Shown here one piece after another: positions 1-64,000 of a stretch of DNA of 64,000 bases; positions within the stretch are counted from its first letter, which is position 1; each line of letters opens with the position of its first letter. The stretch comes from Leucoraja ocellata (taxonomy: Eukaryota). The position numbers and the translations under genes were made by a program. The stretch spans positions 682,001-746,000 of the forward strand of contig JAWMAR010000272.1 in assembly GCA_036785375.1 (NCBI GenBank), in the 5' to 3' direction. The notes beneath the pieces are model-generated. The model saw only the letters and a program-made list of their open reading frames with translations, did no database searches and had not been told where the DNA came from.

Positions 1-540
1 CCTGTTCAATCTGTCTTCATAAGGCAGCCCATCTGTTCCAGGTATTTGTTTGGTAAACTTTCTCTGAATTGCTTCCAATGCATTAACATATCCCTAAAGC
101 AAGGAGACCATTATGTAAAACACTCTGGTTGTGGGTTCGTCTGAAGCCCAGACCATTGGAATATGGCCACCTTATTTTTTTTAAATATATAATACCCTTC
201 GCGGTAACCACTGTTATTCTGTCAACTTCTTGATGATTTACCCAACCAGTATATGTTTTTGCAATTCATGCACAAGGACACCCAGATCCCTTTGCATCTC
301 AATGTTCTGCAATCTGCCGTGTTTTGATTAAATGTTTCTTTTGACTTTTCCTGCTGAGATGGGCAATTTTACATTTTTCCACACCATTCTCCATTTGCAA
401 CATCCTTGTTCACTCACTTAACCTACCTAATGTGACATTATGACCTTCTCATAATTTATTTTTCTACCTATCTTCATGCCATCAGTTAATTTCACAGCTA
501 TAGCATCATTACCTCATCCAAGTCATTTCATCCACTGAGA
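1..540 (-). mobile_element. Degenerate CR1-type LINE ORF2 fragment
   Basis: Reverse-strand decayed CR1 ORF2 3' signature (acacccagatccctttgc, ttctccatttgc, cactcacttaacct, tcatccaagtcatt); no open frame; boundaries approximate. Confidence 0.55.
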
Positions 541-559
541 AATGGTTTAACTTTCTATG

Positions 560-1025
560 TACATTATTATGTCCATCAATTTCCAGTGATATGCATTGTG
601 TTAAATGATGCCTGGATGAGTGCAACTGCAGAGGCACTCGAGAAACCTAACACCACACAGTACTTAGCAGCCCACTTGATCGGCATCCCATCCACAACCA
701 AGCGATCATTCCATCACCGATGGACAGGTTAAGCAGTATTAACCATTTGCAGACAACTGCAACAAATTGAGTTTACAGCAAGCTTCTGAACCCATGACCT
801 TTACCAGCTAGGACAAGAGAATCAAAGGCAAAGGGACACTACCACCTGGAATGCTACCACCTCCAAGCCACATAGCTTCAACCTTAATACATTTGTGGGT
901 GTCCCCACCCTTCAAGGACTGCAGAAGTTCAAGAGGCAACTCACCACCATCTTCTCAAGAGCAACTAGGGATGTGCAATTAAATGCTGGCTCAGCTTGTG
1001 ATGCCCAGATCCCTCAAATGAATAA
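560..1025 (+). mobile_element. CR1/L2-type LINE 3' end (ancient shark-type tail)
   Basis: Ends ...ggactgcagaagttcaagaggcaactcaccaccatcttctcaagagcaactagggatgtgcaattaaatgctggc...aaatgaataaa; the same tail recurs at ~22560-22968 and ~31830-32090. Confidence 0.6.
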
Positions 1026-3399
1026 AGATATATCCCATCCATGAATATAAGAGGGTTTGTTTTTAAGTTTCTTGAAGCTTTTCCCCCAACTAGATTATGT
1101 TTGTTTTTTTATTCAGTATCTTTCTCTCAGGAGTATGATTTAAATAGCTGTTAGAGTGAAATATGGAACAATATATTGGACAATGCTGGAAAAAATGTTG
1201 TTCAGTATTATTAGGCCCATGGGAAAGGTGTAGCTTCCAACATTCTTTAGTAAACCATGTACTGTTGTAAAGATTAGAAACTCGGAAGTCTGGAGCTGTT
1301 TTAACTCACACCATCTGAGCGACAATGGGGAATCCTGGAGTTAAAGGGATGCCAGCAATCTTCCCCTTTGACTTACATTCTTCTCATGTTTCAGAGCTAA
1401 TGATTAGGACACAGATGTATATGTAATGGTGTTCTTTTTCAGATCCTGGCTGCCTTGACTACAATTAACTTAGCAATTCACATTGCAGGCCTAAAGAGAG
1501 CAGTGACTCAATGACTATCAGGTCAAACATGGCACCAACTGGAAGATTATCAGCAAGTTCCATTTATAAGGTTTCTTTGAGCACATGGAAGAGGAAGAGT
1601 ATTGTTCTAGGCCTCAGAAGCAAGTGTTTGCCTTCGCTTCACTCATATTTCACTTCCAATCAATTCCTCCCATGTCGTGACCAGCTCCTGCTTGTCCGAT
1701 TGGCTACTTCCCTAATCTCTTGCTGTCACATTCCCATTCCCACTCCAAAATATTCCATTTGCCTTACTGCTTTAAAATGTATTTTTGTTTAGACCTGTGG
1801 TTTTATGAAAAGCTCTTTGGGTTGCATTCAATTGTATGAAAAGTGCTATACAAATAAAGTTATTAAAGTTATTGTTCCTCTGTTTCCCATTAATTGATAT
1901 ATTTATGCAGGTCACAAAAAGCACTAAAGATGACATGATAATGCCATTGATATCACTCATGTTACTGTATGCCTTTGGGGCTGAGTTTCACCCATCCCCT
2001 GTACAAGCAATGATCAGCTCTTCACATTGCCAGACATATATCCAGATGCATGGACAGCAATAGGAAGCTACAAGATTATATACTAAGCAACTTTGAAATT
2101 CATTTTATAATAAAGCTCAAACTTACAGGGATAATTTCAGAAAAGCTAGAAAGCTCATTGCTCCATTCACACCAGGTTAAATGGAAAAAAGATAACATAA
2201 AGATAAACATTTGTTATGTTCATTACAGCCATGGGGTCATTTAAGCAGTAAATGTGATTTTATAAGGAAAACATTTTAGATATGAGGAAAGGACATGCGT
2301 GAGGGAATGATATTCTTTTGAGAAGCCAAATGTAATATTCTTTTAAGAATTAGACTTAATGACTTCCTTCTGAATTGTATGATTCCAACATTGTAAAGAA
2401 ACGGGAATAATTAGATTCAGATAGGATTTTGTTGCATCCAATAAGTAATTCCATGTATGGTATGAAAGTAATTAATTGGCAGAAGTTTCTTATGAACTTA
2501 CTCGGTTCCACTCAAATGTTTCTAAATTATCAATCAACGTCCATTGAAAATCCTAAATTCCACATGAAAGTGATCTGTCTGTTGTTAATTAAGGAAATCT
2601 AAGATAGCTTTAGATGTTGAGTGGAATGCTTGGCAAATAGAATATTTTGGAAAACAGTAATAACCGCACAAGAAAGGAGAAGCAAGGTACGATATGAGAG
2701 CAATATAGCGAGAAATTGAACAAAAGTTCTTAAGAGTTCCTACAGCCATATAAAATGGAAGACAGCAATAAAAATAACGTTAGTCTTATAATGATATTGG
2801 GGGCTGATCAAGCTGGAAGCCTGACTGGTGATGCCATCCCATGAGGGAGCACCATCCGCAACTGCGGTGGAACCTGTTGCCCTTCACAGTCCTGACAGGT
2901 TTTGACAGCTCGCTGTGTGGGTGCAGATGACACCTGAGACCTGCGTTCATTTTAACTTCCTGCACTGGCTGTGTGAAGTTTGTACATTACCCATTCTTTC
3001 CCATATAATCTAGCCTTAGAACTTAAAGAAGCAGAATGTTTCAAAAACTCCAGTTTCAAACTAAACCAAAATAAAACAAAATAGCCAAGAAATACTATAG
3101 AGTGCACATCCTAGTTTGGATCCTCCCTACCGACTCTGAAATATTCCCTTAGTTCTGAGTATTTTGTATATTTTACAGTTAAATTCTTCTTTTCTCATTC
3201 ACTATCTAGTGACTTTGTAAATAAATATCCCCACTTGCTTCTAGTCTTCATTACTTTCAGAAAGAAAAATCTGATTGTAAAAATGTTGAAATCTTTCAAA
3301 GCAAAAGAAAATAGGCAATCATGTGTTTTGTAAATGAACTGTCCTGATTGATAATTGCACTCAGATTTTTTGTACAAGCATAACAATTTCTGCTTTTAC

Positions 3400-4699
3400 C
3401 TTTTCCCTGAGATTTATGTCTTCGGTTTCTTGGAGATACGTAACCAGCTGAACACCTTTTTGTAGCTTCCATACTTTTCCTGCCAGGCAAAGGTTCGGAG
3501 GACACAGTATCACCAGCTGGCAGGCATGACCTCGAGTCATCGGGAACTGTTTGCTTGGTGCAAAGATCTGAAGACATCGACTCAATTTGAGCATCAAACT
3601 TAGCCATGGATTGGCATGGTGCCTTAACTGAAGTGGAACATGGAATGGGATGCGCTGATAATTTGGCCTTGAGTGCAGTTTTGCACGATGGTGCAGCAGT
3701 AGATCGGGTGGAATCCTTGCGCTGGACTGTGCTTTTTGTATCACGGTTGGACTTCTGGTTGGCCTGATCTTTCCTGTCCTCTGTGGAAGCTTCTGCTGCT
3801 TGAAAGCTGAACCCAAAGTTCAAAGGATTTTGCAGGGCTTCTATATAAGATTCACGATAGCGGCATTTTATCCCTTGTTCTTCAAAGTCTCTGTTTGACC
3901 TGCTTAAGCATGGTGTGCAAGGTTCTGATGCAAACCTAATTGTCCCTCCACATGCCCATGTGCCGTTGACTGGAACCACAGAAGATTCACCTTTCTTCAG
4001 TGGAAGCTGTGCAGTCCTGTTTTCAGAGCATTTATCTTTAGAAAACATCATTAAATCCACATAATCTCCTTCAACATTTTCATTGGAGATTTCAAATTGA
4101 TTTGCTGAGATTATTCCCGATTTCATGGATAGGTGACTTAAACATTTTGCATCTTCTTTTTGGCCCAAGTTAGTCAAAGGATTTTTGATTTTGTTATCTG
4201 AATCTAGCTCAGAAGATCCAACCGAATGAGCCATCTCTATTCCTGTCTGCAAAGTCATCCTAGCGGAACCACAGTTGTTTCCCGTTTCCTGAACAGATGA
4301 TGTTTCGTGCCCAGATGATGGTGCTGCTTTGGTCTTATTTACAAATTCAGGGTTTACTATTTTAGACCAAAGCTCTTTTACAACTCCATTATCAGTGGCA
4401 AGTAGGCAAGTTTGCAATGGTGTTCCTGAACGTTCACTGTTTATTGTTTCCAGCCATTCTGTGGTAAAAATATTAGTGTAGGATACTTCTGGTATTAACT
4501 TCTCTTCCACGCTGCGGAGGTCCCTGCCCAAGCATTTCAACACAATCCGTGCAGACTGCTTCCCAACGGGTACAATTTGGAGGTAGAAATCACCCGGGCG
4601 CAGAAGAAAGATGTTGAATGATGACAACTGCACCACTAACTTCTCGTGGAGGCACAAAGGCCAGCCTTCGTGACGGAACAGGAGGCTTGAATATTCGGC
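3400..4699 (-). CDS. PLEKHG4B: Large internal coding exon (1300 nt) of a PLEKHG4B-like Rho-GEF (PLEKHG4/ARHGEF40/KIAA1755 family); N-terminal conserved domain plus long linker
   Basis: Lies within the 475-aa ORF 3296..4723. Acceptor tttttctttctcag|GCC at 4700/4699 (phase 0); donor AAAG|gtaaaa at 3400/3399 (phase 1, less certain). Translation AEYSSLLFRHEGWPLCLHEKLVVQL...LRPGDFYLQIVPVGKQSARIVLKCL...EWLETIN...PLQTCLL matches the family N-terminal domain. GKQSAR(I/L)VLKCL and YRESY(I/L)EAL(Q/R)NP resemble PLEKHG4B as I recall it; paralog assignment (vs PLEKHG4) is not certain. Confidence 0.9.
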
Positions 4700-4994
4700 C
4701 TGAGAAAGAAAAACATTGAACACTCATTAATAGAAAACTCACTGCAGCAAAATTGCTATAAACAAACAACTTGGGTAGCCACGGAACTACTTAAGCAGAT
4801 TAGTTCTCAGTATGGAGATGGTTATTAAATCCACATTCCCATGGACAGCCAAGTATCCTTTTTTTCCCCGTTCCCTCCATTTGTGATCCTAACCTGTAAA
4901 GTTCTATAGCACCAAATGACACCAAATGCACTGACATTGCTGTATCATATCATTTGATCAAGTGGTATTATATTGAGTCTTTGGATGTTTAGGC

Positions 4995-5345
4995 CCCGGT
5001 TCCATGTCCTTTAAACCCACTGTTCCAGCGGGAGAAGTCGCCGTTGTGGAGCTCGGAAAAGCGGTCTCCCACCAGGGACCTGCGAGCTGCCGATGTTCCT
5101 GTCCACCGGGTCTGCAGCCGGTGCCTCCAAACTCCAAAGTCGGGTCGCAGCCGCACGCCACCACAGCTCTTCCCGCTCCGAAGTTGGCCAGCTCCGCGAT
5201 CTCAGTTCCACAGGCTCTACAACTGGAGCCCCCAGGTTAGTCCCGGCCGGAGGTTGCCGCCAGCTCCACGATGTTAGGCCCAACTACATCCGAGACACGA
5301 CAGGGAATAGTCAGGTCCCCGCACAGGGAAGAGATTTAAAATGGT
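4995..5345. mobile_element. GC/CpG-rich interspersed repeat fragment (unclassified retroelement)
   Basis: Abrupt GC- and CpG-rich island in an AT-rich intron; overlapping short ORFs in many frames with no recognisable protein or splice-compatible structure. Confidence 0.45.
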
Positions 5346-6394
5346 TCAGATCTCCTCTGGAATAATTTGCTTGTATTTGTTTTAAGATATGGTGGTAGCC
5401 CGTCTATTAAGAAAACCGATCAAGTTTTCAAAGGCAGTGACATAAAATCTTAGGCTGCACTGTCAAAAAAAATCAGTTAAGAGAGTAAAATAACCAACAC
5501 AGGAAAATGATAAGTAGACTTTTCACTGAAAATATAAAAATGGGAAGGCTATTATGGAAAGAGTAAATGTGCCATGGATGACTGACATTATAAGTTAATA
5601 CAATAAAATGATCTTACAAAATTCAGATAGAATTTGTAACATTGAAACATAGGGCTAGCAACAATTTATATTCTACTCCTGCCTCTTAATTGAACAAATG
5701 ATACCCTTGTCTCTGTATCTCACTCATGTGCTAATCTGGCCTTGTCATAAAGAACTCGTTGCAATTTGTCTTAACTCTTTCTCGTGTTAATGAGTTCCAA
5801 ACTCTTAGCATTCCTATTTCATGATTACATAAACATCAAACTTGATATGACTTGTTGTGAAACACTATGAATAAGATGACTAACTGACAGGAAAGGAAAT
5901 TACAGAATTTGGAAAGGGCTGATCAGATTTTGTAAGGAGCCAGTCACAAAGGCAATTCATTAAAACATTAGTAATAGAAGCAGGAGTGGGCCATTCAATT
6001 CAGTGTACTCCATGTTGCAGCAACATCACGGCTGGTCTTTTACCTGAGCAGCACTTTACTGCACTAACCTCATGGCCCTTGATTCTATTAATTTTTATTA
6101 ATCTTCATTATGTGACTGTGACTTGGGTCTCCAAATTTAATTTAGGTAGTGAATTCCAGAGTCACCATCCTGTTGGTGAACAGATAATGGCTGACTTTAT
6201 TTTGAGACCACAATCTCTGACATCACAGCAAAGGGAAATATCATCTCTGTGTCAGGTACCATAAAACTTTTGTACATTTCAACGAGATCACCTCTCATGT
6301 CTCTGCAGGTCTGCTTAATCTCTCTCATATGACAATCGCATGAATTACTATAAATGATTTTGTGGTGTACCCAAAAATTCCCAGAATATTAGTT

Positions 6395-7470
6395 CCATGA
6401 AGAAATATGGAAATGTTTATGGATGTTATTGATATGGACTTCCAGAACGGATTTGGCAAATTCCTTCATGAAAGACTATTTGCTAAAGTTATTAATGATG
6501 GTTTCAAGAGTGAATTATTATTCTGGATGTGAAATTGCTTGAGAAACAAAGGAAAGGAGGGATAATGGGCAAGGGATGGAACTGTCAAGATGCAACTAGT
6601 AGTGTTGTGTGAGTATGGGTGTTGGGGGTTGGAATTATTCACTGGACCACACAAAAAGCTTAAAGATATGGGATAGAAGGACAAATATCCCAGTTTGCTG
6701 ATGACACTAAACTAAACATTATTGCCAGAAATACAGATGAAATAATACATTACTAAGAAATAATAGTAAATTAGGAATATTGGTTCAAAAATTGTGGCAA
6801 ACGGGTGTAGATACAGGCAAATGTGAGGTCACCCACTGAAGTAAAATCCAGCAGTATGAAGAACTTCCTTAATATTGAACAGCTATTGAACAACCAACTA
6901 GACTTAAATGTTCATTGTACATAGATGATCAAAAAGTCATAGATAATTAAAGAATATAAGCAGAAAGTCTGTTGGAAGGTTGGGCTTTGTACCCGAGATT
7001 AGAATGAAAAGAAGCTGAAATTAAGCTGCAGTAATGTGAAGCCCAGGTAGACCACATTCAATATTATGACCACTTATATTGTATCACTGTTCAAGATATA
7101 TTGATCAAGAGGCAAATCTACCATAGTCTTAGCAGGATGGTACTTTGACTCAAAGGGTGAAATTAAATGGTTCATTGAGATTTGATTGAAGTTTTCAAGA
7201 TTTTAAGGGGACAATGGATTAGATAAAGATAAACTAATCCTGTAGGTTGACAACTCTAAATCAAGGGGTTATAGTTTCAAAATTAGAGTGTGGCTTTGCA
7301 CAAACAATTTTAAGAAACAGTACTACTTGCATAGGATGAGTACATTTGGAACACACTCTTCGAATTGGCAATTAAAGTACACCAATTTCTAATAACCTTT
7401 GTTGGTTTTTGACAAAGATGGGCAAACATCAGTCATCTTGCTATTGAGTGTAGAATAGGTCTGTGCCTAT
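6395..7470 (+). mobile_element. Degenerate CR1 LINE ORF2 (RT region to 3' end)
   Basis: gatgttattgatatggacttccagaacggatttggcaaattcc (DV.YMDFQKAFDK-like) and cagtttgctgatgacactaaacta (FADDTKL), with many stops and frameshifts. Confidence 0.7.
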
Positions 7471-8304
7471 ATTACTGTGACAGAAGGAATACATAACAGT
7501 AACATCATGTGACATTTATGGTCAGTTTGTTTACAATGGTTAGTTAAGTGAAATGGAATTTCTCTCCACTTATGACGAATATTCAAAAGGATGTCCACAA
7601 ATAGCACAGCTACAAAAACTGCCCAAATAACCGGCATTGCAAATTTGTTGGCCTAATTCATCGTTGTCATTTCTCCCTCGTACTAAACAGGCATTTTTCA
7701 AGAACCTAGCTTCCAAAATTCTTTTACTGCCATGGTTAAATACAGAACAGATTTGTGAATTGATGGAAAGTTGTGTTCCAACTAGAGAACCACTTGGTTT
7801 ATATTAGGGATAGTTTTACAAACCATCAACAAGGGAGCATGAAAAGACCAATGATTCCCCAATCACTTGCACTGGCTGGCAGTCAGCACACTATCCCACA
7901 AAGTAATTTCTTCCACAGCTGCTCCAGTTGTGGAGTGTGTGTGTGTGTTTTAAAAAGCAGAATGAACCATCGTAAAAATATACTGTACTTTCATCCAGCC
8001 ATAAAAGCCTAAGGGAAATCATTTATTTATTTCAGATATGTGGGTTTGTCTTGTTTGCTTCCAAATCTAATTACCGTGCCATTGCTGGCCATACCTCCAG
8101 TTCCCCAGCACCAATCTGAAATTCTGTCTCTGGACTTCTGCTGCTCTATCTTTTGTCCCCTATTAGTCTGGTCTCCAAATCAGATCTTTGTCAGCAACTT
8201 TTTGGTTCCCTGTCCTAACACGATTAGTTTTTCCATGAAGGTCCTTGGAGAAATTCAATACATTAAAGAAGTTATATAAATGCAAGATGTTATCGTTAGA
8301 CCAG

Positions 8305-8440
8305 ACTTTCGAGATATAGCATGGAAACAGGCCATTCGGCCCACTACGTGTCGATCAACGATCCCCGTTCACTAGGAACAATTTGCAAGTTTATCAAAGT
8401 CAATTAGCCTACAAACCTGTACGTCTTTGGAGTGTGGAAG
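8305..8440 (-). mobile_element. HE1/V-SINE-type SINE, 3' part
   Basis: gagatatagcatggaaacaggcc...aattagcctacaaacctgtacgtctttggagtgtgg is the reverse complement of the SINE body and tail seen at 13766-14093. Confidence 0.7.
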
Positions 8441-8489
8441 GAAAAGGGGGGCAGTGTGCGAAGGGGCGAGTTGGAATGTGATACGGAGT

Positions 8490-9230
8490 TATCCACTTTG
8501 TAAGGAAGAAAAAAAGAGGAAAAATTATTTAAATCAAGTGAGACCACAAAATGTTGGGGTGGACACGAAGTGATCTGATGGAAATAGTTCATAAAGTTAG
8601 CGTGCAAATACAGCAAATAATTATGGTCTAATGAAATATTGATCTTTACTGCACGGCATATGTAACTTTCAAGTCAGAAAGTTTTGATATCACTTTACAG
8701 TGAGTGTTCCGGTGTGTGTTTATTCAACTATTGCTTATAGTTTTGGCCTCTGCGATTGAGAAATTATATGCTTTTATTGACGGCAATGCAGAGAGTTTAA
8801 TTGGGTTGACTCCTGGGATGAAAGGGTTGATGTTTCAAGAGGGGTTTGGCAGATTAACCCTATACTCATTGGAGTTAAGAACAATGAGGAGGGAAATTTT
8901 TGAAACATAAGATTCCAAAGAGGGATGCTCAGAGGATGTTCCTCAAATGGATGTATCTTGAACATGAGCATAGTTTTAAAACAAAGAGTCACCTATTTAA
9001 GACAAAGATGAGGAGGAAATCCTTCTCTCTGAAGGTTGTGAATGCTGTTCCTCAAATAGATGTGGAGGTGCAGTATTTGAACATAAATAATTGCAGCAAG
9101 ATAAAGACTATGGAGTGAGACTGGAAAAGCGGTGCTGAGGGCAAGATTGAATCAGGCATGCCCTTAATGAATGGCAGAGTGGTTTTGAGTTGCGGACTAA
9201 CTTGCGCCTACTCCAGTGTTTCTTGGCTCT
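8490..9230 (+). mobile_element. CR1 LINE 3' fragment
   Basis: Decayed LYSLELRTMRREIFETYKI (CR1 LYSLEFRRMRGDLIETYKI motif) followed by a CR1-type 3' UTR. Confidence 0.7.
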
Positions 9231-10744
9231 TAAAATATGTGATCAAAACAGAATGTGCAGGGAATACAGAGCAGAGTCAGCCACGCTAATAAAGAAAAAA
9301 AGAATTACCATTGTGAATGGAAAGCTCGTTTGATGCCAAAAGGTTTGAAAAGGATCTAAGCCAATGTAAGATATAGAGCCATGTCAATGGATAGCAAAGT
9401 TTTATGCATCAATTATGTTCGAGTGGAATAACCACCCAAACACAAAGCTTATTTGCTGCTGAACCCAAATATAAAACGCCGCTAATTGATAGGATTAATG
9501 TAAACAAGAACTCAACTGTTGAAATGTGTTCCTTTCTGCAGAGGATAAAATCAGACATAATATTCAGTTCAAGGAAATCACTGGGAACACTGTACAATCA
9601 TTCAGAGTAATAGTTTTCAGATTTGCTATTTTTGAAATGTTGGCAACATTGCCATTCACAGTAGTTAATTAATGTTCTCCAAAAGGAAGCCTCTTTCCAA
9701 CATAAACAGAAAGTAAACTTTCACCTTTAATAACTTTGGACGCTGATTTGGACAGCACATTCAAAATGAACAGCTACATTTCTGTGGTATATCAGCCAAA
9801 CAACAAATAAATCATCTGGATTTTATACAGTTATTTTCCTCTCGTTGGCCAGGAAAAGTGTAGAAAGTTGGTTCCAACTAGCCAGCTGCATTTTCAACTA
9901 ACAATGTCTGCATTCAACATTCCTCTGGTCCTGGGCCAGAATGTTGGAGCTTTACTAACACACCCATGTCTAGTGTACAATGAAATGTTAGGGTGGAGGT
10001 AACATTGAAACTGATGATTTTTTTCCCCCGTTAATCTTTACACTACAATCAGGTTGGGACAATCTCAATCTAATCAGATGGCAGCCAAGCTAAAGCTGAA
10101 ATAGTTTGAATTACGCAGCACGCTGACTTAAGCAAGTATGCTGAAAGAGGTCACAAACCCGAGTCTACGGGAAAAGGAAATAGTTGATTGTGCAGTGAGG
10201 GTTGCTTGTATGAGGTTAAAATATTTTATGAGCACAAAGTCAGGGTGTTTTCCATTGCAACCGAACTTCACCCTGGGAATAAGAAATAAAATAAAAAATG
10301 TCAATTATTCAATCGTCATTTGTTATTTCTTCAAATAAAACCTGTGGGTAAGGATGAATTTGGAGTGTGGGTGCTGGTGATGTTCTGGAGTAGGCAGATT
10401 CCTCTCACTACGGAATCTAGTAAACAATCAAGAGAGTGTGCCAAGCAATCTTTTGCTCCAAGAACTAAACTCCTTCATAAGGAGACACAGTGTGTATTGT
10501 TAAGTCAATTCAAATTAATTTGGTTCCGTTTCATACATACCCATGGTGTCACTTGTATGAAAGATTTACATATCATTTTAACCGGAATAAATGTATTTTT
10601 TTATTCCTAATTTTCTAAAGTGAGCCACATTTATTTTCAGCAATTATGAATCCATAGAACCACTAAATGTCTTTAAATGGATCAGGTGATTCAACAGCAT
10701 TGACTCAGTGAATTCTTTCAGCTTTTAATGTTTGATTTTGAGTT

Positions 10745-11370
10745 ACGGAAGCAGGCCCTTCAGCCCAACTTGTCCATTCTGACTAAGATTTCGAACCGAC
10801 CTAGTCCTACTTGCCTGCATCTGGCCAATAAGGTCATGTGATAGGAGCATAATTAGGCCATTCGGCCCATTGTCTACGCCATTCAATCATGGCTGATCTA
10901 TCGCTTCCTCCTAACCCCATTCTCCTGCCTTCTCCCCATAACCCCTGACACCTATACCAATCAAGTATCTATCAACTCTGCCTTAAAAATATTAATTGAA
11001 CATGGAAATATCCCTCTAAACGATTCCTATCCATGTACCTGTTCCATACATGCACTTTTTTTGGTGTAAATATTTTACCCTTCAGGTGCATTTTAAATGA
11101 ATCTCCTCTCACTTTAAATCTATGCCTCTTATTGTAGACTCTCCTATCCTGGGGACTTTTCACCTTATATATGTCTCACTTAATGTTATACATCTCCATA
11201 AGGTCATTTCTGAACCTTCCATGCTCCAGGGAAAAAAGCCTATCCAGTCATTCTTTTTAACACAAACCCTCCATACCCAGTAACATCCTTGTAAATATAC
11301 TTTGCACTCCTTCCAGTTTAATGACATCTTCCTATAGAAGGGCAACCAGAACTGCAGTCCCAGTTTCAAA
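10745..11370 (-). mobile_element. Composite of CR1 LINE 3' fragments (younger CR1 tail nested at ~10830-11000)
   Basis: Reverse-strand CR1 ORF2 end (RHRFKVRGDSFK) and tail aggcccttcagcccaacttgtcc, interrupted by ggtcatgtgataggagca...gccattcaatcatggctgatcta. Confidence 0.65.
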
Positions 11371-11605
11371 TGTGGGCTTCTATATGTCAGCAAGACCAAG
11401 CATAGACTAGGCGACCATTTTGCTGAAAACTTGATCTACCAAGGTCTACTGGATATCCTAGTTGCTAACCATTTTAATTCCCCTTCCCATTCTCATACTG
11501 ACCTTTCAGTCCTGGGCCTCTTCCTTTGCCAGAGTGGGGCTGTACGCAAATTGGAGGAACAGTGCCTCATATTTTGCTTGGGTAGCTTATAGCTCAATGG
11601 TACAA
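11371..11605 (+). mobile_element. Penelope-like element GIY-YIG endonuclease fragment (pseudogenised)
   Basis: Translates CGLLYVSKTKHRLGDHFAENL.../...VANHFNSPSHSHTDLSVLGL...RKLEEQCLIFCLGSL*, matching the Penelope CGLLYIGETKRRLGDRFAEH...KLEEQHLIFRLG pattern. Confidence 0.8.
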
Positions 11606-11993
11606 TTCTGTCAACAAGTTGGATGACGACGGAAGCCAACAGCGAGCTATACGTCGTTTGACACACGAGCGGACAAACTTGGATGCTAAGACAAACCGTA
11701 AATTACCCAGGTTTGCTGAAGACAGAATGATGGGTGCCAGTGTGGATTGTGAGGTGTGCGATGAGTGGCATCAGGGGGAACCAGACAGGTTAAGTGACAA
11801 TTCTTTGTGCAATGTTCCAGGTTGTATATTCTGGATTGATGCATACAAAATATTGTGGAGCAATATGCGGGAGCTGTGGCTTTATGACTTAAGGAGATAA
11901 ACAACTCCTGGACTGGGTCTTGCTAACATCTGTCTCCTTGATCCTTCCTTGAGTGTGTTTGAAGACAAGCTTTAAGTCCTTCAACATACTTAC

Positions 11994-12191
11994 ACAAGCA
12001 TCTTGCTGCACAGTCTCCAGGATACGCTTTGCTGGAATCAGGAAATCTAGCAAGCAGCAGAGTCCATCTCCTTTGTACACGGTGTCGATCACCCTGAAGA
12101 TTTGACTGAGCACAGTAGGAGCAGTAGCATTGAACGGAGGATACAAAGCAGAGAGAATGCTCTGTATACAGGTGTCCAGCGATTGTGAATT
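11994..12191 (-). CDS. PLEKHG4B: Coding exon (198 nt, phase 0-0) at the N-terminus of the PLEKHG4B-like Rho-GEF
   Basis: Acceptor tttcttttcttactcag|AAT at 12192/12191; donor TGT|gtaagt at 11994/11993. Encodes [66 protein letters not shown], the SLD.CIQ..L.ALYPPF.ATAPT.L.Q.F motif of ARHGEF40/KIAA1755/PLEKHG4B. Splices in frame to AEY at 4699. Confidence 0.93.
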
Positions 12192-12484
12192 CTGAGTAAG
12201 AAAAGAAATACGTATTATCAATTGATCCAAACTGATCCAAAATTATATCTACTCAATTTCATTGGTTATTAATTATTTTTTAGGTAAAAACACAAGGAAG
12301 AGCATAATCTCTTCAAGGAAGAGCATGAAGAACACTACCACCGTCTGTGTAAAAACCTGTTCCTTTGGTCTCCTTTAGATTTCTTCCCTATCACCTTATA
12401 CCTGTGCCCTCTAGTTCTAGACTCCCCCGCCTTTGGTAAAATACTCTTTTGTTTGTGCTCCTCATAATTTTGTGAACCTCTAAC

Positions 12485-12882
12485 AGTCCACCATCCAGGC
12501 AATGCACTCTTCTCCCTCCTACCATCAGGCACGAAGAACAGAAGCCTGAAGTCTCACATCACCAGGTTCAGAAACAGCTACTTCAACAAATCAGGCTCTT
12601 AAAATTGATCTGCACAACCTCAATCCTACATCATCAAAGAAACACTCAAAGCACCTCTTCCATGACCATGAACTTGTTTTCTCAGTATGGTTTGTATGAA
12701 TATATATTTTTTGCCACAGTTTTTTTCTCTCTCTTTCAAAATGAATCATTACTGTAAGCTTAATTGATGTTTTTGGGTGTTGTCTGAGTCTATGAACCTG
12801 TGATGCTGCTGCAAGAAGGATTTTCATTGGACCTGTACCTCTCCTCACTCATGCATTTGACAATAAAAACCTAACTTGACTT
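12485..12882 (+). mobile_element. Rex1/Babar-type LINE 3' fragment
   Basis: HHPGNALFSLLPSG...RSLKSHITRFRNSYF motif; tail gctgctgcaagaaggattttcattg...gacaataaa...cttgacttg. Confidence 0.7.
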
Positions 12883-13765
12883 GGAACGTTCTATTGGGAC
12901 AAATTCCACTGAACCAGAGGATGATTAGTGACTTGGTTTTCAATTATCTAGCAGTTTAGCTTTCGACCAATGGCAGAAAGAGTGACAAGAAGAGGGCAAA
13001 TTCAAAATTCTGAAGAGTGTAGCCAACGGTTTGGGTGAAATAAAGCATTTTGGGTCAGGAAAAGACAGATACCACAGAATCTGGCTGTGTAATATCATTA
13101 ATATAATTCTCCTCCATTTCCTTGTGTAAGTCACAATGCATCACTAAGCATGACATGTCTAGCTGGACACATTGGTTAGTGCAATGGTCGTCAGGACAAG
13201 CATGAGTGCCTGAAATACTCAGAGAAGGTTGTCAATGTTAGTCCTTGTACAATGCTGATTAACACCTGTGCCGCCACACTGTGTTGCAATAATTCAACAA
13301 CTTCCTTTTACCAATTACGTATGGGATATCTTGGGGTCATGGCATGAAGAAAACAAGCCCTCATTACCACCTTCCCAATGGCGTTAAAGGGATTTCAGGG
13401 GTTGATGTGATAGGAAGTAACTCTTGTTATTCATTAAGTGAGAAAGTAACTTTCTGCCATTTCTATAGAGTGCTGTGGGCAGTGTTGAGGTCACACTCTT
13501 TGTAAATAATTGTCCCTGGATTTATTGGTGACCCTCCATATGGCCATTCTTAACCCATTTTACCAAGCCCCAAACCCAGGACAGAGTGAAAGCTGTTCAA
13601 CTTGCTCATTATCTACCTAATAGGCAGTTAAAGATTTGGACTCCTGGACTGGAGAGTTGTTGAGGCGATTATGCTGTGGCAGTATGTCTCATTACAAATA
13701 CAACTGTGATTCTCAAGACTGCTAAACATAGCCATGCCTGGAAGTAGAAGAATGTTCTTCAGAAA

Positions 13766-14093
13766 GGGTGGCACATTGGCGCAGCAGTAGAGTTTCTGCC
13801 TGACAGCGCTTGCAGCGCCAGAGACCCGAGTTCGATCCCGACTACTGTTGCTGTCTGTACGGAGTTTTCCGTTCTCCCCGTGACCGCATGGGTTTTCTCC
13901 GGAATCTTAGGTTTCCTCCCACACTCCAAAGACGTACAGGTATGTAGGTTAATTGGCTTGGTGTATGTGTAAATTGTCCCTGGTGTGTGTGGAGTAGTGT
14001 TAATGTGCCGGGATACCTCTTCGGCACGGACTCGGTCAGCCGAAGGGCTTGTTTCCGCAATGTTTCTCTCAGCTAAACTAAATTAAAATAAAA
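13766..14093 (+). mobile_element. Full-length HE1/V-SINE-type tRNA-derived SINE
   Basis: Pol III A box tggcgcagcagtag and B box gagttcgatcc; central V-domain-like gtctgtacggagttttccgttctccccgtgaccgcatgggttttctccgg; CR1-like tail ccgaagggcttgtttcc...(ctaaa)n. Confidence 0.85.
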
Positions 14094-15989
14094 CAGTTGC
14101 AGGGTCTGTGCAACTTGCACTGCCCCTCCCCATTGTCCCACCCCCCACCCCCCTCCCCCTCCCCCCAAATTACCAGGAATGGTACCTTTTGAAATACGTT
14201 ACATCTGCTCAGTGTTAACTGGACTTAGATCCAAATAGGACATGAAGGAGAGGTAGTGGAATGAATGGAGTAGTAGAGGAGCTGTCTAGACATGGAATCG
14301 TTTGACATAGGATGCATGAGCTCAGGGGGGATTTTCATGAAATTACCTCAGTCACAAGGAACGGAGTCCCACGGGAGACTTCAGTGGCAAGTATCTGAGG
14401 AGATGGCAGAAAGGAGCCAGGATCAAGGAAGTTTCCATTTGAGTTGTCAAGAACGCAATGTAGTTATGATGTTGCTGGGGTTATATGTGGGGTTTTTTTA
14501 ATTAAAAACTTACAATTGTGGTGTTATAAGTTATCCAGATATCTGCATGTTCTGGTTTGGGTTTTACTTCAATGAGCCCCCTTGGTGTAATATTTAACAG
14601 ACCAGATCACGCTGCCTATTTCGAACAGTATTGACAATGTTCAGCCATTCAAACTGAATAAGTCTTGGGCTGGAAGATATATCTGAGTCTGCAACCTATA
14701 GGCATATTTGTCAGGCTGAATGTGTCACTTTGCTCACTGCTAGACTCCCAATGGCAATTTGTAATGAACCTTGCCTTGCACAGATTTGGGAGCTAAATGA
14801 AAGGCAAGTTTCTCTTCTTAAGTTACTTTGGTGTGTTTGACTTTTTCTTTGAAAGAATTAAAGTTTAGTTCCTTTGACGTCAGAAGTATTTTAAAACTAT
14901 TGAAATCAATAACAGCTTTGATGGCAATCCCTCAACAGATGCCCAAACACTGTCCTTTAGATTTGAATGAATGGAGATCCCATGAGATGTCCCTTCCATG
15001 TCCAACCCAAGGAGGTGCAGGCATTGGTGATCCCTGTTTGGTCAAAAGTAGCCTGGCATTTTAATGTTGCAATCTTTCATCAGATTGTAGACTCCAGATT
15101 CTGCATATGTATTTACATTTTTTAGAATTGCAGGCATTAGGGAAGTAGAGATAATGTCATGAGATAGATGGAGAATTGGTAATAAGGGATGGAGCAAGGG
15201 TAATGTAACATGATATGCTTTATAGGAGTGCTAGAATTTGTCAACAGTGGGACTTCAGTGTTGGTACTTTGATAATTCTGTTGAATAGATTCTAAGTGTT
15301 GGCAGGACCTCCGAATGAATCTGAGTTTGGACAGATGTGTCAGCCGAGAGACCAGTGATGTCTGATGACATCAGCACTTAAGAGATGGAGAAGGCAAAGA
15401 GAATAAAAGGAAAGAATAACACCAATGACGTATGTGTTATTGATCAGATAGAGATGGATTGAAGAAGCGAAGAGAAAGTAGGGTAGTACATTTTGTGATT
15501 AAACCTTAAGAGACATTTTCAGTAATAGGAAGGATGGCAACACGATATGAGGAGTCGTAAAACAATTAATCACAACTCTCATGCTTATTGTACATAAGCA
15601 CACCTTTGACTAACAATGCCAAGATAATGATGACTCTATCTTGACTCATTCTTTGGAAGCGTTATTGTAACGATTTGCAAGAGAGTTGCATATATCCTTA
15701 GGCTAGGTGCGTCATAAAAGTGCCTGGATTTCAACACACTCTCAGAGGCTGTTTTTTGGCTGGGATGATAACCAGCCTTTAAATTAATGCAAATGTTCAA
15801 ATCGTAAAAGGAATTGTTTATACAATGGCATGTTCATTTCAATTGTTCAAAGAGTCCTCAATGAATTAAATTGGTCCTTTCCAAATAATCTATCTGGTAT
15901 GTGGAGAATTAGGTAGCGTTTAAATTATTTGTCCTGGTTGACCCAAACAAATTCACATTGGTCCTTGCAATTCTTCATCTGGCCCTATC

Positions 15990-16312
15990 AGTTTAGTTTA
16001 GTTTAGTTTAGTTTAGGTGATACATCATGGAAACAGGCCCTACTGCCCGTCGAGTCCATACTGACCAGCAATCATCATTCACACTAGTTTTATGTTATCC
16101 CACTTTCTCATCCCTACACACTAGGGGCAAAATACAGAGGCCAATTAACATACAAACCTGTACGTCTTTAGGATATGGGAGGAAACTGGAACACCCAGAG
16201 GAAATCAATTTGGTCGCAGGGAGACCATGCAAACTCATACAAACAGTACCTGAGGTCAGGATCAAACCCGCGTTTCTATCATTGTGAGGTGGCAGTTCTA
16301 CCAGCTGCACTA
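15990..16312 (-). mobile_element. Full-length HE1/V-SINE-type SINE
   Basis: (gttta)n tail at 15990-16015, then reverse-complement body ending at the head (gtcaggatcaaaccc...ggcagttctaccagctgcac). Confidence 0.8.
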
Positions 16313-17171
16313 TTGTCCACCCCGAATACGTGTATAGATATGACTTTTGTTATTACCAAATGACAATTATTACTAAATGTGTTTAAAGTGGGGTTGATTG
16401 TGTTAATCAATGTGTTTACTGCCCTTCGAATGCTGATCCTCCTTTCTATATCCCACTGCCCTTACCCAGTTCCCCTGTCCCAGAGTTAAAAAAAAACAAG
16501 AAATGAACAAGATCGTATACCCCAGTCTCTTCTGCATGTGGCATTCTGATAGATTCTCAATTTAAAGAAACAAACATAAAATCAAAGGAGGTACTCAAGT
16601 GTGAAAGACAGTAATCCATGAAATGAAATCAGGAAACATTAGACTTGTTTTTCTATATCCAAGGAGAAAGGATTCTGCTCAACATCTCTGCTCTTTCCAC
16701 AGAGCACATATAATCTACGTGACCCTGGCTTCAATTGCATTTACTTAATCTCCCGAGAGATGGTATAAACATACTTTGATCCCAACAGCAATCAAGCAAT
16801 GATTCCAAATATCCTGCCTCTCCAGCAAATCCCAACCCAGTGGAGTCATGTTGTCCCATGAAACACTCGCCTGGATTTTATGCTGCAGTAGACCAGCAGA
16901 GTTGGCCATGAACCTCAAAGGCAGCTACCCATGACGATATAGAAAACCACACGGTATGGATTTCATTGTTCCTGGCGGTATTTGCTGAAAGGTTTACAGT
17001 CCTACAGGATTTTTGTCAATTCCTTAAAGAATTCACACAGGGAGCAAACCAAATAAAAGTAAAAGAAACTACTCGCATTTCACAGGCAGTAAAATAAAGA
17101 TTACAACATACTTGCCGATAAAGATAGAAATTGAAAAATGATGAATTAAAAATTACATTTTAGATATTTTA

Positions 17172-17732
17172 GCCAACAGAGACGCTCACCACCCTGGCCA
17201 CACTCTCATGTTACTTCTGCCATCGGCAAGAAGGTATCAGAACCGGAAAACTGTAAAGTCCAAGTTCAGGAACAACTTCTACCCAACAACCGTCAGGCTA
17301 TTAAACACTACATCACCCAAATAAGCTCCAAACTNNNNNNNNNNNNNNNNNNNNNNNNNNNNNNNNNNNNNNNNNNNNNNNNNNNNNNNNNNNNNNNNNN
17401 NNNNNNNNNNNNNNNNNNNNNNNNNNNNNNNNNNNNNNNNNNNNNNNNNNNNNNNNNNNNNNNNNNNNNNNNNNNNNNNNNNNNNNNNNNNNNNNNNNNN
17501 NNNNNNNNNNNNNNNNNNNNNNNNNNNNNNNNNNNNNNNNNNNNNNNNNNNNNNNNNNNNNNNNNNNNNNNNNNNNNNNNNNNNNNNNNNNNNNNNNNNN
17601 NNNNNNNNNNAGTTCGGAGCTTATTTGGGTGATGTAGTGTTTAATAGCCTGACGGTTGTTGGGTAGAAGTTGTTCCTGATATATATATGCTGCAAGTAAC
17701 AATTTAATTGTTCCGTTTTGGGACATGTGACA
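17172..17732 (+). mobile_element. Rex1/Babar-type LINE 3' fragment spanning an assembly gap
   Basis: HHPGHTLMLLLPSARRYQNRKTVKSKFRNNFYPTTVRLLN before the gap; tail gctgcaagtaacaatttaattgttccg...gacatgtgaca after it. Confidence 0.75.
17335..17610. other. Assembly gap (276 N)
   Basis: Run of n characters. Confidence 1.
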
Positions 17733-17935
17733 CTCTTCACTTTTGACCTGGTATAATTGATTACGATAAAATCCATGGGTCTCTCATTTTTAAAAGTGAT
17801 GAGGCTGATAAATATTAAATAGTGCTCAGTAAAATTTCATGCAACAAAGCGTTGCATTTTTAATTTGCCTCAAAGTGAAAATGGATTATAAACTTTTAAT
17901 GTTCTCATCATTTCATTCATACTGTAATGCTACAT

Positions 17936-18272
17936 TGGGGGACGTCCATGCATGGGCCTCGGCGGCAGCGTGGGCCTCGGTGGCGGTGGGGTCTCGCGGT
18001 CGATGAGTGTAAGGGGGGAGGGGAAGACGATGGGGACCCGGCGTGGGGGGACCACCATGAAGAAGAATGGGGATCCGGCGTAGGTGGACCTCCGTGAGGG
18101 ACGGAGGGGGAGCAAAGAGGGACCAGGTGTGGAGGGGTGTGGTGGGGGGGGGGGGGGGGGTGCACTCTAGTTTTAGAGTCCTCTGCCCAGGGGATAAGAC
18201 TGTGTTTGTTTGTTTGTTTGTTCATTTGTTCCGGTGAAGGTGCTGTGCACACGGCAGCCAACCAACAGTTGC
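17936..18272. repeat. G-rich, CpG-rich repeat fragment with poly-G tract (G-quadruplex-prone)
   Basis: Repeated gggcctcgg and ggggacccggcgt/ggggatccggcgt units; poly-G at ~18144-18160. Confidence 0.5.
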
Positions 18273-18980
18273 TAGGGTACAGGTGATAGTTGGTCAGTAT
18301 GGATTTAGTGGGCCGATGGGCCTGTTTCCATGCTGTATCTCTAAACTAAACTAAGAACCTGACGTTGTGATTTCTTCATGATAATAATGGGCACCGATAG
18401 CTTCGTATAATTCTTCACACCAAATTCCAGATAATAGCAACTCTGCAACTAATATATGTTTGAAGAGCTTACATTGGTGAAAATACTTGAATATGCGTTT
18501 GAAAAATAACAAGACAAAGTGCAAGAGAAACTCAGCGGGTTTGTCAGCATCTCTGGAGAACACGGATAGGTGATATTTCGGGATTACCCTTGTTCAGACA
18601 AGGAAGTCAATTTGCATTTGAATATTGGATTCAATAAACTTTTGACTTCAGGCGACCTACATAGTAAAGTAACAATACAATGCCACAAGGAATGATTTTT
18701 CATCTGTGAATCATCTAATCCTGTTAGAGACACGAAGGGCTGATGGCATGCTGTCAGCAGTGGGATGGGCAGGAATCAAGAACAGACAGCCACACAGGGC
18801 TGTGGTTTTGTGCTGGCACCCTTGGTGAATCAGAAAGCTGTGGGTTCAAGTCCTGCTTCAGACAGAGTCACGTAATCTCTGTGCACTCAGTTTAATGCAG
18901 GTTGTACTCATTGAAATGTCTACCAGAAGAAATGTTAAATCAAGTCTATTTATATGTATAAACAGTATAAATTAGATAAG

Positions 18981-19210
18981 GGATGGACACAAATTGCTGG
19001 AGTAACTCAGTGGGACAGGCAGCATCTCTGAAGAGAAGGAATGGGTGACGTTTCAGGTCGACACCCTTCTTCGGATTGAAGAATCTAAAGAAGAGTCTCG
19101 ACCCGAAATGACATCCATTCCTCTCCAGAGATGCTGCCTGTCCAGCTGAGCTTCTCCAGCATTTTGTGCCCATCTTTGATTTAAACCAGCATCTGCAGTT
19201 CCTTCCTGCA
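18981..19210. mobile_element. Palindromic Penelope-derived terminal-repeat element (two inverted arms)
   Basis: gacacaaattgctggagtaactcagtgggacaggcagcatctctg...cccttcttc followed by its imperfect reverse complement gaagagtctcgacccgaaatgacatcc...gatgctgcctgtccagctgag...ccagcattttgtg. Confidence 0.75.
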
Positions 19211-19599
19211 CAATTAGATAAGGAAGTTCTACTTGATGTCATGGATAATATCCATTCCTCAGCCTACCGCATGATCTCATACCTATTACGGGATCTTGCA
19301 GTGCACAAATTAAGTCTTATCTTTCCAGGAACATTTTCTTCAGAAGGACAATTATGTGGTGAAACACATGATGGAGAAGCACAAAGGATAATTTTATCAT
19401 GGTGCTATTGCATGCAACTGACACAATCATAGACTGGAAATTGATTTATAGAATTTTACCTTGTGTGTGTATAATCAAAAATGTGTTGTTGAAATTTTTA
19501 TTGTGCAATAACAGTGGCACGATTCCGAACAGTTCAGTCTGTTCCTGGTTTGACTCAACTTGGAGGCTGGCAAAACAACTGATGTCCAATTAAAATCAA

Positions 19600-20117
19600 A
19601 AGAACCGTAGATGCAAGACATAAAATGACAGGATAGGAAGGAACTGCAGATACCGGTTTACATCGAAGATAGACACAAAATGCTGGAGTAACTCAGCGGG
19701 ACAGGCAACAGAGTTAATCCATCATTTTGTATCTATCTTCAGACATGAAATTATAACTGTTTCTCCTTTCATAGATGTTGCCTAACCTGCTTAGTCATTC
19801 CAGCATTTTGTGCTGGAAGTTCCGGAGTATCTCAGCAGGTCAGGCACTATCTCCAGAAGACATGAATAAGTGATGTTTCAGGTGTTTCATGTGTTGGAAG
19901 GAACTGCAAATGCTGGTTTACACCGAAGATATACTCTAAATGCTGGAATTACTCAGCGGGACAGGCAGCATCTCTGGATAAAAGGAATAGATGACGTTTC
20001 AGGTCAAGACACTTCATCAGGCTGGAGAAAGTTCTCGACCTGAAATATCACCTATTCCTTTTTTCCAGAGATGCTGTCTGACCTGCTGAGTTACTCCAGC
20101 ATTTTGTGACTATCTTA
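19600..20117. mobile_element. Cluster of Penelope-derived terminal repeats, including a second palindromic copy (~19896-20117)
   Basis: Repeated aaggaactgcagat...gacacaaaatgctggagtaactcagcgggacaggcagc units in both orientations. Confidence 0.7.
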
Positions 20118-22061
20118 GGTGATATTTTAGGTCTGGATTCTATGCAATTTCAGGGAGCTTGTGAGAGATCCTTTCATTCTCTTTAAATGACAAATAATGG
20201 CATCAGGGTGGCAATTTTGGTTTAGAACAAGAAGTGGGGAATGTTGAAGCCAGGAGTACTGTACACCAGGATAATGACATGCAGAGCTCCACTTAAATGA
20301 AGTTGAGTCTTACCAATGGGGATCTAGGCAGATAAATAGCCTGGACACTCAATAAATGGAAGATTGAACCCCTTGCTCATTGAGCCAAGCAGACTATTGC
20401 CAAAATCAATGAAAGGGCCTGGAGAAATCATCCCGTCACCCCCACACGAATAAACAGAAATACTGGGATTTAATTTCTGTGGATTTGTGGCTCCAATATT
20501 ACTTTAAGATGAGAGCTCAGCTTCATTAAAGTATTACATTATAGACACAACAAAGTGATTATATGAATCCAGCAGTAAGTTGGCTCAAACTTCAGCTTAT
20601 GGTATTTTAGTTAGTAACAAATGTACATTCTTCAGGCATTGGGTAAAGTATCAATGATAAACTTCATGTGCTCAAGATCAATAGGGTATTCAGCAAAAGC
20701 CCGAGTTAGGCAGTATTTTACAACTTCACCACACTGAAAAGCCTACTGTTGTTCTGGGAGGCATGTTAAAGATTTATTAATATTCCAGCCTACTTTAGTT
20801 GATGTAATGTATTTAATAAAAGGTTTATTTCTTCTGAGTATTGACAAGTTTGTAAAAAATGACTGTTGTTCTTTGATAGCCAGTCTTTCGTTCTTCCACA
20901 GAATGCATTGAATGATGTCAATTTAAATTATTTGATATAGTTTGAATTATTATGGCTGCATTTGAATTGAAAGCATTTCTGAAATAAAGTCAACGGTAAA
21001 CAAAATAATAGCCTTGCTCTCAATCAAATAAGAACCATATGTTCTTCTCTGTTGTGCATTTGTTTACGTACCTCAAAATTTAAATCACTGGTGCTCAAAG
21101 TGGGAACTGTGAGCAAAATGTTACCTCTTAAGGAGCATCTGTTAAAAGTTTTGCTTCGAACATATTCTCCTTACTTTTAAGGAAGGATGTGCATTCATTT
21201 CTAGAGCATCTAATATATCGATATCAATCAGTTAACAGTGGTTTTCCTTAGAAACCCAATGGAGGTATTGGACTAAATCTTGCAAATGGATGCCAACAGT
21301 TTCATGGTGAACTGCTGATGTTTATCCTGGTTAAGGTCCAAGACTTTGGTGGATGCGAATCCAACGTCTCAGGCCTGCTGATAGATTCTTGCCAATAGAC
21401 TTTGCTGCTAGAGTCCACACAGGATCCAGTAATCAGGCATGAACCTGCTGAAGAATCTGCTCACAGATGCTGCACCCATGCCCAGGACCCGCAATTCCAA
21501 GTATTTGTGTGAAAATGTTACATCTGCCAGGAAGGAAGGCAGGGCTCCGAGTTCAATTTATTTTAATCATTTGAGTTGGATGTTAATCTTTAAAGGATAT
21601 TTTTGGAGATGATTGTTCATTTTAGGCAGAATGTTAACAATGTTTATTTTTTCTAATTCTTTAAAAATAAAATGTTGAGTACTTCTCAATGTTAACAACA
21701 TCCAGAAGCATTTCAAAGGCTTGTCATCATTGATAGGCAACATTGCTGGGGTGTGGAAAGATACACCCAATAGCTTTGTGGGAAGATTACTTTATCCATG
21801 TCGACCCAAGAGATTGCAGATGTCTGGAACAATACATCTACCATCACGATACCGCCTGGCCCGCTGAGTTCCTCCAACAGCTTGTTTTCTTTAACCTTAT
21901 CCATGTGATCCTGATACACTACACAAGGCCCTAACATTATACATGCATGGTTCACTGGCTCTTGGATACTGATGGCCAGCAAGTTCAATCTTCTAAACCA
22001 AGTAATTGTGGTAAGAGGGGACAGAAAAGCAACAAGTCCAGCTGGTGAACTTGGGTGGAAC

Positions 22062-22336
22062 AATGGTGCAGTGGTAGAGTTGCTGCCTTACAGGGCCAGA
22101 GATCGATCAATCCTGCCTGCACGAAGTTTGTACATTCTCCCTGTGATCACCTGGGTTTTCTCCGGGTGCTCCGGTTTTCTCCCACATTCCAAAGATGTGC
22201 AGTTTTGAAGGTTAATTGGCTTCTGTAAATTGTCATTTGTTTAGGATAGAACTAGTGTATGGGTGATCGTTAGTTGGCATGGAATCAATAAGCCGAAGGG
22301 CCTGTTTCCACAGTGTATCTCTAAACTAAACTAAAC
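22062..22336 (+). mobile_element. HE1/V-SINE-type SINE (internally deleted)
   Basis: tggtgcagtggtagagttgctgccttacag head, V-like domain, tail gccgaagggcctgtttccacagtgtatctctaaactaaactaaact. Confidence 0.8.
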
Positions 22337-25313
22337 TCCTTCAGCAACACTAGAGCCTTTATAATGCAGGGAGGGGTACACATGAAACTAACAACATCGG
22401 AATCCAAACCCGAACTATCTTATGAGTGAAGTATATCTGATGCTCATGTTCTAATTGGGTGTAGTCGAACAAACAAAATACCACACTCAGCTGTGGTCAA
22501 ATGAGATACATCTGCAAACTCCAATGAATACAATATTCTGGAATTTATTTATTTATTCATTGACCACACTAAGTTCACAATGTTCGTGCCTGATAGCCCG
22601 CTTCATTGCCACCCCATCTACAACCATTCACTCACCAATGCACAGAAATAACAGTGTGTACCAACTCACCAACACTCCTCAGATAGCACCCTCCAAACGT
22701 ACCAAGGACAAAGCCAATAAACACAAGGGAACATTACCTCCTGGAAGTTGCCTTGTAGCCACGCACCAACTGGTGTTGGAAATGTATGACCCTTCCTTCA
22801 CCATAGCATAGTCAAAATCCTGGAACACCCTCCCTAATAGCACTGTGGTGTACTCACACCTCAAGGATTGCAGTAGTTCAGAAGACAGCTCAACACCACC
22901 TTCTTAAGGGTGATTAAAGATAGACAATTAAGTATTGTCTCAATCTACAAATTCCCTAAATAAATAAAAATTGTTTGAAATATATATGCTGTATTTTTTC
23001 TGAACTGTCACTCAAATTTGGTGTAATTCTATGTCATTTCTTCTTTGCAATTGTATTCTCATATATCAACATCAATTCTGCCAGTGAACAGCATTGACAC
23101 GAGAAATGTACTTGAGGCCAGAACATTTGTTCACACAAGTTGCAACTAGCTTTTTTGATTCACCTTAATAGCTTAAAATCCACTGCCAAATTCCAAACTC
23201 AGCACCATCTACAACACCAGGGGCTCATTTGAGTTTAGAGAGAGGAGAATTAAGACTTTAACACTTAAAAACTGATGCAAAGTTAGGCACGCATCACAAA
23301 CCTTGAAGATAACTAACTGACGGACAAAATGGAGCTAAGTATTTCTCACAGTAGTAATAATAATGTTTTCGAGAGAAATTTTCAAAGGTGAGATTAAAGT
23401 GGAGAGTTTAATATAAAAGAATTGCAGAGCTAAGGGTCTATAACAGCCACTAAAGAAGGGGTGAAGAAAGGTGAAGATACTGTACATCCAGCCAAAATTG
23501 GAGGAATGCCATGATGAGGGAGTATCTTAATGTTTCAGGGGTTATAAAGATCAGAAATAGAGATTTTACTTTTCAATCTTTGAACCATTTATGCATAATT
23601 TCCCCTCAGATGTTTATGTTTCAGTATTTTGGCATGAAACCAATTGCATCAATGCTTTTTTACAGATGCCAACATACAGAACTACGGACCTGCTTCATCG
23701 CTATGATTTCTGTGATTGTCATGCAAATACAATTAAAGAGAAATTATGCCAATCTGGAATTTTTTTCGCACTGATTAAATAATAGTTTAACAATATTCAT
23801 GTCAGTGAATCTAATGCCAGCTGTGCATCATTAATAAATTCCACCCTTTATCTGCATAAATATTTAGAAGATTATCAAACAGATAATATATGGACTTGCA
23901 GCGACATAAATTGAAATGTAACCTTTGTGTTCTATACTGTGGAGTTCTAGTTTGCCTCCGGCCAGTAAAATAGCACTTACAAATGAAAGTCAAAAAAAAA
24001 ATCGTGCTTTAGATTCCAGGATATGTGCAGGTTTGCACAGGATTTTTGGTATTATTTTTATTCAGGTACATTGATAACATTATAATTCCCTTGAAGAAAA
24101 TATGAACTGGCCAGCCAGATCAAACCTTCAATTCCAGTGTATACATTTATATTTCTCATATTTCATTTAACAAATGAAACTGAAATAATATGTACATGAT
24201 CTGCTAGCTTGAGGAATTGCATTCATTGTTACAATGTTCAAGTATTCGACAACAATTCCATTTGAACAAACCAAATTCTTAATGTACTCTTAAGACTGTG
24301 ATAAAGAAGGCTCAAGATACACCAGGAACAGGTTATGTGTTTACCTTTAACAAGAGTTTAAACTTTTAATATGAAGCAAAATATCATCTTGTAGACACAA
24401 TAAATACAGGCAGAAATATGAATGATTGAAGCAATGTTTCTGGCAAGCTTTACCTCATTTGAAAATAACTTGCAAAATACGACTAAATGAAAACAATTAT
24501 ATCATAAAATAATCTTCTAACTCTCTAAAAATGGCATAATAAGAAAAGGAAATACTATACTTACATGAATATCTTTCCTCTAGCGATGTAATTGTGTGTT
24601 TGGCTGTAGTGTCTATACTTTATGGCATTAGCTGATACATGTCTTTTGAATCATAAAAAAATGGCCACACCCCACACCCCACACCCACACAGTCCTGATT
24701 CAGATTAGTAAACATACCTGGTAATATAGCAATTGTACATTGGCTAGCCATGTTAAACGCAATGACACCCTGCAAAGTAGTACTGCCTAGATCTGCTTGC
24801 AATCACTTTGCCTTATTGGGTCAATCCAAAATACGATTGACTTCTCAAATTGTGACAATCAACAGAAATATTGTGAAATGTACACCACATCCATCACTAT
24901 TTGTATAATTCCTAGATTTGCAGCATAGGAACTTCCTCTGATTTTGTGCCATTTTCTACTTCTGCTGAAAGGAGCATTGATTAATGTTCACTCAATAAAA
25001 ATAATCCAGCCATTTTTCCCTAAACAACAAAACATGAAGCCACATAAAGACATAATAACTGAGGAACTTGTCACAGGAGATTTAAATTGGGGAGATATAC
25101 AGAGGTGGGGAGTTTGAAAAAGGGAAATCCAGAATTTAAGACCTTGGTATCTGAGTTAATTAACTAAAAACAAGTACACAAATACTCCATGGGTCAGGCA
25201 GAACCCATAGAGAAATGAACAAATATATCAAGAACTGGTAATGTTCAAGACAAGATTTAAGTTGAAAAGAAGAGAGGAGAATATAAATAAATAAATATTA
25301 ATAATAAATATTA

Positions 25314-25350
25314 TCAGTCTGAAGAAGGGTCTCGACCCGAAACGTCACCC
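25314..25350 (+). ncRNA. Minimal Penelope-type (type I) hammerhead ribozyme motif
   Basis: CUGAAGA (25319-25325), A, stem II GGGUC-UC-GACCC (25327-25338), GAAAC GUC (25339-25346) with palindromic ACGU in place of stem III; sits in a Penelope terminal repeat (25314-25417). Stem I is only ~2 bp. Confidence 0.6.
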
Positions 25351-25419
25351 ATTCCTTATCTCCAGAGATGTTGCCTGTCCCGCTGTGTTACTCCACCACT
25401 TTGTGTCTACCTTCGATTG

Positions 25420-26085
25420 TGGTGAGGCTAGACCACATGGGATCCAGGTGAGCAAGCTAACTGGAGACAGAATTGGCTTCATGGCAGGAAGCAGAAGGTG
25501 CTGGTGGAAGATTGTTGATGGGACTGGAGGCCCGTGACTAGTGGTGTCACATCTGGAAAGCTCAGCCCATTTGTGTATGTCATCTATATCAACAATTGGG
25601 ATGAGAATGTACAAGGCATGATTAGAAAGTTTGAAGATTACACTAAAATAGGTGGTATTGCACATGTATAGATAGTTATCGAGAACCACAGCGGGATTTT
25701 GATCAGCTGGGCAAACGAGCCAAGGAATGGCTACTGGAGTTTAAGTCAAATACGTGCGAGGCGTTGCATTTTGGGAAGTGGAACCAGGACTGGTAGGACT
25801 GAGTGGTGGGACCCTGAGGTGTGTTGTCGAGCAAAGGTATCGAAGAATGCAAGTACATAGTTCCCTGAAAGCCTTGTAGACAGATAAATTGGTGACGAAG
25901 GCTTTTGGCACTGGACTTCATCAGTCAGGAAATTGAGTATAGAATGGGGAACATTATATTACGTTTGCACAACACATTGGTGAGGCCACATTTGAAGTAT
26001 TGCGTTTAGTTATGGTCACTCTGCTATAGAAAAGTTGTCATTTATTTGGAAAGAGTGCAGGGAAGACCTATAAGAATCTTGCTAA
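25420..26085 (+). mobile_element. CR1 LINE ORF2 fragment
   Basis: gtgactagtggtgt..., attagaaagtttgaagattacactaaaataggtgg (ISKFADDTKIGG-like), ttggtgaggccacatttgaagtattgc (LVRPHLEYC). Confidence 0.75.
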
Positions 26086-26395
26086 CCTGAGCACCTCCCC
26101 CTCTTTGCAGTATTTTGATTTCTTTTTTAAATTGTGATGCCCTCTTCACTCATAAAATCTACCATTTAAATCAAACATTTTGTTTCTCGTCAAAGGCCTA
26201 GACTTTGCAGTATGGCACACGCAAAGCAAACTGCTCACCAAGTTCCAGTGACAGCTGGAACAAAGATGTGATATCATTTAAATTCAGAAGAATTCATGGC
26301 ATCTAGCGGTTGTGCTGCCACTAAACTGACTGAACAACTGATCACATGAATCCTCACAGACATGACATCATAAAGGAACAGCATAATTTTTAATA

Positions 26396-26856
26396 TGTAA
26401 GAAGGAACTGCAGATGCTGGTTTAAACTGAAGATAGACACATAAAGCTGGAGTAACTCAGTGGAACAGGCAGCATCTCTGGAGGGAAGGAATGGGTGATG
26501 TTTCGGTCGAGCATGCGACTCCATGCGGCAAGCGCAACCTAACGTGGTCGCTTGAGCCGTATGGCCTCACGGGGCCGGTCCCACTTTGATCGCCGGAGCC
26601 GTATGGAGTTGTGCGGAGCTGGTCCCAACATCGCGCGGGGCTCCTAAAAACTGACCGTATTCAAAAATTCTACACGGCAACGGCCTGCCGGCCCGCAGCC
26701 GCCTCGACGCTGTACGCACGTCTTGACGCCGTACGTCACACACATAGTCATAGAGAGAATATGTAAACTCCACACACACAGCACCCTGCACCAGGATCAA
26801 ACCCAGGTCTCTGGTGTTGTGAGGCAGCAGTTCTACCAGCTGTGCCACTGTGTCAC
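26396..26856. mobile_element. Composite: Penelope terminal repeat (26396-26510), CpG-rich Harbinger-like MITE fragment (~26511-26740), SINE head on minus strand (~26745-26856)
   Basis: gtaagaaggaactgcagatgctgg... unit; ggggccggtcccactt motif related to the gggcctgtcccactt terminus at 30836; caggatcaaacccaggtctctggtgttgtgaggcagcagttctaccagctgtgccac is a reverse SINE head. Confidence 0.55.
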
Positions 26857-27061
26857 TCTGCCTCAATTCTGCACCATAATTTGATTTTGTAGTGTATTGC
26901 ACATTGATTAATAAAATAAGCAGCATTCATGCCTATTTATCTCCTGAGTGAACGAGGCATCTTGGGGTATATTTTTGTAAGAATGCTGCACATAGAAGGA
27001 GAGGCAGGGGTAAGGGTATTATGGAAATTATGTCGGGGCCTGATCAACCCCGGCTGGGTCG

Positions 27062-27135
27062 CCTGGGTGAGAGTGTCTGATGTTGTGAGACCCAAAACAC
27101 CCGATGACATCAGGTCACATCACTGAGGATGCGTC
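27062..27135 (+). ncRNA. Candidate rearranged hammerhead ribozyme, copy 1 (core G12 mutated to A, probably inactive)
   Basis: GAGUGUC| (27071-27077), UGAUGU, GACCC-AAAAC-ACCC (GAAA changed to AAAA), ACAUCA-CUGAGGA (27117-27129), U-GCGUC. Confidence 0.45.
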
Positions 27136-27594
27136 CCAGCGCGTCTAGAAGATGTATATATTTCACACTGAAGTCGGGCTATGCCAGTGGCATATAGGAA
27201 TAGACTGGGTGACAACCAAGAATAGTTTGGTGACTACTGGAGAGATAGTTGACGGTACGGAAAGATGGCACCTGGGACAGGCTGGGTTAGCACCCCAGTC
27301 TGTGCCTTTCGTGAGAAAGACACCCAATAAAGCTACAGAAAGGTCTTATGAATTACCTTGGCTTAAAAATCCATCAGGCGAGAAGAATGCGCGGAGAAGG
27401 AGAAAGAGGTGCAGCGCACAAGCCTTGAACCTGGTGAGACGCAGGAGGAGCCCGGTCAGGACTCACCCCACAGAGCCCAGTCCCTCCACACACTAGAGTC
27501 TCCCAACCCCTGCAGAGTAGTTATTAAGAGGGCTGATCCTTGGGCGGATGCTGCTGGGACGCAAGTCGGGGCCTGATCAGTCCCGGCAGGGTAA

Positions 27595-27668
27595 CCTGGG
27601 CGAGGGTGTCTGATGTTGTGAGACCCGAAACATCCGATGACCCCAGGTCACATCACTGAGGATGCATC
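27595..27668 (+). ncRNA. Candidate rearranged (non-circularly permuted) hammerhead ribozyme with k-turn, copy 2
   Basis: Stem III GGGUGU(27604-09)/ACAUCC(27630-35); cleavage triplet GUC| at 27610; stem I UGAUGU(27611-16)/ACAUCA(27650-55); CUGAGGA 27656-62; CGAAA 27626-30; weak stem II GACCC/GCAUC; k-turn CCUGGG-C-GA / GAU-GA-C-CCCAGG. Confidence 0.55.
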
Positions 27669-28549
27669 CCAGCGCATCTAGAAGATGTATATTTTTCACA
27701 CAGTAATTATAGAAATTGTCCAACCACGTTCAATACAAATTGTATGTTTAGCTTGGAAAAGATAACTTTCAAGCCTATCTATACTATATTTGCTTTAAGG
27801 TTATTACATAACCTTTATATTCCCTTTTTCTAGATTCCTCAGCTAAATCCTAGACAATATCAGGTCTTCCTGATTGAAACACCGATCAATAGAGACCAAT
27901 CAATGTGCTATTTACTATTGTCGCTGCTTGCAGAATTGGTGGGGGGGGTTTCCTGTGCCCTTTAAATTGGACCCTCTTTTGCAGATTGAATGGTACTCGT
28001 TGTGCAAAAAACACTATTTTATTCCTATTGCATGTTTCCACATTATGGGCCACTGTATATCTTCTTTTTCCAATCGGTTTGTAAATTATTTTCACTTACT
28101 TTGCCAGCTCATTATCACACCTAGCTATGTATCATAAACAAATGGAATATGTAACTAATTCATATAAATTGTAAACAGCAGAGGGCCAATGAGTGATCCC
28201 AGCCTATTGACCTGAATTACTCATGCTTTTCTGCTCTGCTGAAAACCAAATTTTCACCCATACCCCTCGAACCCTGACAATGCAATGTAATACCTTTAGA
28301 AAGTCCAGAGATATTACATCTTTTGACTTTCCTCTTATCAACTCTGCAGGCATTATTTGCAAATGCTCTATTAGATTTGTCTAATATCATGTTGTAAACA
28401 CAGCAATACATGCAGCATCTGAGAAGAGAAACAGACCTGCTTCAGTCTGAACACTGTTCCTCAGATCAATTTCTGATTGAGGGTCTTTGACCTGAAACAT
28501 TCCCTATGTTTCCTATGACCTACTCTGTTTACAGCTGCTTCTGTCATTA

Positions 28550-28975
28550 TTTCACTGGAATTTAGAAGGATGAGAGGGAATCTTATGGAAACATACAAAA
28601 TTATTAAGGGATTGGACATGCTAGATGCAGGAAACTGTTTCCGATATTGGGGGAGTCCAGAACCAGGGGCCACAGTTTCAGAATAAGGGGTAGGCCATTT
28701 GCAACTGAGATGAAGAAAAACTTTTTAACAGAAAGAGTTGTGAATTTGTGGAATTCTCTGCCTCAGAAGGCAGTGGAGGCCGATTCACTGAATGCATTCA
28801 AAAGAGAGCAAGATAGAGCTCTCAGGGCTAGCAGAACCAAGGAGTATGGGGAGAAGGCAGGAACTGGGTACTGATTGCGGATGATCAGCCATGATCACAT
28901 TGACTGGTGGTGCTGGCTCGAAGGGCCAAATGGCCTACTCCAGCATCTATTGTCTATGTATCTATGTATTTTAGA
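28550..28975 (+). mobile_element. Young CR1 (HER1-like) LINE 3' fragment
   Basis: LEFRRMRGNLMETYKII...GESRTRGHSFRIRGRPFATEMKKNFLTERVVNLWNSLPQKAVEA; tail ctcgaagggccaaatggcctactcc...tctatgtatctatgt. Confidence 0.9.
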
Positions 28976-30741
28976 TAGAAACATAGAAAATTCAGGTTCT
29001 TTTGATCTATCTTCAATTTCCTTTGGTTGTGGATACATGATAAGTGGCAACTTGGTAACTGTGTCTCAGTGGTACATTTGGGAGGACAAGGAAAGTACGT
29101 CCTTGTACCAATTTGGCATCATTAATGCCCAATTTCTTAACAAATAACATCATTGTGTATCAGATACGTCCTCATAGGTGTAAGGGAAGGTAACCCAAAA
29201 AATATTCAATTTATTAATTTTGATGTTCAACATTTAAAGAGGTTAATTCCATGGCATTTGCAAATAATTTGCAGCAAAAACTTGGGAAGCCAACTGTTGA
29301 TGTCAAACACTGGTTACCACATGCTATGAATAGGCCTGAAGTGAATTTGCTGTGGTATGCTAAATATGACCTTCCAAAAGCATAGATATGTATGCTGATA
29401 ATTCACTGTTAGGTTGTCAGCAGCTCTATCACTATCATGGGTCATTAAAGACAATGGGACGGCCATGAACATGTATAACATTGTGCTAATTCCAGCCAAT
29501 AAATCAAATATTAACTGCATAAAAACATGATAAAAATTGACCAGCTCCCCTTTTAGATTTTTGTGACAGAAACAAAATGTTTATTACATTTATTATTTTG
29601 GCTTGCGATCAAAACTTTCATTTTGCCGTTAAGATTTGTTATGAGTTTAAAAACAAACTTAAACTGAGTGTAGATGTTCCAATTATATTAGCATAATAGT
29701 TATTATCCATCCAACGTACAAAACATTCGTAAATATATAAAGATAAATTTGTAACAAATGTTGTTTATGACTACCAAGAATCTTGAAAATAATGTAGTTA
29801 AAACGAATCATTAATGGTTATGCTAGCAACCAACCAGCACACACATTCATCAATGTATTTACACATAGTGAAAATTTGTTCTACTTTGTTGATCTTTCTT
29901 TCAATTTTGCAATCAATTGCCATTAAATGTTTGGAAAAAAATCACAATTAAAGATTATACTACAGCAATATTCTGTAAAATGAATATAAAATGATGTTAC
30001 TTCATTATATTTTAGCATAATAAATCCAGCCAATTGTGCAAACATCGCACACTCTTTGTCTATTTTTCAAACATACTTTTAATAATCAACTCATACCATG
30101 GCTGCCCTTTTATCCTGAGCCATCAACATGTCAGGGCTATATCTGCATGTTTGAATGGCAGAAATCAATTTGAGGTTGGGCACCTTCTATGCTTTACCAA
30201 AGTTCAAATTTTCTTAAGATAAACCGAGCTATTCCAACATGTGGTTCCTCCCCACACCTCACAGGAGTGCAGTAGCTTTACTGAGACTAAGGCTTGAGAT
30301 TAAAGGTGTTGATTAAAGTTAAAGATAGCATTACCTGAACACAAAAATGAAAATTAAGATGTTGTATTTGTATATGACAGGAACTTCTAGCTTGATTATA
30401 GCACAGCCCATCTCGACTTCCCTGATATACCAACATGTTACCTCAGAACTTCACTCTGCATTTCCCTGTCTTGCACATTGAAGGACTGTTAAAAGTCTGC
30501 AGCATGGGGAATCGATCTGTTATTTCTGGTAAATCAAACTGTCCGCAACTACTACCTCAATCGGATCTTATCTAACACACCACTGGGTGCACAATTGTTT
30601 CTGACAGGTTGTGAAGTTTTAATAGTTCATTCACCGACTGAGATGATGCAATGGCAGAGAGAGAGTTAATCATTTTCATTTATCACAAATCCAAGCTGGG
30701 AATTTGCTGTCAAGAATGCAGATAACTGTCTGGTGAACTAA

Positions 30742-31140
30742 AGATAGACACAGAAAGCTGGAGTAACTCTGGCAGCACCTCTGGAGAAAAGGAATAGGTG
30801 ACGTTTCGGGTCAAAACTCTTCTTTGGAGGTTAAAGGGCCTGTCCCACTTTTGCGATATTTTCGGCGACTGCCAGAGACTGTCACAGTCGCTGAAAAAGT
30901 GACGACTGGACCCCCCTATGTCAATGTCTACAACAACCTACCACCTAGTCGACATTTCGTTGTATCTGTACTGCACACTGACAATGACAATTAAAGTTGA
31001 ATCTGAATCTGAATCTGATCTGATTAAGCTACCGCAAGCCACCGACAACCAGCGACTCAGGACGTCCACCTACAACCACACCTACGACAACCTACGCCCA
31101 CACAGGTGACAACCTACGACAACCTAAGTTAACCTACGTC
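30742..31140 (+). mobile_element. Penelope terminal repeat followed by Harbinger-like MITE (starts taaagggcctgtcccactt at ~30832) with acaacctacgac subrepeats, interrupted by a LINE tail ending (gaatct)n
   Basis: Motifs read directly; (gaatct)3 at ~30999-31016. Confidence 0.55.
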
Positions 31141-31385
31141 CTTTGGAGTTCTTAGTGTTCAATAGAATGATGGTTGTTGGGAAGAATCTGTTCCTGAACC
31201 AGGACATTTACAGTTTTCCGGCTTTTCATACCTTCTTGGTGGCAGGAGTGAAATTAGAGTTTGGCCAGGGTGGTATGGGTTGTTGATGACGCTGGCTGCC
31301 TTTGTGAGGCACGCCTCCCATAGATTCCTTTGATGGTGGGGAGGTCAGCATCCGTGATTGACTGGGTAGAGTTCACCACCTTTTG
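31140..31385 (-). mobile_element. Rex1/Babar-type LINE 3' fragment
   Basis: Reverse complement of caccctggccaaactc...ccaccaagaaggtatg...tcctggttcaggaacagattcttcccaacaacc. Confidence 0.7.
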
Positions 31386-34300
31386 TGAACCATAAATTGT
31401 AAATGTTTGGGGCCACTCCAGTAAGACGATTGCCTGGCTAGACTCTCTTCCCACATTTTCCCCTGTCTCTATGGTAGCCTTTTATGATGCTTTGGCCTGG
31501 TTGGCATGGTACATGGTCATTCGAAGGCGAAGGCAAACGCAAGGCAACTATTGGCAACAATTTGTTTGGGAGCTGTTATCAGGAACTGCACAGGTGATGT
31601 TTTACCAATGCCGTTATGCAGAGGAACCTTACAGTGTTGCTCTGTCAACAGTGCAATTGAAGTTTGAGCCCTTTGCATAACATTCCCAAATGGCACAAAG
31701 TTGCATCAACATCACCAAATGGGGTTCATCAGAAATTTCCCTTTGCTGGGAAACATGTTGTAACTCTAATTTGCCTGCAATTCATTGTCCGGCACACTAA
31801 AAATAATTGGCCAACGCAATAAGATCAGTACAGTGGTACAGTAGTAGGAGAACACCACCATCGGCAAATTGTGATCCAAACTAGAATTGGAAATATATTG
31901 CCGTTTCTTAATTGTCACTGCATTAAAATACTATACCTCTCTCCATAGCAGCATTATTGGTATATCCACTCCATAAAGACAGCAGGCGTTCAAGAGGCAG
32001 TTCATAACCACCTTCTCAAGGGCAATAAAGGTGGGCAATTAAATAGTGGCTCACACCGCAAAGCCCACATTTCTTGAATGAATTTTTTAAAAGCCTAGCT
32101 ACCGCCTCACAGCTCCATCAACCCAGGTTCGATCCTGCCTTCAGTACTGCATTTTCCTCTCACATCCCAAAGACACACTAAGGTGGGTTAACTGGTTACG
32201 GTAAATTGCCCCTAAATGAGAGGTAGAATCTGGAGATAGTTGATGGGAATCTGGAGAGTATAGAGTGGGATAATGCAAACGGGTGCTTGAAGGGTCACAA
32301 TAGACTTTTGTGGCCTGAAGAGCCTGTTTGCATGTTGTATGACTCTTCTGATTGGTGTCAAAAGATACTCCACAACATCAGTGACAAAATGTTGGCCTGT
32401 CAAGGAGAAGGAAATCTCATTTCATCTTTACTCCTCCCCAGCAAAAAAAAAACAAATGTCATAGTAAATCCCAGTATGTTGTTAAGAGTAGAATAACCAT
32501 AGCCTTAAAGCTCTGTAATTGCATTTAGGCGACTCCCCTCTGAAATTGAGCCTGCAGTGTAAACAGGAAATAAACGAAATTAAAGAGCCCGTTTGAATTA
32601 ACCTGGTGAGGCTGAGTTTCTATGTGAATACATTCATTCAGTATGAAGAAACAAATCCAAAGGCCTTGTTTAAAGTCTATGAATGCACTGGAAAAGGTCT
32701 ATTTTTTTAATTAATGGCACTGCCGAGAACCAAGCTACAGATCTCAAGGGTCAACAATATACCAAGTACATAAAAATTCTCCTCACAGAATTGTGGAAAC
32801 TGTTACGCTTTTCATGCTATGAATTTTGCTGGTGGTACGAACACTGACAGCTTTGTTTTAAAAATGTTCGATTCAGGGCTGCCATAAGTTTCTTCCCCAC
32901 TTCCTTGGTTTGCTGGACGTTGCCGCATAACCTGCTCTCATCACCAATGATGAAGAAAACCAGAAGATGACAAAATAATTTATTGTTCGCAAACATATCC
33001 ATTTCTCAAAAGAACCAAATCAGGTTGTAACTGGGGACCTAACTTTAACATTATCATGGAGATACACAATTAATTCAAATGTAGGTGACTGTCTGGAGAG
33101 TTAATTAGCAAAATTGTGCTCTGGCAACTCCACTTTTTTGTCTTCAACTTGTAATCTTCTAGTAACTTAATTTACACCAGTCCTGTTTACTCATAATGTC
33201 TCCTGGTGTGACAATATGTCAATATTCAAATTATCACCCTTGGTTTTAAGTCACAGTTCCCTTGCCCCATAACAAGTTGAGAGGGTAGATATTTAAGATG
33301 GACCTCAGATACAATTATTTCACTCAGAGGACAGTTGGGACCTGGAATGAGCTGCCAGAGGTAGCTATAGAAATAGAGACCTTCGGACAGATATATGGAT
33401 GGGAAGGATTTAGAGGGATATGGGCCAAATGCCGGCAAGTGGCACCAGTGCAAAATGCCCAGTTGGTCGGCATGGACCAGGTGGGACGAAGGTCCTGTTT
33501 CTATGCTGTACAGCTCTGTGACAATATAATAATGGCTACTGCCCTCTTATTGCTTTGCTGTAAGGTTTGGAATTCCCTCTCTTTCTACTAGGTTTGCTGC
33601 TTTAAAATGTTCCTCTAAACTTAGCTCATTGATTAAGTTTTTCATCACCTATCCATTCGTGGCTCAGTAACAATTATGTTTTACTAGTCATCCATGTGAA
33701 ATGACACAAACTTCTTTTGATATACGAATGGGAGGTTGTTGTTCCAAAGTACATTCAAAAAGAGGGGACAATAAATTCCTACAGACAGTGCCACATTTTT
33801 TATGTGCCATGCAAATGAGTTTAATCTCCTTTGTCTGCTCTTCGACGGATTCAGCTGAGGACAGCGGAAACACTGCCAGCCACGTGCACTGATGTCAAGT
33901 TGTGTGCAACACATAATTTGGCAACAGCAGTTGTGCATATGGAGCGTACACATTCTATAACTCACTCATACCAAAGCAGGCCTTAGCTGCAGTCCGTTTT
34001 GCTGTTAATTAACAGAGATTGAGCTGACTTGCTCTCCTCTTATGAAATCAAATCCATGGTTTAATAGCTCAGTATGCATTCCCTTAAAAGATCCCTCAGC
34101 CCAGTCACTGCTAGTGTCCTTCCCTTCTCCATTGCTAAACTCTGAAACAACTGCATGTCCTACTTCTTTGAACTTCATTAAAGAAGATATATGGGACAAG
34201 TTTTTTTTATACTGAGGGGTGTGGGTGCCTGGGATGCATTGTCAAGGGTGGTACGGTGGAGGCAGATATGACAGTGGTGGTTAATATGATTTTAGATAGA

Positions 34301-35519
34301 AACAGGGAATGGAGGGATATGGATCATGTGCAAGCAGATGAGATAAACTTATCTTGGGATCAAGTTCAGAACAAACATTGCAGGCTGAAGGGCATGTTTC
34401 TGTGCTGCACTCCTCTATGTTTTGGGTTCCATAATAAAGCAAACGCTATTTTTGATCGTAATTGCTAATAAATTGGGACTCACAACACCAAAAGAAAAAG
34501 GCACTTTATGACTGAATGCCTAAGTTTTTATGAGCCCAACAATGAAAAAAGTCAACTGCAATTAATTACAAGATGAAAAACTGTTTGTCATTATTAGTTG
34601 TTTTCAAATAAACAATATATCTAGGTTTTAACACATGATCAGTTCACAGATCTCACTGCAAGAGGCCAAAAGTTTGAGTAAAGGTCCTCTGCCGACATCC
34701 GCATCCCCCCCCCCCCCCCCACCTCCTTTCACGCACACCTTACTTTCTACTCCCCGGCCCTGTCATCCAGTTCCTTCCCCCTCCTACATCTCCTCATCAC
34801 CCAAACCTCCCTACTCTGGGTGCCCCATTTATCTTCCCTTCCTCTGTTCTCTTCTACCCATCATCCCTCTCACTGGTTCTACATTTCACTCCCGTTCTTC
34901 CTTTCTCATCAGATTCCACCATTTATACCCTTTTGTCTTCTTCACTTATCACCTCCAGCCTTGGTTACCATCTCACCCCTTGGATCCCCCACTTGACTCA
35001 CCTGTCAATCCATCCCTTCTATCCTCGATCCACCTATCACTTGCCAGCTCTTGCTCCAATTGCTTTCGCAATGTAAACATGAGGTGCCTTTTCCTTCGGA
35101 TGTGTTGGGTAATTACAATCATAAAATTGTGATTGCTTCACCTCAATTAATGAACAATTCTCATTTTGAGGGACAAGGTCGCTGATGTAAAACTGGCTAA
35201 TCCACATTTTGAGGGACAAAATCTAGTTTACATTTTTTTTTAACAAAGTTGCATTCGGCAATTGATACTGAATTTACAAAGAATAAGTGTTGAGCAAAAG
35301 TTTACTTGGCTAGTTTTACAGCCAGTAATGGTGTCATGTCTTCTGCCATTGAACTGGTTCATTCTTTTATGGCCTTGTGTGTTAAGGGATTAATTTGATT
35401 TTGTATTATGTCACTGTTTTCCTGTAGTTTCAGCATGGAAACAGGCCCTTTGGCCCATCGAGTCAACACTGATCGAGTCATCACCCATCAACATGCTATC
35501 TCTATGTTATCTGATTGCC

Positions 35520-36040
35520 TGCACAATTTCCATTTCCGCTCCATCCAAGACCGCAAGAAATTGCAAAGAATTGTGGATGCAGCCCAGACGATCACGCAAA
35601 TCAACCTCCCTTCCATTGATTCCATCTACATTTCAAGCTGCCTCTGCAAGGCCACCAGCATAATCAAGGACGAGTCTCGCCAGATACTCCCTCTTCTCTC
35701 CTCTTCCATCATGCATGAGATGCAAAAGTGTGAAAACACACACCTCCAGATTGAGTGACAGTTTCTTCCCAGCTGTTATCAGGCAACTGAACCATCCTAT
35801 CACCAACTAGAGAGTGGTCCAGGCCTACCAGCTACCTCATTGGAAACCCTCGGACTATCTTTAATCGGACTTTACTGGACCTTATCTTGCACTAAATATT
35901 ATTCCCTTTATCCTGTGTCTGTACACTCCGACAGCTTGATTGTAACCATGTATATATTTTTCCGCTGACTGGATAGCACGCACCAAAAAGCTTTTCATTG
36001 TACCTCAGAACACGTGACAATAAACTGAACCAAACTAAAC
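35520..36040 (+). mobile_element. Rex1/Babar-type LINE 3' fragment
   Basis: SIQDRKKLQRIVDAAQTITQINLPSIDSIYISSCLCKATSIIKDES; tail ...cacgtgacaataaactgaaccaaactaaac. Confidence 0.8.
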
Positions 36041-36829
36041 ATATCATATAAAGTTCTGATGAATGAATAAAAATGGTGAAACAGGCACATTCTTTTACAT
36101 CAGCAAAACCAAACAAGGTAAGAGATTGAAAAAAAGATTCCCCTGACCCCCACATAAAACAAACCAAAGAACACTAAAACATTCTCTTTAACAGTACTTA
36201 AAATAACAAAACAGAAGAAAGGACAGACAGACCGTTGGCAAAGCAGCCATTGCCGGCACCACCCGATGGCACCTTCTTGTCTCCTTTTCACCGGTAACCT
36301 TTGTCATTTACTCCACCCATCTTTCAATCACCCCCACCCCCCACTCACCTGTATCATCCTATCACTTGCCCCACCCTCACTTCTATTTTCAAGCTTTCTT
36401 CCCCCCTACTCCAACAGTCTAAAGAAGAGTCCCAATGTCATCTGTCAATTCCCTCCATAGATGCTGCTTGATCTGTTGAGTTTCTCCTTTGAGTTGTTTT
36501 TTGCTCAAGATTCCAGCATCTGCTGTTTCTTGTGTCATGTTCTTTGGACACGATATAAAGAGTCCATGCCATGCACAAACATAAATTAATTATTTTAGTG
36601 ATTGTTGTTGAGAGTGTGAGGTGAAAATCAGAATGTGTGTGGTTTTTGATTATTGTACATGCATTACTCACTTGATTATGAAAGATTGGTAGAAGTTTGT
36701 GAGGCAAATACATGCATGCAAAATATATTTAATACAGGAAATTAGTTAATGCTGGGCGTTTTCAGACACAGGTAGCCACTGATGTTTCACTCTTGACACA
36801 CCGGTGATTTCATTTGAAGTAGACCTAGA

Positions 36830-37343
36830 CTTTAGACTTCAGAGATACTGCGTGGAAACAGGCCCTTCACCCTACCGAGTTTGAGTGGAGCAACAATCAC
36901 CCAGTACACTGACACTATCCTACACACTAGGAAAAATTTACAATTTTACCAAAGCCAATTAACCTATAATACTATTAACCTATAAACCTGTACATCTTTA
37001 GAGTGTGGGAGGAATCCGAAGCACACAGAAAAAACCCACACAGTCCCAGGATGAACATACAGACAGCACGGCAGTCAGGATCGAACCTGGGTCCCTGGCA
37101 GCAACTCTACCGCTGCGTGACTGTGCCACGCTGTGTGCTGTATCTTTTGATCAGCTGAAAGCACTGAAAACTTGATGTATTTCCAAAGACGTACAGGTTT
37201 GTAGGCTAATTGTCTTGGTATCATTGTAAATTAGCTTTAATGTGTAGGTTAGAGTTAGTGTGTGGGGATCGCTAGTCGGTGCGGACTCGGTGAGCCAAAA
37301 TACCTGTTTCCACGTTGTGTCTCCAAACTAAACAAAACTAAAC
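36830..37343. mobile_element. Two adjacent HE1/V-SINE-type copies in opposite orientation (36830-37128 minus; 37183-37343 plus, 3' part only)
   Basis: gcgtggaaacaggcccttc...gtcaggatcgaacctgggtcc...ctctaccgctgcg, then ccaaagacgtacaggtttgtagg...ccaaactaaacaaaactaaact. Confidence 0.8.
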
Positions 37344-39971
37344 TATTTTACTTGAATTTACTCATCTCTTTAAAGTAAATAAACGTTGTGCCAACATAAT
37401 TAGATTGTGGAAGCATTCTTTGCCGTCTACTTGTTAATATTATCTGCAAATGCAGGAAGTACACTCGCCGTCTCCTGAACCAAGGCTTTTAATGTATAAA
37501 CTTCATGGAAGGATCAGATTAGATGGCGAGATTGGAATCATGTTACAATAGCGTAGACCTACATACAAGGAAAATATAATTACATTGAGATTGGGAATTT
37601 AATATGTTGAGCACTTCTAAACAAAGCCCAGCTTGCACAATACTGAGAGACTGCTCTATTCTTGTAAGCATCAAGCAATACAAGCCCAGTGCTGAGACAT
37701 TGTATTGTGAAGAAAATACCTAGAAATGCATTACCAGTTGTTGGTGTTAAACATATTGAAAGGCCATCAGTGCATTGTATCTTTTTCTGAAATTCATTTA
37801 AAATACATGCATTGCCTCAGCAGGAGGCCTGATTTTGTGGCTGGCTGGTGCCAGTCAGAGCTATCTAAAACTAATTGGCCAATTAAAACCATACCATGCA
37901 TCTTGTGTGTATTGTACTAAGTGCTGGTAGATGGCCCTGAAACCATGTGGAGCAGAGAAGTATTCAAGAAAGGTACAGCACCAGAGGAATGAACAGATGG
38001 AGACCAGGCTGTTACAAAGCCACCTTTAGCATCCAGACAATGGGTCCTACAAAGTTCAAGTTTCTGATCTATTTGCTTTATTGATCTTTAATATTTACAT
38101 CTCAGAGTTGGACTCAGGCCATTGTAGCACATCATGCAAAAATATATTTAGTTAAAAAGATACAATTTAAAACTATAGAGTTACTCCACAATAGATGCAA
38201 TGATCAGGAAGTGGCACATTGGGACATCAGGTGTCAGGGATTACGGGGGGAAGGCAGGAGAATGGGATTAAGAGAGAAAGATAGATCAGCCATGATTGAA
38301 TGGCAGAGTTGACTTGATGGGCCTAATCGCCTAATTCTACTCCTAGAACATATGAACTTAGGAACATCAAGTAGAACCGCTACCACACAACTCCGGCAAC
38401 AGGTTTCATCCAGATTCAAGAGAGTTTATTGTCATGTGACCCAGATAGGACAATGAAATTCTTGCTTTATGTTTGAAATTCTGTCTGTGTGGCATTTGCA
38501 TGTTGTCTCTATACCCTATGGGTTTCCACCAGTTTTCCTCCCACATTCCATAGACATGTGGTCCATTGGTTAATTAGCTGCTGTAAATTGTACTCTTCTG
38601 TAGGTAGATGAATGTCAGAAAAACAGGCTACAAGAAAAATGAATGGAGGGATGGGATCAGTCTGTGTGCTGGCATAGACTTGACAGACTGAATTCCTCCT
38701 TCTCTGCCACAGAGCTAACAGCAAGCGCTGCATTGATGTGGGAAATTTGTCGTGGCACAAACATTTTGCTGGTAATCATTTAGGTTTTCCAGGAACTGAT
38801 ACTTTCCAAATAAAAACCACTATGCAGGAATATTAATTCAAACCTACTACCTTGTTATTTTTATAATTGTCTTAGAAAACATTTTGACTCACGGAACACA
38901 AAAAATGTTAGAGAAGCCAGCAATTGTGATGTAATGCTTTCAATAAGCACTTATTCAAAGGGCAAGCCACGCAATGTACATAAACTTGCATAGAATATGA
39001 TTCCAATGAGAAATATCCATAATCTGGTTGCTACAGCATCAATCAGTCAACAGACCTATCAATTCTTATCAACCATTCCCCGAATGTTATCTACCTTCTG
39101 TTTAGGTTACGCTTGGATAATCAGAAAGCTTTTCCTGCTGCTGTTCTTGTTTCCTCATTTATCATCTTTTCAGCAAGTTGGTGCTTTGAATGTAAGTGAG
39201 ATCACGCCAAGTGTGGAAGTGAGATCACGCCAAAGTGGTTGGTTGAGAGTTAAAGCTGCACATTGGGAGATGCAATGTATGGAGCTCAGTGGGTTCTTAA
39301 ACTCTCAAAGCTCAATTGCAAACCCACACAAGCGCGGCAGGAAGAACTTAAAGAGTTTGGAGTTTGTCCAGGGGTAACAACGTGGGAGCTAACTATGGAG
39401 CTCAGTGGGTTCTTAAACTCTCAATGCCCTTTGCAATTATACATACATTACAAATTTGTTTGAGGAACTGATTTCTGCGCACTATAATTGCCGCAGTAAT
39501 GCTGATGTTGAAGGTGCAAATTCGCCTGGTGGTGTAGGTGTTAATGTAGGAGTTAATGTTAGACCTAACTGGCCTACTCTCACCAGATGATGCCACTTAT
39601 CTCACCCTAACTGGCATTAGAGATAGCCCATGTGGATTTCTGCAAAATAGTTTGTAAACATTTACACCTTGCGGATTCGTTATTCACCCAGGTCCCAGCT
39701 ACGAGGTCAACATTAATCTGACAGAATTTCTTTCTGGTTTTGAACACGTAATTCTCAACATGTATAATTCCAGTATCTCCCTGATGTCTCACTTCCCTAT
39801 CTTAATACACAGACTCTGTCGAACACTTCTCTTTGTGCCATGATGATTTACCTGCTTCAATTGGGTCTCCCACATTTTCTCTTCCAAAGTCGATTGGACA
39901 AGTCTCAACTACGTTGTGTCTCTGCTCATTAACATTTCAGCTGGAAGAAATCCTGCAGTGCAATATCTATT

Positions 39972-40412
39972 GTGTAAGAAGGAACTGCAGATGCTGGTTT
40001 AAACTGAAGATAGACACAAAAACTGGAGTAACTCAGGAGGACAAGCAGCGTCTCTGGAGAGAAGGAATGGGAGACGTTCGGTTCGAGGCCCTTCTTCAGA
40101 CTGGTTAGGGATAAGGGAAATGAGAGAGAGATATAGATGGAGATGTGTAGAGATAAAGAACAATGAATGAAAGATATGCAAAAAAGTAATGATGATAAAG
40201 GAAACAAGCCATTGATAGCTGTTCGTCGGGTGAAAATGAGAAGCTCTTGCGACTTGGGTGAGGGAGGGATAGAAAGAGATGGAATGCCAGGGCGAGATAA
40301 ATCAATATTCATACCATTGGCCAGTAAGCTGCCCAAGCAAAATATGAGATGCTGTTCCTCCAATTTCCTTTTAGCTTCACTGACAATAGAGGAGATCGAG
40401 GACAGAAAGGCA
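39972..40412 (-). mobile_element. Penelope-like element 3' end (GIY-YIG C-terminus plus terminal repeat)
   Basis: The minus-strand ORF begins EEQHLIFCLGSLLANGMNIDLS; the downstream repeat contains ctgaagaagggcctcgaaccgaacgtc (decayed hammerhead core). Confidence 0.8.
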
Positions 40413-41039
40413 ATGTGTAGTGCCCTATTCTTAAGGAGTAAGAGGAAACTGTGATGATGATGATCAGTCAGCCTTCCATACTCTGATTCTTTGAATCTTC
40501 TTTACCAAGCAAAATTACTTTTCTGCTTCCTCATTTGAAGAGGGTTGGCAGGAGAAGTAAAGTTGTGTTTCATTGCATTGCTCTACAAACTGAGATACAT
40601 TTTAAAAAGATTTACCTACTGGCAGTTCAACTAGTTCTGAAGTAATACCAAGAAGTTCTGCACCCTTTTAATGGTAAATGAACGTGTTGGAATAGCTGTA
40701 CAGGATGGCGTAATCTGTAGTATAAACATATTTTCATTGATTTACCAGATTTCTAAGTTTGTTCATATCAGGTTCATTGGTAGCTTCCCCAGGCACTATC
40801 TTTATATGTACTGTAGCCAAGTGTTCTGCATGGAACTCTTCCAAAATCTTCCTGTGTAATTCCTTCAGTGTCCCTCAATTATTTCTCCATTTTATACAGC
40901 CTTGGTTGTAGCCTTGATTACGTCTGTGATAAATTATTTTCATGATGTTGTTCAACAATGGTAAGATTTTGCGAGGGATTCATTGAGTTTAAAATAGAAC
41001 ACTAATGTGTAAAAGGAAATTAAGTATTTAGATTTAAGA

Positions 41040-41400
41040 GTGGATAAGAATGGTTTGCGACAGATGAAAGAGAAAGAGGTCATCATCAAATCTCCAAAAT
41101 CTAAGACCTTAACTGAATTCAAATTATTTCTTGGTCTGATCCATTACTAGTCTAGATTTCTACCAAACATTGTCACAGTTGACGCTAATTGATTAGCTAG
41201 GAAAGAAGGTAAGGTTACGTTGATGGGGTAAAATCTAGAAAGTTCAAATGATCTATGCAAGAGAAGCCTCAGCAGTGTGTCCTTATTTTGCACATACGAC
41301 ACTGCCTAATACTAAAACTTGTTTGCAATGCTTCCAAATAGAGAATTGAGCCAGAAACCACAGAGGGCTTCTTTTCATTTCACATCACGCACACACACAC
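41040..41400 (+). mobile_element. Highly degenerate Gypsy LTR-retrotransposon RT/RNase H linker fragment
   Basis: KTLTEFKLFLGLIHY*SRFLPNIVTV (cf. ..TELRSFLGLVNYY.KFLPNL) and LKLVCNAS (cf. L.LACDAS). Confidence 0.55.
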
Positions 41401-42957
41401 CAAAAGTGGAAAAAAGAATGACATGATGAATAGACAGTAATCTGAAACATTGACCCTGCTTCTCTTTCTACAGCTGCAGCATGACCCGCCGAGTGTTTCC
41501 AGCATTTTTGTTTTTAATTTCAGATTTTCAATAAATGCAATTTTAAATTTCCATAAACATCGTTGCTCGGAGCATTTGGATCACAATTGTAGAGCTTATT
41601 GAAGCTCAGTATACAGCGCCAACCCTTGTGGCTGTTAAATACCATGAGGTGTTCAGTCTATTCATTAACTGAGCATAAGCATGGAACAAATAAGACACAA
41701 AATGCTGGAATAACAGCGGGTCATGCAGCATCTCTGGAGAACATGGATAGGTGATGTTTTAGTTTGGGACCCTTCTGTAGACTGATTGTGGTGTGGGGAG
41801 AAAGCTGGAAGAGATGAGGGGGCAGGGCAAAGCCTGGGGAAGGGAAAAGGAGAAATCTGTGCAAATTCAGGTGGAATACAGGGATGAGATGGAGGAAAAT
41901 AAACATTAACTAGCCAATGAATAACTATTTGGAAGAGATATTATTTTATGGCCGCTTTGATAACCTAATGAGTTGCTACGGTTGCTATGTATGGTTGGTA
42001 TGTGTACATAGTGAACCCACTGTGTACCAATCATGAAAGGCTGAAATTTACGGTAAAAAGGGAAAGCAACAGAGCCTGATGCAGACTTCAAAAAGATCTG
42101 GCTAAAGGTTAGCAATCGCTTCCGCAGTTGCAGGTATATGGTGTGACGTCACCAACTGGCAAACTAACCAACTTTCTGAAAGAATTCTTGCAAAGAGAAA
42201 GCCAGGAAGGAAGAAAGATAATATTTAATTAACCTTTCAAACACGACAAAGTGGTAACAATTGTAACATACATCTATGATTGGGATGGAAATTGAAATAT
42301 CACAACTCACCATTCAAAAATAGTTGTGAAATATTCGCCAAAAAAATTGCAAAACACATAAATTACGTTTACTTTCATGATCTTTGAGAACACAAGGAAG
42401 CTTTAAATACAGTGTAAGCACAGACTTAGATCTCATACACAAAATCAGCAATAATATTGTGGTCTTGCAGTCATAGTGATGCAGCACTGAAACAGGTATT
42501 TTGGCTAATCTAACATTGGTTTCATTGTGTATTCTCCCTAAATTGATATCAAACACACTCTCTACCCCCTCCCCCTACAGTAATTCTACCAACCATCTAC
42601 AAGGCAGTGGCCAGTGAACCCAACAACCCATATTTTTGGGATACTTGAGAAAGCCTAAGTCACAGGTGAAAACCCTGGAGGTTAAAGGGAGAACAAACCA
42701 ACTCCACATAGATAGCACCTTAAGGTCAAGATTGAACCTGAGTCACTTGTCCTGTGGGGTAACATATTCCAGCTACCCTAATGAGCTGCATTGTAATCTT
42801 TTACAATGACGCACGTTCATAAATATCTTCTGGTCACAACAGTGCGGGTAATTTTTCTTGATCTTGTCGTAGTGTCTTAGGTTATTGATTGATGTTGGGA
42901 CTCAACCAATCAAACTGCTGCCAAAGCATAATGCGCAAGACACAATGTACGACAACA

Positions 42958-43951
42958 GTGTGGCACAGTGGCACAGCGGTAGAGTTACTGCCTTACAATG
43001 CCTGAGGCCCACGTTCAATCCTGACTATGGATGCAGTCAATGAAAGTAAGCATGCAGGTACAGCAGGCAGTGAAGAAAGCGAAAGGCATGTTGGCCTTTA
43101 TAACAAGAGGATTTGAGTATAGGAGCAAAGAGGTCCTACTGCAGTTGTATAGGGTCTAATGAGACCACACCTGGAGTATTGTGTGCAGTTTTGGTTCCCT
43201 AATTTGATGAAGGACATTCTTGCTATTGAGGGAGTGCAGCGTACATTTACTAGGTTAATTCCCGGGATGGCGGGACTGTGATATGCTGAGAGAATGGAGC
43301 GGCTGTGCTTGTACACTCTGGAGTTTAGAAGGATGAGAGGGAATCTTATTGAAACATATAAGATTATTAAGGGTTTGGACACGCTAAAGGCAGGAAACAT
43401 GTTCCCGATGTTGGTGGAATCCAGAACCAGGGGCCACAGCTTAAGAATAAGGGGTAAGCCATTTAGAACGGAGATGAGGAAACACTTTTTCTCACAGAGA
43501 GTCGTGAGTCTGGGGAATTCTCCGCCTCATCGGGGGGTGGAAGCCGGTTCTCTGGATACTTTCAAGAGAGAGCTAGATAGGGCTCTTAAAGATAACATAG
43601 TCAGAGGATATGGGGAGAAGGTAGGAACGGGGTACGGATTGGAGATGATCAGCCACGATCTCATTGAATGGCGGTGCTGGCTCGAAGGGCCGAATGGCCT
43701 ATTCCTGCACCTATTGTCTATGTCTATTGCTGTCTGTATGGAGTTTGCACTTTCTCCCTGTGACTTTTCTGCATGTGTTTCTCTGGGTGCTCTGGTTTCT
43801 TTCCTCATTCGAAAGATGTGCAGGTTTGAAGGTTAATTGGCTTCTGTAAATTGTCCCTTCTGTGTAGGATACAACTAGTGTAGGGCGATTGTTGGTCCGC
43901 ATGGACCCAGTGGGCCGAAGGACCTGTTTCCATGCTATATCTCTAAGCTAA
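42958..43951 (+). mobile_element. HE1/V-SINE-type SINE split by a CR1 insertion (SINE parts ~42958-43038 and ~43728-43951)
   Basis: The head ...ttcaatcctgactatggatgcagtc stops at 43038; the SINE body resumes with tgctgtctgtatggagtttgcac at ~43728. Confidence 0.8.
43039..43727 (+). mobile_element. Young CR1 (HER1-like) LINE 3' fragment
   Basis: MKVSMQVQQAVKKAKGMLAFITRGFEYRSKEVLLQLY...RPHLEYCVQFW...LEFRRMRGNLIETYKIIKGLD...SRTRGHSLRIRG; CR1 tail. Confidence 0.92.
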
Positions 43952-44039
43952 CTCACAAAGAAAAGAGCACTGCCTCCTCCTGCAGAATCAATGGGATTTA
44001 TTGTGTGTGGATAGAGTTGTTTTGTTGTGATTTGATGTA

Positions 44040-44440
44040 CTCTGACCTACCCACCATCGAAGAGTTATAGAAGAAGCGCTGTCTCAAAAAGACTGTGGGC
44101 ATTATCAAGGACCCACACCACCCTAGCCACACACTCATTTCACTCCTGCCATCATCAAGAAGGTATACGAGTGTGAAAAGCTTCTTCCCAACAACCATCA
44201 GGCTATTGAACACTATGAACTCCAATTAAACTCCGAACTACTGCCGAGGTTGCACTAGGGGCTTTGGGCTTTGTTTTATTTTTGCCCTATATTGGGTTTA
44301 TTTATTTATTGAAGATTTTTTGCTTGCTCATTAGATTATCTATTGAGTTCTGTTTACAAATCTGTTCCCAGGCTGCTGCAAGTAAGAATTTCATTGTTCC
44401 ATTCCAGTACATATGACAATACAACACTCTTGGCTCATGA
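44040..44440 (+). mobile_element. Rex1/Babar-type LINE 3' fragment
   Basis: IIKDPHHPSHTLISLLPSSRRY; tail gctgctgcaagtaagaatttcattgttcc...gacaatacaacactcttg. Confidence 0.75.
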
Positions 44441-45354
44441 CCTAAACTATTGAATTCTGATCTTCTCCCCAAACAGTTCTGACAATGGCCTGTAGAAGCT
44501 GGCCTGTGGTAGTCTTTGGTGAGATACTGGTTCCAATTGTTCACACTGTTTTAAACTAGGATCTATTGACAGCAGAAGGCAAACATCAGTCCAAATTATG
44601 TGACACACAATAAGCGAAACAGTAGTTATTTTGTGGAAGTGAATCATTTGCAAAGACTTTCTTGCTGCAAGTCAATGAAGTTTGGAATATGGGATTAGTT
44701 TGTAGAATAAATTTACTTTTAGCTCCTGAATTATTTTTATAAACAGAAGATACAACTCAAAATTATCAGCAAACATAATCTTGTGTTGTTCCTGGACCTT
44801 CCGTCTACTTTGGAACTTGTTGACAAATACAAGTGATCAAAGAATAAAGCAGACGGATGAGAGAAACAATATAGGATATATAAATGCTGACACTGCTGGA
44901 TTTATTAAAGTTAAGAGTGTTCTGAGAGCACTAGATTGGAAATGCAAGGGGAACAATTGGGGGTCACAAACAAGGGAACATATTGCAAAATAAAGGGCCC
45001 ATCGTTTAAAACGGAGGCACATAAAAAAAGTCTTCCCTCAGAGCAGAGTGAACCTCTGGGATTCTCTGCCACTGAGAGGGGGTGGAGGCCAGAACTAGAT
45101 ATATTTAGTTGGAGATAGATAAATATTTGAAACATCAAGGAGCCAAGGATTACGTGGAACTAGCACAGAAATGGAGCTGAAGCCAACATAGATCAGCCAT
45201 GATCACATTGACTGGTGCGGCAGGCATGAGGTGATTGGTAGCTGACTCCACTTTTCTTGAGTTCTTGTGTAAGTGAGTCACTGCTTCAGCTGGTTGCTGG
45301 AAAAGATGGAATTGAAAGGACAACTGTTGCATTTCCTGCCATTGCATGAGAAAG

Positions 45355-45688
45355 TCATAAGGTCATGTGATAGGAGAATTAGGCCATTCAGCCCATCGTC
45401 TACTCAGCCATTCAATCATGGCTGATCTACCCCAACCTCCTGCCCCATTCTCCTGCCTTCTCCCCGTAACCCGTATTAATCAAGAATCCATCTATTTCTG
45501 CTTTTAAAATATCCATTAACGGCCTCCAATGCCTTCTGTGGCAACAAATTCCACAGATTCACCACCCTCTGACTAAAGAAATTCCTTCTCATCTCCTTCC
45601 TAAAGGAACGTCCTTTAATTCTGAGGCTGACCTTTAGTCCTAGACTCTCCCACTAGTGGAAACAGCCTCTCCACATCCACTCTATCCA
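45355..45688 (-). mobile_element. CR1 LINE 3' fragment
   Basis: Reverse complement of gagtctaggactaaagg...gagatgagaaggaatttctttagtcagagggtggtgaatctgtggaatt... Confidence 0.85.
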
Positions 45689-45689
45689 C

Positions 45690-46074
45690 CCGTGAAAATG
45701 AAGGCATTGGCCAGATCATACGTCTGGTGGCCAGTAATCAACAAAGAGTTGGAACAACAAGTGAGAAGTTGTCCAAGCTGTCAACAGAGTCAACATAGTA
45801 CTGTTGAAGCCCAAATCCATCCATGGGAGTTTCCTGAGAGACCGGATGTTGTGTAAAAGAGCATATACCATAAAGGTGAAATTGTGTTACCTGCCTCCAA
45901 GTTAAAGGGGGAGGAGTGTTGTGTATGAGAATATGATTAGCATATTTGAAGGTCTTGCACAATTGTACGCATGCGCAGGGAGACTCAAGATGGCGATTTC
46001 AATGCAAGAAGCATGTAAATTACCTGTGTGTTCCGAGTCTTATTTTAAGTCCATTTCCAAGCAAATACATAACA
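45690..46074 (+). mobile_element. Gypsy LTR-retrotransposon remnant: integrase zinc-finger fragment, polypurine tract and 3' LTR
   Basis: VKMKALARSYVWWPVINKELEQQVRSCPSCQ...IHPWEFPERP (integrase H2C2 region); PPT aaagggggaggag (45904-45916); LTR 45917-46074 with inverted termini TGTTGTGTA...TACATAACA. Confidence 0.8.
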
Positions 46075-46602
46075 GTTTCTAAATTAATGGGATCTCATAC
46101 AGAAATGCAGTTTGACAGAAACAGGAAGTGGCAATGATTATCCAGGAGCAACGGGTAGTTAATGTAATTTGTGAAAAACCTTTTTCCACGATTCTCGGAA
46201 AATCTTGAAAAACGTTTCTAACATCAAGCCTTTCAAAAAAGACTAGGGCTTGAGATGCCTAATCACCTTGGGAGGACCTTTCCTGCTGATTCTGGTCCAT
46301 AAAGAGTTAAGGATGCACGTTAGACTGGAAGGGCCACCTGGTCCTCTTTTACTGAGACTGGGTTTAGTACATCTTCAGCCAGAGGCCAGCATTCACGGGG
46401 GCAGTTGGTATTGAGCATGGTGAGGACCAGCAGTATATCTGGGGAGGTCGGGAACAATCAAAACAAATGGGTTGACGATTGGATTACGAGAGCCAACAGA
46501 TCTTGAGGGGGAGATTCTGAAGCAGCAGATTATAGGGGGCGGAGTGAGGGGGGCGGGGGGCATTAGAACCAGCAGATTGCTGGGGGAGAAACAGTCGTCA
46601 GA

Positions 46603-46942
46603 GTCATAGAAACATAGGAAATAGGTGCAGGAGGAGGCCATTCGGTCCTTCGAGCCAGCACCACCATTCATGGTGCTCACGGATGATCGTCCCCAATCAA
46701 TAACCCTTGCCTGCCTTCTCCCCATATCCCTTGATTCCAATAGCCCCCTAGAGCTCTATATAACTCTCTCTTAAATCCATCCAGTGATTTGGCCTCCACA
46801 GCCCTCTGTGGCAGGGAATTCCACAAATTCACAAATCTCTGGGTGAAAAAGTTTTTTTCTCACCTCAGTCTTAAATGGCCTCGCCTTCATTCTAAGACTG
46901 TGGCCCCTGGTTCTGGACTCGCCCAACATTGGGAACATTTTT
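46603..46942 (-). mobile_element. Young CR1 LINE 3' fragment
   Basis: catagaaacataggaaataggtgcaggaggaggccattcgg...tggcccctggttctggactcgcccaacattgggaaca. Confidence 0.88.
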
Positions 46943-48015
46943 TGTGATCAGATTGTTGTTGGGAGAGCATGAATCACAATGGATATGAAAGGGATGGGGG
47001 TGTGGTAATTGAAGATCAGGAAAGTCTGGAGCCTCTGGGATTGAGGGAATATAGGATTTGCAGGAGTTATGGGGGTATCAGAAAGGACAAATATCTTCTG
47101 ATGCATGGGAGTGGGGTCAAGACCATCAGCAAAGGAAAATCAGGGAATCTGAATCTCCTGCTAGGTGGGAATGGGGACTATGTAGTTGGAGGAGATCCCA
47201 TTCATGGGAATATACAGATCCTTTTTCTTCTTTGCCTTGCCTATTTAAGTGTGTTTAGGTGCTGCGTAATCAAAGTGATTTTATCTGACTACCTCCCCCA
47301 CCAAATAACAAGCACCCACCACAGACTGGGAGTTCGAGTGACCTGTCTGGAGCACAGTAGGCATGGGAGGGTTGTTTTACAAGTGAGGAGGGCAGGTGAT
47401 TATGGGTATGTTGTACTGCACATGCTCTGCTGGTGCACAGCTCCGAGTCTAAGTTTAAAGTCTGTTGATTCCAGGGCATCCAACAACAGGTGTGACTAGT
47501 GGGATTGAAATCAAGGCGTGTGATAAAACACTAGTGCAAGCTCTTGGAAAACAACTTTAACAAGTATTCATTGTTATTCTTTGCTTCATTAGCAAGATGA
47601 ACAATCCATCCCAAGGCAAATTGATCAATTCCAATTATGTTTCTTTCTCTGACAGAAGCATAAGCCAAGTACTGAAAAGAAACTCTCTGGTAATATTGAA
47701 AGTTAATATCTCCCAACATCATTCACATAAAATTCTCTTGGAAACAGCCACATTTTAGTTATGTTTAAATTTTTGCCAAAAGACTAGCAATAATAATTCA
47801 ACTGGAACTAATGCAGGGCTGATCAAACAGTTTTTCTTTCGCACATAATACCAACAAAACATAGATACTACTGTATCAAAGAATATTTCTTAATGTTATT
47901 ACTTCTTACAATATTGATTAGATTTTCATTTAGTTTTTGAACTGTTATGCAGGCTCAGGCAGTTTTAAATGCTAAGCTTACAGCTATTTCAAAAATGGAA
48001 TTGAAAGAACTTTAC

Positions 48016-48018
48016 CAT
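48016..48018 (-). CDS. Candidate ATG-only coding end of the first exon of the PLEKHG4B-like gene
   Basis: Minus strand AGGAAG-ATG|gtaaag (A at -3; phase-0 donor fits the phase-0 acceptor at 12191, giving [11 protein letters not shown]). Lies at the end of a ~1-kb repeat-free block. Inference only. Confidence 0.35.
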
Positions 48019-48834
48019 CTTCCTCAGTATATCACTGTTATCCCATTGCTTCAGGATGTATGGTCCGCCCACACTGTCTGTGTTCAGAAGAACAAGTCTG
48101 TGCTAAGGGTCAGCACTCCCCACTCATAACGATCAGCCACACACTGTAGGATCTCATCGGAGCAGCAAGCTTGAAGAATGCAGCATGACACGATGAATTC
48201 AGAGCTCTGTTGAGCTTAGAAAAGTGATTTGCAGTGGGAGAAGCAATGCATGAATGTGCCTCCTTCAGTGGACAAGTAGGCTGGTAAAAAGGGGAGGGAG
48301 TGGAGGAGGTCTGCAAAAATAAAGCTGTCTTCAGAAATTCCAAAAACTTGAACCAGTTGAAAAAGCTTCAGTTGAACATTTCACTGAGATTTGAAGTACC
48401 AGTCATGGCTGGCAAAATCATGATTCTTTAAAGATTTCCAAATGCAAAGGTTTCTAAGAAGGTTTTCCTGGTCAGATAAGTTAACACTGCCTCATGCTTT
48501 ATTGCGCAGAAGTCCATTCTTGCCTCTATTCTCACAGGATACATTAATCTTGCAGCAAATATTTGCACTTGTCATCGAGAACCCCGTGCTCCTCTCAGTT
48601 TTATGATGCTTGCACAGCCAGAAAAATGTGTTAGGTTCTCCCTTCCACATTGTAAATAAGCTTACAGCTTGTCCAAACACAAAGGCCCTTTCATATATCA
48701 CGGCTTGCTTTTGTTTTGTGCATAACAGCTGTAAAAAGCCCTAGATAATTCTGCAATATCTAACACTGAGTTTAGAAGTACAACTCCGTCTGAGCTACTG
48801 TGGCTCACTATGTCACAGTACAGACCGGCACTCC

Positions 48835-48875
48835 TCTTTCCACTTATTAATCCAGTGAATCACGCCCCCCTGTCT
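48835..48875 (-). promoter_or_regulatory. Candidate core promoter (GC/KLF box, AP-1-like site, TATA-like element)
   Basis: Minus strand reads ggggggcgtgattcactggattaataagtgg, ~800 nt upstream of the candidate ATG|gt. Confidence 0.25.
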
Positions 48876-49841
48876 GCTTGCCAACATTTCCTGACAAGCG
48901 AGCAGGCTCCCTTTTCTGTGACACATCATGAAACTGTTAAAGGCAACCTCTGACGGATTTTATCTCAAAGAGTTTTAATGGAAACTTGCCATCTTCTTTG
49001 TGGTAATAGCATAAGATACAGAAGTTTGGACTGGATGGGATATATGCTTTGTGGCAACATTTCAATACTCTCCCGAGCCGCCTCAGAACTAATAAACAAT
49101 ATGATCCGTGCAGTGTTTTCAACCTCTGAAGATGCACAGCTACTCCCGGTTGTGATGTTGCAGTGCTGTACTGTGTCTACATTCAGTTTTCTTGCACAAC
49201 ATTTTGAAATTTTAAAAATCAGCATTTAAAATGTTTTTAGCTTCTTGGTCTCATGAACATTTGGCCTGCAACGCACATTGTTTAGAAACACAAAGATATT
49301 TGCATGCAGTTTCATACTGTAGCTGTTTCATTCTCTTCTGAATTTATTTTTGATATCATCTTTTAACTCTCTTTATTTTTAAAATATTCACCCCGCCTTT
49401 CCCCGACAGTCGCTAGAGTTCAGTTCCATTGGCACAGTTCCAAATCATAATCATAATGTGAAATCAAAACTAATATTATTTTCCACTTTTCCATCACTGA
49501 GCTTCACCAGAGTGAAGTGGTTCGGAGAAACTCTTTGCCACAACCAAGCAAGTTTATCTTGTTTGTAGCTAGTGTTAGAAAATCCATTGATTTCCAATAA
49601 ACTACCCATAATTGGGTGAGCATAAAACAATCCAATTCAAATGGTGAGACAGCCAAAGAATACAGGAAATGAAAATGTAAAATAACCTGCAGATGCTGAA
49701 AATCCAAAACAAAACAGAAAATACTGTGAAAAGAATCAACATGTCAAGCAGCATCTATGAAGTATCTTGTATCTTGTATCTATGAAGAGAGAAATGGTTA
49801 TTGCCTGACATATTGAATGATTCCGACATTTTCAGATTTAA

Positions 49842-50164
49842 GGGCAACACGGTTGCGCAGCAGTTAGAGTATGGCCTCACAACTCCAGAGACCCAGGTTT
49901 GATTCTGACCTCGGGTGCAGTCCGTGTGGAGTTTGCACGTTATCCCTGTGACTCAGTGGGTTTCCTTCTGGTGCTACGGTTTCCTCTCATGTCCCAACGA
50001 TATGCAAGTTTGTATGCTAATTTTTGCGCTGTGAAAATGCCCCTAATGTGTAAAAAATGAATGAAAAAGTGGGATACCATGGAACTAGTGTGAATGGGCG
50101 ATTGATGATCACCATGGATTCAATGGACAGAAGGGCCTATTTCCGTGCTGTATCTCAAACTAAA
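49842..50164 (+). mobile_element. Full-length HE1/V-SINE-type SINE
   Basis: gggcaacacggttgcgcagcagttagag head; gtccgtgtggagtttgcacgtt domain; gaagggcctatttccgtgctgtatctcaaactaaa tail. Confidence 0.82.
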
Positions 50165-50925
50165 TATACCAGAGGATACAGGCGTGGCCAAAAGACTGGT
50201 GTGGAGAATTTCTCTGCATTTGTGAAAAAGTAGCAAAATATTTGGAAATAAACTTTAAATAGAATCAAGTCTCTACATAGAATGCCTCAGTGGCTCAGCA
50301 GATAGTACTGCAGGGAAATTGGTTCAATCCTAACCTCTGGTGGTGTAGATTCGGAATGTATACGTTCTTTCTGTGCATGAGTGGTTTCCTCCAGATGTTC
50401 CAATTTCCTCCCTCATCCCAAAAATGTGCAGGTTGTTGTATTAATTGGCCACTGTGTAGGTGAGTGATTGAATCTGGGGGTAGTTGATGAGACAGTGGGA
50501 AGAATACAATGGGATTAAGTATGATGGGTGTAAATGAGTAGTTGAGTTGGTTGGTGGGCTGAGGCCCAATTTCCGGATATTTTTCTGACACTATGATTCA
50601 TAATTCCAGTGATCAGAGTTTGATCTCCTGTTAATATAGAATATGATGGTCACCTGGTTTCCACAGCATCTCAAAGACAAGTTGGTATGTAAATTGGCTT
50701 CTGCAAGTTAACCCTGGAGTAGGTGGATAGTAGGATCATCAGGGGAAACCTCAGGACACCATCTCCCACCATCTAGTTATCTGTGAACCCCATAGTATTA
50801 ATGCTGGAATTTGAGAATAGTAATACTGTTGATTATCGAGGAGAAATGGGTGGACATTTTATTCACACCATCTGTAAGGTGTGGATTAATCAATCCGAAG
50901 CAGATGTCCAAACCTTCAGCATATG

Positions 50926-51102
50926 CATAGACACAAAATGCTGGAGTAACTCAGCGGGTCAGGGAGCATTTCTCGTGAGAATGGATAGGTGACGTTTCAG
51001 GTCGGGACCCTTCTTCAGACACAGCCCGAAATGTCACATATCCATTTTCACGAGAGATGCTCCCTGACCCACTGAATTACTGCAGCATTTTGTGTCTATC
51101 TT
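50926..51102. mobile_element. Palindromic Penelope-derived terminal-repeat element
   Basis: atagacacaaaatgctggagtaactcagcgggtcagggagcatttctcgtgagaatggata...tatccattttcacgagagatgctccctgacccactgaattactgcagcattttgtgtctat; the minus strand holds CUGAAGA-A-GGGUC-CC-GACCU-GAAAC-GUC. Confidence 0.8.
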
Positions 51103-54100
51103 TGGGATAAAGATCTTTGGTATACAGTTCTTTTTTTTTATTACACTTCAGCATATAGCATGGTTTTCATCATTCACTGATGTAAGACAGTATTTGCTTT
51201 TGTTTCTCAGCTAGGTAAGTAGTGATTAGCCACATCCTTACAATATATTCAGAGATAAACTATTTTCAATGCTTCCTTTTTTTCACCCATTTTTTCTTTA
51301 ATTCTACAATTCATTCTAAATAGTCTGGATTTTGTGGCAGGAGCTCAGTATTTCATCTATTATTCCTTGAACCTTTAGAAAATATCCATGTTGGCAAACT
51401 ATTTTTATGCGGCCTCTGCTCTACCAAAGTGAAATGAAATTAATTCCGTTCTGCTTGAGAGTCTCTGTCATCCTCCACACCAAGTAACTGCAAGTTATTT
51501 ACAACTGATACCAGCCACACCTCACCCCACCACCATTTGCAATGAGCCAGAGGCAAGGTTGGGAGCCATCAGCGTCAGGAAGAACGGTCCAGACATGGTT
51601 GTAGCCATGGTGACTGATGGACAACAACTAGGCATCTTTAAATCTGTTGTTCAATCACAGATTCTGTGATGAAACAGAAACATTCCTCAAAAACTGCAAG
51701 CATTCCACTGTAGAGGCACCTGAGCAGTTTTACTCATCAACTGAGAAAGGATTGTTGTAAAAGCAGAGCAGCTTCAAATCCCAAACCATGTCTGGAATGG
51801 ATAGTACCTGTCAGTAAACAAATCATTTGAAAATCCTATATATTGCTCATCTATAACGCTGAAGCAATGTTTCCAAAGACATTTGGAGAGTAGAACTTCT
51901 AGCTAGAGGCCTTTTCCCTCCTCTTTCAGCCTCTACTGGTAATGCAGTCATAGAGCCATGCAGCACAGAAACATGCCCTTTGGCCCAATTCATTCATGCT
52001 GAACAAAATATCCTATCTAAGCTAGTCCCATTTGCTTGTGTTTGGCCCATATCTATCTAAACCTTTCCCATCCATGTAGTTGTTCAAGTGTCTTTTAAAT
52101 GCTATTATAAGGCCTACCCCAACCACTTCCTCTGGCACTTGTTCCTTATACTTGAAAGCCAACACGTTCCAATACGCCAAAGCCTGTGGGCTCTCCGCTC
52201 CACCTGCCTTCAGCATTGAGGCCCAGCAGGCATCAGAGGTTCAAATGTATGGTTAATGATACCTCAACATTTTGAAACATCAGACAGACTTTGAGACTCA
52301 GAATCCTGGCAAGTGATGCCAGCACTCAACTCTTGGAGTAAACGCAGTGTGTTTCCACAAAATGGATTTCCACACTTGGGTTCAGTACAGAATCAACCTA
52401 TTGAAAGTTTCACTTGTGAAAGGTTAGATTGAACTGTGTAGGATGAGAATCACGGGGAACACCAGTTGGACAAAGACCTACAAGAATTGAAACAGGAGGA
52501 ACATTTATCATGGAAACTTACTGATCTAAATTCTGTCTCCTTGCATCTGAACGTATCCTGGAGCTTTGGAGTGATACTCCAGAAACATGAATTTTAATCC
52601 AATCCCATGATCTGGGAATATAAATTCAATATTATTTATCCAGAATAAAAATCTGTTTTCCATAATTGTAACCATGAAACTACCAGATTGTAAAAATAAA
52701 ACAATTGTTTTGGTAAGCTCCTTTAAGAAGGAAGTCTAGTATTTTTACCTACTTATGATTCAAGGCACAGAACAATGTAATTCACTTTTAAATCAAATGA
52801 CAAAAAACTATTTGGTTCAAAGGCAAAAGGGAATGGACAACAAACACAAAGCTGGCTAATGATGTCGCCTCCCAATGAATGAATGAATGAAACAAAAATT
52901 AAAAAGTTGAACTGGCAAGGATTCGCCCATATAGCACCTATGATAAAGCAGGGCAGCTGGAGACAATAATATCTAGATCAAAGTTTAAGAGTGATTATTG
53001 ACATAGGTTGAAAACTCAGGATTTGAATAAAGAACCTGCAGGATATGACACATTCAGAAAAGGCAGAGATGATAAAAGGGACAGACTCAGTACCAATAAA
53101 AGGAATCCATCTGAATCCAGTCATGAAAAAGATTTTATAAAAGGTCAATTAAAATAATCTGCAGGCACTCTAATAAAGGAAGCAAGCAGAGAAAGAAAAT
53201 GCAAATCCCATGATTATGACACCAGAATTAGTTGGCATGAAAAGGTAGGCAATGAGGCAGAAAGAGTGCACAGGACTACTTCCTAACCAAATAGATTTTA
53301 AAAAGTCAACAAAGAATTTACACAGAGATTAGAAATAAAAGCACAGGAGTAGTTAAGTAACAGAGACCACAATATCATTTGATTTAATAAGTGAGAAGGA
53401 CAAGTATGATGAAGACCAAAGTATTGAATTGGAGAAAGGACAATTTGAGAACTTGGGAAAATAAAATGTACAAAAGTATTGGCAAACGATTTCAAACAGC
53501 AGGGTAAATCTGACCCTTTTGATCTGTCCAGGAAAAATATATTCAATGAATAAACAAGAATAAATTAAACTGTAATGAGACTCCATGAATAAACAATGAC
53601 ATAAGAAAAAGATTGAATGTTTCAAAGAAGCTTATGCTAAGTGTACTAACTGTGTTTGGATGAGTATGTTAAAAGAACTAAATTAGGAAATAAATCGAAA
53701 TACAACTGAAAGGGCAAGAGGAACTATGAACATAAGGAATATAACACAAAATAGTAACACAATATTTCATGTTTATATAAATGTAAATGGATTAGTCACG
53801 GCAGGAGTAAAGTTATTAGCAAATGGTTCCAATGTAATCATTGGCTGAGAGGCAAGAAACTTTTGGATCCATATTTAACAAGAGGTCAGATAAGCGAGAC
53901 ATGATAGTATTAGATGAGATTATCAATAATATACATAGAATATAAAGCAGAGACAGGCCTTTTGGCCCATAATGTCTGTGCTGAACATAATGCCAAGATA
54001 AACTAATCCCTCCCACTTGTTCATGATCCATATATCACCATTCCCTGCATATGCATGTGTTATCTAAACGCCTTTTCAACGTCACTATTGTAATTGCCTC

Positions 54101-55771
54101 CACCGCCATCCCTGTCAGGACGTTCCAAGCACACAGCACCCTCGGTGTAAAATAAATAGTCTGCACATCTCCTTTATACTTTGCCCCTCTTACTTTAAAC
54201 CTATGCCCGATAGTCTTGGACATTTCCACCTTGACTGTCTTCCCTATCTATACCTCTCAAAACTGTATATACTTCTATTAGGTCTCCCCTCAATTTCTGG
54301 CGTTCCAGAGAAAACAATCCAAGCTTCTTCAATTTCTTCCCGTAGTTAATACCCCCTAATCCAGGCATCATTCTAGTGAACCTCCTCTTTGTACATCTCC
54401 ACATTCTTCCTGCATTGGAGCAAGCCGAACTGCAAACAATACTCAATATGCAGCCTATCAAGTGTCAGAGAGTTGCATCATGACTTCATGTCTCCTATAC
54501 TCAATGCCCTGACCAATGACGGCAAACATACAATAGACCTTCTTTACCATTCCATCTACTTGTATTGCCACTTTCAGGGAGCTATGAACTTGGATCCCTA
54601 GATCCACCTGTGCATCAATCTGTTTAGAATCTAGCCATTAACTGTGTGCCTTTCCCTTACATTCGACCGCCTAAATGCTCACAGTTGCTTGGATTAAACT
54701 CCATCTGCTGTTTCACCAGCCATTTCTGTACCTGATCTATATACTGCTGTGTACTTTGACAGCCTTCCTCACTGTCTGCAACTCCAGCAATCTTAGTACC
54801 ATCTGCTAACTTATGGATGGCTCAATTTTAATCATGTATTGTCTTTCCGCTGACTGGTTAGCACACAACAAAAGCTTTTCACTGTATTTTGGTACACGTG
54901 ACAATAAATTAAACACAACATCTCCATTATATAATTTATATATCACAAACAACAAAGTTCCCAGCAGTTCTCCGCAGGACCCCACTGGTCACAATTCTCC
55001 AACCAAACACTCAGGACCACACCCTCTATCATTGATAAGTAAGTGCATCTTCAAACCTCGTGCATCTTAAACTTCTAGCTCAATCTAACATGGAGGACTT
55101 TATCAAATGTTTTGTTAAAATCTATGTAAACTACATCCACTGTCCCACCTTCATCGAACATCGATGTAATCTCCTTACAACACCCGATCAAGGTAGTAAA
55201 ACAGGATCTGCTACATACAAAGCCACGCTGACTATCTCTAATTAGTCAATTTTCTTCCAAAAGCCAGAAAGTCCTATACCGCAGAGTCCGCTTCAATAGA
55301 TTCCTGACCACTGACATGAGTCCTGGAACCCCCAAAATTCTCTCTCTTCCCTTCTTAAAGAAAGGAATAGCATTGGCTACTCTTCAGGCCTCTGGGACCT
55401 TATTTGTGGCTAGAGAAGATGCAATGAACTTCATCAAAGTTCCAGCAATCACCTCTCTTAAAAACCTCAGATAGTTTCTATTTGGCCTTGGGAATTTATC
55501 CACCTCAATGCTCTTCAAGAGCCCCAACACAACTCCTTCATCTCAATGTCCTCCATGTCCTTCTCCTTGGTGAATGCAGATGCAAATTACTCGTTTAGTA
55601 TCTCTGAGTGCAAGCACAAATTCCAACCTTTATTCATGAGTGGTCTTACCTTCTCTCTTGTTTCTAATGTATGTTTAAAAAGCCTTTGGATTTTTTAATC
55701 TGACTCACTAAAGACACTTCATGGCCCCTTTTGCCCCTTCTAATAGCCCACTTGAGTTCCTTCCTATTTAC

Positions 55772-55839
<68 letters not shown>
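55772..55839 (+). repeat. (TCTA)17 microsatellite at the Helitron 5' end
   Basis: Direct reading. Confidence 0.95.
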
Positions 55840-55840
<1 letters not shown>

Positions 55841-56050
55841 TATATATATAAAACTGTGTGGCGGCCGGCTGGCTGTGTGTGTTTCTGCCTGGCTTGTGGC
55901 TGCCAGCCTTTGATTCGTTGCTACGCCAACACCCGACCCAGAAACACCCTAATTTTTTCCATTTCGGTAGAGGTTTCACTTTTCATTCCAAGTATCCACT
56001 CCTCATTAAATGTTGTTGTGTTTATGTACACTTTTTTAATCAAATCCTTC

Positions 56051-56081
<31 letters not shown>

Positions 56082-56281
56082 ACTCAGTTTGTCGCCTCCT
56101 GCTGGCCAGCGACCATAACGGCTGCTGGCACCTGCATCTCGCCTCAAAGACGCCATTTAAAAACAGCCGCACTGCTGATTCCTGAGCCGCTTGAGTTGGA
56201 GAACCACATCTCCCGTGGGGGCTACGGGTAGGGAATGGCTGCGTTGGGGGAGCAGACCCAACGGGTCTGCACTTGGTCTAG
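55772..56281 (+). mobile_element. Non-autonomous Helitron
   Basis: 5' TC(TA)-type start; 3' hairpin GCAGACCC-AAC-GGGTCTGC (56252-56270) 7 nt before terminal CTAG (56278-56281), followed by T; no TSD; CpG-rich; 30-nt poly-C at 56052-56081. Confidence 0.78.
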
Positions 56282-57679
56282 TATTCCTTAAAGGCCAAGT
56301 CTGATTTCATCTTCCTAAACCTTATTGATGCTTCCTTTTTCTTTTTAACTAAATTTACAACCCATTTGGTCATCCAAGATTCTCTTACCTTGTCATTCTT
56401 ATCTCTTATTGGAACATGCCGATCTTGAACTTTGATCAACTTGCTTTTAAATGACTCCCACACATCCTATTAATTACATTGTAATCTGCCTTACTCATAT
56501 TTAGTACCTTTCCCGAAGGCCCAGACTTATCCTGGTTCAAGATAATCTTAAAACTTATGGATCACTTGTGATCACTATCCCCAAAATGCACTTCAACTAA
56601 ATCTCCAGTCACCTGGTCGGGCACATTTCTGCACACCAGGTTCTGTATGGCCCCTCCTTGAGGTGGACTAGCTACTGTACATACTGTTTTAGGAAATCTT
56701 CTTGAATATATCTAATAAATCTGACCTGTATAAGCCTTTAGCATTGAGTACGACTGTCGAGATTGTGGAATTTTAAGTTAGCCATTACGACAACCCTGTT
56801 GCTTTTGCATCCTTCCATACTCTGCCTGCATATCTGCTCCTCTAGCTCCTGCTAGCTATTGCAGAGGCCTACAGTAATATCCCTTTGGAGTGATTATACC
56901 TTTTGTTATTTTTGAGCTCTGCCTATATTATATCAGCAGATGAACTCTTCAGTAGCTTTCTCTGAGCGCCACTTTGATGTCTCATTCAGCATTTCTATTA
57001 CCTCCCTCTCTATCTTGTCTGAAACATCAAAACCCTGGAACGTTGAGGTGCCACTTGCAACCAATTCTTCATAATGGCCACAACATCATAATTCCAAACG
57101 CTAGAACTCTAAAACTCCCCATCATCGATCCAGGTTCTAAATTCACCTGCTTCACTCATGATAATCCTTGCATTGAAGTAAACAGACTTGAAGCCATCAG
57201 TTTCACCATGTTCATTGATCTCTACCTTCCCATCAGTCCTTCCATTTGCTGACCTGTTCTGGTTCCGTATCGCCTGAAATTATAATTTAAACCATCCTGA
57301 GTAACATGAGCAAAGCTCCCTGCAGGATGTTAGTCCCCTTCCAGTTCAGGTGCAATCTGACCCTCTTGTACAGGTTGACTCTGCCCCAGTAAATATCCCA
57401 TGGCCCAAAAATCTGAATCCCTGCCCCATGCATCTCAACCACACATCCTATCCTTCTAGTCCTCTCCTAATCAGCACCTAGCACCGGGAGTAATCCAGAG
57501 ATTACTTCCCCCGAGATCCCGTTTTTTAACCTTTTGCCTAACTCCCTATATTTATTTCGCAGGATCTCATCCATTTTTCAGTATAATAGTATTTAAAATA
57601 GACCAAGAAGTATTAAACAAAACAATCACACCCAGGGCTGGATAGATTGATATGGTTTTATTTTGAAAGTAATCTCATA

Positions 57680-58745
57680 AAAGATAACAGGGTACTTTTA
57701 CGCGCATTTAATAATTAGTTAGTGCAGGGTGTGGTGCCATAGAACCGATAGGCATCTAAAGTAATATTTTATATTGAAGAAGTAAGCAAAATATGTCCAG
57801 TGAATTATAAGCCAGTTAATTTAAGAACATTGGAAGAGAAAATAACAGAATCCTGCCCAATAGAGAAATAAGAAACACCAAGAAATAAAAATATATAATA
57901 ATTTAAACTAAATTAAAACATGGAAAATCATGCTTGACAGACATCACTAAACTGTTAAAAAGGAAACAGATAACAAAGTTTGTCATAAAGGTATCCAAAT
58001 TTACAAATTAACTCATTAATAGACAAATGAAAAAGGACACAAAGTGCTCAAGTAGCTCAACAGGCCAGGCAGCATCATTGAAGCACAGCAGGAATCACAA
58101 AGAGGGAGCAGTGAGAGAGGGTCTGACACAAGGAACTGCAGATGCTGCATGACCTGTTGAGTTACTCCAGCACTGTGTCTTTTTTTGACACAATGTATGC
58201 CAACTAATCGGAAGGAAAATGATAGAATTTAATAATAGAGAAGTTATGTAAACCTTATAGTGAACATTGGCCAGACCACATTTGGAGTACTATGTACATT
58301 CCATTGAACATCATATAAAAATGATACAGAATTGCCAAAAACATCCCAAAGATTGTACCAGATGGTATAAAATCTTGGAATGGGGGAAGTAGCGCTGGGG
58401 GGGATGGTGTGAGAGTGCCTTTACAGGGTGGATTTGAAGAGAATGGTTCCGCCTGAGGAGGAGCCTAAACCTAGGGGTTACTCTTTAAAAATAAGTGGTC
58501 ATCCATTTAAGGTAAACATGAAGCAATTTATTTTCTGTCAAAGAGGCATGAGACATTGGAATTATCTTTCTCAGAGAGGGGGTAGAAGCAAAGTATGTGA
58601 AGGGAGAGGTAGATAGATACTTGATAAGCAAAATTGGGAGGTATTGAAAGGTTACCACAGGTAGACTGGAATGTGGAACATTATTACAATTAGATCAACC
58701 ATGATCTGGGGCCAGGAGACTGACTACTTTTTCTAATGCATTTTT
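57680..58745 (+). mobile_element. Degenerate CR1 LINE with a nested Penelope-type inverted repeat (~58035-58190)
   Basis: ccagtgaattataagccagttaattta (NY.PV.L), ttggccagaccacatttggagtactatg (L.RPHLEY), aaacctaggggttactctttaaaaata. Confidence 0.6.
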
Positions 58746-60440
58746 GGAAATACCAAATTATGCCTGTCAGGAAATGATAAACACACTTGAAAAGTAATAA
58801 CTTAGAGAAGATTTATAAGAGATCTTTGAATTTATAAGATGTTTTATCTGGGTCCTAGAATTGAAGATGTGCTCTACTCAAGCTGTTACACTCCAGATAC
58901 CCCATTCACTACGGGCGAACATGGAAAATTGCCCAGATATGTCCAGTCCACAAAAGGAAAAACAATCTAATCATTCCAATTACTGCCTCATCATTATATT
59001 TTCAATCACAATTGAAGCACTGGAAGATGTTGTGTACACAGCTATCATGTGTCACATAAATAATCTTGTCACAAATGCTCACTTTAGGTTCTACTAAAAA
59101 TACTGACTCTGAAACACACTGCAGCCTTGATACAAAGATGCACACAAGACAATGGGTTACTAAGGTAAATCCAGTATGATCGCCATTAACATCAAAGCAT
59201 CATCCGATAGAGTTTTGCAAATAAATAACATGAGTGAAAAATAATTAATGAGTTTAATTAATTGAGATTAAATGACAAAGCTCGACTCATAACTAGCAAA
59301 CAAAAAAATGGCTGTGTTTGTGGAAGGTCAAACTTCTCATCTTGAGGACTTGTAGGAGTTCTTCAGAGAAGATTCCTAGGACCTTTAGCTTCGGCATCAA
59401 ACACATTCATTACAGAAAGCTAAATTGTTTCCGATATTTATGCAATGTTCAGAACTATACACATGTCTAATGAAGAAGGACCTGAACTTAAAAGTGAAAC
59501 GTAATGTTCATGAAATTTAAAATCCAGGCCACAGCCACCTCTGACAAAAGAGAGTCTGACCACCTCCCTTTGAGATTATTCTTATTTCAGGCCACAAATC
59601 CCCCTCTATTAACATTCTGGGGTACACCATTGGCAAAAAGATAAATGGAATACACACCAGCCACACTTAATGGCAAGAAAATGCCATTCTAGCTGCAACT
59701 ACAAGATCAGAGGCTGGGTATTAGCAGATCAACTGGAAGAAATGTTGTGGATTTCCAGACATGAGTCACCCTGGTTTGTATGTGAATTAGAAATGGTGGC
59801 ATCTCCATTCATCTGCTCTCTTTATCCTTTTTAGGTGGTGGACATCACAGATTTAGAAAGAAAAGCTAATGAAGCCTTGGTGAGTGCATGTTGTAAATGG
59901 TGTGCATGGCAGCAAGCATCACATTAGTGATAAATGTAGAATATTTAAGGAGGATAAATTGCCAATTGAGCAAGTTAGGTTTTTGAACAGCCTTGAGACT
60001 ATTGACTGCTTTTGCAGCATTGAAAGCAAACAACTAGCTTGAATGACATTTTCTTGTCACCAAGCAGTGTGATTGTATTGTGTGACAACATGCACTTAAA
60101 GAAGTTTCATCAACAGTACATTCCAAATCTGAAACATATACCAATTAAATGACAGATATACAATGCTGGAGTAAATCAGCGGTTCAGGCAGCATACCTGT
60201 TGAACGTGGATAGGTGACATTTTGGTTTGGGTACCTTCTTCAGATTGATTGTAGGGAGGTGGGAAAGAAAACTGAGAGAGAGGAGGGGCAGGACAGAGCA
60301 TGGCTGGTTATAGGTGAACACAGGCTAGGCGGGTATTTGATTGGCAGATTGTTGGACAAATGCCAGAGATGTGGAGACCAGAGATATAGATTGCTTGTGA
60401 TTCCAACCAGAAGTACAATGGGAGCTGAAGAACGGAAGTA

Positions 60441-60851
60441 ACATAGAAACATAGAAAAGAGGTGCAGGAGTAGGCCATTCAGCCCTTTGAGCCTGCACCG
60501 CCATTCAATATGATCATGGCTGATCATCCAACTCAGTCTCCTGTACCTGCCTTCTCTCCATACCCCCTGATCCCTTTAGCCACAAGGGCCACATCTAACC
60601 ATCTTAAATATAGCCAATGAACTGGCCTCAACTAACTTCTGTGGCAGAGAATTCCACAGATTCACCACTCTCTGTGTAAAAAATGATTTTCTCATCTCGG
60701 TCCCAAAAGAGTTTCCTCTTATCTTTAAACTGTGACCCCTTGTTCTGGACTTCCCCATCATCGGGAACAATCTTCCTGCATCTAGCCTGCCCAACCCCTT
60801 AAGAATTTTGTAAATTTCTATAAGATCCCCCCTCAATCTTCTAAATTCTAG
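60441..60851 (-). mobile_element. Young CR1 LINE 3' fragment
   Basis: LEFRRLRGDLIEIYKILKGLGRLDAGRLFPMMGKSRTRGHSLKIRG...RVVNLWNSLPQK; (catagaaa)n tail. Confidence 0.92.
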
Positions 60852-60893
60852 AAGATTAACATACAATCCTGACTTGGAAATATCTCACCACTT

Positions 60894-61123
60894 GGGACGG
60901 CACTGTGGCGCAGTGGTATAGTTGCTGCCTTACGGCGTCAAAAACCCTGGTTCGATCCTGACTACGGGTGCTTGTTTGTATGTAGTTTGTACATTCTAGC
61001 CGTGAACCGCTTGGGTTTTCTCTGGGAAGCCCCAGTTTGCACACACACATGTACAGGTTTGTAGGCTAACTGGCTTGGTATAAATGTAAATTGTCCCTAG
61101 TGTGTTTCTAGTATCTCTAAACT
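60894..61123 (+). mobile_element. HE1/V-SINE-type SINE (internally deleted)
   Basis: gggacggcactgtggcgcagtggtatagttgctgcc...ggttcgatcctgactacgggtgc (A and B boxes). Confidence 0.8.
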
Positions 61124-62149
61124 TTATAAAATGAATCAATGCTGCATCACTATAGGCTTAAAACTATGCCTCCATAGACCTCGCTATACCCTAGCACTGC
61201 TGGAGAATGTTTGCTAACAAGACCTTCAATAAACTGATACAATGTCACTCCAAGGTCAATTAGGGAAGGACATCAAGTTTTGGCCTTGTCATCAATGTAT
61301 ATAATTCAAGAAAAGAATATAAAACCATTTCCAGCATCTTTCCAGTTGGTAAGAGTAAACAAATAGGAATCACTTCACCCAGAGAGAAGGACACAAAACA
61401 TGTTCCCACAGGCTGTGATTGCGGATAGGACAGATGCATTTGAAGAGAGATTATGTAAACATTTGTGAGAGGAAAGAACATATAGTGTTAAATAATAAAA
61501 TATGTAAAGATACTCAAGGGAAATATAAATGTCAGCATTAAGGATTTGGCGAGGGCAGCCTGTATCTGGGATCTAGTTTACGCTCATTTATATAGCACTT
61601 TGGTTATTTCCAGCAATGTTCTGTTAAATGAAAAAAAGATCGAGGGAAGCATTTGAACACTGGGGGCCCTTTTACAGGCTATCCATGAGTGATTCGGGTT
61701 TGCATGAGAGGTGTAACTGATTCAAGTGAAAGCGTGAAATGAGAGAAAGTGAATCGTAAATGATACTTTTGACATGTTTGCTCAAGGACTCAAGCAAAAT
61801 CCCACTCTCCAATGGGGGATATTACATAATGATCAGCAGCAGAAATCCTGAGTAGATTTCCTTCCTATCCTGAAGCTGCTTATGGCAACTGGTACCTTTG
61901 TCAAGGTCAGTTACTGCAGTAGCAAACATGCAACTTTCAAGGTGGGTACCACTCACTCGTGCAATGAGGCATTAACCTATAAGTGAGATTTTATCTTACG
62001 TTTTTTTTACTTCAGTTAACTCTATTTTTCTTTATCACTTACTTTTAGCTTTTTTATTCTCTCGTTTTCTATATTAGTTTTGATCCAGATACATTTTACT
62101 TGTCCTTTTATTTAAATAGTCTCCTTAGTTTGCTCTTCACTTAATTAAA

Positions 62150-62542
62150 CTTTGGAAACTATATCACATTGTACTTGACAATAACACCTCATATTCCACT
62201 TGGATGGCTTATAACTCAATGGTATGGACATTGAATTCCCCAATTTCAAGTAATACCCCAACACCCCTCCTCCAAACCCTGCACTTTCTCCTGTCCCTAT
62301 CCCCTTCCCGGTTCATACACATGTATCCAGCTATCATTCACAATCCTAGTCAACCTGCTCCTTTTCCCATCCCCGTACACTCATCCCCCATCCCATTGAC
62401 CCATCTTTCCTTAAATCCCCTTTTCCTGCCCCCCTATCCCATTCCACCCATATCCCTCCATAGATGCTGGCCTGATCTGTAGAGTTCAGCCAGCAATTAG
62501 TTTTCTGCTCAAGATTCCAGCGTTTGCTGGTGTTTGTGTCTT
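62150..62542 (+). mobile_element. Degenerate Penelope-like 3' end
   Basis: acacctcatattccacttggatggcttataactcaatggtatggacattgaattc (HLIFHLDGL*LNGMDIEF), then a pyrimidine-rich UTR and the tagatgctggcctgatctg...gattccagc terminal repeat. Confidence 0.65.
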
Positions 62543-64000
62543 CATTTTTTTTCCTCAGTCTCTTTTTGTGTTTTCAGTTACCTTACTAAATTTTTATTTT
62601 TGTTGCCGCTTTTTCTGAACTCCTATACTCCTCGTCTCTATGGTTTACTCAGATTTTTCTCCTTGATTTCAATCTTGCCATAAATCCACCAAGGATATTC
62701 AAATCCAGCAAAAAGACATACTTTAACCAAGAAAGCAACAGTGTGGGGAAAAGAAAACTAATGATAGAGGTAAGTAGATTGCTGAGAAAGCCAATCAAAT
62801 TCTGATTAGTTGTGTGCGGAGGCAGCAAGGCAAATGAACTATATGCAGAGACAAATGGAAACAATTATACAGAGGAAACAGCAGGGAAATTTACTAGCTC
62901 AGTGAATATGAATGTGTTGCAACATTTTAAAGTCTAACTTCTGATGTATTTTTAGAAGAGGTTTGCATTTAAAAAAACAGCCTTACATTTTTGTAGTAAA
63001 CTGATATTCATGGAAGCTTTTGTCAAAGTGATTTTAACTTTTAATCTGCAATTTGTACTTTGTTTATCCAGGAACTCAGACACGCTGACCACATTTTTCC
63101 CCTTCCCTTTTTTTCCTATGTTTATTCCTTGTTATCCTTGATCTATCAGTGATGTTGCCAGCGCACTGTCCCTTGAGGTAAATTTGTGGCGATGCAATCC
63201 AGTATCACTCAGCAAATAACGATCAATTCAATAATGTATTTCCAAAATATTCCAATAAGTGTATAGTTGAATTAGGGGAAATACATGGCATAAGGATTAC
63301 GTTGTTAAAATGGAGTTAACTGAGTGGCCAAACATAAATATGCGATACAGTCAAAACAGAATGAGTGAGTTAGGAGCTGTAATGATTACATGAATTGGAT
63401 TTGAGGGGATGGAATTTCATGTTTCTGGTTATCGCACTGAACGAAAGGCAAACAAGGAGTTGGGTGGACAGTTAGTTAATGATTTTATCAGAGCACTAGA
63501 ACTTTAAGATTGTGTTTAAACAGACTCCATATGGATAGAATTAAGAAATAGGAAGGGAAATAGTTCAATTACCTTTAGCATTGTAGACCACCAAACATGG
63601 ATGGACTGGACGGAAGTTCATCAGACAGTTCAGGGATATGCAAGTTCAAAAAGTCATGAATATTGGGTGATGCTAACATTCCCAAAAGAGTACAAGAATA
63701 AAGGAAGTGGCCTCTGTCAAAGTAGGAAGTACTATATCTAAGAATGTTTCCACAACCAATCCTCAGTTAGTTTGGCTGAAATGTTCAACTGTTCCTCTGA
63801 AAATTCCAAGTGGAATGCGGAAGTCTGAGGTGCCTATTTTCCTGCCTACATAGAGTTTTAGGGAGGATTTTAAATCGACCAATATTCCTTCATAAAACGC
63901 GAGAAACGAATTAGATAAATAAAATGAAGATCCTCTTCTTATCACAGTAAGCAGAGCAATAGCTGATGTGTCCTCAGTTGACACAGGCACTATTTCCCTC

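Follow-up and report, generated by a model that had tools for sequence, protein, structure and literature searches.

Structure of the insertion in the window

A LINE-derived insertion is located at positions 27032 to 27701 of the window, the whole analyzed stretch of 64,000 nucleotides. Its parts and flanks are the following.

27016..27029, + strand, possible target-site duplication, left copy (uncertain)
27032..27701, + strand, whole insertion, a non-autonomous, doubly deleted HERO-LINE derivative of about 1.26 units, differing from the family majority at 32 of 533 unit positions
27032..27168, + strand, 5′ redundant copy of the 3′ end, 137 nt (143 nt in one related organism), with an incomplete ribozyme
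27077/27078, + strand, equivalent of the predicted cleavage site in the 5′ repeat
27168..27169, + strand, invariant junction of the element 3′ end to the 5′ UTR (65 exact genomic matches to a 21-nt junction pattern)
27169..27352, + strand, HERO 5′ UTR up to the first deletion (family consensus 93.5% to the parent copy L117)
27350..27522, + strand, remnant of the ORF N-terminus with the zinc-finger end and the PGETQEEPG region (translation and protein comparison)
27522..27523, + strand, main deletion joint, at which about 3 kb including RT and endonuclease are lost (joint pattern matched exactly 214 times)
27523..27576, + strand, last ORF codons and stop codon, the stop lying within the loop of hairpin H1
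27556..27670, + strand, predicted S-G-C hammerhead-type fold
27565..27701, + strand, 3′ terminal copy with the fixed family 3′ end
27610..27611, + strand, predicted cleavage site, 91 nt before the 3′ end, positioned by analogy to hammerheads
27703..27717, + strand, possible target-site duplication, right copy (uncertain)

As described in an earlier reading of the sequence alone, the two direct repeats (27032-27168 and 27565-27701) are 137 bp long each, are offset by 533 and enclose 396 bp (BLAST E 8e-49). With 14 of 137 positions being different, their identity is 89.8%, a divergence on which that reading was silent. Its description of the repeat as stop codon plus 3′ UTR is in agreement with the parent ORF, in whose last codons (V-G-A-stop) the repeat begins before spanning the 3′ UTR, and a copy of the 3′ end does precede the 5′ UTR, as it had stated. 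The inner part translates as two LINE-ORF pieces joined in frame, and about 125 nt of the parent are missing at the first deletion near unit position 182-184. The family unit comprises about 535 nt, 533 being the spacing of the window copy itself (alignment lengths; 1-2 inserted letters near 27384).

The flanking duplication of about 14 bp, which had been taken as a sign of one insertion, exists as 12 nt with one mismatch (score 19) but is weak. In one related organism 32 extra letters are found between 27031 and 27032, of which the last 6 match the element, so that the left flank copy did not originally adjoin the element. The 3′ junction is the same as in the window in all three DNA runs of related organisms, and no empty orthologous site could be found in these three runs.

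Each repeat had furthermore been credited with a ribozyme core. This holds for the 3′ copy, in which the core is kept and single mismatches occur in e, H1 and a, but not for the 5′ repeat, which is without strand e, reads A instead of G12 at 27094 and has a damaged helix b. The GUC| positions were confirmed at C27077 and C27610; because the 5′ ribozyme is incomplete and mutated, the locus would be unable to release the proposed 533-nt monomer today. The window copy is best read as a product that ran 137-143 nt past one turn and is now dead. In a polyA RNA run of one related organism (a single library), depth was low on both strands and no end pile-ups were seen.

The mini-element family in the genome

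The 3.44-Gb source genome was searched with the mini-element, which resulted in 2059 candidates, and 40 loci were scored. Of these, 39 end at query 660-670, and the 5′ starts vary. Exact-pattern counts, which are lower bounds, amount to at least 214 for the main deletion joint, at least 65 for the 3′-to-5′ junction and at least 124 for the parent C-terminus. Of the parent, the mini-element retains the 5′ UTR and the 3′ end; some 125 nt near the start and about 3 kb of the ORF are deleted. Its copies lie about 4-5% from the majority sequence, without a fixed difference between 5′ and 3′ repeats. It is a SIDE-like, non-autonomous, internally deleted LINE in which the parent ends are kept and the coding core is lost, and it has been amplified as a family of its own.

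The upstream redundant piece measures 8-370 nt among 43 unique mini sites reaching the unit start, a sample drawn by BLAST rank and junction pattern and thus biased to copies having redundancy. Long redundancies (L006, L052, L060) include the mini-specific deletion joint, which indicates that the 5′ repeat was remade from the mini-element itself. Sharing between the 5′ and 3′ repeats within a mini locus was found at 13 of 3258 sites (0.40% vs 0.27% cross-locus).

The many copies with the same internal deletion and the variable length of the 5′ redundancy had both been anticipated by the sequence-only reading. Two further expectations were not borne out. As judged from the full list of 65 exact junction matches and the fetched loci, tandem multimers are missing: no two of the 65 junctions are adjacent, and the longest redundancy at the 43 sites is 370 of 533 nt. 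Target-site duplications were rejected as a family trait, the scores being irregular over 81 unique insertions: a score of at least 19 was reached by two (0.5 expected), namely the window copy and a microsatellite, and a score of at least 16 by seven (2.2 expected).

Further-deleted or 3′-truncated minis that still carry the junction are L053, L056, L057, L065, L075, L078 and L304. In L073 and L074, redundancy is present together with a 5′ segment that is lost from most minis.

The parent LINE

A protein search with the ORF piece of the window yielded 11 relatives among 25 candidates, five of them RT-bearing. The full-length relatives have about 1080 aa and the same C-terminal residues as the window piece; Pfam RVT_1 scored above and zf-RVT below the cutoff, and their best PDB matches are R2 proteins. 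The parent has a single ORF with an N-terminal zinc finger, RT, a CCHC knuckle and a restriction-like endonuclease, the zinc-finger and endonuclease motifs being spotted by eye.

The homolog P0011 shows about 24 differences in about 325 residues, counted by eye, to the HERO-2_DR row in supplement 6 of PMC5678591. In its RT region, the parent copy L117 is 80-83% and the autonomous family B 73-74% identical to P0011 (tblastn). This by-eye alignment row and the tblastn identities support the HERO clade label for the parent, as had been suggested before. For HERO-2_DR and HEROTn (PMC5678591, PMC7650587), a single ORF of about 1080 aa with RT is described, like that of the parent here. The autonomous family-A copy L117 itself has only about 6 nt of redundancy upstream of the unit start.

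Terminal redundancy in family B and distant relatives

Family B is a second autonomous HERO family with a length of 3.65 kb. Of 36 family-B loci, 14 extend to the unit start, and in every one of these it is preceded immediately by 42-342 nt of the 3′ end, joined in the same way, compared to 0 of 22 truncated copies with an upstream 3′ piece; both counts include paralogous duplicates. In total, 63 exact family-B junctions were found, and the redundancy amounts to 14-386 nt across 26 unique sites, aside from L181. This permuted copy consists of q1724-3646 (1923 nt), the junction and q1-270, with nothing further in 4.6 kb (G000:C20:2478500-2488400).

Among 26 metagenome loci, the junction could be detected in three. 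L231 (66% aa identity) has at least 112 nt upstream that are 99% identical, its contig beginning inside the repeat; the reverse-strand element of L238 has about 50 nt upstream of the junction; and in L235 (49% aa identity) the junction is present, which may be a collapsed assembly. Terminal redundancy is a property of HERO LINEs themselves and not special to the mini-element.

Several loci show peculiarities of their own. One family-B insertion with a 47-nt redundancy and the same flanks is repeated many times on the contigs C428, C478, C1051, C1278 and C1626 (G000), apparently in a segmentally amplified region, by which raw junction counts are inflated. A recurrent two-base change in a quasi-palindrome at family-B unit positions 3627-3630 (L112, L130, L127) looks like a template-switch inversion and is for this reason unsafe as a subfamily marker. 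In L111 (G000:C413; oriented 505-1002 and 4335-4832), the 5′ repeat and 189 nt of host flank were copied into the 3′ part of the same element using a 3-nt microhomology, which shows DNA-level exchange between terminal repeats; the near-identical repeats of this locus were dropped as evidence, as they go back to a local DNA copying event that includes the flank. HERO copies in or next to long simple-repeat tracts were seen in L119, L127/L140 and L144.

A hammerhead-type fold in the 3′ repeat

All core motifs of a hammerhead are found in the repeat, arranged as cleavage site, GAAA, CUGANGA (S-G-C). The following helices and blocks were assigned in the 3′ copy.

27556-63/27663-70, + strand, helix e
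27564-71/27581-88, + strand, hairpin H1
27589-93/27622-26, + strand, helix a (stem II)
27595-600/27642-47, + strand, helix b (presumed stem I-II interaction helix)
27604-09/27630-35, + strand, stem III
27611-15/27651-55, + strand, stem I
27627-30, + strand, GAAA block
27656-62, + strand, CUGANGA block

Strand e lies in the last ORF codons, and the 5′ strand of stem II comes after hairpin H1. A direct join of A9 and G12 by stem II is absent: the strand after CUGANGA pairs with the upstream e and the strand before GAAA with the upstream a, so that a four-way junction is formed by the core, e, H1 and stem II; in L235, L238, L253 and both families A and B, it contains no spare nucleotides. The linker between stems I and II comprises about 3-7 nt. 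Helix b covaries and, in our own mapping, would correspond to the stem I-II interaction helix of type-SGC hammerheads.

In a 9-sequence alignment, in which L238 is partly misregistered, the six helices are paired in 91.6% of 323 cells, and compensatory changes occur at 15 of 36 pairs. Pairing as high as observed was reached by 0 of 500 shuffles and slid partners gave 29-45%, in a control that ignores relatedness. The same helices can be drawn from different sequences in L235, L238, L242 and L253, which have 36-49% aa identity to the query. Here the helices were parsed by hand, and L242 and L243 were inspected by eye. Stem I has a different sequence but still pairs in each of L235, L238, L242 and L253, and so does helix a in L235 and L238, with 4 of 5 pairs in L253. 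A loose descriptor matched in 8 of 26 metagenome loci, in 0 of 15 shuffled windows and once in the window, at 12952, where HERO context is missing and the match was treated as chance.

Over 12 lineages, G, U or C is found at N7, and C, A or U, but never G, at H17. The other core positions are constant except for G12 (L236, L239, L243) and G8 (L243). G12 reads A in these three of the 12 lineages, each time in a single genomic copy and in CpG context. CUGANGA, GAAA, NUH and stems I and III are present apart from L236, L239, L243 and the 5′ copy of the window. The core varies where hammerheads tolerate change.

An Rfam scan of 26500-28300 gave no hammerhead match, the only hit being a chance match to a bacterial sRNA (E 0.19). 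Plain ViennaRNA folds and cofolds, which cannot form pseudoknots, returned e and H1 at a pair probability of 0.73-1.0 and b and III at about 0.5; a and I were not recovered. Attempts by hand to fit classical type I/III hammerhead and HDV-like topologies failed, and a canonical stem II between the strands after CUGANGA and before GAAA was rejected, as both covary with other partners. Of the ribozyme proposed from sequence alone, the hammerhead-type site at GUC| was retained, in an S-G-C permutation with a four-way junction and not in the classical type I/III form. In our judgement, the fold is very probably a conserved hammerhead-type structure, and it is likely that it cleaves.

Cleavage in vitro has been reported for type-SGC hammerheads by Eckert et al. 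2023 (PMC10085705), who found them in metatranscriptomes but not in genomes of known organisms. The fold described here shares with them the S-G-C order, the short stem I-II linker, the interaction helix (b) and the conserved core nucleotides. It differs in its occurrence in an animal LINE and in block C, which is split between A9 and stem II, whereas in the type-SGC examples given there CUGANGA runs straight into stem II. In the HERO fold only, the 5′ strand of stem II and the interaction strand lie upstream and are joined to A9 via the four-way junction of e and H1. The A at G12 in three lineages speaks against the hammerhead reading, and so does this split, since the block is assumed to be uninterruptible in PMC10085705. 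If the reading is correct, the fold would break this assumption, and non-circularly permuted hammerheads, known from environmental RNAs, would also occur in animal genomes.

At window 27572-27580, the H1 loop contains the stop codon inside a self-complementary hexamer, with equivalents in L231, L235, L238 and L242. The hexamer is kept in most lineages, not in L253, and is a possible kissing-loop site.

Template of reverse transcription

The usual view of LINEs is that a linear RNA whose 3′ end is free serves as the template. For the HERO LINEs and the deleted mini-element, a template that is in effect a circular RNA, most likely closed covalently, is slightly favored, and the circular template proposed by the sequence-only reading is retained as the best explanation. 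The starting point would be the transcript of a source copy with redundancy spanning the whole fold (at least about 146 nt), which would be cleaved at both GUC| sites. The two ends of the resulting unit-length RNA would be held together by helices e, a, b and III (25 bp in the consensus), which should favor ligation. The HERO RT/endonuclease would then nick the target and prime internally, about 91 nt downstream of the cut, with 0-6 nt of microhomology. The RT would copy once round and stall within a few hundred nucleotides while displacing its own cDNA, by which the 3′ end would be repeated before the 5′ end and ribozyme-complete source copies would be regenerated. The redundancy exceeds the full ribozyme length at 20 of 69 sites (8 of 43 in family A and 12 of 26 in family B), which is enough to serve as new sources.

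The invariant junction (65 exact matches for the mini-element, 63 for family B), the fixed 3′ end and the permuted copy L181 argue for a circle. The positions of the 3′ ends scatter over a range of a few nucleotides that overlaps the first bases of the 5′ UTR, as expected for internal priming by microhomology and equally for a linear RNA that terminates at this point. On the second pass, termination within about 280 nt is seen in 41 of 51 copies that cross the junction and have at least 35 nt upstream, compared to 21 of 78 free 3′-end copies on the first pass (P = 3e-9); the latter were not deduplicated and stem from the first 40 listed 3′-end sites per family, nearly in list order, of 281 and 484 matches. 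No pile-up of second-pass 5′ ends at the cleavage site is present among the 69 sites (family A: 81, 91, 95; family B: 72, 97). Two of six first-pass copies of up to 100 nt end within 2 nt of the predicted cut. Copying of a circle with cDNA displacement fits both the fast second-pass stop and the missing pile-up.

Other observations count against a circle. Non-CpG markers disagree between the 5′ and 3′ repeats in L114/L189 (two sites), L112 and L113 (one each), where a single circle predicts agreement. Rare markers agree in L185/L196, L198, L145 and partly L183, and gene conversion blurs this test, as is apparent from the 3′ ends of the paralogous pairs L113/L190 and L130/L148, which are not identical within a pair. 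Furthermore, 5′ ends are in excess 40-61 nt upstream of the junction (18 of 66 vs 9.7 expected), no double-junction copy occurs among the 65 exact mini matches, and the longest mini redundancy falls short of one unit.

R2-type RTs jump between template ends. This gives a precedent for an alternative in which the ribozyme is active and the RNA linear: the cut in the upstream repeat would set the 5′ end, and the RT would jump by homology to the 3′ repeat of the same RNA, sometimes of another. Such jumps would account for the discordant markers in L112, L113 and L114 and for the lack of multimers, and a jump within the same molecule also predicts fast second-pass termination. The predicted pile-up of 5′ ends at 91 or 88 nt is absent, however, and a jump to fresh RNA would behave like a first pass and generate kilobase redundancies, but 25 of 26 family-B sites have 386 nt or less. 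We consider this alternative unlikely.

Next comes linear read-through from partly tandem sources, comparable to HeT-A, TART and Penelope pseudo-LTRs, with the redundancy contained in the RNA and shortened by 5′ truncation. Rare jumps or tandem insertions would renew the redundancy, and the fold would be protein-binding, regulatory or rarely cleaving. Ligation is not needed, the invariant junction and the bounded redundancy follow, and 5′ and 3′ repeats are allowed to differ. There is no pile-up at any maximum length, however, and the redundancy, which should then erode from one generation to the next, persists in two families and their deletion derivatives. The conservation of the hammerhead pattern in 12 lineages, with N7 and H17 free and H17 never G, would be left unexplained. 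Taken as a whole, this combination appears rather doubtful.

It is very unlikely that the ribozyme works as a dimer or in trans, the CUGANGA strand of one repeat or RNA acting on another, with about 50 nt of redundancy as the functional minimum. The excess of 5′ ends lies just upstream of the 3′ strand of stem I, where 5′ ends are also found in L296, L304 and the element on the reverse strand of L238, and the hexamer in the H1 loop of most lineages is self-complementary; against this, all helices can form within one copy, and the cofold without pseudoknots did not recover the core. Finally, an older truncated copy with a second copy inserted at its 3′ end, by self-targeting or by chance as the first reading had considered, is highly improbable and largely refuted despite the abundance of truncated 3′ fragments (281 and 484 exact 3′ motif matches), because the upstream 3′ piece is found in 14 of 14 complete and 0 of 22 truncated family-B copies, the junction is exact and the upstream pieces are much shorter than free 3′ fragments.

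For the circular template as part of the complete scenario, the chances appear balanced. In this scenario, HERO LINEs across hosts, to about 36-49% protein identity, would have an active new form of hammerhead and a ribozyme-made circle copied by internally primed TPRT, and the mini-element would be a circular parasite.

Comparison with known elements

To our knowledge, the known LINE ribozymes are 5′ HDV-like ones. Compared to the known kinds, the ribozyme form and the LINE architecture appear to be new, and the replication route, for which the odds are even, is not described for LINEs. In the literature searched, which lay outside Repbase, Dfam and most subscription journals, neither a terminal redundancy nor a 3′ UTR ribozyme was found for HERO elements.

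Like the R2 SIDEs (PMC6765202), the mini-element is non-autonomous and derives from an RLE LINE by internal deletion, with a ribozyme and both ends being retained. R2, as presented in the same review, is site-specific, with a 5′ HDV-like ribozyme on an rRNA co-transcript and without terminal redundancy, unlike the HERO mini-element. Penelope-like elements are likewise coding retroelements with partial tandem terminal repeats that contain hammerheads (PMC6765202), but they belong to another RT clade and have a GIY-YIG nuclease (PMC8557442) and the classical hammerhead order.

The non-LTR retrozymes (PMC7229834; bioRxiv 10.64898/2026.07.22.740005) and the plant LTR retrozymes are also non-coding with a hammerhead in the repeated part, and unit-length RNA circles are proposed or shown. 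They are described there with type I/III hammerheads and Penelope or Ty3 partners, as dimers to multimers or with LTRs with PBS/PPT and 4-bp TSDs. The mini-element comprises less than two units, ends at the fixed 3′ end of a LINE and derives directly from its own LINE partner by deletion. It does not form tandem arrays of 170-400-nt units (65 junctions; at most 370 nt extra at 43 sites), and its S-G-C order is not that of a type I hammerhead. In place of fixed LTRs with a 4-bp TSD, the 5′ repeat varies from 8 to 370 nt and TSDs are not regular. If the circle is real, the mini-element works like a retrozyme, yet it lacks the retrozyme features tested. The retrozyme-like identity given to it by the first reading was therefore replaced: redundancy and ribozyme belong to the autonomous HERO LINEs, and the mini-element is a parasite, derived by deletion, of a LINE whose ends are duplicated.

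If true, a 3′ UTR hammerhead and a self-renewing redundancy would link a LINE clade to retrozyme and viroid-like circular RNA biology. There would be protein-coding LINEs with self-renewing terminal repeats, and the retention of an intact 5′ end by such elements, which have no fixed target site, would find an explanation. RLE LINE proteins are of interest for genome insertion tools.

Other repeats in the window

An abundant short repeat is located at 18982-19212, 19890-20124, 50927-51109, 25314-25418 and 26385-26511 of the window, with some inverted pairs. The region 26790-26860 shows very deep coverage in reads of related organisms. A dispersed repeat of about 410 bp with 75-84% identity is found at 28555-28967, 43318-43723, 46605-46941 and 60441-60852.

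Follow-up and report, generated by a model that had tools for sequence, protein, structure and literature searches.

The window, i.e. the whole 64,000-nt stretch of Leucoraja ocellata DNA that was analysed, is repeat-rich eukaryotic DNA of ~40% G+C and contains, on its forward strand, an internally deleted 670-nt insertion derived from a HERO element. A motif made of three hammerhead blocks (S, G and C) occurs twice in this insertion, within direct terminal repeats of 137 nt (copy 1 upstream, copy 2 downstream; Table 1). The two copies are identical at 123/137 positions, 5 of the 14 differences being of the CpG type, and copy 1 directly abuts the HERO leader; a blastn search within the window revealed no third copy. 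Each repeat starts with a G+C-rich predicted hairpin over the HERO stop codon (27032-27052 and 27565-27586). A target-site duplication as good as the one observed was reached by 18/200,000 random flank pairs and, for the same 14-mer, by 1/6,390 other bins. Because this one duplication flanks the whole 670 nt, the locus is best read as a single insertion, 1.26 units long, the cDNA of which passed over the cut site twice (two independent adjacent HERO insertions were ruled out, as the single duplication encloses both repeats). The arrangement of the copies as terminal repeats of one insertion, a point missed by an earlier, sequence-only reading of this DNA, is the main clue to the mechanism.

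Table 1. Features of the HERO-derived insertion and of the hammerhead motif in copy 2 (window coordinates)
Feature	Position	Strand	Evidence or remark
Left target-site duplication	27018..27031	+	12/14 identical to 27706-27719
5' terminal repeat (copy 1): last ORF codons and whole 3' UTR, complete S-G-C motif	27032..27168	+	
HERO 5' leader and broken ORF start	27169..27366	+	protein similarity
N-terminal remnant of HERO ORF	27367..27522	+	67% identity to P0002 residues 27-74
Last 17 HERO ORF codons and stop, fused in frame to the N-terminal remnant	27523..27576	+	82% identity to P0002 residues 1065-1080
3' terminal repeat (copy 2), true 3' end of element	27565..27701	+	repeat comparison
Closing helix, 5' strand (partner 27668-27673)	27586..27591	+	6/6 pairs in copy 1, 5/6 in copy 2
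k-turn, non-bulged strand: NC helix 5' strand, 3n = C, G2n, A1n	27595..27603	+	
Block S: stem III 5' strand, cleavage triplet, stem I 5' strand	27604..27616	+	descriptor match
Stem I to stem II linker, 5 nt	27617..27621	+	
Block G: stem II 5' strand, G12-A13-A14, stem III 3' strand	27622..27635	+	descriptor match
k-turn, bulged strand: 3-nt loop, G1b, A2b, 3b = C; NC helix 3' strand; 2-nt link to stem I	27636..27649	+	
Block C: stem I 3' strand, CUGAGGA, extra U, stem II 3' strand	27650..27668	+	Y.C mismatch 10.2-11.2
Terminal hairpin	27674..27688	+	6/6 pairs in both copies
Right target-site duplication	27706..27719	+	12/14 identical to 27018-27031

The open frame at 27367-27576 matches RT-bearing fish proteins (9 matches among 25 candidates). 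Since the remnants in the window correspond to the two ends of P0002 (1080 aa), ~990 codons, comprising RT and endonuclease, have been deleted. Translation of 27193-27342 gives a 50% match to the tail of a Labeo rohita gene model (P0107), and GLKIHQAR, at ~27360-27385, is common to the N-termini of P0001, P0002 and P0004. P0002 carries RVT_1, and the C-terminal alignment (A2) contains C-x2-C...H-x4-C and RPD...E...K, which we take to be a CCHC knuckle and a restriction-like endonuclease, respectively. Counted by eye against the HEROTn sequence from PMC7650587 (partial text), P0002 is identical in 52/67 RT residues. A single ORF with RT, CCHC knuckle and restriction-like endonuclease, close to a named HERO, places the parent in the HERO clade, one of the restriction-like-endonuclease non-LTR clades (PMC4640811, partial text). 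We found neither a Penelope-type protein nor a type I/III hammerhead: the parent protein is of the HERO type and the block order is SGC. Because the remnants match HERO proteins, the motif lies in the HERO 3' UTR (stop codon at 27574-27576, predicted cut 34 nt past it and 91 nt before the 3' end), and the HERO link proposed in the sequence-only reading was borne out by both ends of an RT protein. Plasmid and phage collections yielded no match, a protein search with the minus-strand translation no candidate, and a PDB sequence search with the C-terminal alignment one non-significant match.

In copy 2, the three blocks lie at 27595-27668 (+) in the 5'-to-3' order S-G-C. Stem III (27604-27609/27630-27635) and stem I (27611-27616/27650-27655) each form 6/6 pairs, H17 is C27610, after which the cut is predicted, C11.1-GAA-A15.1 occupies 27626-27630, and CUGAGGA (27656-27662) is followed by an extra U (27663) and G10.1 (27664). 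The hammerhead core (CUGAnGA, GAAA, NUH, G10.1-C11.1) is complete in copy 2, as it is in L005, a distant relative described below, while copy 1 fails at G12. The reversed strand order, stem III, the perfect stem I and the 5-nt linker between stems I and II that the sequence-only reading had described were all recovered in copy 2. The weak stem II that it had pointed out is real as regards the mismatch, but the strand that it quoted is that of copy 1, located 533 nt upstream, in which stem II forms 4/5 pairs; copy 2 forms 3/5. The extra U after A9, which it had counted as a weakness, belongs to the published SGC search pattern. As for copy 1, for which the cut is predicted after 27077, the G12A change that had been reported is present at 27094, so that this copy matches our SGC descriptor only when G12 is relaxed and is predicted to be inactive today; moreover, its stem III contains an A.C mismatch and its k-turn helix is damaged. 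Both local copies are decayed relics and are probably dead or weak.

The SGC descriptor matched once in the 64 kb, both strands included, the match being copy 2; it matched 0/150 dinucleotide shuffles of the window and 0/20,000 shuffles of 27577-27701. Similarly, a descriptor allowing any block order with 6+6-bp stems matched the window at the copy 2 site only and 0/200 shuffles. A loose descriptor (any block order, 3+3-bp stems) found matches in 24/200 shuffles, and the loose hammerhead-like CGS match that lies within a dispersed repeat at 25319-25389 (+) is for this reason probably due to chance. Note that the strict SGC and the loose descriptors are both post hoc, having been composed once the sequence was known. 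Rfam at gathering thresholds returned nothing relevant for the window and, at E values up to 10, only weak unrelated matches around the motif and in L005. The hammerhead helices did not co-occur in minimum-energy folds, which were computed with a program that cannot model pseudoknots. Sequence comparison supports the motif as a real feature and bears out the reversed order of its blocks, its k-turn and its link to HERO.

The k-turn is formed by a 3-nt bulge (27636-27638), by G-A at 27639-27640 opposite G-A at 27602-27603, and by a helix (27595-27600/27642-27647) with 6/6 pairs. All the standard elements (C helix, 3-nt bulge, G1b.A1n, A2b.G2n and NC helix), which the sequence-only reading had recognized, are indeed found in the sequence of copy 2, and k-turn folding is predicted. 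In the family (see below), G1b is present in 54/62 and A2b in 60/62 proteins, G2n being not resolvable from proteins, and the loop codon is the most variable, with 14 different residues (a result that the parsing partly favours). Since a 3b = C with 3n = C or U is associated with folding in metal ions alone (the 3b.3n rule; PMC4382518, partial text) and 3b is C in the window, the k-turn should fold in metal ions alone. Standard k-turns described in this same partial text have the same 3-nt bulge, tandem G.A/A.G and flanking helices; here they are joined to a hammerhead stem III. Our literature search for a natural k-turn on a hammerhead stem III retrieved only a synthetic-switch paper. Located at the far end of stem III, the k-turn would turn the chain back to stem I, as the reversed strand order requires.

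Two other helices flank the motif. The closing helix may act as a stem I-II 'interaction' helix, albeit one that is connected differently from the published interaction I. The 5' arm of the terminal hairpin can instead pair with G8-A9-U-G10.1 (27661-27666), thereby blocking the core, and the hairpin might thus be a switch of the hammerhead core. Such a competing hairpin had been noticed before; it exists (6/6 pairs in copy 1, 5/6 in copy 2), but the arms then quoted were mixed from the two copies. For the terminal hairpin, compatible residue patterns are found in 11/75 proteins.

The order S-G-C is that of the published 'type-SGC' hammerhead permutation (Eckert et al. 2023, PMC10085705), so that the caution about known rearranged hammerheads voiced in the sequence-only reading was justified. 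Type-SGC ribozymes have been published from viroid-like RNAs in metatranscriptomes. They self-cleave at rates of 0.007-0.19 per min, and single SGC motifs cut in cis; no such RNA was reported from the genomes of known organisms except one weak GCS candidate (PMC10085705). Because the S-G-C order is already published, what is new here is the host element and the k-turn, not the topology. The window and the HRIMA-1/SGC variants (PMC10085705) have in common the S-G-C order, a full core, the extra U after A9 and a short stem I-II linker, and L005 has a candidate for the helix by which published SGC motifs tie the stem III-I linker to nucleotides lying 3' of stem II. By contrast, the published motifs come from metatranscriptomes and belong to no known organism, whereas the present one lies in a DNA genome, in the 3' UTR of a LINE; the fish-type form also differs from them by the Y.C mismatch in stem II and by bearing a k-turn on its stem III (the supplement of PMC10085705 contains 'k-turn' and 'kink' 0 times). 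The window stem I (27611-27616/27650-27655) contains AUGU/ACAU, as does the invariant HRIMA-1 stem I, but two pairs further from the core, which may be a coincidence.

Our implementation of the published RNAMotif SGC pattern, with N7 fixed or free, was matched neither by window positions 27001-27720 nor by L005; inspection shows that it is stem II of the window that departs from the pattern and, in L005, the lengths of stems and linkers. This would explain why the published RefSeq search missed both motifs. Since pattern and Rfam searches miss the motif, similar motifs may be overlooked elsewhere. In the papers covered by our literature search, neither a HERO hammerhead nor a genomic type-SGC motif was described, although Repbase Reports and subscription papers might mention ribozymes or the terminal structure of HERO; 'hammerhead' occurs 0 times in the accessible parts of PMC13580325 and PMC13708176, and 'permut' 0 times in PMC10162972. 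Judged by sequence, the HERO motif represents a rare ribozyme topology that was already known, in a variant and in a biological home that are both new.

Variation within the family was deduced from spurious or frameshifted proteins that read through the 3' UTR, bases being derived from residues. A profile of the two window translations retrieved 73 proteins, which, with two others, gave 75; 62 were parsed and 13 dropped. HERO C-terminal sequence is also present in 23 of the 72 new read-through proteins. Because the rows are related and were picked by likeness to the window, the counts overstate independence, and each covariation may represent one or two events.

At the stem I pair 27613-27653, A with a pyrimidine was found 33 times, U with a purine 6 times and a mismatch once. 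At the stem I pair 27616-27650, the fully resolved T/A rows comprise 11 U-A, 4 A-U and no single change, while 4 further rows cannot pair. At the k-turn pair 27600-27642, 39 proteins have G-C, 8 a double change and 7 a single one, most doubles being A-U-compatible and incompletely resolved. Four pairs were tested for the rank of the predicted partner among 82 positions: it came first for these three and third for 27597-27645. The C-G/U-A change at the latter was rejected as covariation, since its bases lie in CpG sites of a palindrome and its partner ranks only third. The covariation by which the sequence-only reading had proposed to check the fold is present, as deduced from proteins, in stem I and in the k-turn; in stem III, none was seen among fish-type proteins. 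Covariation of two stem I pairs and one k-turn pair supports selection on the fold.

At H17, the 62 parsed proteins have C (37), A (23) or U (2); G12 is retained in 53 and replaced by A in 9, and A13 is present in 61; 3 of the 13 dropped rows imply G at the cut site. Decay may explain the A at G12 and the implied G at the cut site. The family varies at H17 (C, A, U) and N7, two positions at which the hammerhead is known to tolerate change. The conservation of CUGAnGA in 18 shifted-frame proteins was not counted because the parsing rule required it. The stem II 10.2-11.2 positions cannot pair in 17/18 resolvable proteins, and the stem I-II linker is 2 nt long in 15/62 parsed proteins. As a side observation, in P0188 the translation of the HERO 3' motif is fused to another protein, which carries what is presumably a caspase-like active-site motif.

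L005 provides an independent comparative line of support for selection on the fold, as it was selected on protein alone. A scan of GTDB contigs gave 46 pattern matches, which reduced to 5 loci; 4 of them end inside the ORF and are uninformative, and L005 is the only one with a 3' UTR. The other four, L001-L004, are pieces of HERO-like ORFs on short contigs of bacterial assemblies (Thalassococcus, Alcanivorax, a Flavobacteriaceae MAG), and L001-L003 (52-62% identity) look like contamination by animal DNA. L005 itself is a 1,429-nt contig in a Planctomycetota MAG, probably a eukaryotic contamination of this bacterial MAG, and comprises the end of an ORF, a 3' UTR of ~450 nt and a tail of three-base repeats (element end at 851-1429). 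Against the HERO C-terminal alignment it shows 31% identity with a profile probability of 99.4%, a comparison by which its placement in the HERO clade is tentative.

In the 3' UTR of L005, positions 1190-1243 make up an SGC core whose stems measure 4, 3 and 3 bp (stem I having 3) and whose stem I-II linker is 2 nt long. Compared with the window, 4 of its 10 pairs are changed on both sides (all three stem I pairs and the fourth stem III pair) and 0/10 are broken; its 3-bp stem II is free of mismatch. A candidate 9-bp helix (1217-1225/1270-1278) would connect the stem III-I linker to sequence past stem II, like the published interaction helix. L005, a single example with one motif copy in the contig, has a hairpin but no k-turn. 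The SGC arrangement occurred by chance on the + strand in 37/20,000 shuffles of positions 1-1305, and any order on either strand in 217.

From these comparisons, it is highly probable that the HERO 3' UTR harbors a type-SGC hammerhead and that intact family copies self-cleave at the NUH site. Given a ribozyme, we lean slightly towards a role in which unit-length RNA is cut out of more-than-unit copies and re-ligated into a circle. In the route that we infer, a HERO copy with its 3' UTR repeated at the 5' end would be transcribed by read-through; cleavage by the two ribozymes would free a unit-length RNA (533 nt here) with 5'-OH and 2',3'-cyclic-phosphate ends; ligation of these ends would yield a circle, inside which the HERO protein would begin target-primed reverse transcription at the element 3' end; and copying for more than one round would regenerate two full ribozymes. 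Such a circle model (cut at both repeats, ligate, copy more than one round) has been proposed for Penelope elements (PMC4209133; PMC6765202; partial texts). The circle route is plausible, if unproven, as the simplest account that also gives two complete ribozymes per insertion.

The terminal-repeat architecture is represented by one DNA example, that of the window, and by two gene models, P0107 and P0200, in which HERO leader or N-terminal sequence follows the 3' motif; in two others, P0140 and P0141, the N-terminus is joined to the 3' motif as in the window derivative (all these gene models may be spliced). The 91 nt that follow the 3' cut site are retained in genomic copies. Since a ribozyme cutting that far short of the 3' end would be expected to ruin a linear template, HERO must either re-ligate its RNA or silence its ribozyme. 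Both solutions would be novel in the R2 superfamily, now under development for gene insertion.

An alternative that we consider unlikely, yet the strongest competitor of the circle, is that a working ribozyme serves in 5' processing or translation only, the upstream repeat being the product of a template jump or of a tandem transcript. The upstream ribozyme would then free the RNA from a host co-transcript, like the HDV-like ribozyme of R2, while the competing hairpin or the HERO protein would keep the 3' copy inactive. Such a hairpin is present, genomic copies retain the 91 nt past the 3' cut, and a template jump, the R2 enzyme being reportedly capable of end-to-end jumping, would yield the same terminal-repeat picture as a circle. 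Moreover, 5' ribozymes serve in release and translation of R2 and of other elements (PMC6765202, partial text), and self-cleavage alone can drive cap-independent translation (PMC13725137, partial text). However, the 5' repeat reaches 46 nt upstream of its own cut site, which indicates that the template was not cut at its 5' end, and a 5'-cut linear template would be expected to lose the upstream ribozyme at each round.

It is improbable that the motif is a structured 3' UTR, such as a binding site of the HERO protein, that merely resembles a hammerhead, or a vestige devoid of cleavage activity. The conserved stem II mismatch and the damage to the local copies would fit this reading; furthermore, covariation supports helices rather than catalysis, and the block C counts are partly built into the parsing rule. 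Nevertheless, L005 keeps every core nucleotide while its stems turn over, and the variation seen in the family falls at the free positions H17 and N7. Less probable still is that the blocks act mainly between two repeats or two RNAs as an ordinary type II/III or dimeric hammerhead, as with the minimal Penelope hammerheads: by sequence, two copies on one transcript do give the standard orders S1-C1-G2 and G1-S2-C2, and dimeric action has been described for Penelope motifs (PMC4209133, partial text), but single SGC motifs cleave in cis (PMC10085705), all three accessory helices (that of the k-turn, the closing helix and the candidate interaction helix of L005) form locally, and L005 has one copy in its contig.

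Penelope-like elements with pseudo-LTR hammerheads and non-LTR retrozymes (PMC4209133; bioRxiv 10.64898/2026.07.22.740005; partial texts) have type I, often dimeric, ribozymes and belong to the Penelope class; HERO differs from them in that the protein of the parent element combines an RT with a restriction-like endonuclease at its C-terminus. R2 and SIDEs (PMC6765202, partial text) resemble HERO in the endonuclease superfamily, in a self-cleaving RNA inside the element (cleavage being predicted in the case of HERO) and in internally deleted non-autonomous copies. The R2 ribozyme is, however, HDV-like, in the 5' UTR of an element with an rDNA target, as described in the same partial text, whereas HERO has a hammerhead in the 3' UTR and terminal repeat, and no rDNA target.

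More broadly, we tentatively propose, as a possibility that falls somewhat short of our preferred role, a clade-wide reversed hammerhead in HERO and related restriction-like-endonuclease LINEs, with replication through ribozyme-made RNA circles bearing LTR-like terminal repeats. If so, an enzyme of the R2 superfamily would prime inside a circular template, and the motif would be the first cellular, vertebrate home of a non-circularly permuted ribozyme, braced by a k-turn in one lineage. Type-SGC hammerheads have so far had no known host or biology; a family in fish genomes would supply both, along with many natural variants. The k-turn would be a concrete, testable answer to how the far end of stem III reconnects to the stem I-II region, a question raised in PMC10085705.

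Elsewhere in the window, a 475-codon stop-to-stop frame at 3296-4723 (-) has no Pfam match. An assembly gap of Ns at 17335-17610 explains a 207-nt perfect inverted repeat and probably also the two open frames listed there. Finally, a dispersed repeat family is present in both orientations at 18500-20120, 25310-26530, 50920-51110 and elsewhere, several times as close inverted pairs (e.g. 19921-20121 and 50927-51099).
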